Shown here: in pieces, positions 1-64,000 of the stretch | Position numbering within the stretch: position 1 is the stretch's first letter | Layout: each line of letters begins with the position of its first letter | Assembly (NCBI RefSeq): GCF_009834535.1 | Contig: NC_045696.1 | Location: 6,698,001 to 6,762,000, forward strand | Direction of reading: 5' to 3' | DNA length: 64,000 nt | Origin: Camelus ferus | Taxonomy: Eukaryota | Notes under the pieces: model-generated | Seen by the model: only the letters and a program-made list of their open reading frames with translations | What the model was told of the DNA's origin: nothing | Databases searched by the model: none | Position numbers and translations under genes: made by a program

Positions 1-45
1 ATCTGGTCCAAAGTGTCAGTGGTGCTGAGGTTGAGAGATCGTGTG
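1..45. mobile_element. MER20 (hAT-Charlie) terminal fragment
   Basis: ATCTGGTCCAAAGTGTCAGTGGTGCTGAGGTTGAGA resembles a MER20 terminus. Confidence 0.55.
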
Positions 46-379
46 CTAGAAGGAGAAAGAGTGCATCCCAGTCAGGCACTCAGTTACATCCTAGCAACAT
101 AGCAGAGCTGAGGGGCAGGATATACCACAGCAGAAAAGGCATACCGGGCCACTCAGAGATGGGACCCGGAGTTTTACTTCTCTTTACTACAACTGATCTA
201 AAGATTGGCAGCCTAGCCTGAATCTCTCATAACAGCTTGCTTACTGTTTTTCCAAAGCAATGTATAGTGCAATTGAAACCCCCTTGACCTTTTCTGTGGC
301 ACTTGTGGCTTCTCACTGCTCCTTCCTCCCTGAAGCCCTGCTCCCCTTGGTCTCAGGATGCACAGTGTCCCCCTTGACC

Positions 380-1120
380 ACTCCCTCCCCATTTCTTTCA
401 TGACCTAGGCTCCTCCCGCCCACCCACAAATGGTGACTGCTCTCCATTCCACATTGTCTCCCTAGACAATCTCATTCACTCTGTACTTTTGCCTCCACCT
501 GTGTGCTGGCAACTTCCAGAAGTGCTTATCTAGGCCAGAACCCATGCTGGGCTCCTGACTTCAATGTCCAGTTACTTCCTGGTCATTTATGTGAATGTAC
601 TTCAAGCATCTCAAATTCAATGCCTCTAACATTGAGTTACTATTCTGATCTCTACCCACAGTCTTGCTGTTTCTCCTCTATGTTATAAATTCTCACTATC
701 TGCCTGAGACCCAGCCTTGGTGATCAGTCTGGCCTCTTCCCCTTCTTGCACAACTATTCCACCTCAATTTAAATCGGGGTCAAGTCTGGTCAAACTTTTC
801 CCATAAACGTCTCTCCCATCCCTCCCCTCCTCTCTCATCCTCATCGCCATTGCCTTCACTCAAGTCCTCACCATTTGCCCAGCAATCACTGGAGCTACTT
901 CTCAGTGGGTCTTTAGGATCCTAGTTTTTCCTTTTCTCATCAGAGCTTCCGCTCATTTATCAATGTGATTTTCCTAAAACAAAAATCTGATTATTTCAAT
1001 CCATCATTTCAATATGTTAATGGCTCCTGTGTACATGGTGGATCAATTCCAAATGCCTATCCTGGCCCACAGGTCCTGCCAAGGTCTGACCAGACCTGAC
1101 TTTCCAGCCTTCATCCTCTT
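380..1120. mobile_element. Ancient L2 LINE fragments
   Basis: L2-like phrases such as CATCTCAAATTCAATG, CTCCCATCCCTCCCCTCCTCTCTCATCCTCATCGCCATTGCC and AAAACAAAAATCTGATTAT. Confidence 0.55.
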
Positions 1121-2662
1121 GGCATCTCTTCTCACACCAGTATTTGGGTCATACTTAGCTTCTTGCATTTATCAACCTGCCCTGTCTGTATCTCATCTTG
1201 TGAACCTTTCCTACGGTGTGAGCTCTCTCCAGAATTATCATGAATTATCACACATACACGTATGCACGTGCATTTGTGTGCATGCACACGTGCACACACA
1301 CATACACACACTTCCTTCCTGGATGCTCCCCCACTTTCCACTTGAAAAACTGAGCAGCCTCACCTTTGGGCTTCACGGATCTCATAGATAAGTCTGTCTT
1401 GGTGTCTATGGTTTAACTGCTCTTACTTGTATACCTTTATGTCTTCATTTAGACTGTATCCTTTTTGCTTGTATAAGGCCATGTTGTGAACCTGTATGTC
1501 TAGCAAATACCACAGCAGCAGGAAAAGAACTGGCACAATCATTGTGTGTTGAGTTAGTTCATTGAATAAACATCTCCTGTGCTCCAAACACCTCTACAGG
1601 TCTTGGCTCAGCTGATCCTTGGGACTGAAACATCAACCACTCTGGCTTGAAATCCAATTTGTCACAACCCTTTTTTGTATTATGTGAAAGTTTAATGTTC
1701 ACAAGGGCTTGTAAACATTAAAATATGAGTAACTCATCAATAATCCTTTTCCATGATAATCAAAAGGCCATGATGAACATTTATGTAAATCAATTTTCAT
1801 CTTAAATCACCTCACTTTTTTCTAATTACTTGGTGTCAGTGAAAGTCAATACCATAAGTCTTCTGAAATTTCCTAACCATAAAGTAATTTGCAGTTTCCT
1901 CCTCATTTATGCACGTCATTAATAGCTTTATAATCTATAGCAAAGCTGAAAGCACCCAATGCCTGTTAATGCTAACCTTCGCATAAGCTCACTTACATAC
2001 CATTTCTCCAACTTACCGTTCCCCGGGCCCCTTTCCCCTAAACATGATGAGAAATTCAACTCAGGGAATAATGATTCTGATGATTTATTCAAATATTACT
2101 GTATGAATAAAATTTTAGTGTTACCTTTAGCTTACCCTATCAAAAAATATAAACGACTCAAATATGTCAAAAGTCATTAAATTATCAACTTCATTTCAGA
2201 AGCCTATTAACCCATTAAGCACTCAGATGTAGCTATGATATCTCATAAAGGGCTAGCTGACAAGGTTCGGAGGCCTTACGCATTAAGTGGCCCAGCAGGT
2301 TGACATATCAGTTGGGATTCTTGGGTCGTAAGCAGCAGACATTAACTCTGTCTAAATTAAACAAGAGAGGGATCTAGTGGAAGAATATCAAGTGCCCAGG
2401 GTGTCAGTGCGGGAGACTGGGGACTTGGTCTTGGAAACAGGCAGGACTATGGGCAGCTCCGGGAGGAGAGAATGTAGGATTAGCTGGGAGGTCCCATGGC
2501 AAGAGGGCTCTGGTCAGGGGTCCTCCTGTCACAAGTGAACTCCAACTATTTGCATTTTCTCCCTTCTGCTCAAGATCCACTCCTAGGGATAATGTGTCCA
2601 ATTCGTTGGGGTTGGGTCACACCTGCCCCTCATGTAAAGGAGCAGAATTCTGTATTACAATC

Positions 2663-3032
2663 TGTCTTAGTCAGCTCAGGCTGCCGTAACAAAATACCAT
2701 GGACAGGGAGGCTTAAACAACTGAAGTTGATTTTCTTACAGTTCTGGAGGCTGGAAGTCTGAGATCAGGGTGTCAGAGTGATGGGGTTCTAGTGTGGACC
2801 TTCTTCCTGGCTTGCAAATAGCTGCCTTCTTGCTATGTCTTCACGTGGCAGAAATACAGACAGCTGTCTAGTGTCTCCTCCTATATGGACACTTATCCCA
2901 ACATGACCCACCCTCCATGAGCTCATCTAACTTTAATCACCTCCCAAAGGCTCCATCTCCAAATACCACCACGTTAGGGGCTAGGGCTTCAAGTTATGAG
3001 TTTGGGGAAACACAGATATTCAGTCAATAACA
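2663..3032 (-). mobile_element. MLT1A/B-type MaLR solo LTR
   Basis: TGTCTTAGTCAGCTCAGGCTGCCGTAACAAAATACCAT...TTCTGGAGGCTGGAAGTCTGAGATCAGGGTG...ATTCAGTCAATAACA, the characteristic MLT1 termini. Confidence 0.85.
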
Positions 3033-5075
3033 CAGACCCTCCAGATTACAACCCATGGGGAAGAAGTAACTGCCCACAAAGGGCATAGATCTGCCTGGAT
3101 GGCCAGACAACTAAATTAGTGAGTGGATTGACTGAGTGTTTGAGGTCATGATGTAATTTAAAAAGACCATGAAACATCAATGTGTAATTTAATCAAGCAG
3201 AGGGGAATAATTAAATTCTAATAATTTTAAAGAAAGCAAGCTTTATACATAAGTCTATGAAAGTGCAAGTTGTTGAAATGAGCAGTATCATTTCCTTTTA
3301 CTTGTTTTTTTCCCTGTCATTGATAGTTTATCCAACAGACAAGCAATGGCCAAGCACCAAAAAGTTAAGAAAAATAAATGGGAAGCAAAAACGAACACTG
3401 ATAAAATCTTTTATGTTACGCTCCTTTATTTTGAGATTTAATGGAAGATAAAACAGATGAATTCCTCTCAGCACAGGACACCCAGGCTCCAAGCAGGCAC
3501 AGCCAGAGCGGGGCACCGTGAGTGGAGGGGACATTGCCAACTTCTTACTCTGGGTCAGGCGCTGTTCTGGGACTTTACAGGTACTAATTCACCACAACCA
3601 CATGAGCTAAATTCTGTTGTCATCCCCATTATACAAATGCTATATGCCTGCGACATCAGTTTGAAATCACAGCCAGGTAATAACAAGCATGTGTGCCTGG
3701 GGGCTGATAAGGTGGGAGTGGTCTGGGGCTGTGTCAGGAACAGCAGCACAGCGATGAACAAAACAGGACAAGGCCCCTTATCCTCACAGAGCTGCTGTTT
3801 CAGGGAGCAGAGACACGATGGATGAGACTAATGAGGAAACAGTGTGTTTGGAAGTGATTCCCTAAGAAGGGGAATAAAACATCGAAGGGGGAGAGACAGC
3901 GAGTAGCAATCTTAGACAAAATGGGTAACGGCAATGCTCCTGTTGGGAACTGTCAGTATTTTAAAGGGGCAGAAATAGGACCTAGGGAACCATCTCAGAG
4001 GACCGTTTGTGACAGGGGACACACTCACCTGGTGAGAAGCTGGAGGAAAATGAGCCCACAACTTTCACCTCCAACCGCCTGCTTGGGACCCAGGCACATT
4101 GCTGGGGCCCAGGATTGGAAGTTCTGCGGCTCTTCACTGCATGACTTGAGTGTGTTTAGAGACTGAGCTCCATAGAGTTAAGCAACTTTCATGTATCCAA
4201 CTACAGGTTTTGGTCCCATGAGTAGAACATAGCTCCAGTGCTGATCCTTGCCTATGGTGTTGATGGTTATTTTGTATTTCTGCTTGAGCATCTTTTCAGC
4301 ATCACCAGAGTTAGACCAAGACAGGGGCCTCAGGCTCTTCAGCACTGACCGAGGATGGGAGTGATCCCACATCCCACGCCTCTTCTCACAGACTCTACTT
4401 CTTTGCCTAATAAAAAAAATTTACCGGTCCAGCATGTTCTTGCCTCCATTAGACACTTCACTCCCTGCTTTCTACATGATGCCACTGAGTTCCTGCTGTC
4501 TTTTACCTCCAGGGCTCCCCAAAGGCTATCGTTCATAAATTAAAAACCAAAGTGATGACCTCTGAAAAGCAAACAATCCCAGCTGCAGCGTCCCCGAGCT
4601 GTTAATGTAGCAGAGCTTTGCTGCCTAACGTCCGCTCTTCTGGAAGCGCCAGATGCCCCCAAGGACTCCTAGCATGTAAGCCCTTAGAAGAAAATGCCTT
4701 TTGCAGTTCAGAAAGCAACTGGCAGCCGAAGAATATGGCCAGGAAGATCCCAGGACTCCGATTTATGCTCGGTGAGTGGGGTGAGCGTCTTCACAGGACA
4801 GGAAGGTGGGGCTTGGTGCGCTGCCAGTGGTAAAATCAGGTGGACAAGGCGAACTGATGGGAAAATAGTGGAGAAAGAAGAGAAGAAAGACACAGGAGGG
4901 TAAAGTAAGTGGTGAATGTGGACGAGTAGTAGGGGAGCAGTGCAGTCAACAGTCCGAGTCAGCAACAAAGTGGCCGTCACCAGTGACCGATCTAGACGAG
5001 CTTTAAGGCATCAAAGGGAGAGGAGGATTTCTGCGGTGTGGAGAGCGAAGGACCTCATCCGTCTTGGCTGCTGAG

Positions 5076-5515
5076 TGTTATGGACTGAGTTGTGCTCCCT
5101 CAAAATATATGTTCAAGTCCTGACCTCCAGTACCAGTGAATAAGATCTCATTTGGAAGTACAGTCTTTGCAGATGTAATTAAGATGAGGTCATACTGGAT
5201 TAGAATGAGCCCCAAAGCCAATATTGAATACCCCTACGAGGACAAGGCGATTTGGAGATACAGACACACAGGGAAGGAGGCCCTTGTTGACGGAGGCAGA
5301 GATTGGGGGGAGGGGGGTGCTGCCACAAGCCAAAGAACCACCAGAACCTCTCAGAGGCGAGGAAGGACCTTCCCCTAGAGCCTCAGAGGAAGCAGGCGCC
5401 TGCCAGCACCTTGATTTTGAACCCCTGGGTTTCAGACCTGGGAGAGAGTAAATTTCTGTTGTTTTAATCCACTCAGTTTGTGGTAACTAGTTACAGCGCC
5501 CTTAAAAACCAGCAT
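5076..5515 (+). mobile_element. MLT1C-type MaLR solo LTR
   Basis: TGTTATGGACTGAGTTGTG...GTCTTTGCAGATGTAATTAAGATGAGGTCATACTGGATTAG...TAAATTTCTGTTGTTTTAATCCAC. Confidence 0.85.
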
Positions 5516-5851
5516 AGAACCCAGACTGCTACCTGGACGCCCACAGGAGCCAGACAAGAGCTGGCTCACCTTCCAGGTGCCGAGTTAATGCCGTGTATTT
5601 ACTGCAACCCTCTTCCCACCTTCACTTCCTGCCTTTTTGGATTCAGCCTACCGATTATGATGCTTTTCAAAGCTTGTATTAGAGAAGAGATTATATGACG
5701 ATATCAATCCATCATGGAGGTATTTTATAGAAACTTTAATATTAAGGTGCAGTTTTAAATACAAGTCAGGACTCTATGCATCAAACATAAAGAGAGCTTG
5801 GAAGAGATTGCAGCCTAGTGTCACATTTGCCAAAGCATTATCTCCTTTAGA

Positions 5852-5965
5852 GCAGGGTTTCTCAGCCTTGGCATTGTTGACATTTGGGGTTGAATAGCTC
5901 TTTGCTGTGGGGGGCTGTCCTGTGCATTGTAGGGTGTTGAACAACATGCCTGGCCTCTGCCCAAA
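5852..5965. mobile_element. MER20 DNA transposon fragment
   Basis: CAGGGTTTCTCAGCCTTGGCATTGTTGACATTTGGGG...GGGGGGCTGTCCTGTGCATTGTAGGGTGTTG. Confidence 0.85.
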
Positions 5966-5984
5966 TTGTGGCAATCAAAAATGC

Positions 5985-6192
5985 CAAACATGTACTTGTT
6001 TGAATATCTGTTTTCAATTACTTTGGGTATATACCTTGGAGTGGAGTTATGGGATCATATGGTAATTCTATTGTTAACTTTTACCAACAAACTGTTTTGC
6101 CAGTGGCTGAACCATTTTATGTGGTCACCAGCAATACAGAAGTGTTCCAGTTTCTCCACATCTTCACCAACACTTGTTCTTTTCCACTTTTA
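5985..6192 (-). mobile_element. L1 fragment (ORF2 3' region, antisense)
   Basis: TTTGGGTATATACC...GGATCATATGGTAATTCTAT...TTTCTCCACATCTTCACCAACACTTG. Confidence 0.8.
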
Positions 6193-8642
6193 AATACCCA
6201 ACCTGTCAGACAAAGAGATTTGCAGTGAAGATGCAATCACACCACAAACACTGCTGGCAAGGTGAGGTGCAAACCCTGCAGAGTGGGCAGGAAGCAGGCG
6301 GGCTGCATCTGGGGATTTCAAACCCAGTCCTTTCTGTTGTTCCAGCGACTTAGTGTGCAGTGTTTTGTGACAGCATCTCTAGGAAACCAGTACGGGTGAC
6401 ATCTACAAACCCCATCTTGCACAACTGAAAGATAATTTTATTTATTATCCTTTTGGGAACAACACCAGAAAACATTACTTATCTAAGACCCCAAAGGAAA
6501 CATTCCAATTAAGTGTTTTAATACTTGCAAATTCTTTCTTTTTAAGATTTAGTGTTTTGATCACTTTATACCTAGCAGTTTAAAGATCATGGAACTATAT
6601 CTGCATGCCAATTTAACTTACATGTTTTTGAAAAGAGTAACGTTTTATGGACAGGAACCAATTTTGTTCTGTTTTCTTCTTTGAAATCTGCTTTAAATAT
6701 CACATTGTGACTACTCTTCATTCTACAAGTTTTTCCAATAGCTTTTAGGGCAAAACCAATAAAATTTTGATCTGAACTGACCCAGCTATCTCTATAAGAT
6801 AGGAGTCTGCTTCTGCACCGCCTTCTGCTTTTTTATAGATTTAAAGAGTGTGCCAGTATGGCATACAAGGCAAAGTAACCACTGGGCTGAGAGCTTGGTG
6901 AAATTTAGATGAAATTTGCAACTTAAAGCAAATTTTTCTCCCCCTAAAATCTTTGCACCACAATATAGTGCAATCTTTTTAAAATATATTGTTTGAACTA
7001 AATGCGTGTTTCCAATAATGGCACCAAATCAAGGCCCAAATGTATATATATTTTAAAACTTATAATATGAAGTCAATAATAATCATACTCTTGGGATGTT
7101 TATTCCCATTTAGCAGTGAAATATATACATTTAGGTGACGAAAACACCATTTTCTCAGAGACGTTAATTATATGATGAGCCAGAGGGTGGACACATACAC
7201 AGCTATTTGGTGAGTGAAATCACAGCCCAGCAGTGTCACGTACAAGAGCCCCGTCCTCAGAGTGGGACAGACGTGGTCTCATTCTCCTTCTGCAGCTTAG
7301 GGCTGTTAGGTCTGAGGTGCTTCCTCATTTTCCTTTACTCAGAGTCCATGGTATCTATATTGGTATTAAATTAGCTTCATTTGTCCTTGATTTATCTATA
7401 ATCTTCCTGATGACAGTTCGGAGGCAGGTCATCCCCGCAGTGACAGCATGATGACATCCATGCGTCTGGTGGGGGTAACGGACTTGTCCTCACATTTATA
7501 TGTTGCAGGAACAATGAAGAATTGGAAAGACTGAAGACTGGATACAATCTTCAAAGACTGGAACTGGTTTGAAAAACAAGGTGGAGCCAAGACACACACA
7601 AACTGAGGTAGGATGTGACTGGCGCAGCTGGCCGGGGGGGTTCAGTCCAGTCTCCTCTCGAAGATACAAAGGGATGCGCAGTAGCCATTAAATCCAGTGA
7701 CACAAGTAATATCGGGCTGTCCCCTAAACATTTCATGAGATCGAAACCCAGACTCACCAGTTTCCCCCTCAAAAACAGATTTCTTTCCAATACCTCTATT
7801 TCCATTTGTAAACATATCATGGTCCAGGTTACCCAGGCTCGGAACCTCAGAGTCGTTCATTAACTTCGCAGACCTCTAGAATTGAGCAAGGCCGTGGGGG
7901 AGCTCACAGCCCAGCGAGGAAATCAGAAACCAACCCCGCAGAATGTGCTACGAGCCAGGGCAGCAGAAGACACAAGGGACCACGGGTCCGCAGATGTGAG
8001 ATGCCCCCGCCCCCACCAGCCCAGGAGAGGGGCGTGGCCTCCTCCAATGTGTCCAACCACTTACGGAAGAGAAACCGCATTTCACTCCTTCAGAGCGATT
8101 AGGGAGAATTACGTGTCCCTCGTTCCTCATGAGAAGCAAGCTCCGTTAGTGCCCTTCATCACTTCTCCTCACAGATAAAAAGTGAGTTTCATTAGAACAA
8201 ATTCAATAAAAGGCAGTAAAGATGGAGGATTTGTTTCCCCACTGAAATATCAGTGCTGGGAGAGCAAGATCGTTTTCTGTTTTGTTCACACTTGGTAATT
8301 ACTAGGCGCTCAATAAATGTTTGTTGAGTGAATGAATGAAAGAATGTGTAAATAAATGAATACATTTCTTCCCTGTCCTCCCATGGCCAGCGCGAGCCAG
8401 AAGTCCTGGGTGAGTGACTCTGGGAGACACAAACAAAGCCTGGCTGGACTGTGCCAAGGGCTGGACAGTCCCCAGGGGAAGGGAGGGCTGGACGGGAGAG
8501 CGCTCCCCAGCCCAGCTGATCGCCTGCCTCAGCCCGGTCCTCCAGCCCAGCGGTTACCCCGATAAGCTTATATTTTCATCCCGACACGTCTGGTTCTGTG
8601 TTTTCTGTTGTTTCAGGAATCATGTGAGCAGACGAGAGCTGT

Positions 8643-9148
8643 TGTAATAGAAAAGAACAAATCTGACTCCATATTAGACCTGTTCCTTTGGATTTAATCG
8701 TGTGCTCTGTTTCCTGGGCTGGTTCTGCACTTTTTGTAGAAGAATGTTGCTATAGCCTCAAATATACAGGAGGGCCCATCCTCAAGGCCTGACCTTCCAG
8801 GGTGTTAACACTTTTGCGTTCATATAAAGATAAAAAACTGCAGAACAGAAAATAACATCTGTTTTGTGGGGAGTTTGCAGGGACACAATGACCTGGCCCA
8901 CGTGGACAGCTGCAAGAACCAAGGATTCCAACACCAAGAAGTCTGCAACAAGGACACCCCATCCCCTTTTTAGTATAAAAAGAGCCTGAATTCTAACTTG
9001 GGGGAAGATGGTTCTCCAGGATATTAGTCTGCCATCTTATCAGTCTGCCAGCTTTCCAAATAAAGTCACTATTCCTTGCCCCGAAACCTCGTCTCCCAAT
9101 TTACTGGCCTGCTGTGCAGTGAGCAGAATGAGTTTGGACTCAGTAAGA
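8643..9148 (+). mobile_element. ERV1-type solo LTR, about 506 bp
   Basis: Starts TGTAATAG and ends CAGTAAGA (degenerate GTAACA); TATAAAA at 8974-8980; AATAAA at 9059-9064; near-matching 4-bp flanks CTGT/CTTT. Confidence 0.75.
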
Positions 9149-10225
9149 CTTTTACTTAGTGACCCTCCAAAGACCCCAAATTTGTGTGCAGAAGGCACTC
9201 GGGGCACTTGGCATAGATGCCTGCCGTAAAAGCTGGGAATCCCCAGGAATGAAGAGTTGGTGAGACTGAGAAGGTTGATGGGGGACCCGCCTTCCATCAC
9301 CTTCCCCGTACCCTCACCCTGGACTCGAGCCCAGCAGCTGGTACTTATGGGGACAGAGCCACTCTTAACAAGAGGGGACCTGAGGACCCATCAAGCTGGC
9401 GGCACAGCCTCACTGTGCAGACGGCTGCAGCTTGATCTTGGGCAGGCAGTTTTCTTTATCCTCCTTCCTTTAGTTCGTCTTTATTCTTTAACTTGCCCTC
9501 CGATCCCACTGAGTTTCCACTTCATGTTTGACATCAACAACGCAGGTCAAGACTTTACCAAATGTGATGTCCTGAGATCCGCATTTCACTCCGGGCGGCT
9601 TCTCTGGGACTTGAGGTGAGTTAGTGATGTTGGGTCAGTGCTGTGACAATCTTGTGGGTCCCAAGACCTCCTGATTCTCTAAAGTGGGGACTGAGAAACT
9701 GAAATAACTCAATGTCTGAAGTCCTAAAGGCATCAAGTCCGTTGTGTTAGATGGTGACCCAGTTCACACACGATTTTGAAGAAACCCAGACACTAATCAT
9801 CAGAAAAGAAGAAAAGGGAGAGGACTGTAATTGCGTTGAACATTCATTTAAAATCAGGAATTATAGACTTTGGACTTGACTTCAAAGGAGCAAGAGTATT
9901 TAATTTTGGACTTCAATTACTTCAGTCACAAAATTAGTTGAACTTTGCACTTACAAGAATATTTAATATCTGTGGCCTTCAATTTCTCCCTGAAAATTTA
10001 TGCTGCTTCTTAGAGATGCTTACCCTATTCTAGCTCTTCTCCTGCAGGCAGGCAGGGGGAACGGGGCTCCCGCGCCTCTTTTGAACTCAGGCGTTGCCTG
10101 TAGCTTGCTTTGGCCTACCGAAAGTCAACAGAGGGGACACAGTTGTCACTTCCAGGTGAAAGCTTTAGGCGTCAGCCTGTGCTTAGCTAAGCTTGCTATT
10201 TCCTCTGACCCATGACTGGCAATAC

Positions 10226-11000
10226 TGTTGTCAAAACACAGCCTCCACACCCCACTTACCAAGCTGAGACTTGAGGACAGAGTTTTGGATGAAGCAGAAA
10301 AGGCAGCTTTATTTCTTTGTCAGGCAAGGGAGGTCACAGTGGGCTAATGTCTCTGAGACAGTGGTGAGCCTGTTGGGGAGAAAAGGCAGGGGATTTTATA
10401 GTAAAATTCAGAGTTCAGGGAGTGAAGCTAGTTTCCATACAGACCGCATTCAGGGTAACAAATTGTTATAAAGTTGCTCCTGTTTCTGCAGATGCAGTGG
10501 TCCCTTCCCTCTGCTGGGTGTGAAGTCCACCTCTGGCTTTAGGACTTTCTTAACAGCCTTGTTCCTAGAACAAAGGATGCATAGGAGAGGGCTCCATGGA
10601 AAAGAGCTCTGGAGAGAAACTTGTGCAGTTTAGAGTCAGGTGGATAAATGCTTTCAGCCTTTTAAGCAGGCTGAGGCCTGGGACCTCCTGCTACAGGCTG
10701 AGACTTGCTGCTTGAACAGTAAGATACGAGGAAATCAAAGGGGTCAGAAACAACTGCAGATATGTGCAGGCGGAGCGAGTTATGAACAGCAAGATGCACA
10801 AAACACCCAGCTGCCATTTTTGAGGTGTTGGGGTCAAGAGGGGGGCACTGGGGGCAAAAGCAGGGCACTGAGCATGGTCCCCGGCCAGCACCACGAGGGG
10901 GTTGGGTGGGCCACCCAAGCCCCCCTCCTCTCCATTCTAAGCCTGGTCAGCAAGAGCATGAGGAAAGCCCTTCAAACCAGTACACGGTTAAGCAGTTACG
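10226..11000 (-). mobile_element. ERV-type LTR inserted within an older MLT1 LTR (flanking halves at about 10020-10225 and 11030-11237)
   Basis: TGTTGTCAAAAC...AGCTTTATTTCTTTGTCAGGCAAGGGAGGTCACAGTGGGCTAATG (antisense AATAAA)...GCAGTTAC. The downstream segment ends in an MLT1 terminus (GAAATAAACC...GAGATCTGGGGATTACTTGTTACTGCAG...CTAAAACA). Confidence 0.55.
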
Positions 11001-13674
11001 AACGCTATTATAGGTATCAGATGGTTACCGATGATAATAAGATCCTGCTCAGTAACAATACAGCAGATGGTGGCTATGCTCTCAGGCGGGCACCTGAGAG
11101 TAAGACCACGGGGGTGCAGAGCGGAGCTCCCAGCGGACCAGCGAAGTCTGTGGAAATAAACCTTCCCAGCGTTAATCCACCGAGATCTGGGGATTACTTG
11201 TTACTGCAGGATAGCCTCATCTATTCCACTAAAACAGAATTTAATAAAAGAAGGCTTTGCAGTCAACTTTGAGTTATCTCCAGGTTATTGACATTGTATT
11301 CCCAGATCATCTAATGTTGACTTTTAATCACACTGCAGAATCTCAGATAAGCTACATTGGGCAATATGGCTGGGGAAAAAAATACTGCAAAGAAATATAG
11401 AAAAGAATAGATTTTCAGCCTTGACTCCACGGTGGCTCAAAGTTAATTTGAATATTTCACTATTCTGACACAATGGACAGCTTCTGGGAGCAAAATAGAG
11501 CCTGCCTAGCAGTGGTCCCAGGAAGGTTGCACCAAGAGGGCGTGGGCTGCTGAAGGCAGGAGTAAGACTGAGCTGATGGCCGACCTGGGGCTTAATGCTC
11601 AAGACCAGTGGTTAAGCATTAAGAGAACAGAGGGGCTGGGGGACTCTCGATTTCCCATTCCTTGTGAGTACATGTGGAAGGGATGCCACTCAGCTTACCC
11701 TCTCAGCCTCTTGTTCTCACTGATCCTTCTACACAGAGGCATGGGTGAGGGCCGTGGGCTTATGTCCCATGATTGCAGGGAGCTGCTTTATTAGGAGAGT
11801 GTAACCAGCAAGGATTCCATCTCCTTTCTCCCCTTTCCACCCAGGACCAATGAGAGGCAGCAATCATGGATAACATGCCTGATTTGGAGGTCCAGCTTTC
11901 CCCTCACTAGCTGCTCCAGAAACCAGACGGGAGAAGGTACAAGTGGAGAGCTGGGGAGCCCACCAGGTGAACACAGGAGCCACACTGAGCGACCTCCTGT
12001 GGTCAGCAGCAAAGCTGACGCTTTGGTCCCTGTCTGTCTGCTCTTGTGTCTGCTTTTGTCATGTGGCAGTGATAGCAATGGGAGGGTCCATCTTGTCCCC
12101 AGACCCTGTGGTCATGCTAGTTTCCTGTCTCTCTGCTGGTACCAGCTGCTCTTCAAAGCCAGGGGGTTGGGATGGGTACCCAAGGGGAAGACACTCTCTG
12201 GCAGACTTGCATAGAGCTACCAGGTGGTTGGAAGCGGGGTGTGTGTGTGTGTGTGTGCTTTTAGGAACTTGGGAGGTGGTGCTACTGTGGAGACACGAAA
12301 GATGAGAAAACCTCTCTGCCTCATCAGGGAAGTGGCAGTTGAGAGAGAGACAAGAAACTCTCACCTGTTATGAACCAGGGGGGACATCTGGAAGAGAGTG
12401 AAACCCCCAAATACTTCATAGTAGTAATTCATTGCCTGTAGAGGAAAACCCTCTTCTCTGGGAAATGTCTGTCATCTAGTCATTTTCCATGACACTATTT
12501 GGGGTACTTACAAAGTGCTGGGCAATACTAATTACATTTAAAATGCAGAAAAGATACGAAATAATAGACCTGCTCCTGCTCTTACCTCTTCCTCCTTGCT
12601 GCTAGGGCCCCGCACAGGGCTTTATCGTCATCCCTCTGGATTAATCGGTCCAAGAAGTGATGCTGAGAGAGATCAGTATACCCCACCAACCCCACAGCTT
12701 CTCCATCTGTGGGCACTTTGAAAGGAGAGGGAGGCTCCACAGCTCGCCCACCAGGTGTGCAGAGGGTCCCCTGGCTGAAGCATCCCAGCCCCACAGCCCC
12801 GGGGGAGGGCAAGTCCATGGAAGGGAATCCGGGAGAAGGTAAGGACACAGCCCTCCCCCTTGGAGTGTGGGAGGCTGTTTCACAAGATCAAGGATCAAAC
12901 AAAGGGAGAAAAATGGGTTGAACTGGCTTCTGCAGGAATCAGAGATTAAACGCCCAAACATGACACTCCTTTTAGAAAGAAAATCTTTTATAACTTAGGT
13001 TGATGGAATGGGAGAATGAACTAACCTGAGCAAGTAGAGAGACTTGCAGAAAGGGTGTGGTTTAAATGCTGAACCAGGTCTCTCTGAGCAGTAATTTCCA
13101 AGCAGGAAATGGTTAGATCTTTATGTAGCTAGGGGACTGGCTTGTATCTCTAGCTGGCCTGAGGGGACAGGAGCAGAGCATCATTGAAAAGGCTAGCGCT
13201 GTACAGGGTATCATGTGAAATTGCAGTGGGGTGGGGGAGGGAGAGAGGGAGAGAGAGAAAGAACACCTTTATGAGACCAGTACAAGAACATCCTCCTCCT
13301 TCCTCTGAACACATGGGTCTGCCTTGGGAGGGAGAGGGGCCAGGTCTGATTCAGGTGAGGGTGGAGTGTATGATCCAACAGTTCTTGCAGGACATGATGG
13401 GAGGTCAGGGGAAGAGCCACATTTGTAACTCTCCTTGGCAGTGAGACCTCGAAGGGGGTCTGACTTGGGGTACCCAAGGACCCCCAGACTTTGCCGCAGG
13501 CTGTATAACACAGTCTTGAAGAACTGCATTCTCAGGCCGACAGACATGGATCCCAGCGTGGGGCCTGTCCTTCTGGGGGAGCAGCATTTCTTTATTTTTT
13601 TTATTTTTTTGGGGGGGGGGGAGGTTTGGCAAGACATTTTATTTTTTGTTTGTTTGTTTTGTTTCGTTTTTATA

Positions 13675-13888
13675 TATAAACATTTTTTATTGAGTTATAG
13701 TCATTTTACAATGTTGTGTCAAATTCCAGTGTAGGGCACAATTTTTCAGTTATACATGAACATATTCATTGTCACGTTTTTTCTCCGTGAGCTACCATAA
13801 AATCTTGTGTCTATTTCCCTGTGCTATACAGTATAATCTTGTTTATCTATTCTACAATCTTGAAATCCCGTCTATCCCTTCCCACCCT
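13675..13888 (-). mobile_element. Young 5'-truncated L1 3' end
   Basis: TTTTTTATTGAGTTATAGTCATTTTACAATGTTGTGTCAAATTCCAGTG...; closely similar to 52797-52975. Confidence 0.75.
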
Positions 13889-15274
13889 TAGACTCAGCCT
13901 CTTGATGGGAAGGGAACGTGTCTACAAATTCCTTGACACGTCTCCTACCAAGAGTGGGAGGGCAATGGCGCTTCCCCCTGAATCTGGGTTAATCTTAGGG
14001 AATTGCTTATAACCTTACCAGTTGAAATGACCTTGCATAGTTTTAGATGTGAGTTCAGTAAAGACCATGCTGAGACTGACTTGATAAAGAAGCCACACGT
14101 GGGCACTCTGCCTGACCTCCCAGCTGAGCTCCAGCTGACAGCAGCATCAGTTACCAGCCTCATGGACAAATCGTCTCGAATATCCAGCCCAGTTGAACCT
14201 TCAGATAACTACAGCCCCACTTTTCAACTTATTAAAGCTTATTTTACAAAGTTTAATTTAGAAGATATGAAGAAAAAGAAAAAGATCAATGCGCATAACA
14301 TCACTATCTGTTCCTCCCAGAGGACAGGCAATGTTATTTATGGTCTCAATGTAGGGGGACAGATTATAGGACACCGATGACTAAGTCAGTCCATTCTCAT
14401 CTCTCACAACTCCTTTATGTGTGTTTCAATCCAATTACAGTCAGAGCAAGCAACTCCAGAACTAAAAGCAGGAATCAGGCCCCATCAATCAGAATTAATT
14501 TTACCTAAATGACACTTGAGATGCACCGATCAGGATTTGTGATTAGACACTGAAGCTGGCATCCTCCCTGCAAAGAATACTAATGCTGAGATTCCAGTCC
14601 CAAGTGGCACTTGGCGTTGTCACCACCGACTGCCAACCCATGCCCTGAAGATTCCCTTGCAAACCAGCTTGTCAAATGTCAGGAGTGCTGCGATGAGTCT
14701 GCAGGGATCCATTTAGAACCCCTGCTCCTTCTCATTTATATTCATCGTGGTTGGTATGAATTCACAAGTGATGGCAGCGGCGTCATGTTTCTGTCAGTTC
14801 CTAATGCCTCTTGGAAATATGGATGTTTTTAACAAGTGATTGCCTGATTGCAAAGCAAACATTTTGCGGTAGTTTTTTTTTCTGGAGAGAGAGCACTTTG
14901 TTAAAATAGGACACTTCCAACCGTCTTTCTGCTCATCTGTCTCCATTCACTGTGTCACTACGCCAGCACCATGCGGACAAGCCATATATGATACATCCAC
15001 TCTTCCCATATATCTTCCTCTTTCTGATACATTGGCCGTATTTTAGGTGGAAAATTGTGGTTATTTCCTTTGATACACAAAGAAGACCCATGAAGAGCAA
15101 TATTCTAGCAAGAGATCTAGGTGAGACGCAGAAGGACTGGGCCATCCTTCTCAGTGTGAACCTGGGGGTTTGTGAGAACACCATGGGAAGTCCTAGAGAG
15201 GATGACTGCCCCTTTCTGTGGCTCAGCACCCATGGGCAGGGCTGCCTGGAGGGCAGAGGAGGGGCTCAGTTCTC

Positions 15275-15465
15275 CAGGTTAGAACCCTGGCTCCACCACT
15301 CGCCATGACACCACCTGAACTTCTGCACCTCCATATCCTCATCTTTAAAAAGGGATGAGGATAATAACACCAACCTCATAAAGTGGGCGAATGACTTATA
15401 TGGGCTTCCCCACCCCCATAATACTCTTAACACAAAGCCCGGAGTATTGTGAGTGCTCAAGGATG
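15275..15465. mobile_element. MIR SINE
   Basis: GAACCCTGGCTCCACCAC...CTCCATATCCTCATCTTTAAAAAGGGATGAGGATAATAACACCAACCTCATA, a MIR core. Confidence 0.6.
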
Positions 15466-16353
15466 TTAACTTTTATGATTACCACTAAGAAGATAGTAAA
15501 GCTTTCCACTACTGGAGCAGTCCATAGATCTTGGGCCATGGGCACTATATTTTGACCAAAGGTACACATTTCCAAGAGGTGGAGATGTGTGTGTCTGTAA
15601 ATCAGCATTTTTCATTGTCTCCTTCTTCAATGTCTGCATAGCCTTGTCTGCTTAACATCCATTTGTTGAGTTGGGAGCTCATGTCTACTCCAGGATTATG
15701 AGTGCTAGACTGGGGTTTTGAGGATTTCAGGGGTCTGACTGTGTGACCTCCTGGCACAGAAAGTCAGTCAACTGACTAGCTGTCAGTTCCCTTATTAGCA
15801 CAAGAAGGGTTTGAGGCACCGAACGATCACAAGGTTTCCTCCAGACTGAAACTCCAGTTTGGCAATTTCATGACCCATGCTTTGGAGAATTTCTCTCCCA
15901 TACTTCTGCCTCTATTCCCAGTTCCTGGCATGTAGGAGGTGCTAGATAATCACTTCTGGATTAAACAAGTGGATAAATAAAATCCACTTGGGAAAATGAA
16001 ATTCAACTGATTCTTTTGAAGGGAAAAAAAAAAAACCCACTGTTCTGGCGTCATTGACTGGATACTTCAGCAAGAATGACTGCTTCTTCCAGCTATATGG
16101 TGCTGCCCATGTAGAGACTGCAGAACGCAAAAATACTAATGTCCTTTTAGGTTTACAGTAAGTATAATAAAATAGACTTCAGCAATAATTCGTAGGTTGT
16201 GAGGGTAATAAATAAATTTAAAGTAATCTAATGTCATTGCATTTTCTGGGAAAAAATTAGAGGCACTAAGATTTGCCCTTAAAAGAAGTCAAGAGTGTGT
16301 ATTTTACCTTTGACTGTAGTCATGAGAGGAACGGTAAGTGAATGTATAACTTC

Positions 16354-16760
16354 TGTGTGGACTGAGCGGTGTTCCCCGAAATGTTCTGTCCACATCTTAA
16401 CTCCTGAAACCTGTGATTGTGACTGGATTTGGGTAAAGGGTCTTTGCAGATGTAATTAAGTTAAGGATCTTGAGATGAGATTATCCTGGATTAGTCAGGT
16501 AGACCCTACATCTAATGACAAATCCCTGCAACAGATGAGAAGACTGACATTGTGAAGATGGAGGTAGACATTGGAGTATTGTATCCACAAGCCACGGAAT
16601 GTGCACGGCCATCAGAAACTGCAATCAGCAAAAAGCACAGCCCCAAAGACACCTTGATTTCATATTTTTGGCCTCTAGAACTGTGCAAGGATAAATTTAT
16701 TTTGTTTCAAGCCACCAAGTTGGTGGTAACTCATTATAGCAGCCACTGAAAACTAATACA
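16354..16760 (+). mobile_element. MLT1C/D-type MaLR solo LTR
   Basis: GGGTCTTTGCAGATGTAATTAAGTTAAGGATCTTGAGATGAGATTATCCTGGATT...TTCAAGCCACCAAGTTGGTGGTAAC...AAAACTAATACA. Confidence 0.85.
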
Positions 16761-16849
16761 ATGCCTAAGCTCATAGCAGAGAAAAAATAAATTCTACAAA
16801 AATAAATTCTGAAAAATAACTGTATCATAGTCACAGAGGTGACAAGGAG

Positions 16850-17775
16850 TTTGCAACATATCAAACCAACCATAGGCTTGTATTCAGACTATATCAAGAG
16901 CTCCTCTAAATCAAGGACAATAAAAACAGCAAAATAGAAACATAGGCAAGAGATTTGAACAGAGTATACCATAGTGACCAAGAAATACCTGAAATCTGAC
17001 AGGGAAAAACAAGATAAAATCACAGTGTGGAGGTAACACACACCCAGTGAAAAGGCAAAAATGAAAAAGATGGGTGATACCAAGTAGCAGTGAGGACATG
17101 AGGCAATGGAAGTGCGCACACTGCTTGTAGGAGTGTAATCTGGTACCACTGCTTTAGAAAACTATTTGGCCTTATTCACTGATAGCAAACATGGATCTCT
17201 GACCATGCCTGGGTGTTCCACACTATAGCATATACCAAATGTAAGTGTGTGCATTTGCACCAAGAGAGGGAATGTTTTTAGTAGCATTATTCTTAGAGTT
17301 GAAAATAGAAACAACCTACAAATCTATAAGCAGCAATAATGATAATTAAGTTACAGTATATCATACACAATAATAAATACGGACAAATAATAGTGAGCAG
17401 TAATAAAAAAATGTACAAACTATAGCTACATGTGACAACGTGGAATCTCAGAAGCGTACTGAGCGAAAGAAACCGGATACAAAACAATGCAGGCTGTATA
17501 TGATTTATTCATAGAAAAGAGTCCAGACTAAACTACTGTGTTTCTGGTGCTTAAGAGCTCAAAGAATAAATCAAAGCGAGGGGGAGATTGCAAAAGCCAG
17601 CATGGTGGTGCTGACTGGGTGAGAGGGAGGCGCAGTGATGGAGGGCTGCTGGGTGGCTTCTGCGGTGCCCATGGCGGTGGGTCTGGGTCACGTTACGATG
17701 CATCCTTATGCTGTACATGTCTGTCATGCACACTTTTTTGCAGTGTGTTATATTTCATAATAAAAATGGTTTAAA
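16850..17775 (+). mobile_element. Old L1M(E-like) 3' portion
   Basis: Degenerate L1 ORF2 end and 3' UTR phrases: GGAGTGTAATCTGGTACCACTGCTTTAGAAAAC, GCAGCATTATT, ACAACCTACAAATCTAT, GTGTGTTATATTTCATAATAAAAA. Confidence 0.65.
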
Positions 17776-20700
17776 TGTTGTAAAATATTAGAGGGGAAAA
17801 CACATGTAACCAGCAAAGGGACCAGTGGTTGAGTCTTCATTGATGTGAACACTCTTCCCTTTTACTCTTAAGCCCTTTGCTTGAAATCAAAGAAAAAATT
17901 ATGTAAGGACAGTGCTGTGCACTGTGACCTGGGACTGGGGCAGAAGCTCTCTTGTATGTGGGCAGAGGAGGGCCCTGACACAGGAGAGGGGCATAGCAAT
18001 AATAAAAAAGTCAAATGATTTGCAGAGCTCACAAGAGGTGGTAGCTTAGTGATGCTCAAGGTTCTTATTCTAAGCATTAAACTCACGCTTCCTCTCTTCT
18101 CCATGCCCTTTAGTTTACTGTAATGAATCCTAAAGACTAAACAGATGTGCTTTCCCGAGTGCTGAGAATCAATAATCATTCCACTACGTTAAAATGTCTG
18201 TTCAGCCATTTCTCTTTGATATACAAACACAAGATCAATATAAATGTATCATAAAAATGTGAGACTGTGGATCCAGTGGCGTTTATTTTCAATATGAAGA
18301 GTTCGTGTCTGCAAAAAAGCTGGTATGTTCCTGCAGACTCATCCTGAGAGCTGTGTCTCACCTCTCCACTAACCTTGAAATCTGCAGACGGCCCTCCGTC
18401 CCAGTGTGCTCACTGGAAGGACCTTTAATACCACAGAGGAGCAGAGGAGAAGAATACCTTGAAATGGTGGAGACTGCACCAGGCAAATAGCTGTGGTGTG
18501 TTCGCTTAATACCAAGGAGGCAAACAGCTGATCTCCCAAACGCTGGCTAGAACAGCAGGGTGTAGCTGGAAAAGCAACTGATGTCGTGCTTTTAGGAGAA
18601 ACAGAAAAGGGAGGAGGACACTTTTAAATAATAAATGCAAGCTGAGTGCAAATTAATACAACAAGTAAATTTTAACATGAAGGCACTAAAAGCCAACACA
18701 GGACCTTCCTGGTACAGATCAGCGGCAACAGCTTACCTTTTCGCGGTCTTTGCCTTTTCTGCTGGACTCATTCCGGCTCTTTCAACAACCGTGCGGGGCA
18801 GGACAGAGGTATCATCCACAATTACAGATGAAGAATCCTGAGCTGCAGGTATATTAGATGACTTGTCCAAGGTCGTGTTAGCCGACCACTGTGCAGGAAC
18901 ACTTAGCCCCGACGTTTTTCTCTGGACTGGGATCTGGGATGGCCCAGGAGGAGTTGTTTTTTCTCCTCTTTCTGCCCACTATGGCTTTGTTCAATGACAG
19001 TTCACTGACACCAAGTTCCATTAGAAAAGGCAGACCTGGCCCCCAGAAGGAGGAGAGATGCCCTTGGTGGAGAGTGGTAGGTTGCCGCCGACCTGGCCTG
19101 AGGACGCACAGACTGAGAAAGGCCAGGGTGAATATACTTAGAGCTGTCAGGCATCTGAGGAGTCAACAGGCAAGAAATGCAAGCAAAGAATCCAGGCTGG
19201 GCCACGTGGTGTAATGAGGGGCTGGAGAAGGCAGCTCATGAACAGCGCAGGGTAGAGACCGTTAGGTGACAGCAAAGGGTAAGACACCACACAGTGGGTC
19301 TCTCGTTGTATTGGGGTGAAGCGAGGACTGGATGGTTGATGTTGCTGCTCTTGGTACCAGCTTGTCTGTAATGCAGAAGGGACAGTGCACTTGGCTCATG
19401 GCATCCCAGATGGTTCCACCCACCTCACTGTACGTCTTGGGGATAGGCTGACATCGCACACCCAGCTCAAGGAAGCACACTTTTCTAGAAGCTTAAGTAG
19501 AGAAAATTCCTTCTGAAGACAGTCAGGAGAAGGTCACGTGCTCCCTCTGGGGAAGGTAAATCGGCATCCGGACACTCCTAGAGGAGAGTGCGCCGAGACT
19601 TGGAAGAAGCCAAGCTTTCTCCAGTGATGCAGGGCTAATGGGAGAGATCGCCCAGACTCAGGGATGCTGACCTCCTTGGGGGCTAGAGGTCACGTTACAC
19701 GTTAGGAGAGGCCGTGCCTAGAGGTGATCACATCACCAAGGTCTGTGACCCTGGGAAGGTTAGGGAAGGCGCCCACAGGCAAGCTGGGCACTGACGGGTA
19801 GGGTCGTCCACCTCCGAAGATCCATGAGGCCCAAGCTGGCGGGGCATCTTCCTTGACCCTTTTTACCAAAGGTCATTGTTCTTACTTTCAGGAACCGCTG
19901 CTTCCTCTCAGCTCTGCCTGTTTCTCACCCATCCAGCAGTCAACCTCGCCCTCTTTCCACTGGGGCGGCCTGGGTTGGACCTGGAGCCCCACTTAGCTCC
20001 GACTTAGCACATACTCAGTCCATAGCGTTGGTGATTTGGTTTTTGCTTCCTTAAAAAGAAGGACGTTTTTCATTTCTTTTCTTTGCCCTTAGGAAGCAGA
20101 ATCACCCCAAGTAAAATCTTCCAGCAGTTATTCCCGCCTATAATCTGCAGACTTGACCTTGCAGCTGAGCCTAATTAATACATAATCATGAACACAGCCT
20201 TCACCTCCTTCCTGGTTTGTTAACTCCTCCTTGAGTGCTTGGCTAACGTCACTGACAGCCTACTGAGACACAGGTGACAAGCAGTGTCCATGTGGACATC
20301 CAGCGGAAACTGAAGCTCTCTGGCAGAGGTTTGTGATGTCACCCCACACCCATGGATTCCTCTGTATTTCCCAGCCTCCCTGGCAGTTATGTGAAGCCGT
20401 GTGACCAGGCTCTCACCAGTGAGACTGGCCCTCGGGCCTGACGACAGCCGTCTCTTTAAGGCCGCAGTGACCCAGGAGGCAGAGCAGTGACGTGGAGACG
20501 GTCTACCTGATCCATGGTGGCCTTCCCAAGAGCAAGAAATAAACGGTGCACCTTTGAGATCCCGGGTTACTCCTCCCAGGGCACGGCCTACCTTCCCATG
20601 ACTAATACACGCCACCTTCTGATTGGTCATCAGGTCCTGCGTGTCACGTGCAGTAAGGAGACATCCTGAGGGGGGCGTGCTGTACTGAAGCACCAAAGTC

Positions 20701-21029
20701 CTTCTGTCATTGGTTGGAGTCCATGTACTCCAGCATACTGCATCCACACAGACCCGGCCAGGGGATTTAGGGAATATATTATCTCATTTAAGCTAAACCA
20801 ACCCTGACAAAATGGGTGACCATCTTAAAAAAAAAAAATCCTCAAAAAAAAAAAAGAAAAAAGCTAAAAATGCAACCACAAGAGAGCCATGACACAATGA
20901 CAGCTAAAGTGTCCACCCCCAACTCTACCCTCTCTGTCAGCACATTGCAGGATAAAAATAATGACAGCTTAGCCCAAATTGAGATGAAAGCCATTGAAAA
21001 AATTCATTATCAAGAAAGCTGTTTAAATT

Positions 21030-21226
21030 TATTCTTTCATTCAATAGGTATTTATTGAGCATCCATTATAAGTGAGATACAGTCTCGGTACTGGAGGTGT
21101 AACAGTGGGAAAAACAAGTCTACTCTCCTGTAGAGACAAGAAGGGTGTAAATAAAATGTCAGATGTCAGAGATGCTCTAGGGAAAAAAAAAGAGCAATGT
21201 GGGGATAGGAGTGTCCATGGAGTTGC

Positions 21227-21257
<31 letters not shown>

Positions 21258-21690
21258 ATCTATCCGTAGTGCTGTGGGAGGCCTCTCTGATCAGGAGACG
21301 TTCCAGCAGACTCTAAAGGAAGTGAGAAAATGGATCTTCTGGATGCCAGAGGGAGAGCACTCCAGGCAGAAGAAAGTGCAACATCAAAGGCTGGGGGTAG
21401 AAGCTCACTTCGCTCAATCTGGGAGGCCAGCCTGGTTGGGGAGGAGTGAGTGAGAAGGAAAGTGGAGAGTGGGGCAGTCCAATCGTTGGGACTGATAAGG
21501 ATGGAGGTCTTGAAGAGGTCTGGAAAGAAATGGGTTTGGGCTTCTACTGTAGATGAGACGGGAAGCACTGGACAGCCAGCACAGGGCAGGGACAGCATGT
21601 GTTTTTAAATGGCCCGCTAGCTAAGATTTGACAAAGAGGGAGTGAGGATGGAAGCAGGGAGACCAGAGAGGAAGCCATTGTAATTGCAAC
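21030..21690. mobile_element. L2 LINE 3' fragment containing a (TCTG)n microsatellite
   Basis: TTCATTCAATAGGTATTTATTGAGCATCC...GAGCACTCCAGGCAGAAGAAAGTGC...GGAAGCAGGGAGACCAG; TCTG repeats at about 21227-21256. Confidence 0.7.
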
Positions 21691-22540
21691 ATGGATTTAA
21701 AACCACTTTCCTTTAATAGTGAGATTTATTCTAGGTGTATAATTGAGCCTCACACTGAGAATTATTAATGTCATCGATTAGCAAGACACCTAAAAACTAA
21801 AAAACAAAGACACTTAAAAACCAGGAATTAAAGATACTGCCTCATTTTCTTTTTGTTGTGTTTAAAGTTACCGGATCCTCAATATTTAAAAAATACCACT
21901 AAGCTTCATGATAACTATTTAGATGTTCCTTTGAAGTCTCTTACTCAGTAGCAAAACCCTCATTAGGAAAACACTCACTCAACCCTTTGAGAAAAAAGAC
22001 TGGACAGATACATAGGAATCAATACATATCAATAAATTTAAACACTTTCCTTTGTCAAAAAATCTGGAGGAGATTTTGGAAACATTGTTAAAATTTTAAA
22101 GATAAAAGTTTTGGGATAAATTATGTGGGGGAGAATAATAGCCATATAATTGGATGAAAGCACAGATGTCTCCAATACTTCAGCTTCTCTATTTGCTAAA
22201 TTCCAGTAAGGAGATGTTTCAGCACCTCAGCTTATGTATTTGCTACATTCCATTCTAGTAAGGAGATGAATAATTGATGCCATTTTTTTTTATAAGCCAC
22301 CAATTGAAAAATTTATTGGAGAAGACATCTTCATAAGAGTAATTTGTAAAATCAAAATGATTTATGGAAAAACAGCATAGTGGAATCCCTGATGGAGAGG
22401 CTGCTTTGACTGGAATTTGAAAAAATAATTTTCTAGGTAAAGATTACAGAAATAGCCCCACATGTGAAATTCATGTACTACATGCTTCAAAAGCAAGCTA
22501 TCACTGCAAAGGTAGGTTGCATCTATAAAGGTAAAACCTG

Positions 22541-23092
22541 TGCATTTGTTATTTAATTGCTACATAACAAATTACCACAAATGTATTGGCTTAAAACATC
22601 GCACATTTATGATCTCATAGTTTCTGGGGTCAAGAGTCCAGGCATGGCTTAGCTAGTCCATTGTATCAGGGTCTCTCTCAAGTGAGAGAGAGTGAAGACT
22701 AGGGGTAGGGTCTCATCTGAGGCCCGACTGGGGAAGAAACTGTCGTTGGCAAGATTCAGTTCTTCACTGGCTGTAAGGCTGAGGGCCTCAGCAACTTGCT
22801 TGCTGTCAGCTGGGGGCTACCTTCAGTTCCTAGCAACAAGGACTTCTCCGTATACCATCTTAACTCACCAAAGCCAGCAAAGGAGACAGTCAGTGGAGAC
22901 AGTCACTAGCTGAACAGAAGTTATAATCTTACGTAATACAATCATAGAAGTGATATCCCATCACCTTTGCCATATTCTGTCGGTTAGAAGCAAGCCACAA
23001 GTCCCGCCCACACTCAAGGGGTGGGGGTTCCACGAGGGAGTGTGCACCAGGAGGTCAGGATCATAGGACCCTCCTTAGAGTATGCTGGACAT
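22541..23092 (-). mobile_element. MLT1E/F-type MaLR LTR
   Basis: ATTGCTACATAACAAATTACCACAAA...GGCTTAAAAC...CACCTTTGCCATATTCTGTCGGTTAGAAGCAAGCCACAAGTCCCGCCCACACTCAAGGGG. Confidence 0.8.
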
Positions 23093-23796
23093 AGCCTGTA
23101 ACATGCAGTAGAATCTGTGTGACACTTTATAGTGAGTCAGAAATGGCAGGAAAATTGTCAGGGTAGAGTTTCACTGGCTCTTTTATGACAAAATACTTAA
23201 GGATTATCAAAATTAAAAAAAAAATCAAGTATGCTTTTTTCTTGCAATGGCAAATGTTCTGGAAAAATAAGTGACAATGATACACTACCTAGAAGATGCT
23301 TTGAAAGAAAAGTTAATGTTCCCTTTGAAAATAAAGGTGTTGCCTTCATGACAATTAAGAAATGACTACAAGGAAACATGGGAAGGAGAAGCTGGAAAAC
23401 AAGAAGCTGATTATCTAAAAGGTGTAAAGGCTTTAGGATGAAGGAGTCTAGGAGGGAGCAACACTTCCCTGAGTGTAACTTTATGTGTACTTTTGACTTT
23501 CAGATGCATGCAAGTGTTCGACATATTTTTGGAAGTAATTAAATCAGTGAAGATGAGAAGGGGGAATAAAATCTAAAACTTAATGTAAACTGAATAAAAA
23601 ACGGAAAATAAAAAGTCCTCCACGCCCATTCCCACCAACACACCAAAAGCAACAAAATATCATCTGCCGCCTTCAAAGCACAAATAATGCAAAGAACTTT
23701 TTGTACTTGGGGTTCCATGTATGTTTATGTTTGGGAGGGACAGAATAGAAAATTTCTTTCCAAATCTACTTTGGTGGTAGAGATTAAAAAACAAAC

Positions 23797-23897
23797 AAAG
23801 AAGGAAGGAAGGAAGGGAGAAAGGGAGGAAGGGAGGAAGGGAGGAAGGAAGAAAGAGAAAGAGAGAAAGGGAGAAAGAAAGAAAAGAAAAAGAAAGG
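23797..23897 (+). repeat. Polypurine (GGAA/GAAA) tract
   Basis: About 100 bp consisting almost entirely of G and A. Confidence 0.9.
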
Positions 23898-24351
23898 ACT
23901 ATTTATAGAGAGAGAATTTTAAAAATGGGTATTTGCAAGTGTTGCTCAGTGCAATGAAAATCTGTCACCTGTAAAAGCTCTAATTCTGTAGAGAAAGGAA
24001 ATTGCAAAGACTTTTAAAAAATATTTTACATAAAGAAGTTTACTGAGTTTTAAATCCATTTGTTAACTTTAAATATACATGCTTATGTAATTTAGCTTTT
24101 AGGTATGATTTTGGAGGGAGTGGTGCTTCTCGCTCCCTCTCTCAGATGCCCAAAAGAGAGGAGACAGAGTGAGAGAGAGAAGAGAAAGAGAGAAGGAAGG
24201 ATTGGGGGAGGGAAAGAAGTGAGAGAGGGAAGGGCACACACACACTGGCCACCAGTAAGCAGAGCTGAACGTAAATTTGACCTGTAGGTGCACAGTTGGC
24301 TCTTTTGGCTGGAGCCGCAGTGCAGAGGCAGGTTGTGTGAGGCCATCCTGA

Positions 24352-24365
24352 GCGCCCCCTATAGG
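24352..24365. promoter_or_regulatory. Candidate CTCF site
   Basis: GCGCCCCCTATAGG closely matches the CTCF core GCGCCCCCTAGTGG and lies in non-repetitive sequence. Confidence 0.5.
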
Positions 24366-24686
24366 TGACCGAACGTCAACCCCGTGGATGAGGAATAAGA
24401 GGTGCCGGTCAGCCCCCGGGAAACAGAGGGTCTTGAAACAGGAAGCAAATCTGTCCTTGGGGTTTAAGTGCACTTAATTTCAACTCCATTTAAAGTATTT
24501 ACCATGCTAAATTACTTCCGTTCACGCTATGTTATGATCTGTCCTCTTAATAATGAAAAACTGAATTGGCTAAAGACCTGTTTGTAACTAGATTAATTGG
24601 GACGGCAGAACCACCAGCCTGAAGCTCCACATGCATTTTCTCATACTCGGAGGACAATCAGAACGGCTTAATTAGGCATCGAGTCA

Positions 24687-24830
24687 GGGGAGGGTATAGC
24701 TCAAGTGGTAGCGCGCATGCTTGGCATGCATGAGGTCCTGAGTTCAATCCCCAGTGCCTCCTCTGAGAATAAATAAATAAACCTAATTATCTCCCCCCAC
24801 CAAATAAATAAATAAATAAAAGAGAGAGAG
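24687..24830 (+). mobile_element. Vic-1-type camelid tRNA-derived SINE, full length with TSD
   Basis: GGGGAGGGTATAGCTCAAGTGGTAG (A box)...GAGTTCAATCCCC (B box)...(AATA)n tail; degenerate TSD AATTAGGCATCGAG 24670-24683 / AATTAAGCATTGAG 24831-24844. Confidence 0.9.
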
Positions 24831-25202
24831 AATTAAGCATTGAGAGAAGCTCTATTATCAGCCAAGAGATGCATGCGCCAGTCCTGGGTGGACCTGCCTT
24901 CCAGTCTACTCCCCAGATGCCTCCCTTCCACAATGACCCAGAACGCAAAGTGAGCCCTGCAAAATGTCCACTGCTTCTTGACAATGTGTTTCTGCTTTTG
25001 GTATTTGGATGTCCTTGAATTAATGACTCCTATACATTTCATGAGAAACAGTACTACGAAGGGGAACAAAAAAGCAAAACTGATGTTCCTCCCAGGTGCG
25101 TGGTTCTGTTACCGCATCAGAGCTGCTCCGAAACCGAGTTCCGAGGAAGATGCCGTTGAGTGCGTGCGTGTGTGCACTGCATTCCACATTACCAGATAAC
25201 TT

Positions 25203-26866
25203 CGTCTTTCTTTAATTGAAGCACAGTTGATTTACAATATTATATTATTTCAGGTGTAAAACATAGTGATTCAATACAGTTATAGATTACACTCCACTTG
25301 AAGTTATTACAAAATAATGGCTCTATTTCCCTGGCTGTACATTTTTGTTGCTTATTTATTTTGCACATGGTAGTTTGTATCTTAATTCCCTACCCCATCT
25401 CCCTCCTCCCTGCTTCCCTCTCCCAGCTGGTATCCACTAGTTCTCTATATCTGTGAGTCCATTTATGTTTTGTTATACACGTTCATTTATTTTTTAGATA
25501 CCACATAGAAGTGATAACATAGGGCATTTGTCTTTCTCTGTCTAGCTTATTTCATTAAGCATACATAGTACTCTCTAGATCCATCCATATTCTTGCAAAT
25601 GGCAGAATTCCATTCGTTTTTATGGCTGAGCAGTAGTCATGTATGAATATGAACATACCACATCTTCTTTATCCAGTCACCTGTTGATGGGCACTTAGGT
25701 TGCTTTCATGTCTCAGCTATTTAGGTTGCTATGAATGTTGGGGTGCATGTATCTTCTTGAATTTGTGTATTTGTCTTCTTCTGGCATATACACAGCAGAG
25801 GAATTGCTGGATCATATGGTAGTTCAATTGTTAGGGTTGTAGTTCAATTTTTAGATTTTGAGAAACCTCCGGACTGTTTCTACAGTGGCTGCACCAATTT
25901 ATTATCCCATCAACAGTGTAGTAGTATTACTCCCTTTTCTCCACATCCTCGCCAGCATTTGTTATTTGCAGACATTTTGATGATAGTCATTTTGACAGGT
26001 GTGAGATAATATCTCGAAGTGATTTTAATTTGCATTTCTCTGGTGATTAGCAATGTTGAGCATTTTTTCATTAGCCTGTTGGCCATCTGTACATTTCTCT
26101 TGAAAAAGTTGTCCATTTGGATCTTTTGCCCATTTTTAAAATTCAGTTCTTTGGTTTTCTTTGATATTGAATTGTCTGACCTGTTTATATATTTTAGATA
26201 TTAACCCTTTACCAGTTACATCATTTGCAAATATTTTCTCTTGTTCAGTAGGTGGTCTTTTTGTTTTGTCAATGGTCTCCTTTGCTGCGGAAAAGTTTTA
26301 GGTTAAATTAGACCCCATCTGATTATTTTTGCCTTTATTTAATTTGCCTTAGGAGACAAATCCAAAAAATATATTGCTACAATTTACATCAAAAAGTATT
26401 CTGTCTATGTTCTCTTCCAGGAGTTTAATGGTTTCAGATCTTACCTTTAGTTATTTAATCTGTTTTGAGTGTGAGGAAATGATCAATCTCATTCTTTTAC
26501 ATGTGGCCGTTCAGTTTTCCCAGAACCACTTATTGAAGAGACTGTCTTTTCTCCATTCTATATTCTTGCTTCTCCATAGATCAATTGACCATAACTGGGT
26601 GGGTTTATTTCTGGGCTCTCCATTCTGTTCCATTGAGCTATATGTCTGTTTTTGTGTCAGTACCACACTGTTTTGATTACTGTAGCTTTGTAGTATAGTC
26701 TGAAGTCAGGGAGGGTAGTACATCCAGCTTTGTTCTTTTTTCTCAAGATTGCTTTGGCAATTTGAGGTCTTTTGTGGTTCCATGTAAATGTTACGATTAT
26801 TTGTTCTAGTTCTGTGAAAAATGTTTTGGATATTTTGATAGGGCTTGCATGAAAGCTGTAAATCCC
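25203..26866 (-). mobile_element. 5'-truncated L1 (ORF2 C-terminus plus 3' UTR) with TSD
   Basis: ORF 25910-26116 gives [42 protein letters not shown], the L1 ORF2 C-terminal region; TSD TTACCAGATAACTT 25189-25202 / TTACCAATTAACTT 26867-26880. Confidence 0.92.
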
Positions 26867-27039
26867 TTACCAATTAACTTTGGATAGTCTATTTCTCATC
26901 CCTGGGGACTCACTAAGTAAATTAATATATCAAATGCTTTTTGACGTCTTACACTTGGGAAACCGATTCACTTTTGCTTAACATATGACTCCTAAACATA
27001 TTTGACCATGGGACATCTTTTCTGAATAGAACACTATCT

Positions 27040-27350
27040 GAGCTTGCGTTTACCTTGTATTCTAGTGCAAGAAGTTCATTTGGAAAATGATCCAAGGAAA
27101 CATCAATAAAAGAGTGGGAAGTGACACAGGGAAGGGACACAGGCCAATAAAGTGTCATCATCAAGCAGGCCACCACCAGGGATCTTGTCAGGAACTGAGA
27201 GCCACTGTAGAGCAGGAACCCCTCCTCGGCCATGTCTGACCTGCAGCAAACAGAGGTGGAGGGCACGGGGCAAGAAAAGCCCTATGGAAAAAAGATGCAG
27301 ATGGAATTCAGACTACAAACAATGCAAAGACCCAGGGGGCTAAGGACAGG
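27040..27350. mobile_element. Ancient ERVL/MaLR LTR fragment (LTR33-like)
   Basis: GCAAGAAGTTCATTTGGAAAATGATCCAAGGAAAC...GTGGGAAGTGACACAGGGAAGGGA..GCCAATAAAG. Confidence 0.5.
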
Positions 27351-27384
27351 GCACCAACGTCTGCTACAAACACATTTTCTTATT

Positions 27385-27735
27385 TCTCTTTTTTAAATTC
27401 GTATTAAATAATGGCTGCATTTCCCTGTGCTGTACAATATAACCTCGTAGCTTGCTTTATACATGGTAGTTTGTACCTCTTAATCCCATATCCTTACTTT
27501 ACCCTCCCACTTCCCTCTCCCCGCTGGAACCACTAGTTTGTTCTCTCTATCTGTGAGTCTATTTCTGTTTTGTTATATACATTTATTTGTGAGTTGTTTT
27601 TTTAGATTCCACATATAAGTGATCTGTCTTTCTCTGTCTGATTTATTTCACTAAACATAATACCCTCCAGGTCCATCCACATTGTTGCAAATGGCAAAAT
27701 TTTGTTCTTCGTTCTACAGCTGAGTAATATTCGAT

Positions 27736-27770
<35 letters not shown>

Positions 27771-27880
27771 CATTTCTTCTTTATCCATTCATCTGTTGAT
27801 GGACACTTAGACTGCATCCATATTTTGGCTATTGTAAATAATGCTGCTATGAACATCGAGGTACATGTATCTTTTAGAGT
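27385..27880 (-). mobile_element. L1 3' end with an internal (CA)n microsatellite (about 27738-27766)
   Basis: ATTTCCCTGTGCTGTACAATA...TTAGATTCCACATATAAGTGAT...TTTATCCATTCATCTGTTGATGGACACTTAG. Confidence 0.85.
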
Positions 27881-29352
27881 TGCTAGGTGACCACGGCATT
27901 GGACCAGAGAGGAGGGTGGATGGATGAGAGAAATGCTTAGCAGAAATTAATCGTCTTACCAATGGGTCCATTGGCTCTATCCCATTATCCAGTCCCTCAA
28001 AAGCTATGGCTAGGTCAGTGGGCCCAGACCAGCTAGAAACCTGACTGGCTCCTCCCTCAGGCTGCAGAGTTTAGATGGGTAGTGCCCATATTCCTCTGTC
28101 GACTTTTCATTTCTTAAAAGGATGACTCGCCCCACTTCTTCTACTCAACACATTCTTTCCTGAAACATGCTCATATCTTCAACAAAATTAATGTTACCAA
28201 CTCCGGTAACTGAAAACCATTGTCTCTTTAAAATGATTTTATCTCTCTGCCTTGATCTGTTTATAGCTTACTTCATCAATTATAAGTCTTTGTTTGAGAG
28301 AGGAGAGGATGAAATTCTACAGATCTTTTTAACAGCAGGAACCAGAAGAATCTGTTGCCCTCATGACCCCATTCTAAGGAATTAGAACTATCTGCACCTT
28401 TACCCATGCAGGAGAAGAAAACAGAAGTCAAAATAAAAAACATTTGAAAAGCTTGAAGAGCTTCACATGCCACATAATTGATGAATTGCTATGCCAAAGT
28501 TTAGGACAGAATTAGTGCCATTAATAAATAAAGATACAACGACAGGGGCAGGCCTGTAATTTTCTCGGTCCTACTCCATATATCTTTCAAATCACCTACA
28601 CCTTGTCTTCAAAGCAATTTATGATGCTAAAGGATTAAGCATTATTCCTGCCACTGGGCATAGACAATTGCAAATAAGCTGGGGAAGGGAGAGCTTGAAC
28701 AGGAGAATGTTCTTGTATTATCCTCTCAAAACTTTGCATAGAAGTGCAAAGATTACATCTTGAGTAGTTTCCAGGGCTGTGATTTCCTTAAGCCAGCCAT
28801 CCAAGTGGTATAATTTACAGCAGAAGGATTGAGGCCATCATAGCTGAAATTTCTTACTCGAAATATACTTTCATATGTATTGTCATTTTGATTTAAAATG
28901 ACACTTTTCTATACTTAGGTTTCAGCCAGTAGGTTCCTTTTGTATGACGATTAGTTTTTTGTATGGCGTGCGAATGGGGTGGGAAGTGTAGCTTACATCC
29001 TCAGCTAACTCTTCATACTAGTTTTAAGTCTTGATTGTGGTAACTGCATACTCTTTAAAGCATAATGAGAAGCCTGTTTCACTTTGAATTAAAGTCATTG
29101 GTGATGACTACAAGTAATTGGTTGTAGGTCAACATCATAGGAAACAGAGTTTTCGGTGCTTTTCCATTTCACGCTTTTTCAGGCTTTGTAGCCTCAGTTC
29201 ATTAACAGTTTCATGCAGCGAGAAAGCCAGTGACATGACCCTGCAAATATCTGTCGCTGCTGTTGACACGAAGCTCTTAGAGAACTTTTTGAATACAAGA
29301 GAGGAAATGAAGGCCATGACCTCTGCTCAGAGCTTTGTGACACTGGACAGTA

Positions 29353-29656
29353 CAGTTGTCCTCTGTAACTGTGGGGGATTGGTTCCTGGATCCCCCAGAT
29401 ACCAAAATCCAAGGATGCTCAAGTCCCATATATAAAATGGCATAATATTTGCATCTAATCTATGCACATCCTCTGGTATACTTTAAATCATCTCTAGATT
29501 ACTTATAATACCTAACACAATGTAAATAGTTAGTGGTACACAACAAAACCAAGTTTTGTTTTTTGGGACTTTCTGGAATCTTTTTTCTTGAACATTGTTG
29601 ATTCAAGTTTGGTTGAATTCACAGATGGGAAACCAGTAGATATGAAGGGTTAACTG
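29353..29656. mobile_element. MER2 (TcMar-Tigger) non-autonomous DNA transposon
   Basis: Terminal inverted repeats CAGTTGTCCTCTGTA... / ...TATGAAGGGTTAACTG flanked by TA on both sides (29351-52, 29657-58); internal GATACCAAAATCCAAGGATGCTCAAGTCCC. Confidence 0.9.
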
Positions 29657-32600
29657 TACTATGACTGAGATTACAACCGGAAACCTAAGATGCCTGGCTC
29701 CTAACCTGCCAGGCACCTTTCTTCCAATGGGCCCCCCAAAGAAGCTCTTCACCCAAGAACAATGGTGGGTGAAAGTCAGAGCATCATGTCGTTAACAGCT
29801 GCTCAAGCTATTCCCGATCACCAGGGTGAAGGCACTGTTGGAGACTTGGGGGCTCTATGTCTGCAGATCCTGGGCTGGGTCCAGGGTGCAAAATTACCCC
29901 CAGGGCCTTGTCCATCGCTTTCTTCTAGGTCAGCTCATTCTCAGCCAGACTTTCTGCTATGGGAGCCCAGTAGATTCAAGGGTATATCTCACCTGCTTAG
30001 CAACCATAAAAGAGAGAATTCTTTCTTCACAGGTCCAGTGAATGACCCGGGATTAACTCTGATCTGGTCTGACTTGGATCACGTACCCCATCTCAAACCT
30101 TTCACTGGACAGGAGTGTAAAATATGCTAACAAACAGGCCTGGCCTCATTCATGCATCCAAACCAGGGTCAAGCCACACTTAGAGACACAAGGACCAAGA
30201 GTGGAGAAAGGACAGTTTCCCAGAAAAAAAAAAAAAAAATGGTGTAGTACCAGCAAAAGAATGAGGGAAAAAAGGACAGGAAAAAAGCAGGCGGTATCCT
30301 CTCGACCCCAAAATCCAAATGAGACATACATGCATGAGAGACAGCGAAACAGAGAGGAGACAGAGAGAGAGACAGAGAGGCACAGTGAGCACTCGGTAAA
30401 TAGCTGTGGAAGGAATGATGGTCTTCCTTGGCTCTGGCGCTCCGCCTGCACCACTGCACTCGTTACGTTATGTACAGTCCACTGGGCCCATGGCTGTTCC
30501 CTTCTCTTAACCTTGACCATCCTGTAGATGTGATGTATTTTTATCTCCTCTAAGAATTTTGCATGGAAATGGACCTTGTAGGCATCTGAGAAGGGTTGTG
30601 GAATGAATTGTCAAGAAAGAGATGTAGGGTCTGCATGAAATACCCTTCAAGACATTTGCCTTAAAACGTAGAAGGAGACCCCAGCAGAAGTCAGCAAACC
30701 TGGGCTCTCTCTCAGAGTAGAAACTGATAAACATCTTAGCACAGGGTGACGCTAGCCACGCTGTATTATACAAGTGTTTTCCTGATGCAACTACACCCTC
30801 TGAGCAAAGTGTTATCTTGTGAGGGAGACAATGTGTCTCAGTGGAAGGAATTCAGGTTCGGGCATCAGATGGCCTCAGATCACATCTTTGCCCAACAGGC
30901 CTTGGGAAAGTCACTTCACTTGTGTCACCTTCTGCTTTGTCACCCGTAAAGATTAGCAGACTGGATGCAAAGTGCCTGGAATACGATAGCCACCCAATAA
31001 CTCTTGTTCCTCCCTGGTCTTGGGAAGGACCCTGCTGTGACCTACCCATTCAGCCTGCCGAAGGACCCGAGATGGTGCTGGGAGACCCTGGCACTCAACT
31101 GTGATGTGCCACTATTGAAGGAAGCAGGACATGGACCATTATGCTGGGAAGACTTGGTTTCCTGGATTAATCTTCTCAATCTTCCCCCTACTCTTTGGTT
31201 TTACGTTTCTCGTGGAATCAGACTAGATGGGTAACCTAACTCTTAGCTGCCCAACTTGGAGGGCAGAGGATACAGAAAGATACAATCCTGGGGCCAGGGG
31301 CCTTTCGGTCTAAGGGACACCCTAAGTCATCAGTATATAAATGCTCTCAGTGTTCTCTGTTACTTTCCCCTCTCTGCTTATGCTCCAGAAAGACCCTCTG
31401 CCATCCTACCTGAAAAGATTCCATCATGTTTCCAGGATGGATTTCTCTCCTCTGCACCAGTCTTCTCATATGTCTTGAAGAGTGAGGTAGCTATATTCTT
31501 AAAGTAAACCAGGCAACTTAATGAGGAAAGAAGAATCTGACAGCCTGTCTCTTCTATGGGCAAAAAACCAAAATAAAACAATAAAACCAGTCAGTGGACT
31601 AAATGGGTTGGACACTTCATCTCACAAAGCAAAACACGTTATTTCATTATTCATGGCTCATATGACAGCGCTAATCCCACCGAGGCGTCTCGTTCTCTGT
31701 GACAGCTTCCTGGGGGCATCACCCCCCACCCCACAACTCTGTCTGCTCTATTCGTTCAAACTCATCATCGTGGCTATTTTTCCCTCCTATTACCTTTGTG
31801 CAATTTCACTCCCTTAGTTTCTGAAGCCTAATTTTATTTTTTCCAATTTGTTTTGTGTTCCTTCTATATGAGTCATATTGCTGATTATAATTAATAGGAA
31901 ATTAGGTTTTGTTTTTCAAGTACTTGCTGGCTGACACTTCTGGTGATGTCCAGAATTTAGGTAGAAAAGTATTCATTATGTTTTCATGTGTGGAAGCACT
32001 GCCCTAGGTGTGTGGAGAGAGAACACACTGAAAATGGAAGCAGGAGATCAACAGCCCTGATGGCCACAGGAAGCCCGGATCACAGGAATGTGATCGAGGC
32101 ACAGATGTGTGTGTCTGAGAGTGGCTGGCCAACCTTCCGAAAGGCAATCACCCTCAGCTGTTGTCCCTTCCCACATTTATTGGTCTTGGCTAGATGGGGG
32201 ACTATATTGGAATGGGCAGGGCGTGTGGCTCTAATGCCAGTCACTTTCTGCAAAAGCAAATCAAAGTACAATTTGGGAGGTCGGGTTGGACAGAAGGAGG
32301 TTGCTTCACTCCCTTAGACAGAGCCCAAGGGTGTTATGGAGACCAGAACATGGGCCCGGGCCCACCGCAAGTTTTCTCAGAGGTTCCAGGCTAGGTCTAA
32401 CTCTCACGAAGCTCACCAGAAAAATCTCCGTGACTTTGCTCTAAGAGGCGAGGTCACTGCAGGCATTCAGCTAGTGTCACCCGCTGCCGGTGAAGCCCCC
32501 TCTCCCTGTCTGCCATCTGACTGGTGCCTGGTTGCACAGCATAAGCCCAAATCAAGCATGTGCTAAGAATGCCCAATGATCCTCAGCAGATTGGACCCTT

Positions 32601-33509
32601 TCAGAGCCTATAACCATGAAAGGTGAGGTCTTTTTCATCACCAGTATCTCCTCTTCTGCATTTTCAGAATGTGCATAAAGTCATAAGTTCAGCATGAAGT
32701 GCAAAGAAACCTAAATCTTAGGTTCTACGGGCATATACATTAAAAGGACCACCATTTTTGTATAAAGCATGCAAATTTTCCTGTACTATCCATTAATAGG
32801 AGCTACCCCTGACCTAGAAAGAGCTGGTGATAAACATCAGTCATTATTAGGAGAAGCAGGATGCAGAAGGACTTCCTCTTTGGGGACAACATAGGCTGGA
32901 CCGTAGATCCCACCAAAACACAGACTTTTCCTATGAAAAGTGCTATAGCTCATGACGAGCGCTTTGGGGAAAACCAAACTCGTTTCCAAGAAGCAGTAGT
33001 TTGAACGTAGGTCCAGAACTTGACCTGAAACATAAGTGTGATCCATGTAGGCGGGAGGCCAGTGGCTTCTCAGGGGACAGGCATGGCTCCTGCCCCGTGG
33101 GATGTTTGAAGGTTAAAATCTCCACGTGCAGGGACGCAGCATGTATTTCTCCACAGTGGAGCTCGGCGAGCTCGTGAGCCCTCGTTTCTCCTGCGGGCGG
33201 GGCGGCACTTTAGTCCCGACTCTTCCGGGCAGCTTAGTCACTTCTGCTTTAAAACTTCCAGGCAAATGCTCAGGCAACTCGAAGTTCTGGTACTCAATCA
33301 ATAGTTGAGTACCATCAAACCCATCTGGATCCGAGTATGCACTATTTTCGAAGAGACTTACTCCACATTAAGAAAAGCCCTTGCACACCTGCACACACCC
33401 CAGCAGGAAAGGAAGGATGCCCTGGTGCTGTGGTGGGGGCTGGGAGGGGCTCCTCTGTGGACCATCACACACTGGGGGAGGGGGACAGAAGGAACAGAAA
33501 GAGGATCGC

Positions 33510-33945
33510 TGGGCCACAATCAAGTTGTCAGCAGGGCTGCGTTCCCTCCAGAGGCCCTAGGGGAGAGTCTGTTCCTTGCTTCTTCCAGCCTTGGGGCTGC
33601 CAACATTCCTTGACTTGTGGCTGCAGCACTCCAGTCTTCAAAGCCAGCATCTTCAAATCTCTCTCTGCTCTTTCCTGTCACCTTCTCCTCTGTGTGTTTT
33701 CAAATCTCCCCCCACTTCCCTTCTATGAAGAAGACATGTGATTACACTTAGGACCCACCTGGATAGTCCAGGATAATCTGCCCTTCTCAATATCCTTAAC
33801 TTAATTGCATCTGCAAAGACCTTTTTTCTTTTTCTTTCTTTTCTTTTTCTTTTTCTTCTTTTTTTTTTCTTTTATGGCCATACCAGGTAACATTTGCTGA
33901 GATTAGGATACCTTTTTGGGGGAGCCATCTTTCATCCTCCCACTG
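33510..33945 (-). mobile_element. MLT1C/D-type MaLR LTR (partial)
   Basis: CAAGTTGTCAGCAGGGCTGCGTTCCCTCCAGAGGCCCTAGGGGAGAG...TCCTTAACTTAATTGCATCTGCAAAGACC. Confidence 0.8.
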
Positions 33946-34712
33946 AGGTCCTACTCTGAAGTCAAACCTGTGTCCCCATCAAAGTTTTCCAGGAGGCATG
34001 CATTTGAGTGAGTATCAAACACTTTACAACAATGGATATAATACTTTGGCGTCTGCATGGAAAGTACTCTTTGCGTCTGTACTGCACTGAACAGAATCCT
34101 AGAGGGAGGAAAGAGCTTGGGCCTAGACGTCTTTCAGTCAGTTTCCTTCACTGAACCGCAGAAGGTTCTACCTATTAGAAATGGCCATTGGCTGTAAATG
34201 AAATTAATTCTAAGAACTTCCAGATCATTGGTATTAAGGTTTGTATCGTAAGAGCTGACAACTCAAAGACCGTTTCTAGGATTGTTTTCAAACTTTCACT
34301 CAACTGACCTAAAAATGAATTTTTCTGGAACAGAGCCCCTCTGTATTTTGAGGGCTGCGTTTACTCCAGAAGCGAACCTGCCCTAGTTAGGGCAGAAAGT
34401 AATTCTGACAACATTTACTGTAAAGAGCAAGGTAACAGCTATCAAGGAGCCAAGTCAAACTTAAAGCAAGAACAGCCTTTCATGAGCTCCGAGAAAGCCA
34501 GGTTACGGACTCAGATTGCCAGCTGTCAAGCCTTTGTTAGTGACACCCTCACTGCCAACTTGTCCGTGAAGTCATTGTTCTATCCCATTGACTTTCTGAC
34601 TTCTGAGCCACGCTTCTGAGCGTCTCTTTTGGAATTAATAGGACAAACACTTGTAGCATCTTCTTTCCTCAGACCCCTTCATCAAAGAACCCCCAGTTGA
34701 CCAGTTGCTTTT

Positions 34713-35800
34713 ACTTTTTTGCAATTCATCTTTTCTTTTCAGTTAAAAAATGCATAACAAAATTTACCATCTTGGTCATTTTTAAGTGTACAATTCAATA
34801 GTGTTGTGCATTCACATTGTTGTGCAATCATTCTCCAGAATTTTTTCATCTTGCAAAACTGAAAGTCTGTACCCATAAAACAGCAACTGCCCATTCTCAC
34901 CCTCCTTCCCCTCAGCCTCTGGCACCAATCATTCTACTTTCTGTCTTCATAAATTTTACTATTCTAGATGCCTCATCTAGCTGGAATCATGTAGTTTTTG
35001 TCTTTTTGTGTCTGGCTGTTTTCACTTAGTATAACATCCTCAAGGTTCATCCATGTTGTAGCAAGTGTCAGAATGCCCTTCTCTTTAAGGGTCAGTGATA
35101 TTCCACTGCACGCTTTTTGTCCATTCATCTGTCATGAACACTTGAGATGCTCCCATCTCTTGACCACTGTAAATAATGCTGCTGTGAACATGGGTGTATA
35201 CGTACCAGTCTGCGTGTCTGCTTTCAATTTGTTTTTATCATATATTGAAAAGCGGGACTACTGGATCATATGGAAATTCCATGTTTAATTTTTTGAGGAA
35301 CTGCCAGACTATCTTCCCCAGAGCCGCACCATTTCACATTCCCACTAGCAATATACAAGGATCCCCCATTATTTCTCCACATCATCACCAACTTTTATTT
35401 TCAAACATTTGGAGTTTTTTGATAGTAGCCATCCCAATGGATATGAGGTGCTATCTCATTGTGGTTTGACTTGCTTTTCCCTAATGATCAGTGACATTGA
35501 GCATCTTTTCATGTGGTCATTGGCCATTGGTATATCATCTTTGGAGAAATGTCTATTCAAGTTTTTGCTCATTTTTAATTGGGTTATCAGAGTTTTTTGT
35601 TATTGAGTCATAGGAGTTCCTTAAATATTTTGACTATTAACTCCCTATTGGATACATGATTTATACATATTTTCTCCCACCTTGTAAGTTGCCCTTTCAC
35701 TCTGTGGATTGTGTCCTTTTACACATGAAAGTTTTTTTTTTTTTTGACATGGTCTAATTTGTCTGGTTTTACTTTTGTTCCCTGTGATTCTGGTGTTACT
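34713..35800 (-). mobile_element. L1M 3' end (5'-truncated)
   Basis: ATAACAAAATTTACCATC..CATTTTTAAGTGTACAATTCA...TTTTTGAGGAACTGCCAGACT...GAGAAATGTCTATTCAAG. Confidence 0.88.
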
Positions 35801-35814
35801 GGGCCAGTGTTTTT

Positions 35815-37055
35815 GTTTGTTTAAGACATTTTTTAAAGTAGTTTCAGCAATTCTGTTCTCACAGCAAAATTCAAAGCAAGGGATGGAGACTCCCTACATA
35901 CCCCCTGCCCTTGCACAGGCATAGCCACCCTCATCATCGGCATCCTCCACCAGAGGGGTACACTAGTTACAACTGATGAGCCTGGATTAACACATTGTAA
36001 TCATCCAAAGTCCATAGCTTACTTTAGATGTTGTATGTTCTATGGATTTTAATAAAATTAATAATGACATGTATCCATAATTGTAGTGTCATCTATAATA
36101 GTTTCACTGCCCTAAAAATTTTCTGTGCTCCATCTATTCACCCCTCCCCACCCTTTGAATCATTGACAACTGTTGATTTTTTTACTGTCTCCACAGATTT
36201 GCCCTTTCCAGAATGTCATATAGTTGAAATCATAAAGTATATAGCCTTTTTAGGTTGACTTATTTCACTTAGTAATATGTATTTAAGATTCTTCCATGTC
36301 TTTTTATGGTTTGATATATCTTTTTTATTGCTGTATAATATTTTATTGTCTGGATATACCACATTTTACTAATCCATTCATCTACCGAAGGACTTCTTGA
36401 TCGCTTCCAAGTTTTGGCAACCATGAATAAAACTGCTATAAACACCATATGCAGGTTTTTGCATGGACATAAGTCTTCAACTCCTTTAGGTAAATACCAA
36501 GGAGTGTGATTGCTGGATTGAGTGGTAGCGGTATGTTTAGTTTTGTGAGAAACCACCAAAGTGTCTTCCAAAGTGACTGCACCATCTTGTATTCCCACCA
36601 GCAATGAATGAGAGTGCCTGTTGCTTCACATCCTCACCAGCATTCGGTGTCAGGTGTCAGTGTTCAGATTTTGGCCATTCTAATAGGTGTGTAGTGGTAT
36701 CCTGTCATACTAATTTGAATTCCCCTGATGACATATGATGCAGAGCATCTTTTCATATGCTCATTTGCCATTTGTGTATATTCTTTGATGATTAAGTCAT
36801 TGGCCCACTTTTTAATTGGGTTGTTTGGTTTCTTGTCATTGAGTTTTGACTTCTTCATATATATTGGATAACAGTCCTTTATCAAATGTGTCTTTTGCAA
36901 ATATTTTCTCCCAACCTCTGGCTTGTCTTCCTATTCCCATGACATTGTCTTTTGCAAGGCAGAAATTTTTTTATTTCAATGAAATCTAGCTTATGAATGA
37001 TTTATTTCATGGATTGTGCCTTTGATGCTATATCTAAAAACCTTCACCATATACA
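35815..37055 (-). mobile_element. Second L1M (L1MB/MC-like) 3' end
   Basis: ORFs 36269-36604 and 36664-36900 give AVLFMVAKTWK..SPSVDEWISKMWYI and NNPIKKWANDL..QMANEHMKRCS, the L1 ORF2 C-terminus. Confidence 0.88.
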
Positions 37056-37058
37056 GGC

Positions 37059-37225
37059 CAGTGCTTTTCACAGTTTATTTTGCATACAACTCATGCATGG
37101 ACCTTGCAAAATGCATATTCCGGCTGAGCAGATCATAGATGGGAACCAAGATTCAGCCTTTCTAACAGGCCCCTGAGTGATGCCGATGCTGCCAGGTCAC
37201 AGGGACCACCTTTACTACCCAGGTT
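37059..37225. mobile_element. MER5A (hAT-Charlie)
   Basis: CAGTGCTTTTCACA...TTTCTAACAGGCCCCTGAGTGATGCCGATGCTGCC..AGGGACCACCTTT. Confidence 0.7.
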
Positions 37226-40200
37226 CTAAGAAGTAGACAAGTCCTATCAATACAATTAGTCATAAGGTATTAAGTACTTGCCATTCTCCAGGTGCTGTGC
37301 TGATTAAGCACTTAACAAAATACAAATTTTAATTTACTTCTCACAACTCTATAAAGTAGATATTTTATTTAGCCAAGATATTTTTAGCTTTTATTTTCAG
37401 TAATGGAAACCCAACCAAAACTAATACCAATTTAAAAAAAAAGAATTAAAAAAAAAGACATAATAGGGAAGTGTAGGGGTGAAGGTGGCCTTGGAGATGA
37501 CAAGGGTCTCCTACAGCATCATGATCCTGGTACCACCCCCTCTTTTTTCTCTCTCTCTCCCCCTCTCACCTACATTTGGCTGTTTTTGGTTTATTCTTTC
37601 CTACACTGGGCAGGATTTCCCCTTTGTGATAGGAAACACAGCTGCCCACAGATCCCTTTAGTTCTTGATTCAAGAAGAAAGGCTGAGTCTGTCTCTCTCA
37701 CTACAAGTGATACCCCAGAGGACTTGGCCCACCTGAGTCACATTCCCAGCCTGAGGCTGGTCACAGTGGTTAGCAGCCCAGGGCACTGTCCTTGGCCAAA
37801 TCTGAGTTACTTATAACCACCTGTGTAGCCAGAGAGGTGTCTCTGGTGATTGGCAGCTTCTCCAGTGCCAGATGGTGTAGGACCACTCCCCAAGGGAAGA
37901 GGTGCTGAGCAGACAACATGACGAAAACCAACACCAGTTATCATCATCTCTACATTTTCTATGAGAAAACTCAGGTCAGCAGATTCAGCAACCTGCCCAA
38001 GTACACATCTAGGAAGAGGACGAGCCAGGTCTTCCCAGACAAGGGTGACAAGTGCTGTTCAGATGCACATCAGTGGCTCTGGCAGACCCTACCTCTCACT
38101 CACAATGGCAGCATCAGCCAATAACTGCTGGGCGAATTTGACTCTGATTCTGTCGGAAGAAAGTTCTTCTCCTGCAATCAAGGGGGCCTCACAATCACAC
38201 CACATATTTCACTGAACAAAATTTTCTTGGCCTCCTGCAATTGGTGATGAAGATAGAAAATTTCTCTCCTAACACAGGATTCCCAATGAAGAAATGACTC
38301 AGCACTGGGGCTACCTGTGTTGAAGAAGGACGCATCATCAGACAGAGATGCAGAGACATGTGAAGCAAGGGAGCCAGGCCAGTAAAGAAGACATGGATCT
38401 AGACTCGTGGATCTCAGGAAGAGAGGAAAGGGGTCAAAGGGGTAGGAGAGAAAGAAGGGGGCTGAGCTTACAATACTAAGATTGCAGCCAGGCAGGTTTG
38501 AAACAGCACCTGAAATGTGGAAGATAAGTGTGGGATCATCACTGTCTTGACTGACTAGCTCTTCCCAAGCTATCTCCAACAGACTCCTAAGATACCAGCT
38601 CCAAGCTCCCCTCCTCATGGGGAACCTCCTTGATCGTCTTAATTACTTCAGCCCCACCGCCCATTTTAGCCTCTCATCATATACTGCTTGCTTCTTTCCC
38701 ACAATTATCACAGTTTGTAACAACATCTAGAGTGACCCTTCATGAAGGACGGTCTCTTCCCCTGAACTATAGGTTCCGTGAGAGCAGTTTTGCTCCCCAT
38801 TAAATCCTAAGTATCTCAAGTGCCTTGTACATAGTAGATGTTCAGTTAATACAGCTGGAATGGAATTGCTTTTATTTTAAAGGGACTGCTCCATGAGATC
38901 TTTGTCAGTGAACTAAACAGATAAAAAATAGTACAGAATATGGTACCCTTTTAACTAATTATATAGCAAAATAAACCAAATTATTTATAGTGGTTCTTGA
39001 TAAGTGGTGCTATAGGGGCAATTTTTTAAACATTTTCTAACTTTTCTACAGTGAAAACTTTACTATACAATGTCTAGTGTAATACAAGTGACAAAGGGAA
39101 ACAAAAGTTTGCTGTTCTAAGTCACTGTATTTAAAAATAATCAGAAGATTCTAGGCATTAATCCAACACAGTGTGACCAGCACTCCCAGTCCTCAAAGCA
39201 TCCTTTATATTCACAGAAATGGACACTTGTTTGGTGAACACAGATGGCCAAGGGCTCCTGCACCCTCATGCTTGCATTTGCATGCGTCATTTGTGTCATG
39301 TGCGTCATTTTCTAAAATGTTACTGTAATTTCAACAAAATCTAAATTGGTCCTTGAATCACTTCACCACCGGACAAAATGCCTCCTGGTTTTGCACTTCC
39401 TCAGAGGCCAGCTTCCCACTGCGACACGTTATTAAAAAGAGATCACTGTCTTCAGAAACGTCTGCCCACCTTAAACCTTAATTAAGCTTGCAAGACAAAA
39501 ACAAGGAGAGCGTTGAGAACGGAGGTAAAAATCAGTCCAGAGAAAGACGCGAAGAATGTAGTTGGAGGGGGAGGACATTTTTCATTAGAATTGGCAGGTA
39601 AGGACTGAAGTACACAAAATGGGCCGTTCGCTTATAATTCGGCAGGGCTGTCCTAGCCACACTGGAGTCTCCAACTGATTTACCATCCTTAGCAAACCTT
39701 TCACTGGGACAAATAGCACAGTCCATCTGAGGCTCTCTCTGCATGGCTTGTTTTGCTGTAATTAATATATATTTCTATGTTTCTCACCATTTTAAAAAAC
39801 TGAATTGATTTGTTGAGACATCATGTGAACACAAAGCTTAAACTGATTGACAGCAGATGAAAGAAAGATCAGAAACCTTAGAGACTGAGAAACATCTCGA
39901 GACTTGGGTAATTTCCTTCTACAATGCATTTTGAATCAATACTCTGGTTTCCCTTCCCTCATCCTCATCTTTGAATGGAAGCTTGTTTCCTGAGATCAGG
40001 ATGATTCTGAAAGGTCCCCAACTCATCTTCACCCTCCAGCTTTCCTCCATCTGGATTTCAGTAAATTCTCAGTAAAAGACTTTCTTTCAAAAATCAGATT
40101 AGCCATTCACCACGCTATAATGGGATGCATACGTGTAGGGTCCCTTCCACGCTAGCCCTTTGCATGGAGCACTCCATCCTGGAGGGTAAATTAACCCCAG

Positions 40201-42787
40201 AGATGAATTACACACCACTAATCTCCACAGGGAGCCGACCCTGGAGCAAGGCCTCACCACTTCCTGCCACTGACTCTGACTTCATTTGGATCCTGTGTCT
40301 CTCTGATGTCCTACTAGCCCAGGCCCTGGGACCTGGTAGGTAAAATTATAAATATTGGATGAATGAATAAACACATCCTACTATGTGCAAGACACGGGGG
40401 GGGGGGGGGTGTTCCATTTTATTTGCATACTTCTAGATTTTAAAAAAAAAGAAAAAAAGAAAAAAAGAAGGAAGCTTGGTCCTACAGGTAAGATCAATTA
40501 GAGGAGATATGATTTGTGGAGGGAAGAGACTAACCAGGGCATGTATCAGAGTCACCTGTGCAGCTTTAATTTTCTCAATGTAAATATCGACATATACTAG
40601 AAAGACTCCAGATACACCAGAATAGAATGCCAGGGGGCGGATCCTAGCCTGGGGCTATTCAACTCTATTGATGGCTCTGGAATATACCTAGTTAAAACTC
40701 AGTGATCTTAAATAATGCTTTAAGAACTATATTTCCTATAGACATGTTTTCCACTCTCTTGAGCGCCTGCATTGGTGTCTCTGAAGAACCATGAGGAACA
40801 TCAAAGTCATTTCACACGAGGATGCAGTGGTTTTTAGGGGATGAAGACTGAATCAATAAGTCTATGACTTCATTTGAAACTGGTCAACAAAATATGAATT
40901 TATATCCTCAATCATCCCAAATCCCTTTGAGAAGTAATTGAAGGATATATCATGAGTAAGCAATAAAGGAACAAACAAATCTAGCAAGATGTTTAAATGT
41001 ACCTCCAAGGTACAGTAGATGTGTGGTTCCAAACTGAAATGCCAGAAGTAAATCTCAATGGATTTAACCCCAAACTACAAGCAAAGACAACACTCATGAA
41101 TCTCTCAACACCACAGACATAAAAGAGTGGCAGGTGGGAGTGGAGACAGGAAGTATTTTGAAGAGACTTTCTTAGGACTGAGCTACCCTGTGAGTTTTAC
41201 CCCAAGGCTGACGGGTGGGGGTGGCTGCCCCTCACCCAGAACCTAGTGAGAGAGGCCAGAGGGATCAGGAGAAAGGCGTGCCAGGGACCCCTGTAACTGG
41301 GGTGCAGTGCGGGGGGTGGGCAGCCACAGGGATCGAGGGTTCTCGGGGTCTTCAGAGTCAGTGATGAGTCGTGGGAGGAGATTGCTCAGCAAAAGAACAA
41401 TCTCTGAACAAAAGCAACTCACTGGAGAAATGCGTTAGCTTTACAGGTTGTCCAACTCCAGAGGGCAAGACGGCAGCTTGCAGCAGTGCCTGGTAAGGAA
41501 GAGTGTCCCGTCCCCCTCAGTCACTCGTCTCTGCCCACCCTCCAGGTTCAGAGGGGCTGCGCCAAAAGGTTTACAAATAAGGAAGGAGAATCACGAAGAC
41601 GAGACTCCACCCAAACCCCCTCCCTGCGCTGAAGGATCTAAGAGCTAGTGCATAAATACCTGTCCTCCAATTTTTTCTTTTTAATTGTGAGCATCAAAGT
41701 GGAGTTTCGGCCAGTTTAGCAATTATTGGGTCCAAAATATCTTTGTTAAAACAAAAGCATGTGAATAAATGAAGGGAGAAAGAATGCAGTCTTCTTCCTC
41801 TAGCCCATCAGTCGTCTGGATGTGCACTTGAGTGTATTCTTCCTGGTTGGAATGATGATTTAAAAATCCATGTCTGCATGCTGGAGATCAAAAAAGAAAT
41901 CTCCGAAATTCGTGGTGGACTTCATGAGATCAAGCCTACATACACACACATTCTGATGAAGAATATAGCTAGGAATTCTTTCAACCCAAACATGAAGAAA
42001 TAGATAGAAACTGAGGACGTTCAGGTGCTTACGGTGCTCCCAGGCAGGAAACAACTACTAATCACATAAACAAAGAAAAAGGACAAACCCAAACACAAAA
42101 CCAGCATCCAGAGCGGAGGATGCCCGAGGTAGCAGCACGCCCTCACAGGGCGGCTAACACAGTGAGGCTGCGACTGCTGGTCCTGCAGCAGAGACGCTGA
42201 CCATCCTCATCCTAGAAACCAGCAACGCTCTGCCACAGCTGCCCTCGGCTCAGCATTTACTGGGAACGGCAGGGGAATCACAACCCTAAAGTTGAACCAG
42301 ACATGTTACTCTTCTCTTTTCTTCTTTTGCTTTCTCCCTTTGTTCAGCTCTGCACAGCTGACGTGGACAACAGCGTCTAGACTGAATGACATAAACAGTT
42401 GCAGTTAAATGGCTTTTAAAGTCTGTTGCAGAACAGAATACAGACTTCTCTGCAGACTCCCTGGTGCATCAATGTTGCCATCATTTCTTGCAACTACTCC
42501 TCCCCCGCCCCTTCGAGCTGGGGCAGGGAGGGTCACCATAGCCCCCGTTACTGCTCCAGAAAGTCACTCTGTCCTTGAGGGTCTCCTTCAGTTTGCCTTC
42601 AGCTTTGTAAACAGACATCTTACTAAAGTGTCCTCAATCACCTCATCCAAGCGTGTCATCTGTTTCCTTCCAGGACTCTGACTGATACAGCTTCTCTTTC
42701 TTCTTACTATAATAATATAGAAGTTAAAAAAGAAGAAGAAGAAAACAAAGGCATTTAAGAATTCACTTCCTTAGGATCCTAGGATGA

Positions 42788-42960
42788 AGATAAAATAAAT
42801 AAGCTACAAGGACATATTCCACGGCACAGGGAATATAGACAGTATTTTATAATAACTATAAATGGAGCATGACCTTTAAAAACTCTGAATCCCTATGTTA
42901 TACACCTGAAATTTATATAATATATACATTGACTTATTCCTCAATGAAAATTTTTTAAAA
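42788..42960 (+). mobile_element. Short L1 3' end
   Basis: AAAATAAATAAGCTACAAGGACATATT..GCACAGGGAATATAG..TATTTTATAATAACTATAAATGGA...TACACCTGAAA. Confidence 0.75.
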
Positions 42961-43767
42961 GATGACTATAATTATTATGAGGAGAGCCTACTGGATTGTG
43001 GCTTAGTTATTCTGCATATAAAAGAACTTACCTGATAATCATAGGAAGCATTCTTTCACAGTAGAAGTGAGTTCCAGAAATGTGAGACAGATGATTTAAG
43101 TCAGGTGAGTAGCAACATAAATATTGTATTCAAGAATGAGAGACAGAAAACTTAAAATCTTTAGTAACTCTTCTGGAAAATGGATGTGGCAGGAAGTGTT
43201 GCAGTTTATCTAAAAGTAAATCTATGTTCAAATAAAGTCTGATCAGTTTCGTTTGTAGTAATGGACCCATGCTGGTTTCTTAAGTTTGCAAACGTATGAT
43301 AGGAATATGAAATAATGTTAATGTCAACGTTAATGTGAGAGTTTAATGTTAGGGGAAGCTAAAACTTGGTGAGTGGTATCCAGGGAAACTACACTGTCTT
43401 TGCAATTTCTCTATAAATCTAAAATTATTTCAAATTTTAAAAATTTATTTATATTTCAAAAAGATGAATCCTATGAAAACACAAACCTTTCTGTTTTAAC
43501 AATTTTTCTTATAAATCCTAACCTATACCCACAGGATGATGTCTAAGAAAACAGTGCTTTTTGAACAGAAGTTAATTTTTAGAAAGGTCATTCTCAAAAG
43601 CATGCTTCTTATAAACATCCACCAATCTTTGCCTCTCCTGCTTTGTTTTAAGGCTACATTTTAGGTTTTATACAATAAACATGTATTACTCTTATAAAAA
43701 AAAGTCATGATGTTATATTTTATGATAAAATGTGTTTTAGTTTTAGTTTAAAAAAAAGGAATCAGTC

Positions 43768-43815
43768 GGGGGAGGGTATAGCTCAGTGGTAAAGCACTTG
43801 CTTTCTGCAGGCAGC
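43768..43815 (+). mobile_element. Vic-1-type SINE, 5' head only
   Basis: GGGGGAGGGTATAGCTCAGTGGTAAAGCACTTGCTT matches the head of the 24687 copy; B box and tail are absent. Confidence 0.75.
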
Positions 43816-44514
43816 TCTGTGCCACCTCGGAATCTACTGGAAACCACTGCTCGCTCCCTCGCTCGCTCTGCTTGGAGTCGCGAGAACAGCGCCAGCCCCA
43901 GAACCACTGCTTATCAGCTGTGTGGTCGTGAGCCTCCATTTTCTCAGCTGGAAGGACAGAAATAACATCAGGTTAAACTGTGCACATTTAAATGAGCAAG
44001 GGGTGAACGCAGCCGGTACAGCCCCAGTACGTGCCGACCTCCACAGACCTGCCTCCTCTCCCCGCACCTCACTCTCTGCTCCTTTCTCTCTTCCTGCTCG
44101 CCCTTCTCCCTTAGTCACCTGTGTTTTTCACCTTCGGTAGCATCAGACATTTTTTTTTAGCAATTTTTAGCCAGTGAGAGTGCTGGCCAGTGAGCCGCTC
44201 ACATTGTGGCATCTTTCTTCTCTACTTTGGTCTTTCCTTAGATCATCCAGCCACTTGTCATGCAGCCCATGTGATACTGGGTCGAATGGTTCATTAATGT
44301 TTCCCACACAACATATTCTGTGAGGTCTTAATAGACATCTCAATCAGAAACAGGGAGGGAATTCTATGGTTAAATACATTTGGTAGATGATGCATTAATC
44401 CGAGATAAAAAGATTTCCTTCTTGAAGAAATTCTCAGAACTTTACAAGGCTAAAATGCACTGTGAGTCAGCGAGGGGGCCGTAGTTCCACAGAAAACGCT
44501 TTTAAAACACTGAG

Positions 44515-45140
44515 TTAAATATTGCTTTTGCATTCCTTTAAAGTTAAAAATAGAATTACTATATGATCCAGAAATCCCACTTTGAGATATATACCAAAAA
44601 TAATTGAATGCAGGGACTTGAAAAGATATATGTATTCACCAATGTTCACAGCAATGTTATTCATAATAACCAAAAGGCGGAATAAATCCAAGTGTCCATT
44701 GACAGATGAATGGATAAACAAAATGTGGTACATCTGGAATATGAATACAATGGAATATGAATACAACAGAATAGTATTCGTCCTTAAAAGGAATGAAACT
44801 TTGACACATGCTATGCCATGGATGAATCTTGAAAACATTATGCTAAGTGAAATAAACTGGTTACAAAAAGATAAATATTGTATGACTCCACTTACATGAG
44901 GAACCTGGAACATTTAAATTCATGGAGAAAAAAAGTAAAATGGTGGTAGCCAGGGCTGGGATGGAGTGAGCTAGGGAATTATCGTTTAAAGGGTATAGAG
45001 TTTCAGTTTGGGAAAATGAAGAGTTCTAGAAATGTGTGGTCTTGATGGTTACAAAACAGTATGAATGCACTTAATGAATTAAATGCTTAAAATGGTTAAA
45101 TAAGTAAATTTTATGTTATGTTTATTTTACAACAATAAAA
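44515..45140 (+). mobile_element. L1MB-like 3' end
   Basis: ORF 44582-44899 gives PMFTAMLFIITKRRNKSKCPLTDEWINKMWYI...WMNLENIMLSEI (end of L1 ORF2), followed by 3' UTR. Confidence 0.88.
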
Positions 45141-47094
45141 ATATACAAATAAATAATATTGCTCTTGTATATTGTTGTTTGGGGAATTGCACAAGAAAAG
45201 TTATAGTCTCATATAACTGATTATCAGAAGCCATATTCAACTTTCCTTTTTCCAGCAAAGGAATCAGAATGTAACTCCAACCTTCTTCACAGAAAACCCA
45301 AAATAGGCACAACCAGTTAAGCAAACAAGGATGTAGGACAGAATGCTTAGGGTAGCGAGAAAAAGCTCAAACATCACACATGCATTCCCATTGTCCACTG
45401 ACTGTGGTCAATATTGCCTTTCAGTAGATAATCCCAGCCCTCTAATTTCTGTATTTGTGATTGATTACACTTTTCTGCATCTTCTTGAAGTTACATGTGG
45501 TCACGTGACTGACAACAAAGTCGTGTGTCATTTTCATATGGAAGTTTTAAGAAATGGTGTGTGATTCACCACTTTTTTTTCTGCCTAAGCTTGCAGCCAG
45601 GATGTCCCAATGAAAAAAGTGTACATGGGGGCCCAGGCTGAATTGCAACGCACACGCAGTGTGAACAAGAAATAAATCGCTGTTGTTTCAGTCTCTGAGA
45701 TCCTGGAGCTAGTCATTATTGAAGCATAACCTAGCCCAGCCTGACTGATATTACTAAAGCTCCATCTGCTATCCAGCATTTGGCAGAGTGTTTTAAAGTG
45801 ATGCAAAACCTTCAGTAGAAGACGATTGTCAAAGAAGAGATTAGGCTTTTGGCATTGGAGATGCAAAGTCTAAAACTTTCTGTAATTATATTCACTAAGG
45901 CCATCATGGAAGAATCAACTGATTCTCTACTGAACAGCTTCAGGCAAGGATAGTGTGAACAGAATATGGCCACTGGAACAGTATCTATGGACAAGAAGAG
46001 TTTAGACTAGAATAAATGCTAGTTCTTCAATCACGTGGTTAACCTGAGAATTCCTACTCCCAAAGTGAGACAAAGAGAGATATTTGGGTCATGGGAATTT
46101 TTTTTCACTCTTCCTCTAAGACATATATCTAAATGATACCCCAGATACTTCCAACGTGAGCTTATACACAAGGTTGACACTGTACCTGTACTTCAGTTTT
46201 CACCCGGAGTCTTTTTGTGACCTCCTCAAAATGCATAAGGATATTGCTGTGAGCCACCCAGTAAGGCTGAGCGTTTCTACATATAACCAATGATGGTGAT
46301 GAACCTAAATGATCTTAAACTGTGACTACCTGGTGATTAAGTATTGTCTCTTGCCCAGCATTTAGAGGGATCTAGTAAATGGTATCTAATGAATTGCAGA
46401 AAGTACTTTAACCAAAGATCTGAGTTGGGACATAGAACAGAATTGTCTTTTCCCCCAAGGGGCTCACTAAGGTAGCCTGCTGACGCTGGTAGCTTCAGAA
46501 AGAAAGTAGTAAATGATTTAACTATCCACATCCATTAGTCAACCGAGACAGGAACCCTTGAGTATTAAACTGAATCATATAAAATTGTCAACATTCATAA
46601 TTTCTGACCCATATAAATGCCCCTTTTTACAATTTAAGCAAACAGTTTATCAAAATGATTCACCTGGTAGGTCTGGAAACCATAGCTGTTAGCTCTTGTT
46701 CTAACCAGTTCTTGCCACAGCCAATACTCAGTAGAGGGTTCTAGAAGCTGTGCTGAGCAGTGGGTACTGGGATGAGTGCATGAACCCATGGCTTCACCTC
46801 CAGCATCTGTGCACATGGTATGGATGTTATCTGGGGTTTCCCCATCACTCCTCCAGCCACTGATATGGCAGTTGGAAGCGAAAAGAAGCCCCTCCTCCAA
46901 GAAAGAACTGCAGACCCTGCAACTGGAGCCATATGAACGTTTGTAATAAAGGAGAAACACACTGCTTAGCTACCACAAGAGTGAGCAGAAGGTGAGGAAT
47001 AGGTAGAAAAGTTGACTGTAGGGTTTACAGCTAATTTTACAGAAAGTGGACAAACTCCTGCACAAACAGTGACTTGGTCAATTCTCTTATAGCC

Positions 47095-47235
47095 CCACAC
47101 AGTGGGCACCACTATTACCATCATCCCTGTTTTACAAATGGAGAGACTGAGGCATGAGAGATTAAACAGTAGTAAAGTGAGGAGCTGGGCTTTGAGTAGA
47201 GAGAGTCCAGTTCCAAGACACGCACTCCTCAGTTC
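47095..47235. mobile_element. MIR SINE
   Basis: ATCCCTGTTTTACAAATGGAGAGACTGAGGCATGAGAGATTAA, a MIR core. Confidence 0.65.
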
Positions 47236-48059
47236 CGGGCTGTGAAGAAGGTCATTTCCAATGCCTACAGGTGGGCTATCTGTCTTTCCCAAGAAAGATA
47301 AATAAACTCTAAATCAAAGAAACATTTTTCAGTTACTAAAAATACCGCCTGGCCATCTTATTCACTTCCTCTGAGAGAAGAGCCGGCAGTTAATTCCCCA
47401 GTGCAGCCTGAATATATTTAATGGTTTTACGTGCCTCTTGGGCAGACTCGGAATGTCTTGAATCCAAACATCTGTGAAAAAGCTCTGTTAGCCCCTTTGT
47501 AATCCTGCTTTCTCATAATTAACAGCGGTTTCCCCTCCTCCTGAATCGCCTTCCGCATAAATTTAATAACAGTGCTTGACCCTGACTGTTATGTCTTATT
47601 TTCCAGGCAATCTGCCGTGTGCACCATTTATCATCCCATCATCGGAGAAAGCCAGGTCTTTCCAGTAGTTAATCTTGCACAAGAGGGCAACAGGTTTATG
47701 ATCTGGAACAAAATTGCTTAGCTCATTCTTGTGATCAGTCAAATGATGACAAAGTATTTTCCCCCCCGCATTTTAAAAGGGAATTGTTTTCTGCTTTTTC
47801 CAACTTTATCTCCCTCTCCATCTCCATGGGAAATAGAGTGCAGCTGCAGTCATATATTTTCTGACTCTCAAAACCAAAGAATTCCCTGAGGCTTCCTCCC
47901 TCTACTCTGAATCCCAGTCTCTTCCTCCTCTGAGGCCTGCCTTGGGGGCTATTTCAACCCTGAGTTATATATTTGAATTCTTATGTCAATTACTAATTAA
48001 GTTTCCTGCGATATCTCTTCTGGTGTTGTCTGAAACAAATAAATGCTTGTGCTGCCGGG

Positions 48060-49540
48060 GTGTGGCCAAGACGCCAGAGTAGGAAGACCTTGAGCTCACC
48101 CCCCACCGAGGGCACACGGATGTTACACCATTTACAGAACAACTATCTATAGAATGACCTGAAGGCTAAAAGAAAGGATTTTCCACAACTGAAAATACAA
48201 AGAAGGGAGAGATAAATTAGGAGTATGGGGTTAACATATACACATTACAATATACAAAACAGATAAGCAACAGGACCTACTATATGGCCCAAGGACCTAT
48301 ATTCAACAATATCTTATAATAATCTATAATGGAAAAGATCTGAAAAAGAATATATAACTGAACCACTTTGCTATACACCTGAAACCAACACAACATTGTG
48401 AATCAACTATACTCCAATTAAAAATATATTTATATATATAGAAGGAACCACAATAAGATGAATAGGAGGGCAGAGACATGGTAAAGATTCCTGGATAGGT
48501 GGCCCACAAACAGGAGGATAATCCAATTGCCAAGTGTCTCCCTGAGGAGTGGAGGGCCTGAGCCCCACATCCTCAGCCTGAGGGTCCTACACCCGGAGGA
48601 AGAGCCTGCAGATTGTCTCGCTTTGAAGGCCAGCAGGGTTTGTGCACAAGAGAGCCAAAGGGCTAGAGGCATCAGGCTTTGCTCCTAAAGGGTACACAAA
48701 ATCTTACATGCCTGAGTCCCAGTGCGGAGGCAGCGGTTTGAAAGGAGCCTAGATCGGAGCCACTTAGTGACCTTGGAGAGCCTCCTGGAGAGACGGAGAG
48801 CGACTGGGACTCCCCCTCGGGACGCAGATTCTGGCAGCAGCCTCCTTGGGGACTGTGCTCTCCCGTGAGGACACTGGTGCTGGCGAGGGCCATTTGGAGT
48901 CCTCCCTCCAGCCTGTTACCTCCAGGGGCTCACCTCCACACCAACAAGCCAGCAGTAACCACACAGGGAGGACCTGGCAGCCAACCAGGCCAGGGGCCAG
49001 CTCCGCCTACCAGCATGCCCACGGTACTCAGCCCTGCCACAAAAGAAGGGACCACACAGCCTATGTAGTGGTACCTGATTACCAGAGGGGAGTGTGCTCC
49101 AGGCCCCACATCATGTATGCTGCATATGGCCGCTTCTCCAAGATCAGGAAGTGTAACCAACCTACCCAATACATAGAAATAAATACAGTAATTAGGCAAA
49201 ATGAGGAGACAGAGAATTACGTTCCAAACAAAAGAACAACACAAAACCCAGAAGAAGAAATAAGCAAAGTGAAGATGAGCAATCTACCCAATAAAGAGTT
49301 CAGGGTAATGATTATAAAGATGCTCAGGGAACTTGGGGGCATAATGGATGAGGACAGTGAGAAGTTGAATGAAGATGGAGAAATATAAAGAATAACCAAA
49401 CACATCTAAAGATTACAATAAATGAAATAAAAAGATACTAGAAGGAATTCAGTAGATTAGATGATACAGAGGAATGGATCAGCAAACTGGAAGACAGAGT
49501 AGTGAAAATCACCCAAGCTGAACAGAAAAAACAAAGAGTT
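48060..49540 (+). mobile_element. L1 5' UTR plus ORF1 N-terminus (3'-truncated), interrupted by an L1 3' end at about 48206-48435
   Basis: ATG at 49201: MRRQRITFQTKEQHK[frameshift]PEEEISKVKMSNLPNKEFRVMIIKMLRELGGIMDEDSEKLN, the typical mammalian L1 ORF1p start; GC-rich 5' UTR upstream. Confidence 0.85.
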
Positions 49541-49794
49541 GTGTAGAGTCAGCCCCTTAAGAGCAGAGTGTTTCTCAGCCCGTGGACAGAGCCAGCTCAC
49601 GGCCACCTGGTCAAAAGCAGCAAGAGATCCAGTGCTCTAGCCTCATCTTCCCACTTCCCTCCAGTCCCCTGCTGGGCTCCCTGGTACCTGAACCCAAAGG
49701 AAGCTAGAGGAGCAGGCACGCAGCTGAGGTGGGTGCCCCACAGATCAGCAATGCAGGAGGAGAGAGTGGAAATGAAAATACCATGAACTGTGTG

Positions 49795-50560
49795 TGAGGG
49801 GCTTGGAAATCATCACTCTGCCCTGAGAACAAGTGAAAAGCTGAACAAAATGAAAAATTACAACTCCTCTTAAATATGTCAGAGTAATGAGGTCATGGGG
49901 CAAACTGCTGCTCCCAAAATTGGAGAGACAGGCAGGCAGGCATAACTTAACCAGAGTACTCTCAGGAGCAGAAATCTCCCTGGAAACCAACACCGGGGTA
50001 GGAAAACCTGAGCTCTAATGGATGAATCATTGGTGGCTGGGTGGGGACAACTCTGAGACTAAAACAGTCCAGGGGGACCCAAGGGAATATTACTCAGCAT
50101 TGAAAAAGAAATGAGCTATGAAGCCATGAAAAGACACAAAAATTAAATGCATGTTACTGAGTAAAAAATTCAGTCTTAAAAGGCTACATCCTGATGATTC
50201 CAGCCCGCTGACATTCTGGAAAAGGCAAAACAGTCATGGAAATTAACAGATCAGTGTTTGCCAGGGATGAGATGGGAAAGGAGCCAACAGGCAGGGCAAG
50301 GAGGACTTTTAGGACATAGAAGATACTCTGTATGACACCATAATAGTGGGTACATGTCATACATTTCTCAAAACCCACAGAGTGTCCAGCACCAAGAGTG
50401 AGCCCCAGTGTCAACTCTGCACTCTGGGTGATGGGAATGTATCAGTGCAGGTTCAAATGTACCTCTCTGGTGGGGGATGGAGGCTTTGAGTGTGTAGTGA
50501 CAGGAGATAGACGGGAAATCTCATCCAAAAGTGCTCTAAAAAATAAAGTTCATTAATTAA
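49795..50560 (+). mobile_element. L1MC-like element: 5'-end segment joined to 3' end
   Basis: GCTTGGAAATCATCACTC...GGGGCAAACTGCTGCTCCCAAAATTGGAGAGACAGGC (5'-type), then GGAATATTACTCAGCATTGAAAAAGAAATGAGCTAT...CTCTAAAAAATAAAGTT (3'-type). Confidence 0.6.
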
Positions 50561-52689
50561 AAAATTATAAACTATGGTGACATGAGCCACGAGAAGAATG
50601 AGGACCCGAGTGCTGACTCAGAGGATGCACAACCTTTCAACACATGTTAGAGTCGACTCCCCACTGCAGTGACTCCCCGTCTCTGCTGTGCATCAGAACC
50701 ATGAGAGGATCTTGGAATAAATACAGGTGTCCTGGCCCCTCACAGGACAGCAACTGGATCAGAGCCTCCCCGCAAGGGGCCCCAGGTCGGGGGTTACTGC
50801 CGCCTGGTCTTCCTAGGAGCACTTTTCTGGGCATAGCAACTACATGTCTTTTTATCTTGAGACCCAAGGTCTCACTTCACCACAAAATATCTTTGAATCT
50901 GAGTCCAACAGAAGACTCATTTACCTATAGTTTAGGTGAATATTGCATCACGTGAGTTTTGCATTAGAATGGGCTCTTGTGAAAAGCTTTGCAAGAAGAG
51001 TCTCTTCTGATTCCACAGTAAATCCAAGGGCCCTAACTGTAACCCAAGCGTACTTGGTGTATTTATTCCACATGTCGCTTGGCTTTTATGGGGAGTTTCT
51101 CAAAACTAGGATGGCTTGTATTTGGCCTTCATGAATGTAGAGCCATCTTAACTAAAAATATGATGCCCCTGCATCAGTTAAATTGGGAAACCTGTGGTGT
51201 TTGTCCAACTGCCCATGGCTGCACTGAGGTTTTGATTTAACACCTGTTGTCTCTATTTCTCCTTAGGATGTTGCCCAGGTGATGCAGGCACAAACAAAGC
51301 TGTCCCGGAATTGTCCAGAATGCACTGGGATGATGCCTGCACTTGCTTTTAGCACCCAGACCCAGGATACAGGGGTCAATGGTTAGCTGCATCTTCACTG
51401 CATGTGTACCAAGGTACAGTTTCCCTCTTGCCATGCTTGAGTCATGGAATAAAATGTCTGCTCCAGCTGCTCAGAGGAGAGGGATGGAAGAAGCATGGAG
51501 GCATGGAGCCCAGCAGGATGGACGGTCACAGGCATGACAGTGAGCTCAGGGAGAGGGCTGGTTTGCCCTGAAGACTGGCAGCTGAAACAGAGAAAACTTT
51601 GAAGGAAACTTCTGTGGACTATGGGATGGATCTGATGTAGAGAGTGAGGAACAAGGGTCAAAACAGGAGGGGTCCCCAGGTGTCTGGACTAAGCAACGAG
51701 TGGAGGGTAGGTATCTTCTGACATGGGGATTCTGGAAGCCTAAGGGGGCCACCCGTGGCTGGCTCCTCCGAGGACCGTCACAAGGGTGTGGTTCATCGCG
51801 CTCCCCTAAAACAGGCCACGTCCTCAGGACAAGATTCCTCCTTGGCAGATAGGAGCTGCTGAGATAGTAATGGGGAGCAGGGCACCTGTACACTCATAAA
51901 TTCATTCTGCCAGGCTCTTCATGCCGTCAGGTGTGCTCCTGGGCCAGACCTTTGCCAGAAATGCCCCCATTCCCTTTGTCTTTCCCCGACTCCTGTCCCA
52001 TAGGCATCTGAGGATCTATGCTCTTCTGTGTCTGGTCCGAGCATGGGTACCGCCTGGCACCCACGAGGAGGGCCTTCAGGGACAGAGAACAACGCGGAGT
52101 CCAAATGCGCATGCCTACTCCACTCTCTACGCCTTAGAGAAGCAGGCTTCACTGGACGTAGTATATCTACGCCTTGATGACATTTTTTCAGGATTCTCCG
52201 GGAGAGTTTTACTGTGGGTTACTTAGTGCCAAATAACCCACAAGATGATTAGAAAAGCTCTTCATTCCTCTTCTCTGACCCACATCATCCACCAAAACAC
52301 AGCCCCATCCATCCCCCTCCATGGTCTCCCTGACGACCCTCCCCAGTGCTCCCTGCAGACCTTTGTGATGCCCGCCCTTTGATCATGCCCGCCCCCCCCC
52401 CCCCGTCCACTCTCTCCCCACCTGCAGACATCCGTGTAGGATACACCTCACACCATGTGCTCAGCTTCCAGCCCTCACACGCCCCTGGTGTCCCTACCCT
52501 GCGCTAGAGAGACATCTGTGCAGCGGGCCTGCTCCCCGCCCTCCACCCCCTCTCCGTCCTCTTTGCCCCATTTCCCTGCCCAGAAACCCAGTTCTCAGGC
52601 CTTTATATATTCCCATCTTCTCTGCCTGGAATATTCCACCTCATGAGCTTCCCAAGCTAATGCTTCTTGCCTTTTTTTTCCCTTTTTTT

Positions 52690-53180
52690 CCTTAAATTGA
52701 AGCATAGTCAGTCTATAATGTGTCTATTTCCAGTGTACAGCACAATGTTTCTGTCATAGCTACACCTACATATATTCATTTCCATATTCTTTTCCTTTTT
52801 TTTTAATTGAGTTATAGTCACTTTGCAATGTTGTGTCAAATTCCAGTGTAGAGCACAATTTTCAGTTATATGAACATATATATATTCCTTGTCACATTTT
52901 TTTCTCTGTGAGCTACCATGAGATCTTGTATATATTTCCCTGCGCTACACAGTACAATCTTGTTTATCTATTCTACATTTTCATATTCTTTTTCATTATG
53001 GGTTACTACAAGATATCAAATATAGTTCTCTGTGCTATACAGAAGAAACTTCTTATTTATCTATTTTATATATAGTAGTTAGTGTCTGCAAATCTTGAAC
53101 TTCCAGTTTATCCCTTCTCACCCACTCCACCCGGCAACCGGAAGTTTGTTTTCTATGTCTGTGAGTCTGACTCTGTTTTG
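52690..53180 (-). mobile_element. L1 3' end with a nested second L1 3' end (about 52795-52975)
   Basis: Inner copy flanked by CATTTCCATATTCTTTT 52777-52793 and CATTTTCATATTCTTTT 52976-52992. Confidence 0.8.
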
Positions 53181-53452
53181 ATATCAGCATAAATGTCACC
53201 TCCTCCTGTTACCCTGTCACCCCTAATATCCATCACCCTATTGGAATTGTCTGCAGAGCAAATATCACCATCCTTTTTTTCTCTTTTTTATTGTCTGACT
53301 TGGCCCCTCACTAGACTGTAACCTCTGGGGTCCACACGCCCACAAACTCCCAGGTTTTCTCCATCCCTGCGTCCCAGTCACCAGAATGTGCCAGAGATTA
53401 TAGAAGCTCCATAGATATTAGTAAATAAATCGAAGTGAATGAAGTCAACAAA

Positions 53453-53488
53453 ACACGCGCGCGCGCGCACCCACACACACACACACGC
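53453..53488. repeat. (CG)6 plus (CA)n alternating purine-pyrimidine tract
   Basis: ACACGCGCGCGCGCGCACCCACACACACACACACGC. Confidence 0.9.
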
Positions 53489-53961
53489 AAACTGAACTGG
53501 TCATCATCCAAAATGATTCAGGCCTTTTCTGGGCTGCTCTGTGCCCGAGGCTGCCCCCCGCCCCTGGCCCCGCCTGCACCACCAGGTCCTCTGCGTGGCT
53601 GCTCATTGCTCCTTCAGTAAATGAAAGGACAGGACAGAGCAAGGGGGCAGGACCCTTGTTCCTCTGACAGCCCCTCCCTGAGCTCAGACGACATCTCTTG
53701 TCCCTCATTCGCCAGGCCCAGGACTGAGAACAGCTTCCCATGCTGTTCGTACCTGGGAGCCCCCATCCCTGGTCTTACCCTCCCACCGCCACAGCTCAGG
53801 TGTCTGCCTTCATCCCAGTTCCTTCACCTGCACCATTTGGATGACATGCTTCTAGTTGAAACCTTCTCTGATGTATCCAGCAACTCCCCAACTTTGTGTA
53901 TATGACTTAGGATTCTTCTGGATACATACAGGTGGTGTGTGAGTAATTTTTTTCTTTTTCC

Positions 53962-53967
53962 TTTATT
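53962..53967 (-). terminator. Polyadenylation signal of the retrocopy with adjacent decayed poly(A)
   Basis: TTTATT on the + strand (AATAAA on -), next to the T-rich tract 53947-53959 that ends the AT-rich UTR. Confidence 0.5.
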
Positions 53968-53988
53968 TAAAAATTATTTTCAGATTTG

Positions 53989-54078
53989 AATATCTCTTAC
54001 TTTTACTTTTTTAAGATACTGAAATAACCATTAAAATATCTCTTACTTTCACTTTTTTAAGATACTGAAATAACCATT
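53989..54078. repeat. Tandem duplication, period 46 bp, in the retrocopy 3' UTR
   Basis: AATATCTCTTACTTT(T/C)ACTTTTTTAAGATACTGAAATAACCATT at 53989-54032 and 54035-54078, one mismatch. Confidence 0.95.
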
Positions 54079-54736
54079 CGCTGTGGTCTGAGTGTACTTG
54101 TCTGTGTGCATATATGTGATTGCTACAAAAGGCATAAATTTTACTCTGTATGATTTTGAAATGTTTAAATAACAGGCACTATATTAAAATATCAAAGGTT
54201 AAAAATATGGAAAAACAGGTAACAGATGACTGAAAAATGCCAACTCTTCTAAATGAATCAATGATATTGGAACTAAATTAATAAAAAATTATGATTTTTG
54301 AGTGTTTAAAAATTTTGCATTGTTTTTTCAAGCCAATCTAATTTTAGGCAAATATTTAGTTACTTATGCAGATTTCTAATAGCTCACATCCTACAGTAAT
54401 CACATGTACTAATTTAAGCATTTTTATGAATATTTCCTTGGTGGCTTAAGAAATAGTGCCTTTTGATTTAATCAAGCACAACAACTAGACCATCTTATTC
54501 TAGTGGGTCTAAGGACATAGAAAAAATTAATCATAGGAATTATATTCAAGGAACTTTATTGGAAATAATATCTTACAAATTATATTGGTTTATCTACTTG
54601 AATAAGAACAACTAAGCTACCAATTAACTAAACAAATAAACTAAAAAGAGAAAAATTAAAATTATTTAAAGGGAGAAAATCTGCCCAGCTATTGTGCTGT
54701 GGTTGTGAGCGTCTGGACCGGCTGCTGTGAGCTGAG

Positions 54737-56250
54737 TCACACCTGCAGGTGACCGCAGGTCCCTGCTCCCTCACCGCGGTGCCCTCCTCCTTCCCGGGGG
54801 GCCTGATGGCCCAGGCCCCCCCCCCGCCCGACACTGGCGGGCCCCTGGGGGCTGTGGGCGGAGCAACAGGAGCACCAGGGCCCCTGGGGGGAGGCTGGAC
54901 ATTGGACTTGACCTGGGCCAGCACCTGCCGGGTGCGGTCACTCTCCTGTCGCAGCTCCTGGAGCTTTTTCTTGGTGGCCACCGCCGCCATCCAGCCTTCC
55001 CCAGCTCTTTTCTCTTGGAAGTGGATCTTCTTGAGGTGGTAGGAGGTGGTTCTCTCCAATTCCTCGCCTGCGTCTTGGGCCATCTTCTTGCAGAGGTCGC
55101 GCATCTGACGTGTGGAGTCCAGGTCTCTACACACGTGGGTGAGTTGCTTCTCAACTTGTAAGCAGCGAGCTTCCACCTGGGACAACTCTCTGTGAAGCTG
55201 CGTCACACAGTCGTCATAGGCGTCAGGCAGACTTTGAAGCTTCAGCTTCAGCTGCTCAATCTCACCATCGAGCTGGGAATTCTCACACTTCACAGAGGCT
55301 TCTTCTGTTTGGAGACTTGTAACTTGTGCTGTAAGCTCTTGGATCATCTGCTTTTCTTCCCGCAGGCGCCTGGCTGTCCCTGATGTTCCTCTTGGGGACG
55401 GGGAAGGGGCACACTGCGGCCAGCATCACCAGTGACGCCCTTCAGATCGCCCTCTGCCCCGTGGACAGGGCGATGGCCGTCTTCTGCCCCCTCCTTCTGC
55501 TGGATGTCTGCGCGCCCGCCATCCGCGGGGCCCCCACGGAGGCAGGGCGAGGGGCTGGCCTTCAGCAGGTGGTCTGCGATGGATCTGAGTCGGCTGATTC
55601 TGTCTTGCAGGACCTGCGCCTTTCCTGCCTTCAGCCGCTCCAGCCTCCCTCCCAGCTCCTCCTTTCCCTGGACTTGTCGCTCCCTTCTTCTAATTTCTGG
55701 GTGAAACCGTTCTGGATTTTCTGAAAAACCAACCCTTTTATTCAGATCATTCTTTTCTTTCTTCTGAGCTCGTTCTCCATTCTTCTCTGATGGTTTTAAG
55801 GTGTGTTTTCCGTCAGCGACTCGGGAGAGTTGAGGAGGCTGGCTCTTCAGTGCCTTTTCTATAAAGGCAACAGTGTCCCTCAAACAATGTCCTTCTCAGG
55901 TTTTCTTTCAAGGCCCAAAAGCATAAGACTTTTAACAAGGGAGGACTGGCCTCCGGCCCAGGTGGCTTGAGGGCTTCGTGGGCCTGAGTCGTCGGGCCCG
56001 TAGTCTCTTCACATTTTCCACAGACTTCGTCTCGGGCTGAACACGTTTTGCCAAGCGACCTCCCCCTTCTTAAAGCGTACCGTCCACTTCCTGCCAGGAC
56101 CAGCACCCCAGCACACACCAGGCTCTCCCAGCGAAGCACAGGCAGACCCGGGACGTGTGTCAGGCTTTCGTAAACAAGCAGCAGAGCGCCCCACAGGGGC
56201 TCCAGGATCAGCTGGAAAGTGGCCCCGCGGGCAGCCTGCAGGACCTCCAT
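54737..56250 (-). pseudogene. Reconstructed coding path (about 500 codons) of the cTAGE5-like retrocopy: ATG 56250 to TGA 54739-54737, with frameshifts near 55885, near 55345-55425 and at the G10 run 54825-54816
   Basis: The ATG lies in the context CCTCGCCGCCATGG. Frames read MEVLQAARGATFQLILEPLW..., then ...RDTVAFIEKALK...QEEHQG, then ...RRLREEKQMIQELTAQ...RGPPVSG, then GLGHQAPREGGGHRGEGAGTCGHLQV* (cf. cTAGE5 NPLDHQ). Confidence 0.7.
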
Positions 56251-56580
56251 GGCGGCGAGGCCTCCGCAGCTCTGCCTCTGAGGACCAGCGTCCTGTGGGC
56301 CCAACTGCCCGCTCAGAACCCTGCGGTGTTCCGTCTCCAAGGTAAGCAAGCGCCTGCCCGCCAGGGCGGGCAGCTGGGCCGGGGGAGGGGAGGCCAGCCA
56401 GGTCCTGGTCCGCAGTTGTCCCTAACGTCGCTGGCAGTGGAAAGCGACCTCACTTACCCAGGCCCTGGGGGAGGGGGAGGGCTGAGCACAGCCTGGAGCT
56501 GGGCCACTCGAGGCCCGCCTGGCCCCACAGCAGACCTAGGGGGTCAAAGCAGGGCCAGGCCGGTCCCGTTCTGTGCCTAA
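56250..56580 (-). promoter_or_regulatory. GC/CpG-rich putative promoter and 5' UTR of the retrocopy
   Basis: High GC and CpG content; GGGCGG GC box at about 56364-56369; X-box-like GTCTCCAAGGTAAG at 56333-56346. Confidence 0.4.
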
Positions 56581-59500
56581 GAGGAGGTCAGGGCAGAGTG
56601 GTGGGGCCCTGTCCTGGTGAGAGCCAGGCTCCTGAGTTAAAGGTTCCCTCTGCTGCAGAGACAGCTGGTCCTGCCCCAGAGGTCCCGGGGATCCCCCTCC
56701 TCTGAGGCTCCCTCTTCCCTTGTGTAGGGGACTGTGGGGGACTGGGGTGAAGGGTGAAGGGTGAAGGATGTCCCCAGAGGTATTAGTTAAAAGACATGGA
56801 TTCTCATCCTAACACTTTGGGAAAATCCATTGGAACTAGCAGAGTCATAATTTCAAGTGTTCTGTGGAGCCAGCCTGTCCCTGTGTGGTCCGCGTGCTGC
56901 TGGTAGAGGGGGACCCAGCTCTGGGGGTGACACAGTCTCTCACATAGCCCTGCCATCTTCGGGAGGGTCTCCAGTCCACTGAGTCATCTTCACAGTGGGC
57001 CTTTGCGGAGGGTGCAAATCCTCCTTTTGGCTCAATTAACCAGATTTTATTTCATTAAACCACACCCGGCTCTCCTAACATCTCCATGGCCAGCCAGGCT
57101 CAGAGCCTCTAGGTCATGCTCTGGGCCTCTCCCAGGAGAGGCTGGTCTCTAGTCCTCTACTGACGTGGGAACAATGTCATCTGAGGCCAGCCCGGGGGTC
57201 CTGGAAGGTGCCAGCCTCAAGAGCTCTGTGGGACGTGGAGGGGGCTTTGGGAGCAGGGGGATACTCCCAGGGGAAGGCAGCCCCCTTTCAGGGGAGGCAG
57301 GAACCAACTCTGTACCTGCAAGTCGTCTTTAAAAAGGGTCCAAAATGGGGGGAAGAAATAATAATATTCCACCAAATACCAAATGAGTCTTGAAAGAGTG
57401 AACTAGAGTTAAGACTACTGCCCTATAGGCAGGGCCAGGGTGTTAGTGAGTGAAATGAGAAGATGCCCATGGAGACGGTTCTGAAAACTGGGGGCAGCAC
57501 AGCCCCTCCCCAGCCCCACCGGCTGGGGAATTTGCAGGAGCAACAGGGAGAAGCCTTCCCCCTCCCCTCCATCTCCTCCCTTCCCTTCTCTTCTTCTGCC
57601 TCTCATTTTGTCCTTTTCTGTTTTTTTTTTTAATTTATATTTTATCAACCTGATATTATTATTATGAGCATATATTATCTGTAACTCTTGACACGACATG
57701 TAGCCAGGTTGAGGTTTGGTCCTCCTGGTCGTACAGTGTCCCCTGAGACCTGCCCCACTGTCCCAGCATGTGAGCCACCCCTTCCTGCTTCCTCTGCCCC
57801 CCGGGCCGAGGCCCCACGTCTACTGAGCAGCCTCGGCCTCCTCCTACTCATTAGCGCACTGGCACCCAGGGCTCACATCCTCCCAGGTTCTCCTCTGCTC
57901 CCAGGCCACTTCCAGGGCCCTCCCAGGGCCCCTTCCTGTGCAGAGCGAGGCAGTGTATACATATGTACACTGAAACTGATAATGAGAACTCAATATAAAG
58001 TAAAATGCAAAAAACAAAACCCAAGAGCTCTTCTGTGTACTAGAAAAATGCAGCACCTATTAGAGGAAACTGTACAACTTTATTTAAAGGTGCATATAAG
58101 GCTTGAATAAAGGGGGAGACACTCAATCTTTCTGAATCAGGAAAGAGTCAGATGGTAACATCTCGTTTTCCTGCAGAGATCGAATCCACCCACCCTACCC
58201 CCCACCAATTCTCCTGTATCTTGACAAAGTGACTCAAAAATGTTCATCTGGAAGAATAAGTAGGTGTGAGAAGATGCGTTGTGTAGGTAGAGTGAGTGGA
58301 AGGAACACCAGCAATTGCTACACCTGTAGTACATCTGTAACAGAAGAGTTTGGTGTATTGTTTTGGCAGAACATTCAAAGGAAAAGCGAGGAGAAGGCAC
58401 ACCTTAGAAAGCAAACCCTAGTACGTATAAAACCTAGAAGGCAGTAAAAAATAAAATTACAAATAAGGAGGTTAAGAAAGGATTACTCAACATATGCCTC
58501 TGAAAAAATTAAGTAAATATTTGGGGAAAATAAAAAATAAAAAAAAAGTGAGCACCTCCTCTATAGCTGCATGATGATGTTGCAAATAAGACACGGAAGC
58601 TGGGTTCGGATCCCAGCCCCACGACGTACTTGCTGTGCAACCTTGGCGACACCCATAACCAAAGTGTGATCAGTTCCTGGCAGAACTGTGAACAGGCAGA
58701 TGCTTAACATCTGTAAAAGAAGGACATGGTGCCTGGCACATGGGATATGCTTAATAAATGACAGTTAAATTCAATGTAAAAAAAAAAAAGAAACTACATA
58801 CAATCTAGAAGATGTTTTAGGTTAATTTCTGTCTAAACATGATCTTGGAAGCAATGAAAGCAATCAACAAAATCACAGAGGGAAAATGATCACATTTGAC
58901 CACATAAAAATTCAATATCTATATGGCAGGTTACAAAAATCATGGGCACACTTAAAGTGGAAAATGCTTTCTATAAATATGATGCTCAGCTGGTTACTAT
59001 ATATAATTTGTGAAATATCATGGAAAATGTATTTAAAATTGAAATAGAATTTGTGCAAAGAATAGGAAAGATCACTATACAAAAAAAATGAAAACTAACC
59101 AAAAATTTAACATTTAAGTCATCAAATCTACCAAGTTTTAAAGTATATATTTTACCAAGTTTTGAGCAGGACATCCTGAACTGGGCATTCTAGTCTTGCT
59201 GGTGAGAGATTTAATTGGTACCAGTGCTCTGGAAGTCACTTGCTAAAATATGTCAAGAATCTTAAAAAGTCTTGTCCTTTAATATACTTTGACATAAAAA
59301 TTCCAGTTATAAGAACACATCCCAAGAACATAATTGGCTTTTGGACTAAATATGCTGCATGAGAATATTTATTACAGAATTGCTTGTAATAGCAGAAACC
59401 TAGAAACATGACTTAAAGTCCAACCAGGATGATGATATTTAACTATGGGGAGCAGGAGAGAGGATTTGGGGAGGGGGCTTATGATTAGATATAGTTTATT

Positions 59501-59674
59501 GTCAGTGAAGCTTTTGTCATGGGAGGTGGATTAAAGGGTGCTTATTACACAACTAAAAATACACAAATATGTGCATGAAATATACCTGCCTCACGTGCAC
59601 CAATGATGAAATTGCACCTTGAACTAAGGAATGTAATTTAGCCAATTCAGAGGAATGGACATCCAAAAAAACAT

Positions 59675-59726
<52 letters not shown>

Positions 59727-59740
59727 TTAGATAGATAGAA
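59675..59740 (+). repeat. (GATA)n tetranucleotide microsatellite
   Basis: AGATAGATAGAT... about 12 perfect units, then degenerate. Confidence 0.95.
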
Positions 59741-59869
59741 GACAGATAAATAGATGATAGATTAATATAGACGGTAAATGTGGATATACTCACACAAACA
59801 CACATACATATATATGTATATACAGTTATATATATATATATTTTATTACATAACATTTGAAAATAAATT

Positions 59870-60790
59870 TTAAAAATACTCTAATAGTATCCAGAAACAT
59901 GAGCTACTTGGAGATAAATTTAACAAAAGGTACATAGGATCTCTATAGTGAAAACTACAAAACAATACTGAGAGACATAAAAGAAAGCCTAAATAAAAGG
60001 AAACATCTACAATGTTTAAGGATTAGAAGACAATGTGTCGTAAGATCAGTTTTCTCCACATTTATCTGTAGATCCAGTGCAAACCCAAACCAAACTAGAG
60101 CAGGCTTTTAAAAATAAAAACTGACAAGCTGATCCTAAAATGTATATGGAAATTCAAAGCAGTCTAGAATAGCCAACACAATCTTGATAAAGAACAAATG
60201 TGGAGGAACTACACTAACTGACTTGAAGATTTAATATAAAGCTAAGTCCTCAAGTTAGCGCTGTGCTGTTTAAAGAACAGACAAAAATAGAGCAGTGGAA
60301 CCAAATCGAGGTACCAGAAATAAACTGAACATATACGATCCAATAATTTTTCAACAGAGATGCAGAAGCAATCCAAAGGGAATTTTTTTTTCAAAAAATG
60401 ATGTGGAAACAGGTAAATATGGGGAAAAAAGTATCTTAATTCCCACTTCACACCATACACAGAAATTATTCCAAAACTAAAACGAAAACTATATAAAGCT
60501 CTAGAGGAAATCAAAGAGAATAACTTCATGACTTCGGGGATGGGCATAAACTTGTTAGAGAATTCACAGAAAGCAATAACCATTAAAATTTGTTTTGGTA
60601 AATTGGAATTTATCAATATTCAAACTTCTGCCCATCTAATAGATGTTATTAAGAAACTAAAAGACAAATCACAGATTAGTAGAAATTATTCATATACAAC
60701 TGTTAAGGGATTTCTGTGTAGAAATATTTTTTAAAACTACTACAATTTGGTAATAAAAACTACAAACAACTCAATTTAAAAGTGAGTGAA
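59870..60790 (+). mobile_element. Old L1 ORF2 fragment
   Basis: AAAACTACAAAACAATACTGAGAGA..AAAGAAAGCCTAAATAAA...GACAAGCTGATCCTAAAATGTATATGGAAATTCAAAG. Confidence 0.8.
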
Positions 60791-60791
60791 A

Positions 60792-62475
60792 GTCAAAATA
60801 CCAGTGACATTTTTCACAGAACAATAACAAAGAATCCTGAAATTTATATAAAAGCACAAAAAAACTTTGAATAGCAGAAACAATCTTGATAAAGAAGAAC
60901 AAAGCTGGAGGTATCACACTGCCTGATTTCAAACTATACTACAAAGTTTTGGTAATCCAAACAGTATGGTACTGGCACACACGCACTAAGAAACAGACAC
61001 ATAGATTTCTGGAACAGAATAGAGAGCCCAGAGGTAAATCTATGCTTTTATGGTCAACCAGTCTATGACAAAGGAGACAAGAATGTGCAATGAAGGAAAG
61101 ACAGCCTCATCAATCATCGGTGTTGGGAAAACTGAACAGCTACATGCAAAAGAATGAAACTGGGCCCCTGTCTTATACAATGTAGAAAATTAAACTTAAA
61201 ATGGATTAAAGACTGAAACATAAGACCTGAAGCCACAAAACTCCTAGAAGAAAACACTCTTTAATATGGGTCTCAGTAATATTTTTTTGGATCTGTCTCC
61301 TCAGGCCAGGGCAACAAAAGCAAAAATAAACAAATGGAACTACATCAAACTAAAAAGCTTAAGTACAGAAAAGGAAACCATCAACAGAACAGAAAGGCTT
61401 TCTACTGAATGGAAGAAGATATTTTCAAATAATATATCCAAAAAGGAGTTAATATCCAAAATACAGAACAAACTCATACAACTCAATATCAAAAAAAAAA
61501 AAATTCTGTTAGAAAATGAGCAGAGGAACTAAATAGACATTTTTCTAAAGAAGACATCCTACAGATGGCCAACAGACACATGAAAAGATGCTCAACATCA
61601 CTAATCATCAGAGAAATGCAAATATCAAAATCACAATGAGACATCACCTCACACCTGTCAGAATGGCTACTGTCAGAAAGACAACAATTAACAAGTGTTG
61701 GTGAGGATGAAGAGAGACGGGAACCTTCATGCACTGTTGGTGGGATTGCAAATTGGTGCAGCCACCATGGAAAGCAGTTTGGAGGTTCCTCAAAAAATTA
61801 AAAATACAACTACCACAGGATCAGCAATTCTATTTCTGCATATTTACCTGAAGGAAAAAAACCCACTAATTTGAAGATATACATGCCTCATTGCAGCATT
61901 GTTTTCAATGGCCAAGATATGGAAGCAACCTAAGTGCCCATCAATAGATGAGTGGATATAGAAAATGTGATGCATCGATGCAATAGAATATTATTCAGCA
62001 ATAAAAATTAATGAAATCTTGCCATTTATGACAGCATAGATGGATCTAGAGGGTATTATACTAAATGAAGTAAGTCAGACAGAGAAGGACAAATTCTGTA
62101 TAATTTCACTTATGTGTGGAATCTAAAAAACAAAACAAACAAATAAAGCAAAGTAAAACAGAAACGAATTCATAGATGCAGAAACAAACTGGTAATTGCC
62201 AGAGTGGGGGGAGGTAGGTTTTGGGATAAATAGGTAAGGAGGATTAAGAGGTACAAACTTTGAGTTATGTAATAAATGCCATGGGGACATAATAGAAAGC
62301 CCAAGGAGTACGGTCAATAATACTGCATACAATAACAACTTTGTATGGTGACAGAGCATTATAAGACTTATAGTGGTGTTCATTTTGTTAAGTATTTAAA
62401 TGTAATTAAATGAATCACTATGTTGTACACATGAAACTAACATAATATTGTACTTCAACTATATTTCAATAATGT
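60792..62475 (+). mobile_element. 5'-truncated L1 (ORF2 C-terminal part plus 3' UTR)
   Basis: ORFs give [27 protein letters not shown] and FLDLSPQARATKAKINKWNYIKLKS; 3' UTR ends TGTACACATGAAACTAACATAATATTGTAC..CAACTATATTTCAAT. Confidence 0.93.
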
Positions 62476-62959
62476 TTTAATTTTAAAAATTATTGTACTC
62501 ATGTAAGCTTTTTGGTGTTTCTGTGTCAGAATCAGCACTCAGATTGTAAGCTTCCTAAAGCAAGGACTAGGATCTACATCTATTTGCACACCCTGGAGCA
62601 TCTAGCCCTCTACCTTCATCATAGTAATGGGCCCTGCGGTCACTTACTTTTGGATTTGCTCCCCATCTTTGGCTCCTCTCTCTCAGTCTTCCCAGTAGGG
62701 TAACAGCACAGTCCATTCCCCAACCCCCCACAGCCACTAAGTCAGCAAAACTCTGCTCTGCTATGAAATGAACCTAAAATCCTAGTTCTCCTCACTTCCA
62801 CCGCTGGCACTGTGATCCAGCCCCCGTCATCTCAGCACCTGGGTTGATGTAACAGTCCCCCTGCTGGCATTCTTGCTCCTGTTTGCATCCCGGTAGAAGG
62901 TTCTGCACAGAGCAGCCATAGGGGTCCTTCTTATCTGTGTGCTTTGAATGGCTTTACAA

Positions 62960-63940
62960 AGACAACATTTACATATTATAAAACTCACCCAAAGTACACA
63001 ATTCCAGTGCTTTTTAATGCATTCACAGAGTTGTGCAACCACAACCACAATCAATTTTAGAAACTTTTCATTGCCCTAAAATGAAACCTGCCACCCCTTA
63101 GTCATCAACCACTTTCTCCCTTCCCCTGAGGCCCTGACAACCACTAATCTACTTCCTGTCTCTGGATTTGCCTGTCCTGGACATTTCCTATAAATGGAAT
63201 TGTATAGTATGTGACCTTTTGTGTCTGGCTTCCTTCATTTAGCAAAATGTCTTTAAGATTCATTCATGTTGAAACATTTAACCATTCCTCATTACTTTTT
63301 ATTGCCAATTAGTATTCCATTACATGGACATACCACATTTTATTTATCCATTCATCAGTTGATGGCCATTTGGGCTGTTACCACAAATAATCCTGACTAC
63401 TATGAATAATGCCGCTATGAACATTTGTGTACAAGTTTCTATGTGGGCCTTTGGTCTCATTTCTCCTGAATATATACTGAGGAGTGCACTTGTTGGATCA
63501 TGTGGTAATTCTATGTTTAACATTTTAAGCAACTTCCAAACTGTTTTCTAAAGCAGCTGCATCATTTTACATTCTCAACAACAATCCATGAAAGTTCCAG
63601 TTTCTCCACATCATCACCAACACTTGTTATTGTCTGTCATCTAACCATCCTAGTGAGTATAAAGTTGTATTTCATTGTGGTTTTGATTTGTATTTCCTTA
63701 ACAGATAAGGATGTTGAACATCTTTTCATGCTTAACATCATTAGCTATTAGGGAAATGCAATTTGCATTAACCATTTATAGATCTTCTTTGTAGAAATGT
63801 CTATTTGAATCTCATTTTAATTGGATTATTCATCACTTTATTATTCACTTGTAAGTCTCCTTTTTGTATTGCAAATATAAGTCCCTTATCAGGTACATGA
63901 TTTGCAAATATTTTCACCCATTCTGTCTTTTCACAGTCCT
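62960..63940 (-). mobile_element. L1MB-like 3' end, antisense
   Basis: ORF 63344-63532 gives LKMLNIELPHDP..LLSIY..EM...TCTQMFIAALF; 3' UTR CATTCACAGAGTTGTGCAACCAC. Confidence 0.88.
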
Positions 63941-64000
63941 TTTAAATATGTCTTGTCTCTCCTCTGACATTCCTTCTCACCAGAAAAGGCTCTTCTGAGA

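Follow-up and report, generated by a model that had tools for sequence, protein, structure and literature searches.

The locus at positions 54,737 to 56,250 of the window, by which we mean the whole 64,000-nucleotide stretch of Camelus ferus DNA that was analysed (contig NC_045696.1, positions 6,698,001 to 6,762,000), is an ordinary member of a database-annotated family of cTAGE5-like genes which is undescribed as far as the literature was searched. The explanation that we favour, and consider rather probable, is that it is an intronless, PRD-less gene derived from cTAGE5 and that the three frame breaks it shows are most likely errors of the assembly.

On the minus strand, a cTAGE5-like path of 1.5 kb runs without introns from an ATG at 56250-56248, which a direct reading of the sequence places inside GCCGCCATGG, the start context claimed earlier, to a C-terminus ending in GHLQV and the stop codon TGA. 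As the earlier note had described it, no in-frame stop interrupts the path, whose only disruptions are three frame changes, and projecting the copy onto the frame of an intact paralog gives 0 stop codons in 503 codons. The homologous reading is spread over the minus-strand open pieces 55813..56421, 55344..55895 and 54628..55425 and a fourth frame at 54737..54937. At 55876 there is one base too many (+1), which, if real, ends the ATG frame after 145 aa; a G run is short of one base at 55378 (-1), and a G tract has gained two at 54825-54826 (+2). An alignment with seven paralogous loci of the same genome finds all three changes private to this locus. The length of the G tract differs in most paralogs, giving them altered C-terminal tails. 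The features are collected in Table 1.

Table 1. Features of the cTAGE5-like locus, in positions of the window
Feature	Position	Strand	Basis or remark
AT-rich 3' flank, GC 0.26	53950..54700	.	Common only to the C1:6.04 Mb and C34:1.59 Mb loci
ORF segment 4, ending in GHLQV and TGA (54737-54739)	54737..54824	-	Ancestral C-terminus, also in the C1:6.04 Mb paralog
Variable-length G tract (sense strand)	54820..54834	-	Two extra bases at 54825-54826 form frame break 3
Best-kept module: one long predicted helix (intact-paralog residues ~285-450), equivalent of the first part of cTAGE5 coil2	54901..55397	-	
Frame break 2: one base short in a sense-strand run of four G or similar	55377..55378	-	Base present in 7/7 paralogs
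ORF segment 2: middle part, coil1-equivalent, poorly conserved	55379..55875	-	
Frame break 1: extra base, A on the sense strand	55876	-	Absent in 7/7 paralogous loci
ORF segment 1: N-terminus, with homology to the initial, isoform-specific residues of short cTAGE5, and shortened hydrophobic anchor	55877..56250	-	
Start codon and its GCCGCCATGG context	56248..56257	-	Sequence; intact paralogs use the identical start
5' flank or 5' UTR	56251..56594	-	66-69% identity to the genome's old-subfamily copies, up to 56509-56594 (blastn)
Splice donor CCAAG/GTAAGC, exon end 56341	56336..56347	+	RNA contig

The claim of a GC- and CpG-rich ORF followed by an AT-rich 3' UTR holds in part. The ORF has a GC content of 0.59 against 0.26 in the 750 bases 3' of it, where the CpG o/e is 0.08, but the ORF is CpG-rich only in a relative sense, its CpG o/e of 0.52 being under the usual island cut-off of 0.6. 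The AT-richness of the 3' stretch stands, whereas its status as a UTR inherited from the parent is doubtful, since the stretch is common to only two loci besides the present one. A sense-strand AATAAA lies within it at 54560-54555, and the unit common to old and young copies ends close to the stop codon (about 54827-54953). Upstream of the ATG, in-frame residues are common to proteins from other species.

The homology to MIA2/cTAGE is significant. Residues 14-471 of the intact paralog protein are colinear with residues 14-523 of the canid cTAGE5 form of MIA2 (BLASTP, E 5e-29), with an identity of 25% overall (132/518) that rises to 40-43% where 30-residue blocks of the C-terminal coil match best, so the identity of about a third estimated by eye for the coiled coil was fair. 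The phmmer matches include proteins named MIA2 from bat, raccoon dog, lizards, crocodilians, and fish. Names were looked up for ten long or mid-length hits: eight are MIA2 or cTAGE5, one is an uncharacterised squirrel protein and one a hypothetical fish protein, and it is by these hit names only, with none of the ten being MIA3, that the family is set apart from MIA3. The Pfam search gave coiled-coil noise only, below every cut-off, for the three open pieces, and no family for the intact paralog; the canid cTAGE5 form also yields none, Pfam being without a model for the MIA/cTAGE family. A sequence search against solved structures returned no match.

The parent gene is found in the same genome on another contig (C6:43.91-43.96 Mb), with at least seven separate exon matches over 51 kb which are 67-95% identical to the canid cTAGE5-form protein used to locate it; a lizard MIA2 query missed its short exons. 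The locus, in contrast to this multi-exon parent, is one colinear block in the DNA, as expected of the intronless copy that had been proposed. None of four long MIA2 proteins can be aligned with residues 1-19 of the cTAGE5 form, but the N-terminus of the family can, and the family can thereby be traced to the short isoform, cTAGE5.

Proteins of about 500 aa belonging to this family occur in at least 11 named species from four laurasiatherian orders and in one lemur. The members include proteins from hippo (504 aa, 58% identity), reindeer (483 aa), donkey (478 aa), dingo (508 aa), raccoon dog (467 aa), bats (430-508 aa), and sifaka (495 aa). The predicted proteins called “cTAGE family member 15-like”, “2-like”, or “5-like” or “MIA2-like” in hippo, donkey, dingo, golden jackal, bats, and sifaka are the same family, with 34-58% full-length identity, the same length and layout and, in several cases, the same or a similar C-terminal end. 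These names come from automatic annotation, and the literature search found no paper describing a non-primate family of ~500 aa. The exact GHLQV end is shared by two further relatives, and close variants are GHWQV in hippo, AHLQV in one Phyllostomus protein, and GPLQV in a panda-like protein; across orders, conservation extends to the start context, the N-terminus, the helix, and the C-terminal end. In the tree, the family is a single clade (support 100/100), which adjoins mammalian MIA2 (98/97) with reptile and fish MIA2 excluded. The camel, hippo, and reindeer proteins group at 100/99, and two proteins, P0046 and P0060, are basal. The phylogeny versus MIA2, which had been proposed as a check, thus agrees with the suspected non-primate cTAGE-like retrogene family, to which the camel genome contributes three open paralogs.

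In the camel genome, 35 related matches are found at about 23 loci. Of these loci, ten are young, and seven of the ten cluster at 6.04-6.75 Mb on the window's own contig. The open paralogs encode 503, 492, and 526 aa (C1:6.04 Mb, C1:6.47 Mb, and C13:48.37 Mb), and paralogs are identical to the locus in 95.7% of the DNA over ~2.2 kb and in 84.7% over ~3.4 kb; these paralogs fall within the family clade. The flanks common to the copies reach far outside the ORF, which argues for duplication at the DNA level. Indels among the open copies are confined to the C-terminal tail. Two neighbours are disabled, the 6.06 Mb locus by indels and a stop and the 6.61 Mb locus by the same stop. Two Camelus ferus proteins from older annotations (P0001 and P0002) keep the ancestral frame where two assembly loci are shifted; as a test of the frame shifts they were set aside, P0002 being apparently mosaic, with parts from two copies.

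A recent, independent retrocopy of camel MIA2, standing outside the old family, would also be intronless and on a contig different from that of its parent. This origin is refuted, and we give it almost no credence: the family protein has 25% identity to the cTAGE5 form against 67-95% for the parent exons, it resembles the hippo member at 58% and groups with hippo and reindeer in the tree, and its flanks are common to other copies.

The frame breaks were compared with read contigs from four runs of four studies, two of DNA (X1 and X2) and two of RNA (X3 and X17); the assembled animal may or may not be among those sequenced. At 55377 and 55876, the assembly's version is contradicted at whole depth in all four runs, in which one base is left out at 55876 and a base is put in behind 55377. 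In the G tract, a locus-specific X3 RNA contig drops two letters at 54825 and an X2 DNA contig drops three at 54824. X3 contigs bear the locus-private alleles 55479 G, 55544 A, and 55633 A, yet do so without any of the three indels; over the locus-specific flank 54600-54815, one X3 contig has no listed difference, and the AT-rich flank is covered by an X3 RNA contig to at least 54600. The earlier description of the copy as recently or only artefactually inactivated fits these data well, the breaks being private to the copy and absent from every read contig there.

Such breaks could also be those of a real, very young pseudogene, in which the three indels are true in the assembled animal or its lineage, the copy is decaying, and the paralogs carry the function. 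This alternative we regard as unlikely, though it deserves serious weight. Besides the indels, the locus has eight private substitutions, seven nonsynonymous and one synonymous, and its neighbours at 6.06 Mb and 6.61 Mb are disabled as well. Homopolymer changes are the commonest type of assembly error, and the extra base at 55876 is not one. Four of the private substitutions (54855, 54924, 55691, and 55717) are essentially unsupported by reads, with X2 alone giving 54924 minority backing (depth 14.4 of 54), and this pattern suits a genuinely different, divergent allele or lineage as well as it suits error. The reads weigh on the other side: the indels are in no contig from the four runs, whereas minor paralog branches with a depth of 7-9 are kept elsewhere, and the contigs with locus-private markers lack them. 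Absence from contigs is no proof, because contigs can lose rare variants. In each of the 24 listed runs, at most 0.68 of the words sampled from the stretch are present, and the assembly's version is therefore found in none of the indexed animals. A metagenome scan with a pattern across 55876, either version being allowed, gave no matches. Assembly error is thus the most likely source of the three frame breaks and an allele private to the assembled animal the next most likely; the copy at this locus is probably not dead, and in other animals it shows an open frame of 503 codons.

The open frame has been kept far from neutrally. Two intact camel paralogs show 188 differences; when these were scattered at random in 5000 trials, a mean of 6.3 stops resulted, and only 4/5000 trials were stop-free (second figure 9/5000), while a truly dead paralog has 5 stops, which bears out the expectation that a dead-on-arrival copy this diverged should carry stops. 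Constraint on the amino acids is present but weak. The NG86 dN/dS between contig-1 and contig-13 copies is 0.44-0.47, against 0.63-0.70 for a neutral null with the same method and sequence (2.5% bound 0.46-0.50), and the dead copy has a similar dN/dS. Among the young copies, values of 0.6-1.05 have intervals that include 1. The lowest values are those of the helix, 0.28-0.30, where the 2.5% bound of the null is 0.34-0.38. The proposed dN/dS check accordingly finds some constraint, on the helix in particular, but a weak one overall.

RNA contigs with private markers are found at the locus, and the only strand-informative RNA feature is antisense to the ORF. It is a plus-strand junction in an X17 contig, where the exon end 56341 is joined to a unique acceptor 10.4 kb away (window-equivalent 66766, outside the window); the junction is GT-AG, the acceptor has the polypyrimidine-CAG form, and its sequence matches the genome once. 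For the sense strand, we infer expression. A gap in the X3 cover at 56212-56397, which the DNA runs do cover, might be taken to mark the boundary of a transcript or to speak against carry-over of DNA; both uses were dropped, missing cover not being counted. Pfam assigned no family to the 94 open frames of the window outside the locus (107 in total, at least 90 aa), nor, in the next 30 kb, to 60 of the 106 open frames that reach 70 aa or more (all 56 of the plus strand and four of the longer minus-strand ones), and so no partner gene of the plus-strand spliced RNA was identified in these surroundings.

The junction raises the question of whether the family is noncoding, its members acting for instance as promoter and first exon of plus-strand spliced RNAs, with frames that are open by chance or through GC-richness. 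Such a role would also agree with a dN/dS just marginally under the neutral null, with the lack of Pfam domains, and with the putative nature of sense transcription. We nevertheless judge it improbable, given that open frames of ~500 codons are seen in three camel paralogs as well as in predicted proteins from at least 11 further species, that so few random trials stay free of stops where the dead copy has five, and that indels of the open copies are limited to the C-terminal tail. The conservation of start context, N-terminus, helix, and C-terminal end across orders and the helix dN/dS below the bound of the null likewise speak for a protein.

In the published cTAGE5 constructs, coil1 (residues 61-300) binds Sec12, coil2 (301-650) binds TANGO1 coil2, and the PRD (651-804) binds Sec23A/Sec24C, the coil2 interaction being described as direct in PMC3128532 (construct boundaries as given in PMC4164946 and PMC3128532). 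The alignment of the family to cTAGE5 ends at about residue 523 of 806, and the Sec23/24-binding PRD is missing; past the alignment, the family has a P/G/A-rich tail of ~50 residues with a marginal local match to cTAGE5 738-785 (E 0.044). The sole part predicted confidently by AlphaFold2 is the helix at residues 285-450 of the intact paralog (pLDDT 86-98), whose five 30-residue blocks have 12, 9, 4, 13, and 12 of 30 residues identical to cTAGE5. By alignment and structure model, this helix is the equivalent of the start of cTAGE5 coil2.

The coil1-equivalent is colinear with cTAGE5, but only 4-10 of 30 residues per block are identical, its conservation within the family is 0.27-0.35 with one block at 0.43, and most of residues 56-283 have a pLDDT below 50, being predicted mostly disordered. 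The anchor retains the FPWE-LVCA motif and has a deletion of six residues relative to cTAGE5 which is common to the whole family. The contig-1 copies have the weakest anchor: its maximal Kyte-Doolittle hydrophobicity (19-residue window) is 1.57 there, compared with 2.15 for the contig-13 copy, 2.45 for hippo, and 2.41 for cTAGE5. AlphaFold2 places a low-confidence helix at residues 41-65 in this region.

A coherent history for the favoured explanation would begin in mammals with the retroposition of a short (cTAGE5) MIA2 transcript, followed by spread through DNA duplication, with the camelids holding a young cluster of segmental duplicates on one contig. The family has evolved fast, as did the primate CTAGE genes. 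Its protein has retained the N-terminus of cTAGE5 and a shortened anchor; the TANGO1-binding-equivalent helix is what it has kept best. With the PRD lost, it would not engage the COPII inner coat (Sec23/24). We infer function and localisation: through its helix, the protein may join TANGO1/cTAGE5 assemblies at ER exit sites as a PRD-less partner and modulate them, probably in reproductive tissue.

These considerations can be brought into one joint reading, in which an older PRD-less, non-haplorhine lineage supplies germline-biased coil2-helix modulators and the camel locus gives rise to an antisense spliced RNA. As a whole we hold it tentatively, at somewhat less than even weight, and its parts differ in strength. 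The data largely establish a second, older, and undescribed lineage of MIA2/cTAGE5 retrogenes outside haplorhines, PRD-less and of ~500 aa, whose frame has stayed open from the common ancestor of camel, hippo, and ruminants onward, if not longer, with a lemur protein included. They establish to a similar degree that the camel amplification by segmental duplication is independent of, and parallel to, the primate CTAGE expansion. It is speculative that the products are germline biased and join TANGO1/cTAGE5 rings via the coil2 helix without COPII engagement, and equally speculative that the camel locus also drives the antisense spliced RNA.

For annotation, the camel cluster is a place where assembly and reads disagree, and the assembly alone is insufficient for calling the locus a pseudogene. 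A cTAGE5 variant with the TANGO1-binding-equivalent helix and without the Sec23/24-binding domain would furthermore be a ready-made separation-of-function allele.

The family is colinear with cTAGE5 itself over the isoform-specific N-terminus, the anchor, and the two coil regions, and is best kept at the start of coil2. It differs in being intronless, GC-rich, and ~500 aa long, where cTAGE5 is multi-exon and 804-806 aa, and its tree branches are 5-10 times longer than those of MIA2/cTAGE5. TANGO1S, the short form of MIA3, resembles the family in having a membrane anchor followed by cytoplasmic coils and no luminal SH3 part, according to PMC5379956. Unlike the family, TANGO1S carries a PRD.

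If the reading of a parallel, older family is true, it offers a natural replicate for the question of why cTAGE5 retrocopies are repeatedly retained. The primate CTAGE retrogenes (CTAGE1, 4, 6, 8, 9, and 15) are cancer/testis antigens, and the human members, with ~745-777 aa, still have the PRD and resemble cTAGE5 far more closely. PMC4949931, citing Zhang and Su (Mol Biol Evol 2014), describes one retroposition followed by DNA-based duplications and rapid evolution, and an expansion that is primate-specific and started in the haplorhine ancestor. The present family, of the same parent, contrasts with this treatment of the expansion as primate-specific in the literature reached. It shares with the primate genes, as portrayed there, the parent gene, the mode of growth, and the fast evolution, and the camel lineage adds its own recent local amplification. 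Unlike primate CTAGE, it includes laurasiatherians and a strepsirrhine in its clade, and it is therefore separate from, and older than, the primate CTAGE family.

The minus-strand cTAGE5/MIA2-like gene of the window is an ordinary member of a family of intronless genes for proteins of about 500 residues. Its N-terminus lies in the first of three long open pieces, the middle in the second and the coiled-coil part in the third. The three frame changes are private to this copy relative to seven other loci of the same genome; the first and second cancel, so that pieces 1 and 3 are in one frame, and the third falls in a G tract whose length varies in most copies, setting different C-terminal tails. 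Read from its ATG, the assembly sequence reaches a stop after 145 residues, and after projection on the frame of an intact paralog it has no stop in 503 codons, compared with five in a dead copy at 28.3 Mb. The GC content is 0.50 to 0.70 over the ORF and its 5' flank and 0.26 immediately 3' of the ORF, and the CpG observed/expected ratio is 0.52 in the ORF versus 0.08 in the AT-rich flank. The length of a microsatellite in the shared 3' flank varies among paralogs. The Pfam search with the pieces of the window gene gave no match above noise.

Positions of the features discussed (window positions unless a contig is named)
Feature	Position	Strand	Details
ATG	56250	minus	context GCCGCCATGG, read from sequence
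Open piece 1	55813..56421	minus	stop-to-stop frame
Open piece 2	55344..55895	minus	stop-to-stop frame
Open piece 3	54628..55425	minus	stop-to-stop frame
Fourth frame	54737..54937	minus	stop-to-stop frame, ending ...GHLQV-TGA
Frame change 1	55876	minus	one extra base; alignment with seven other loci
Frame change 2	55378	minus	one base missing, G run; alignment with seven other loci
Frame change 3	54825-54826	minus	two extra bases, G tract; alignment with seven other loci
(CG)n/(CA)n microsatellite	53440-53490		shared 3' flank
Splice donor	56341/56342	+	CCAAG/GTAAGC; X17 contig and window sequence
Acceptor exon	contig 1: 6764766-6764917 (L021 1501-1652)	+	unique, 10.4 kb downstream, ends ...AAGATG/GTAAAC
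Mirror-image unit	contig 1: 6474120-6478542	-	full copy and C-terminal fragment
Mirror-image unit	contig 1: 6607057-6611516	+	full copy and C-terminal fragment
Heavily stopped copy	contig 13: 28764189-28764992		
Heavily stopped copy	contig 8: 45359542-45360081		
Second-family member L020	contig 19: 22794594-22798115, ORF 1309..1950	+	own-genome search

Searched in six frames, the assembly that contains the window (2.09 Gb; the window lies on contig 1 at 6,698,001-6,762,000) gave 30 matches for the last coiled-coil piece and 35 matches at about 23 loci for the protein of an intact paralog (E of 1e-8 or better). Ten loci are young (65 to 100% identity). Seven of these are on contig 1 at 6.04 to 6.75 Mb, two as short fragments only, and among the seven are units at 6.47 and 6.61 Mb that form an inverted pair; the remaining three are at 28.3 Mb on contig 1, on contig 13 and on contig 34. 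The paired units are mirror images about 130 kb apart, in each of which the C-terminal fragment (residues ~382 to 503) lies roughly 3 kb from the full copy; the arrangement is an inverted segmental duplication inside the cluster. From the shared ATG, the reading frame stays open in three copies, for 503 (6.04 Mb), 492 (6.47 Mb) and 526 residues (contig 13); a premature stop after residue 433 is common to two copies, and two are evidently dead, carrying stop codons, a deletion of 148 bases and several indels. The homology between young copies reaches far past the ORF (about 95% over 54567-56738, with a further weak match at 53521-53930), which shows that they spread as DNA and not by repeated retroposition. 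Copies of the old subfamily share 54827/54953 to 56509/56594 at 66 to 69%, corresponding to the ORF and about 300 bases upstream. The two heavily stopped copies on contigs 13 and 8, with 41 to 42% identity to the canid MIA2 protein versus 32% to the 500-residue family, probably represent ordinary processed pseudogenes derived from the parent MIA2.

The canid cTAGE5-form MIA2 (806 residues) aligns colinearly with the paralog (paralog residues 14 to 471, canid residues 14 to 523; 25% identity, E of 5e-29). Its first 19 to 21 residues cannot be aligned to any of four long MIA2 proteins, indicating that they are specific to the short isoform, and the N-terminus of the family aligns to exactly these residues (ME-, then LVLE.L) and to the FPWE..LVCA anchor motif. 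The parent gene appears on contig 6 (43.91 to 43.96 Mb) as seven separate exon matches, 67 to 95% identical to the canid protein. Because the isoform-specific N-terminus aligns and the parent exons are separate, the best-supported history is that the short transcript was retroposed in a mammalian ancestor and the copy then multiplied by DNA duplication.

Each queried with an intact paralog, a word-indexed protein search returned 23 proteins of similar length and an exhaustive search returned 336 proteins with an E-value of at most 1e-3, of which 43 reached 1e-30 or lower. Family members were named by the word-indexed search listing in hippopotamus (504 residues, 58% identity), Phyllostomus and Sturnira bats (430 to 508 residues) and black rhinoceros (fragment), and by cluster look-ups in Camelus ferus (two proteins named "CTAGE family, member 5-like"), reindeer (483 residues), donkey (478 residues), dingo, dog and golden jackal (508 to 530 residues), raccoon dog (467 residues), panda (fragment) and sifaka lemur (495 residues, 34% identity). 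Many additional members are found on contigs of 1.7 to 4 kb. The long matches are multi-exon MIA2 proteins with 25 to 29% identity; eight of the ten long or mid-length matches whose names were checked carry the label MIA2 or cTAGE5, and the other two are named as an uncharacterised protein (squirrel) and a hypothetical protein (fish).

A maximum-likelihood tree was built from 24 rows hand-picked from the matches, with fragments and squirrel "low quality" models excluded; 19 rows are family proteins and five are MIA2 proteins cut to the homologous part. The family, the sifaka protein included, forms one clade (100/100) on a long stem, which adjoins mammalian MIA2 (98/97); the MIA2 proteins of reptiles and fish fall outside. 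Camel, hippopotamus and reindeer group together (100/99), as do the three camel copies, and the terminal branches are 0.1 to 1.0 changes per site in the family versus 0.04 to 0.18 in mammalian MIA2. The earlier note had proposed a search for intact relatives and a phylogeny against MIA2; the former yields the three open camel paralogs and proteins of about 500 residues in other mammals, and the latter the single clade beside mammalian MIA2, both in line with its suspicion of a coding retrogene family.

The dN/dS ratio (Nei-Gojobori) is 0.6 to 1.05 among the young contig-1 copies (dS 0.016 to 0.04; the intervals include 1) and 0.44 to 0.47 when these copies are compared with the open copy on contig 13 (dS about 0.24). 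Split by segment, the ratio is lowest in the helix (0.28 to 0.30), rises to 0.45 in the middle and 0.6 at the N-terminus, and reaches about 1 in the tail. Placing an equal number and type of changes at random gives a neutral expectation of 0.70, which falls to 0.63 if CpG sites are made ten times as mutable; the corresponding 2.5% bounds are 0.50 and 0.46 over the whole gene, and in the helix they are 0.38 and 0.34. Since the ratios are close to these bounds, the amino-acid constraint is weak and only marginally significant. In the dN/dS comparison suggested earlier, the helix falls below the null bound; constraint over the whole gene is weak, and a dead copy has similar ratios. The strong selection signal is the open frame itself. 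Random placement of the 188 differences between two open copies creates a mean of 6.3 stops and leaves the frame stop-free in 4 of 5,000 trials (9 of 5,000 for another pair), and the dead copy has 5 stops versus 7.0 expected. Indels between open copies are confined to the tail. The eight private substitutions of the window's copy (seven nonsynonymous, one synonymous) fit relaxed constraint, yet they are indistinguishable from the neutral 3:1 expectation.

To test whether the frame breaks exist, we aligned contigs of two DNA-type sequencing runs (X1 and X2) and two RNA runs (X3 and X17), from four studies, on 54600-56450. An extra letter at 55377 is present in every contig (depth with the letter/total: X1, 37.9/37.9; X2, 53.6/53.6; X3, 158.1/158.1; X17, 158/158), and the extra letter at 55876 is present in none (depth lacking it/total: X1, 49.7/49.7; X2, 33.1/33.1; X3, 165.7/165.7; X17, 273.4/273.4). 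In the G tract, two letters are left out in the X3 contig and three in the X2 contig; X1 and X17 are without usable cover there. The paralogs are also without the three indels, so the locus of origin of a contig decides. Three X3 contigs are assignable to this locus: the contig at 55378-56041 carries the private alleles 55479 G, 55544 A and 55633 A and is without the 55876 base; that at 54931-55400 carries 55274 T and 55287 A, absent from the other young contig-1 copies, and the extra letter at 55377; that at 54600-76 has no listed difference over the locus-specific flank and is without the two extra letters. X1 has a contig of depth 16 that carries 55479 G and 55544 A, next to a paralog branch of depth 9; minor branches are therefore retained in these data, and none has an indel.

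We consider it more likely than not that the three frame breaks are assembly errors, and these breaks, the one feature setting this locus apart, are probably not real. A real allele or a lineage-specific pseudogene is a tentative, clearly less favoured explanation. Four points speak against a simple assembly error. Rare variants can be dropped by contigs, and the 55876 base is no homopolymer slip. The reads also give essentially no support to four substitutions private to the assembly (54855, 55691 and 55717 in no run; 54924 as a minority in X2 only), and the difference of ~1% between the assembly and the X3 version of the locus could equally reflect a different allele or lineage. The share of sampled words of the stretch reaches at most 0.68 in any of the 24 listed runs, and the 16 best all plateau at 0.63 to 0.68, so that a fixed third of the words seemingly occurs in no indexed animal. 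Whether the breaks are error or a real allele, the earlier description of the copy as recently or only artefactually inactivated stands.

Two further loci of this assembly have private 1-base indels, at window-equivalent 55408 and 54886 in L004 (contig 1, 6.06 Mb) and 54902 and 54852 in L007 (contig 13). The L004 indels are in no contig of X1, X2, X3 or X17, and the Camelus ferus proteins P0001 and P0002 from an older annotation are in unshifted frame, unlike L004 and L007; this is a hint that single-base indels in loci of this family are not reliably represented in the assembly. Over 54855-56050, the differences between assembly and contigs are mostly T in the assembly and C in the reads (10 to 16 of about 16 to 27 per run), or A and G on the sense strand.

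Five runs recorded as RNA contain half or about half of the words of the stretch; three are labelled reproductive system, which says nothing on tissue preference, as the runs were selected using this gene. The strand is not readable from the contigs, the only informative feature being an X17 contig that runs from 56093 to 56341 and continues with 28 letters matching the genome once, 10.4 kb onward on the + strand, with a polypyrimidine-CAG right before the match. This junction is a canonical + strand intron, so RNA at the 5' end of the gene is at least partly antisense to the ORF, and this antisense RNA derives from this locus. No recognisable coding exon or partner for the + strand RNA was found in the other open frames scanned in the window and the next 30 kb.

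The camel genome also holds a separate, second family that matches only cTAGE5 residues 1 to 194 (N-terminus, anchor and start of coil1) at 31 to 38% identity. Besides L020, there are ~35 to 40 further loci, many on contig 19, with mostly stop-free open frames of 180 to 310 residues. The protein search with one member found only camel "hypothetical/uncharacterized" proteins and contigs, and Pfam gave no match.

The part of PMC4949931 that cites Zhang and Su (2014) describes the CTAGE expansion as primate-specific: it began with a retroposition in the ancestor of haplorhines and continued through DNA duplications, with positive selection. The full-text literature searched contained no description of a non-primate family, and databases already list members as automatically named predictions; the family is real and old, apparently undescribed in print and yet known to annotation.

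Human cTAGE5 is composed, according to sections of the respective papers, of coil1 (residues 61 to 300), with Sec12 as the partner (PMC4164946), coil2 (301 to 650), which binds TANGO1 coil2 directly, and a PRD (651 to 804) with the partners Sec23A and Sec24C (both PMC3128532). Family proteins correspond to the parent only up to about its residue 523; a P/G/A-rich tail of ~50 residues comes next, and the PRD is therefore missing. A 6-residue anchor deletion is common to all members, the anchor hydropathy still being 1.6 to 2.6, with the minimum in the contig-1 camel copies. Conservation within the family and identity to cTAGE5 peak at the N-terminus and at residues 301 to 330 and 391 to 450. 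AlphaFold2, run on an alignment of 24 sequences, gives high confidence to a single long helix only (285 to 450, pLDDT 86 to 98), most of residues 56 to 283 being below pLDDT 50. With the coil2-like helix kept and the PRD missing, the predicted protein may still be able to pair with TANGO1 or cTAGE5 by way of this helix and would be unable to touch the COPII inner coat.
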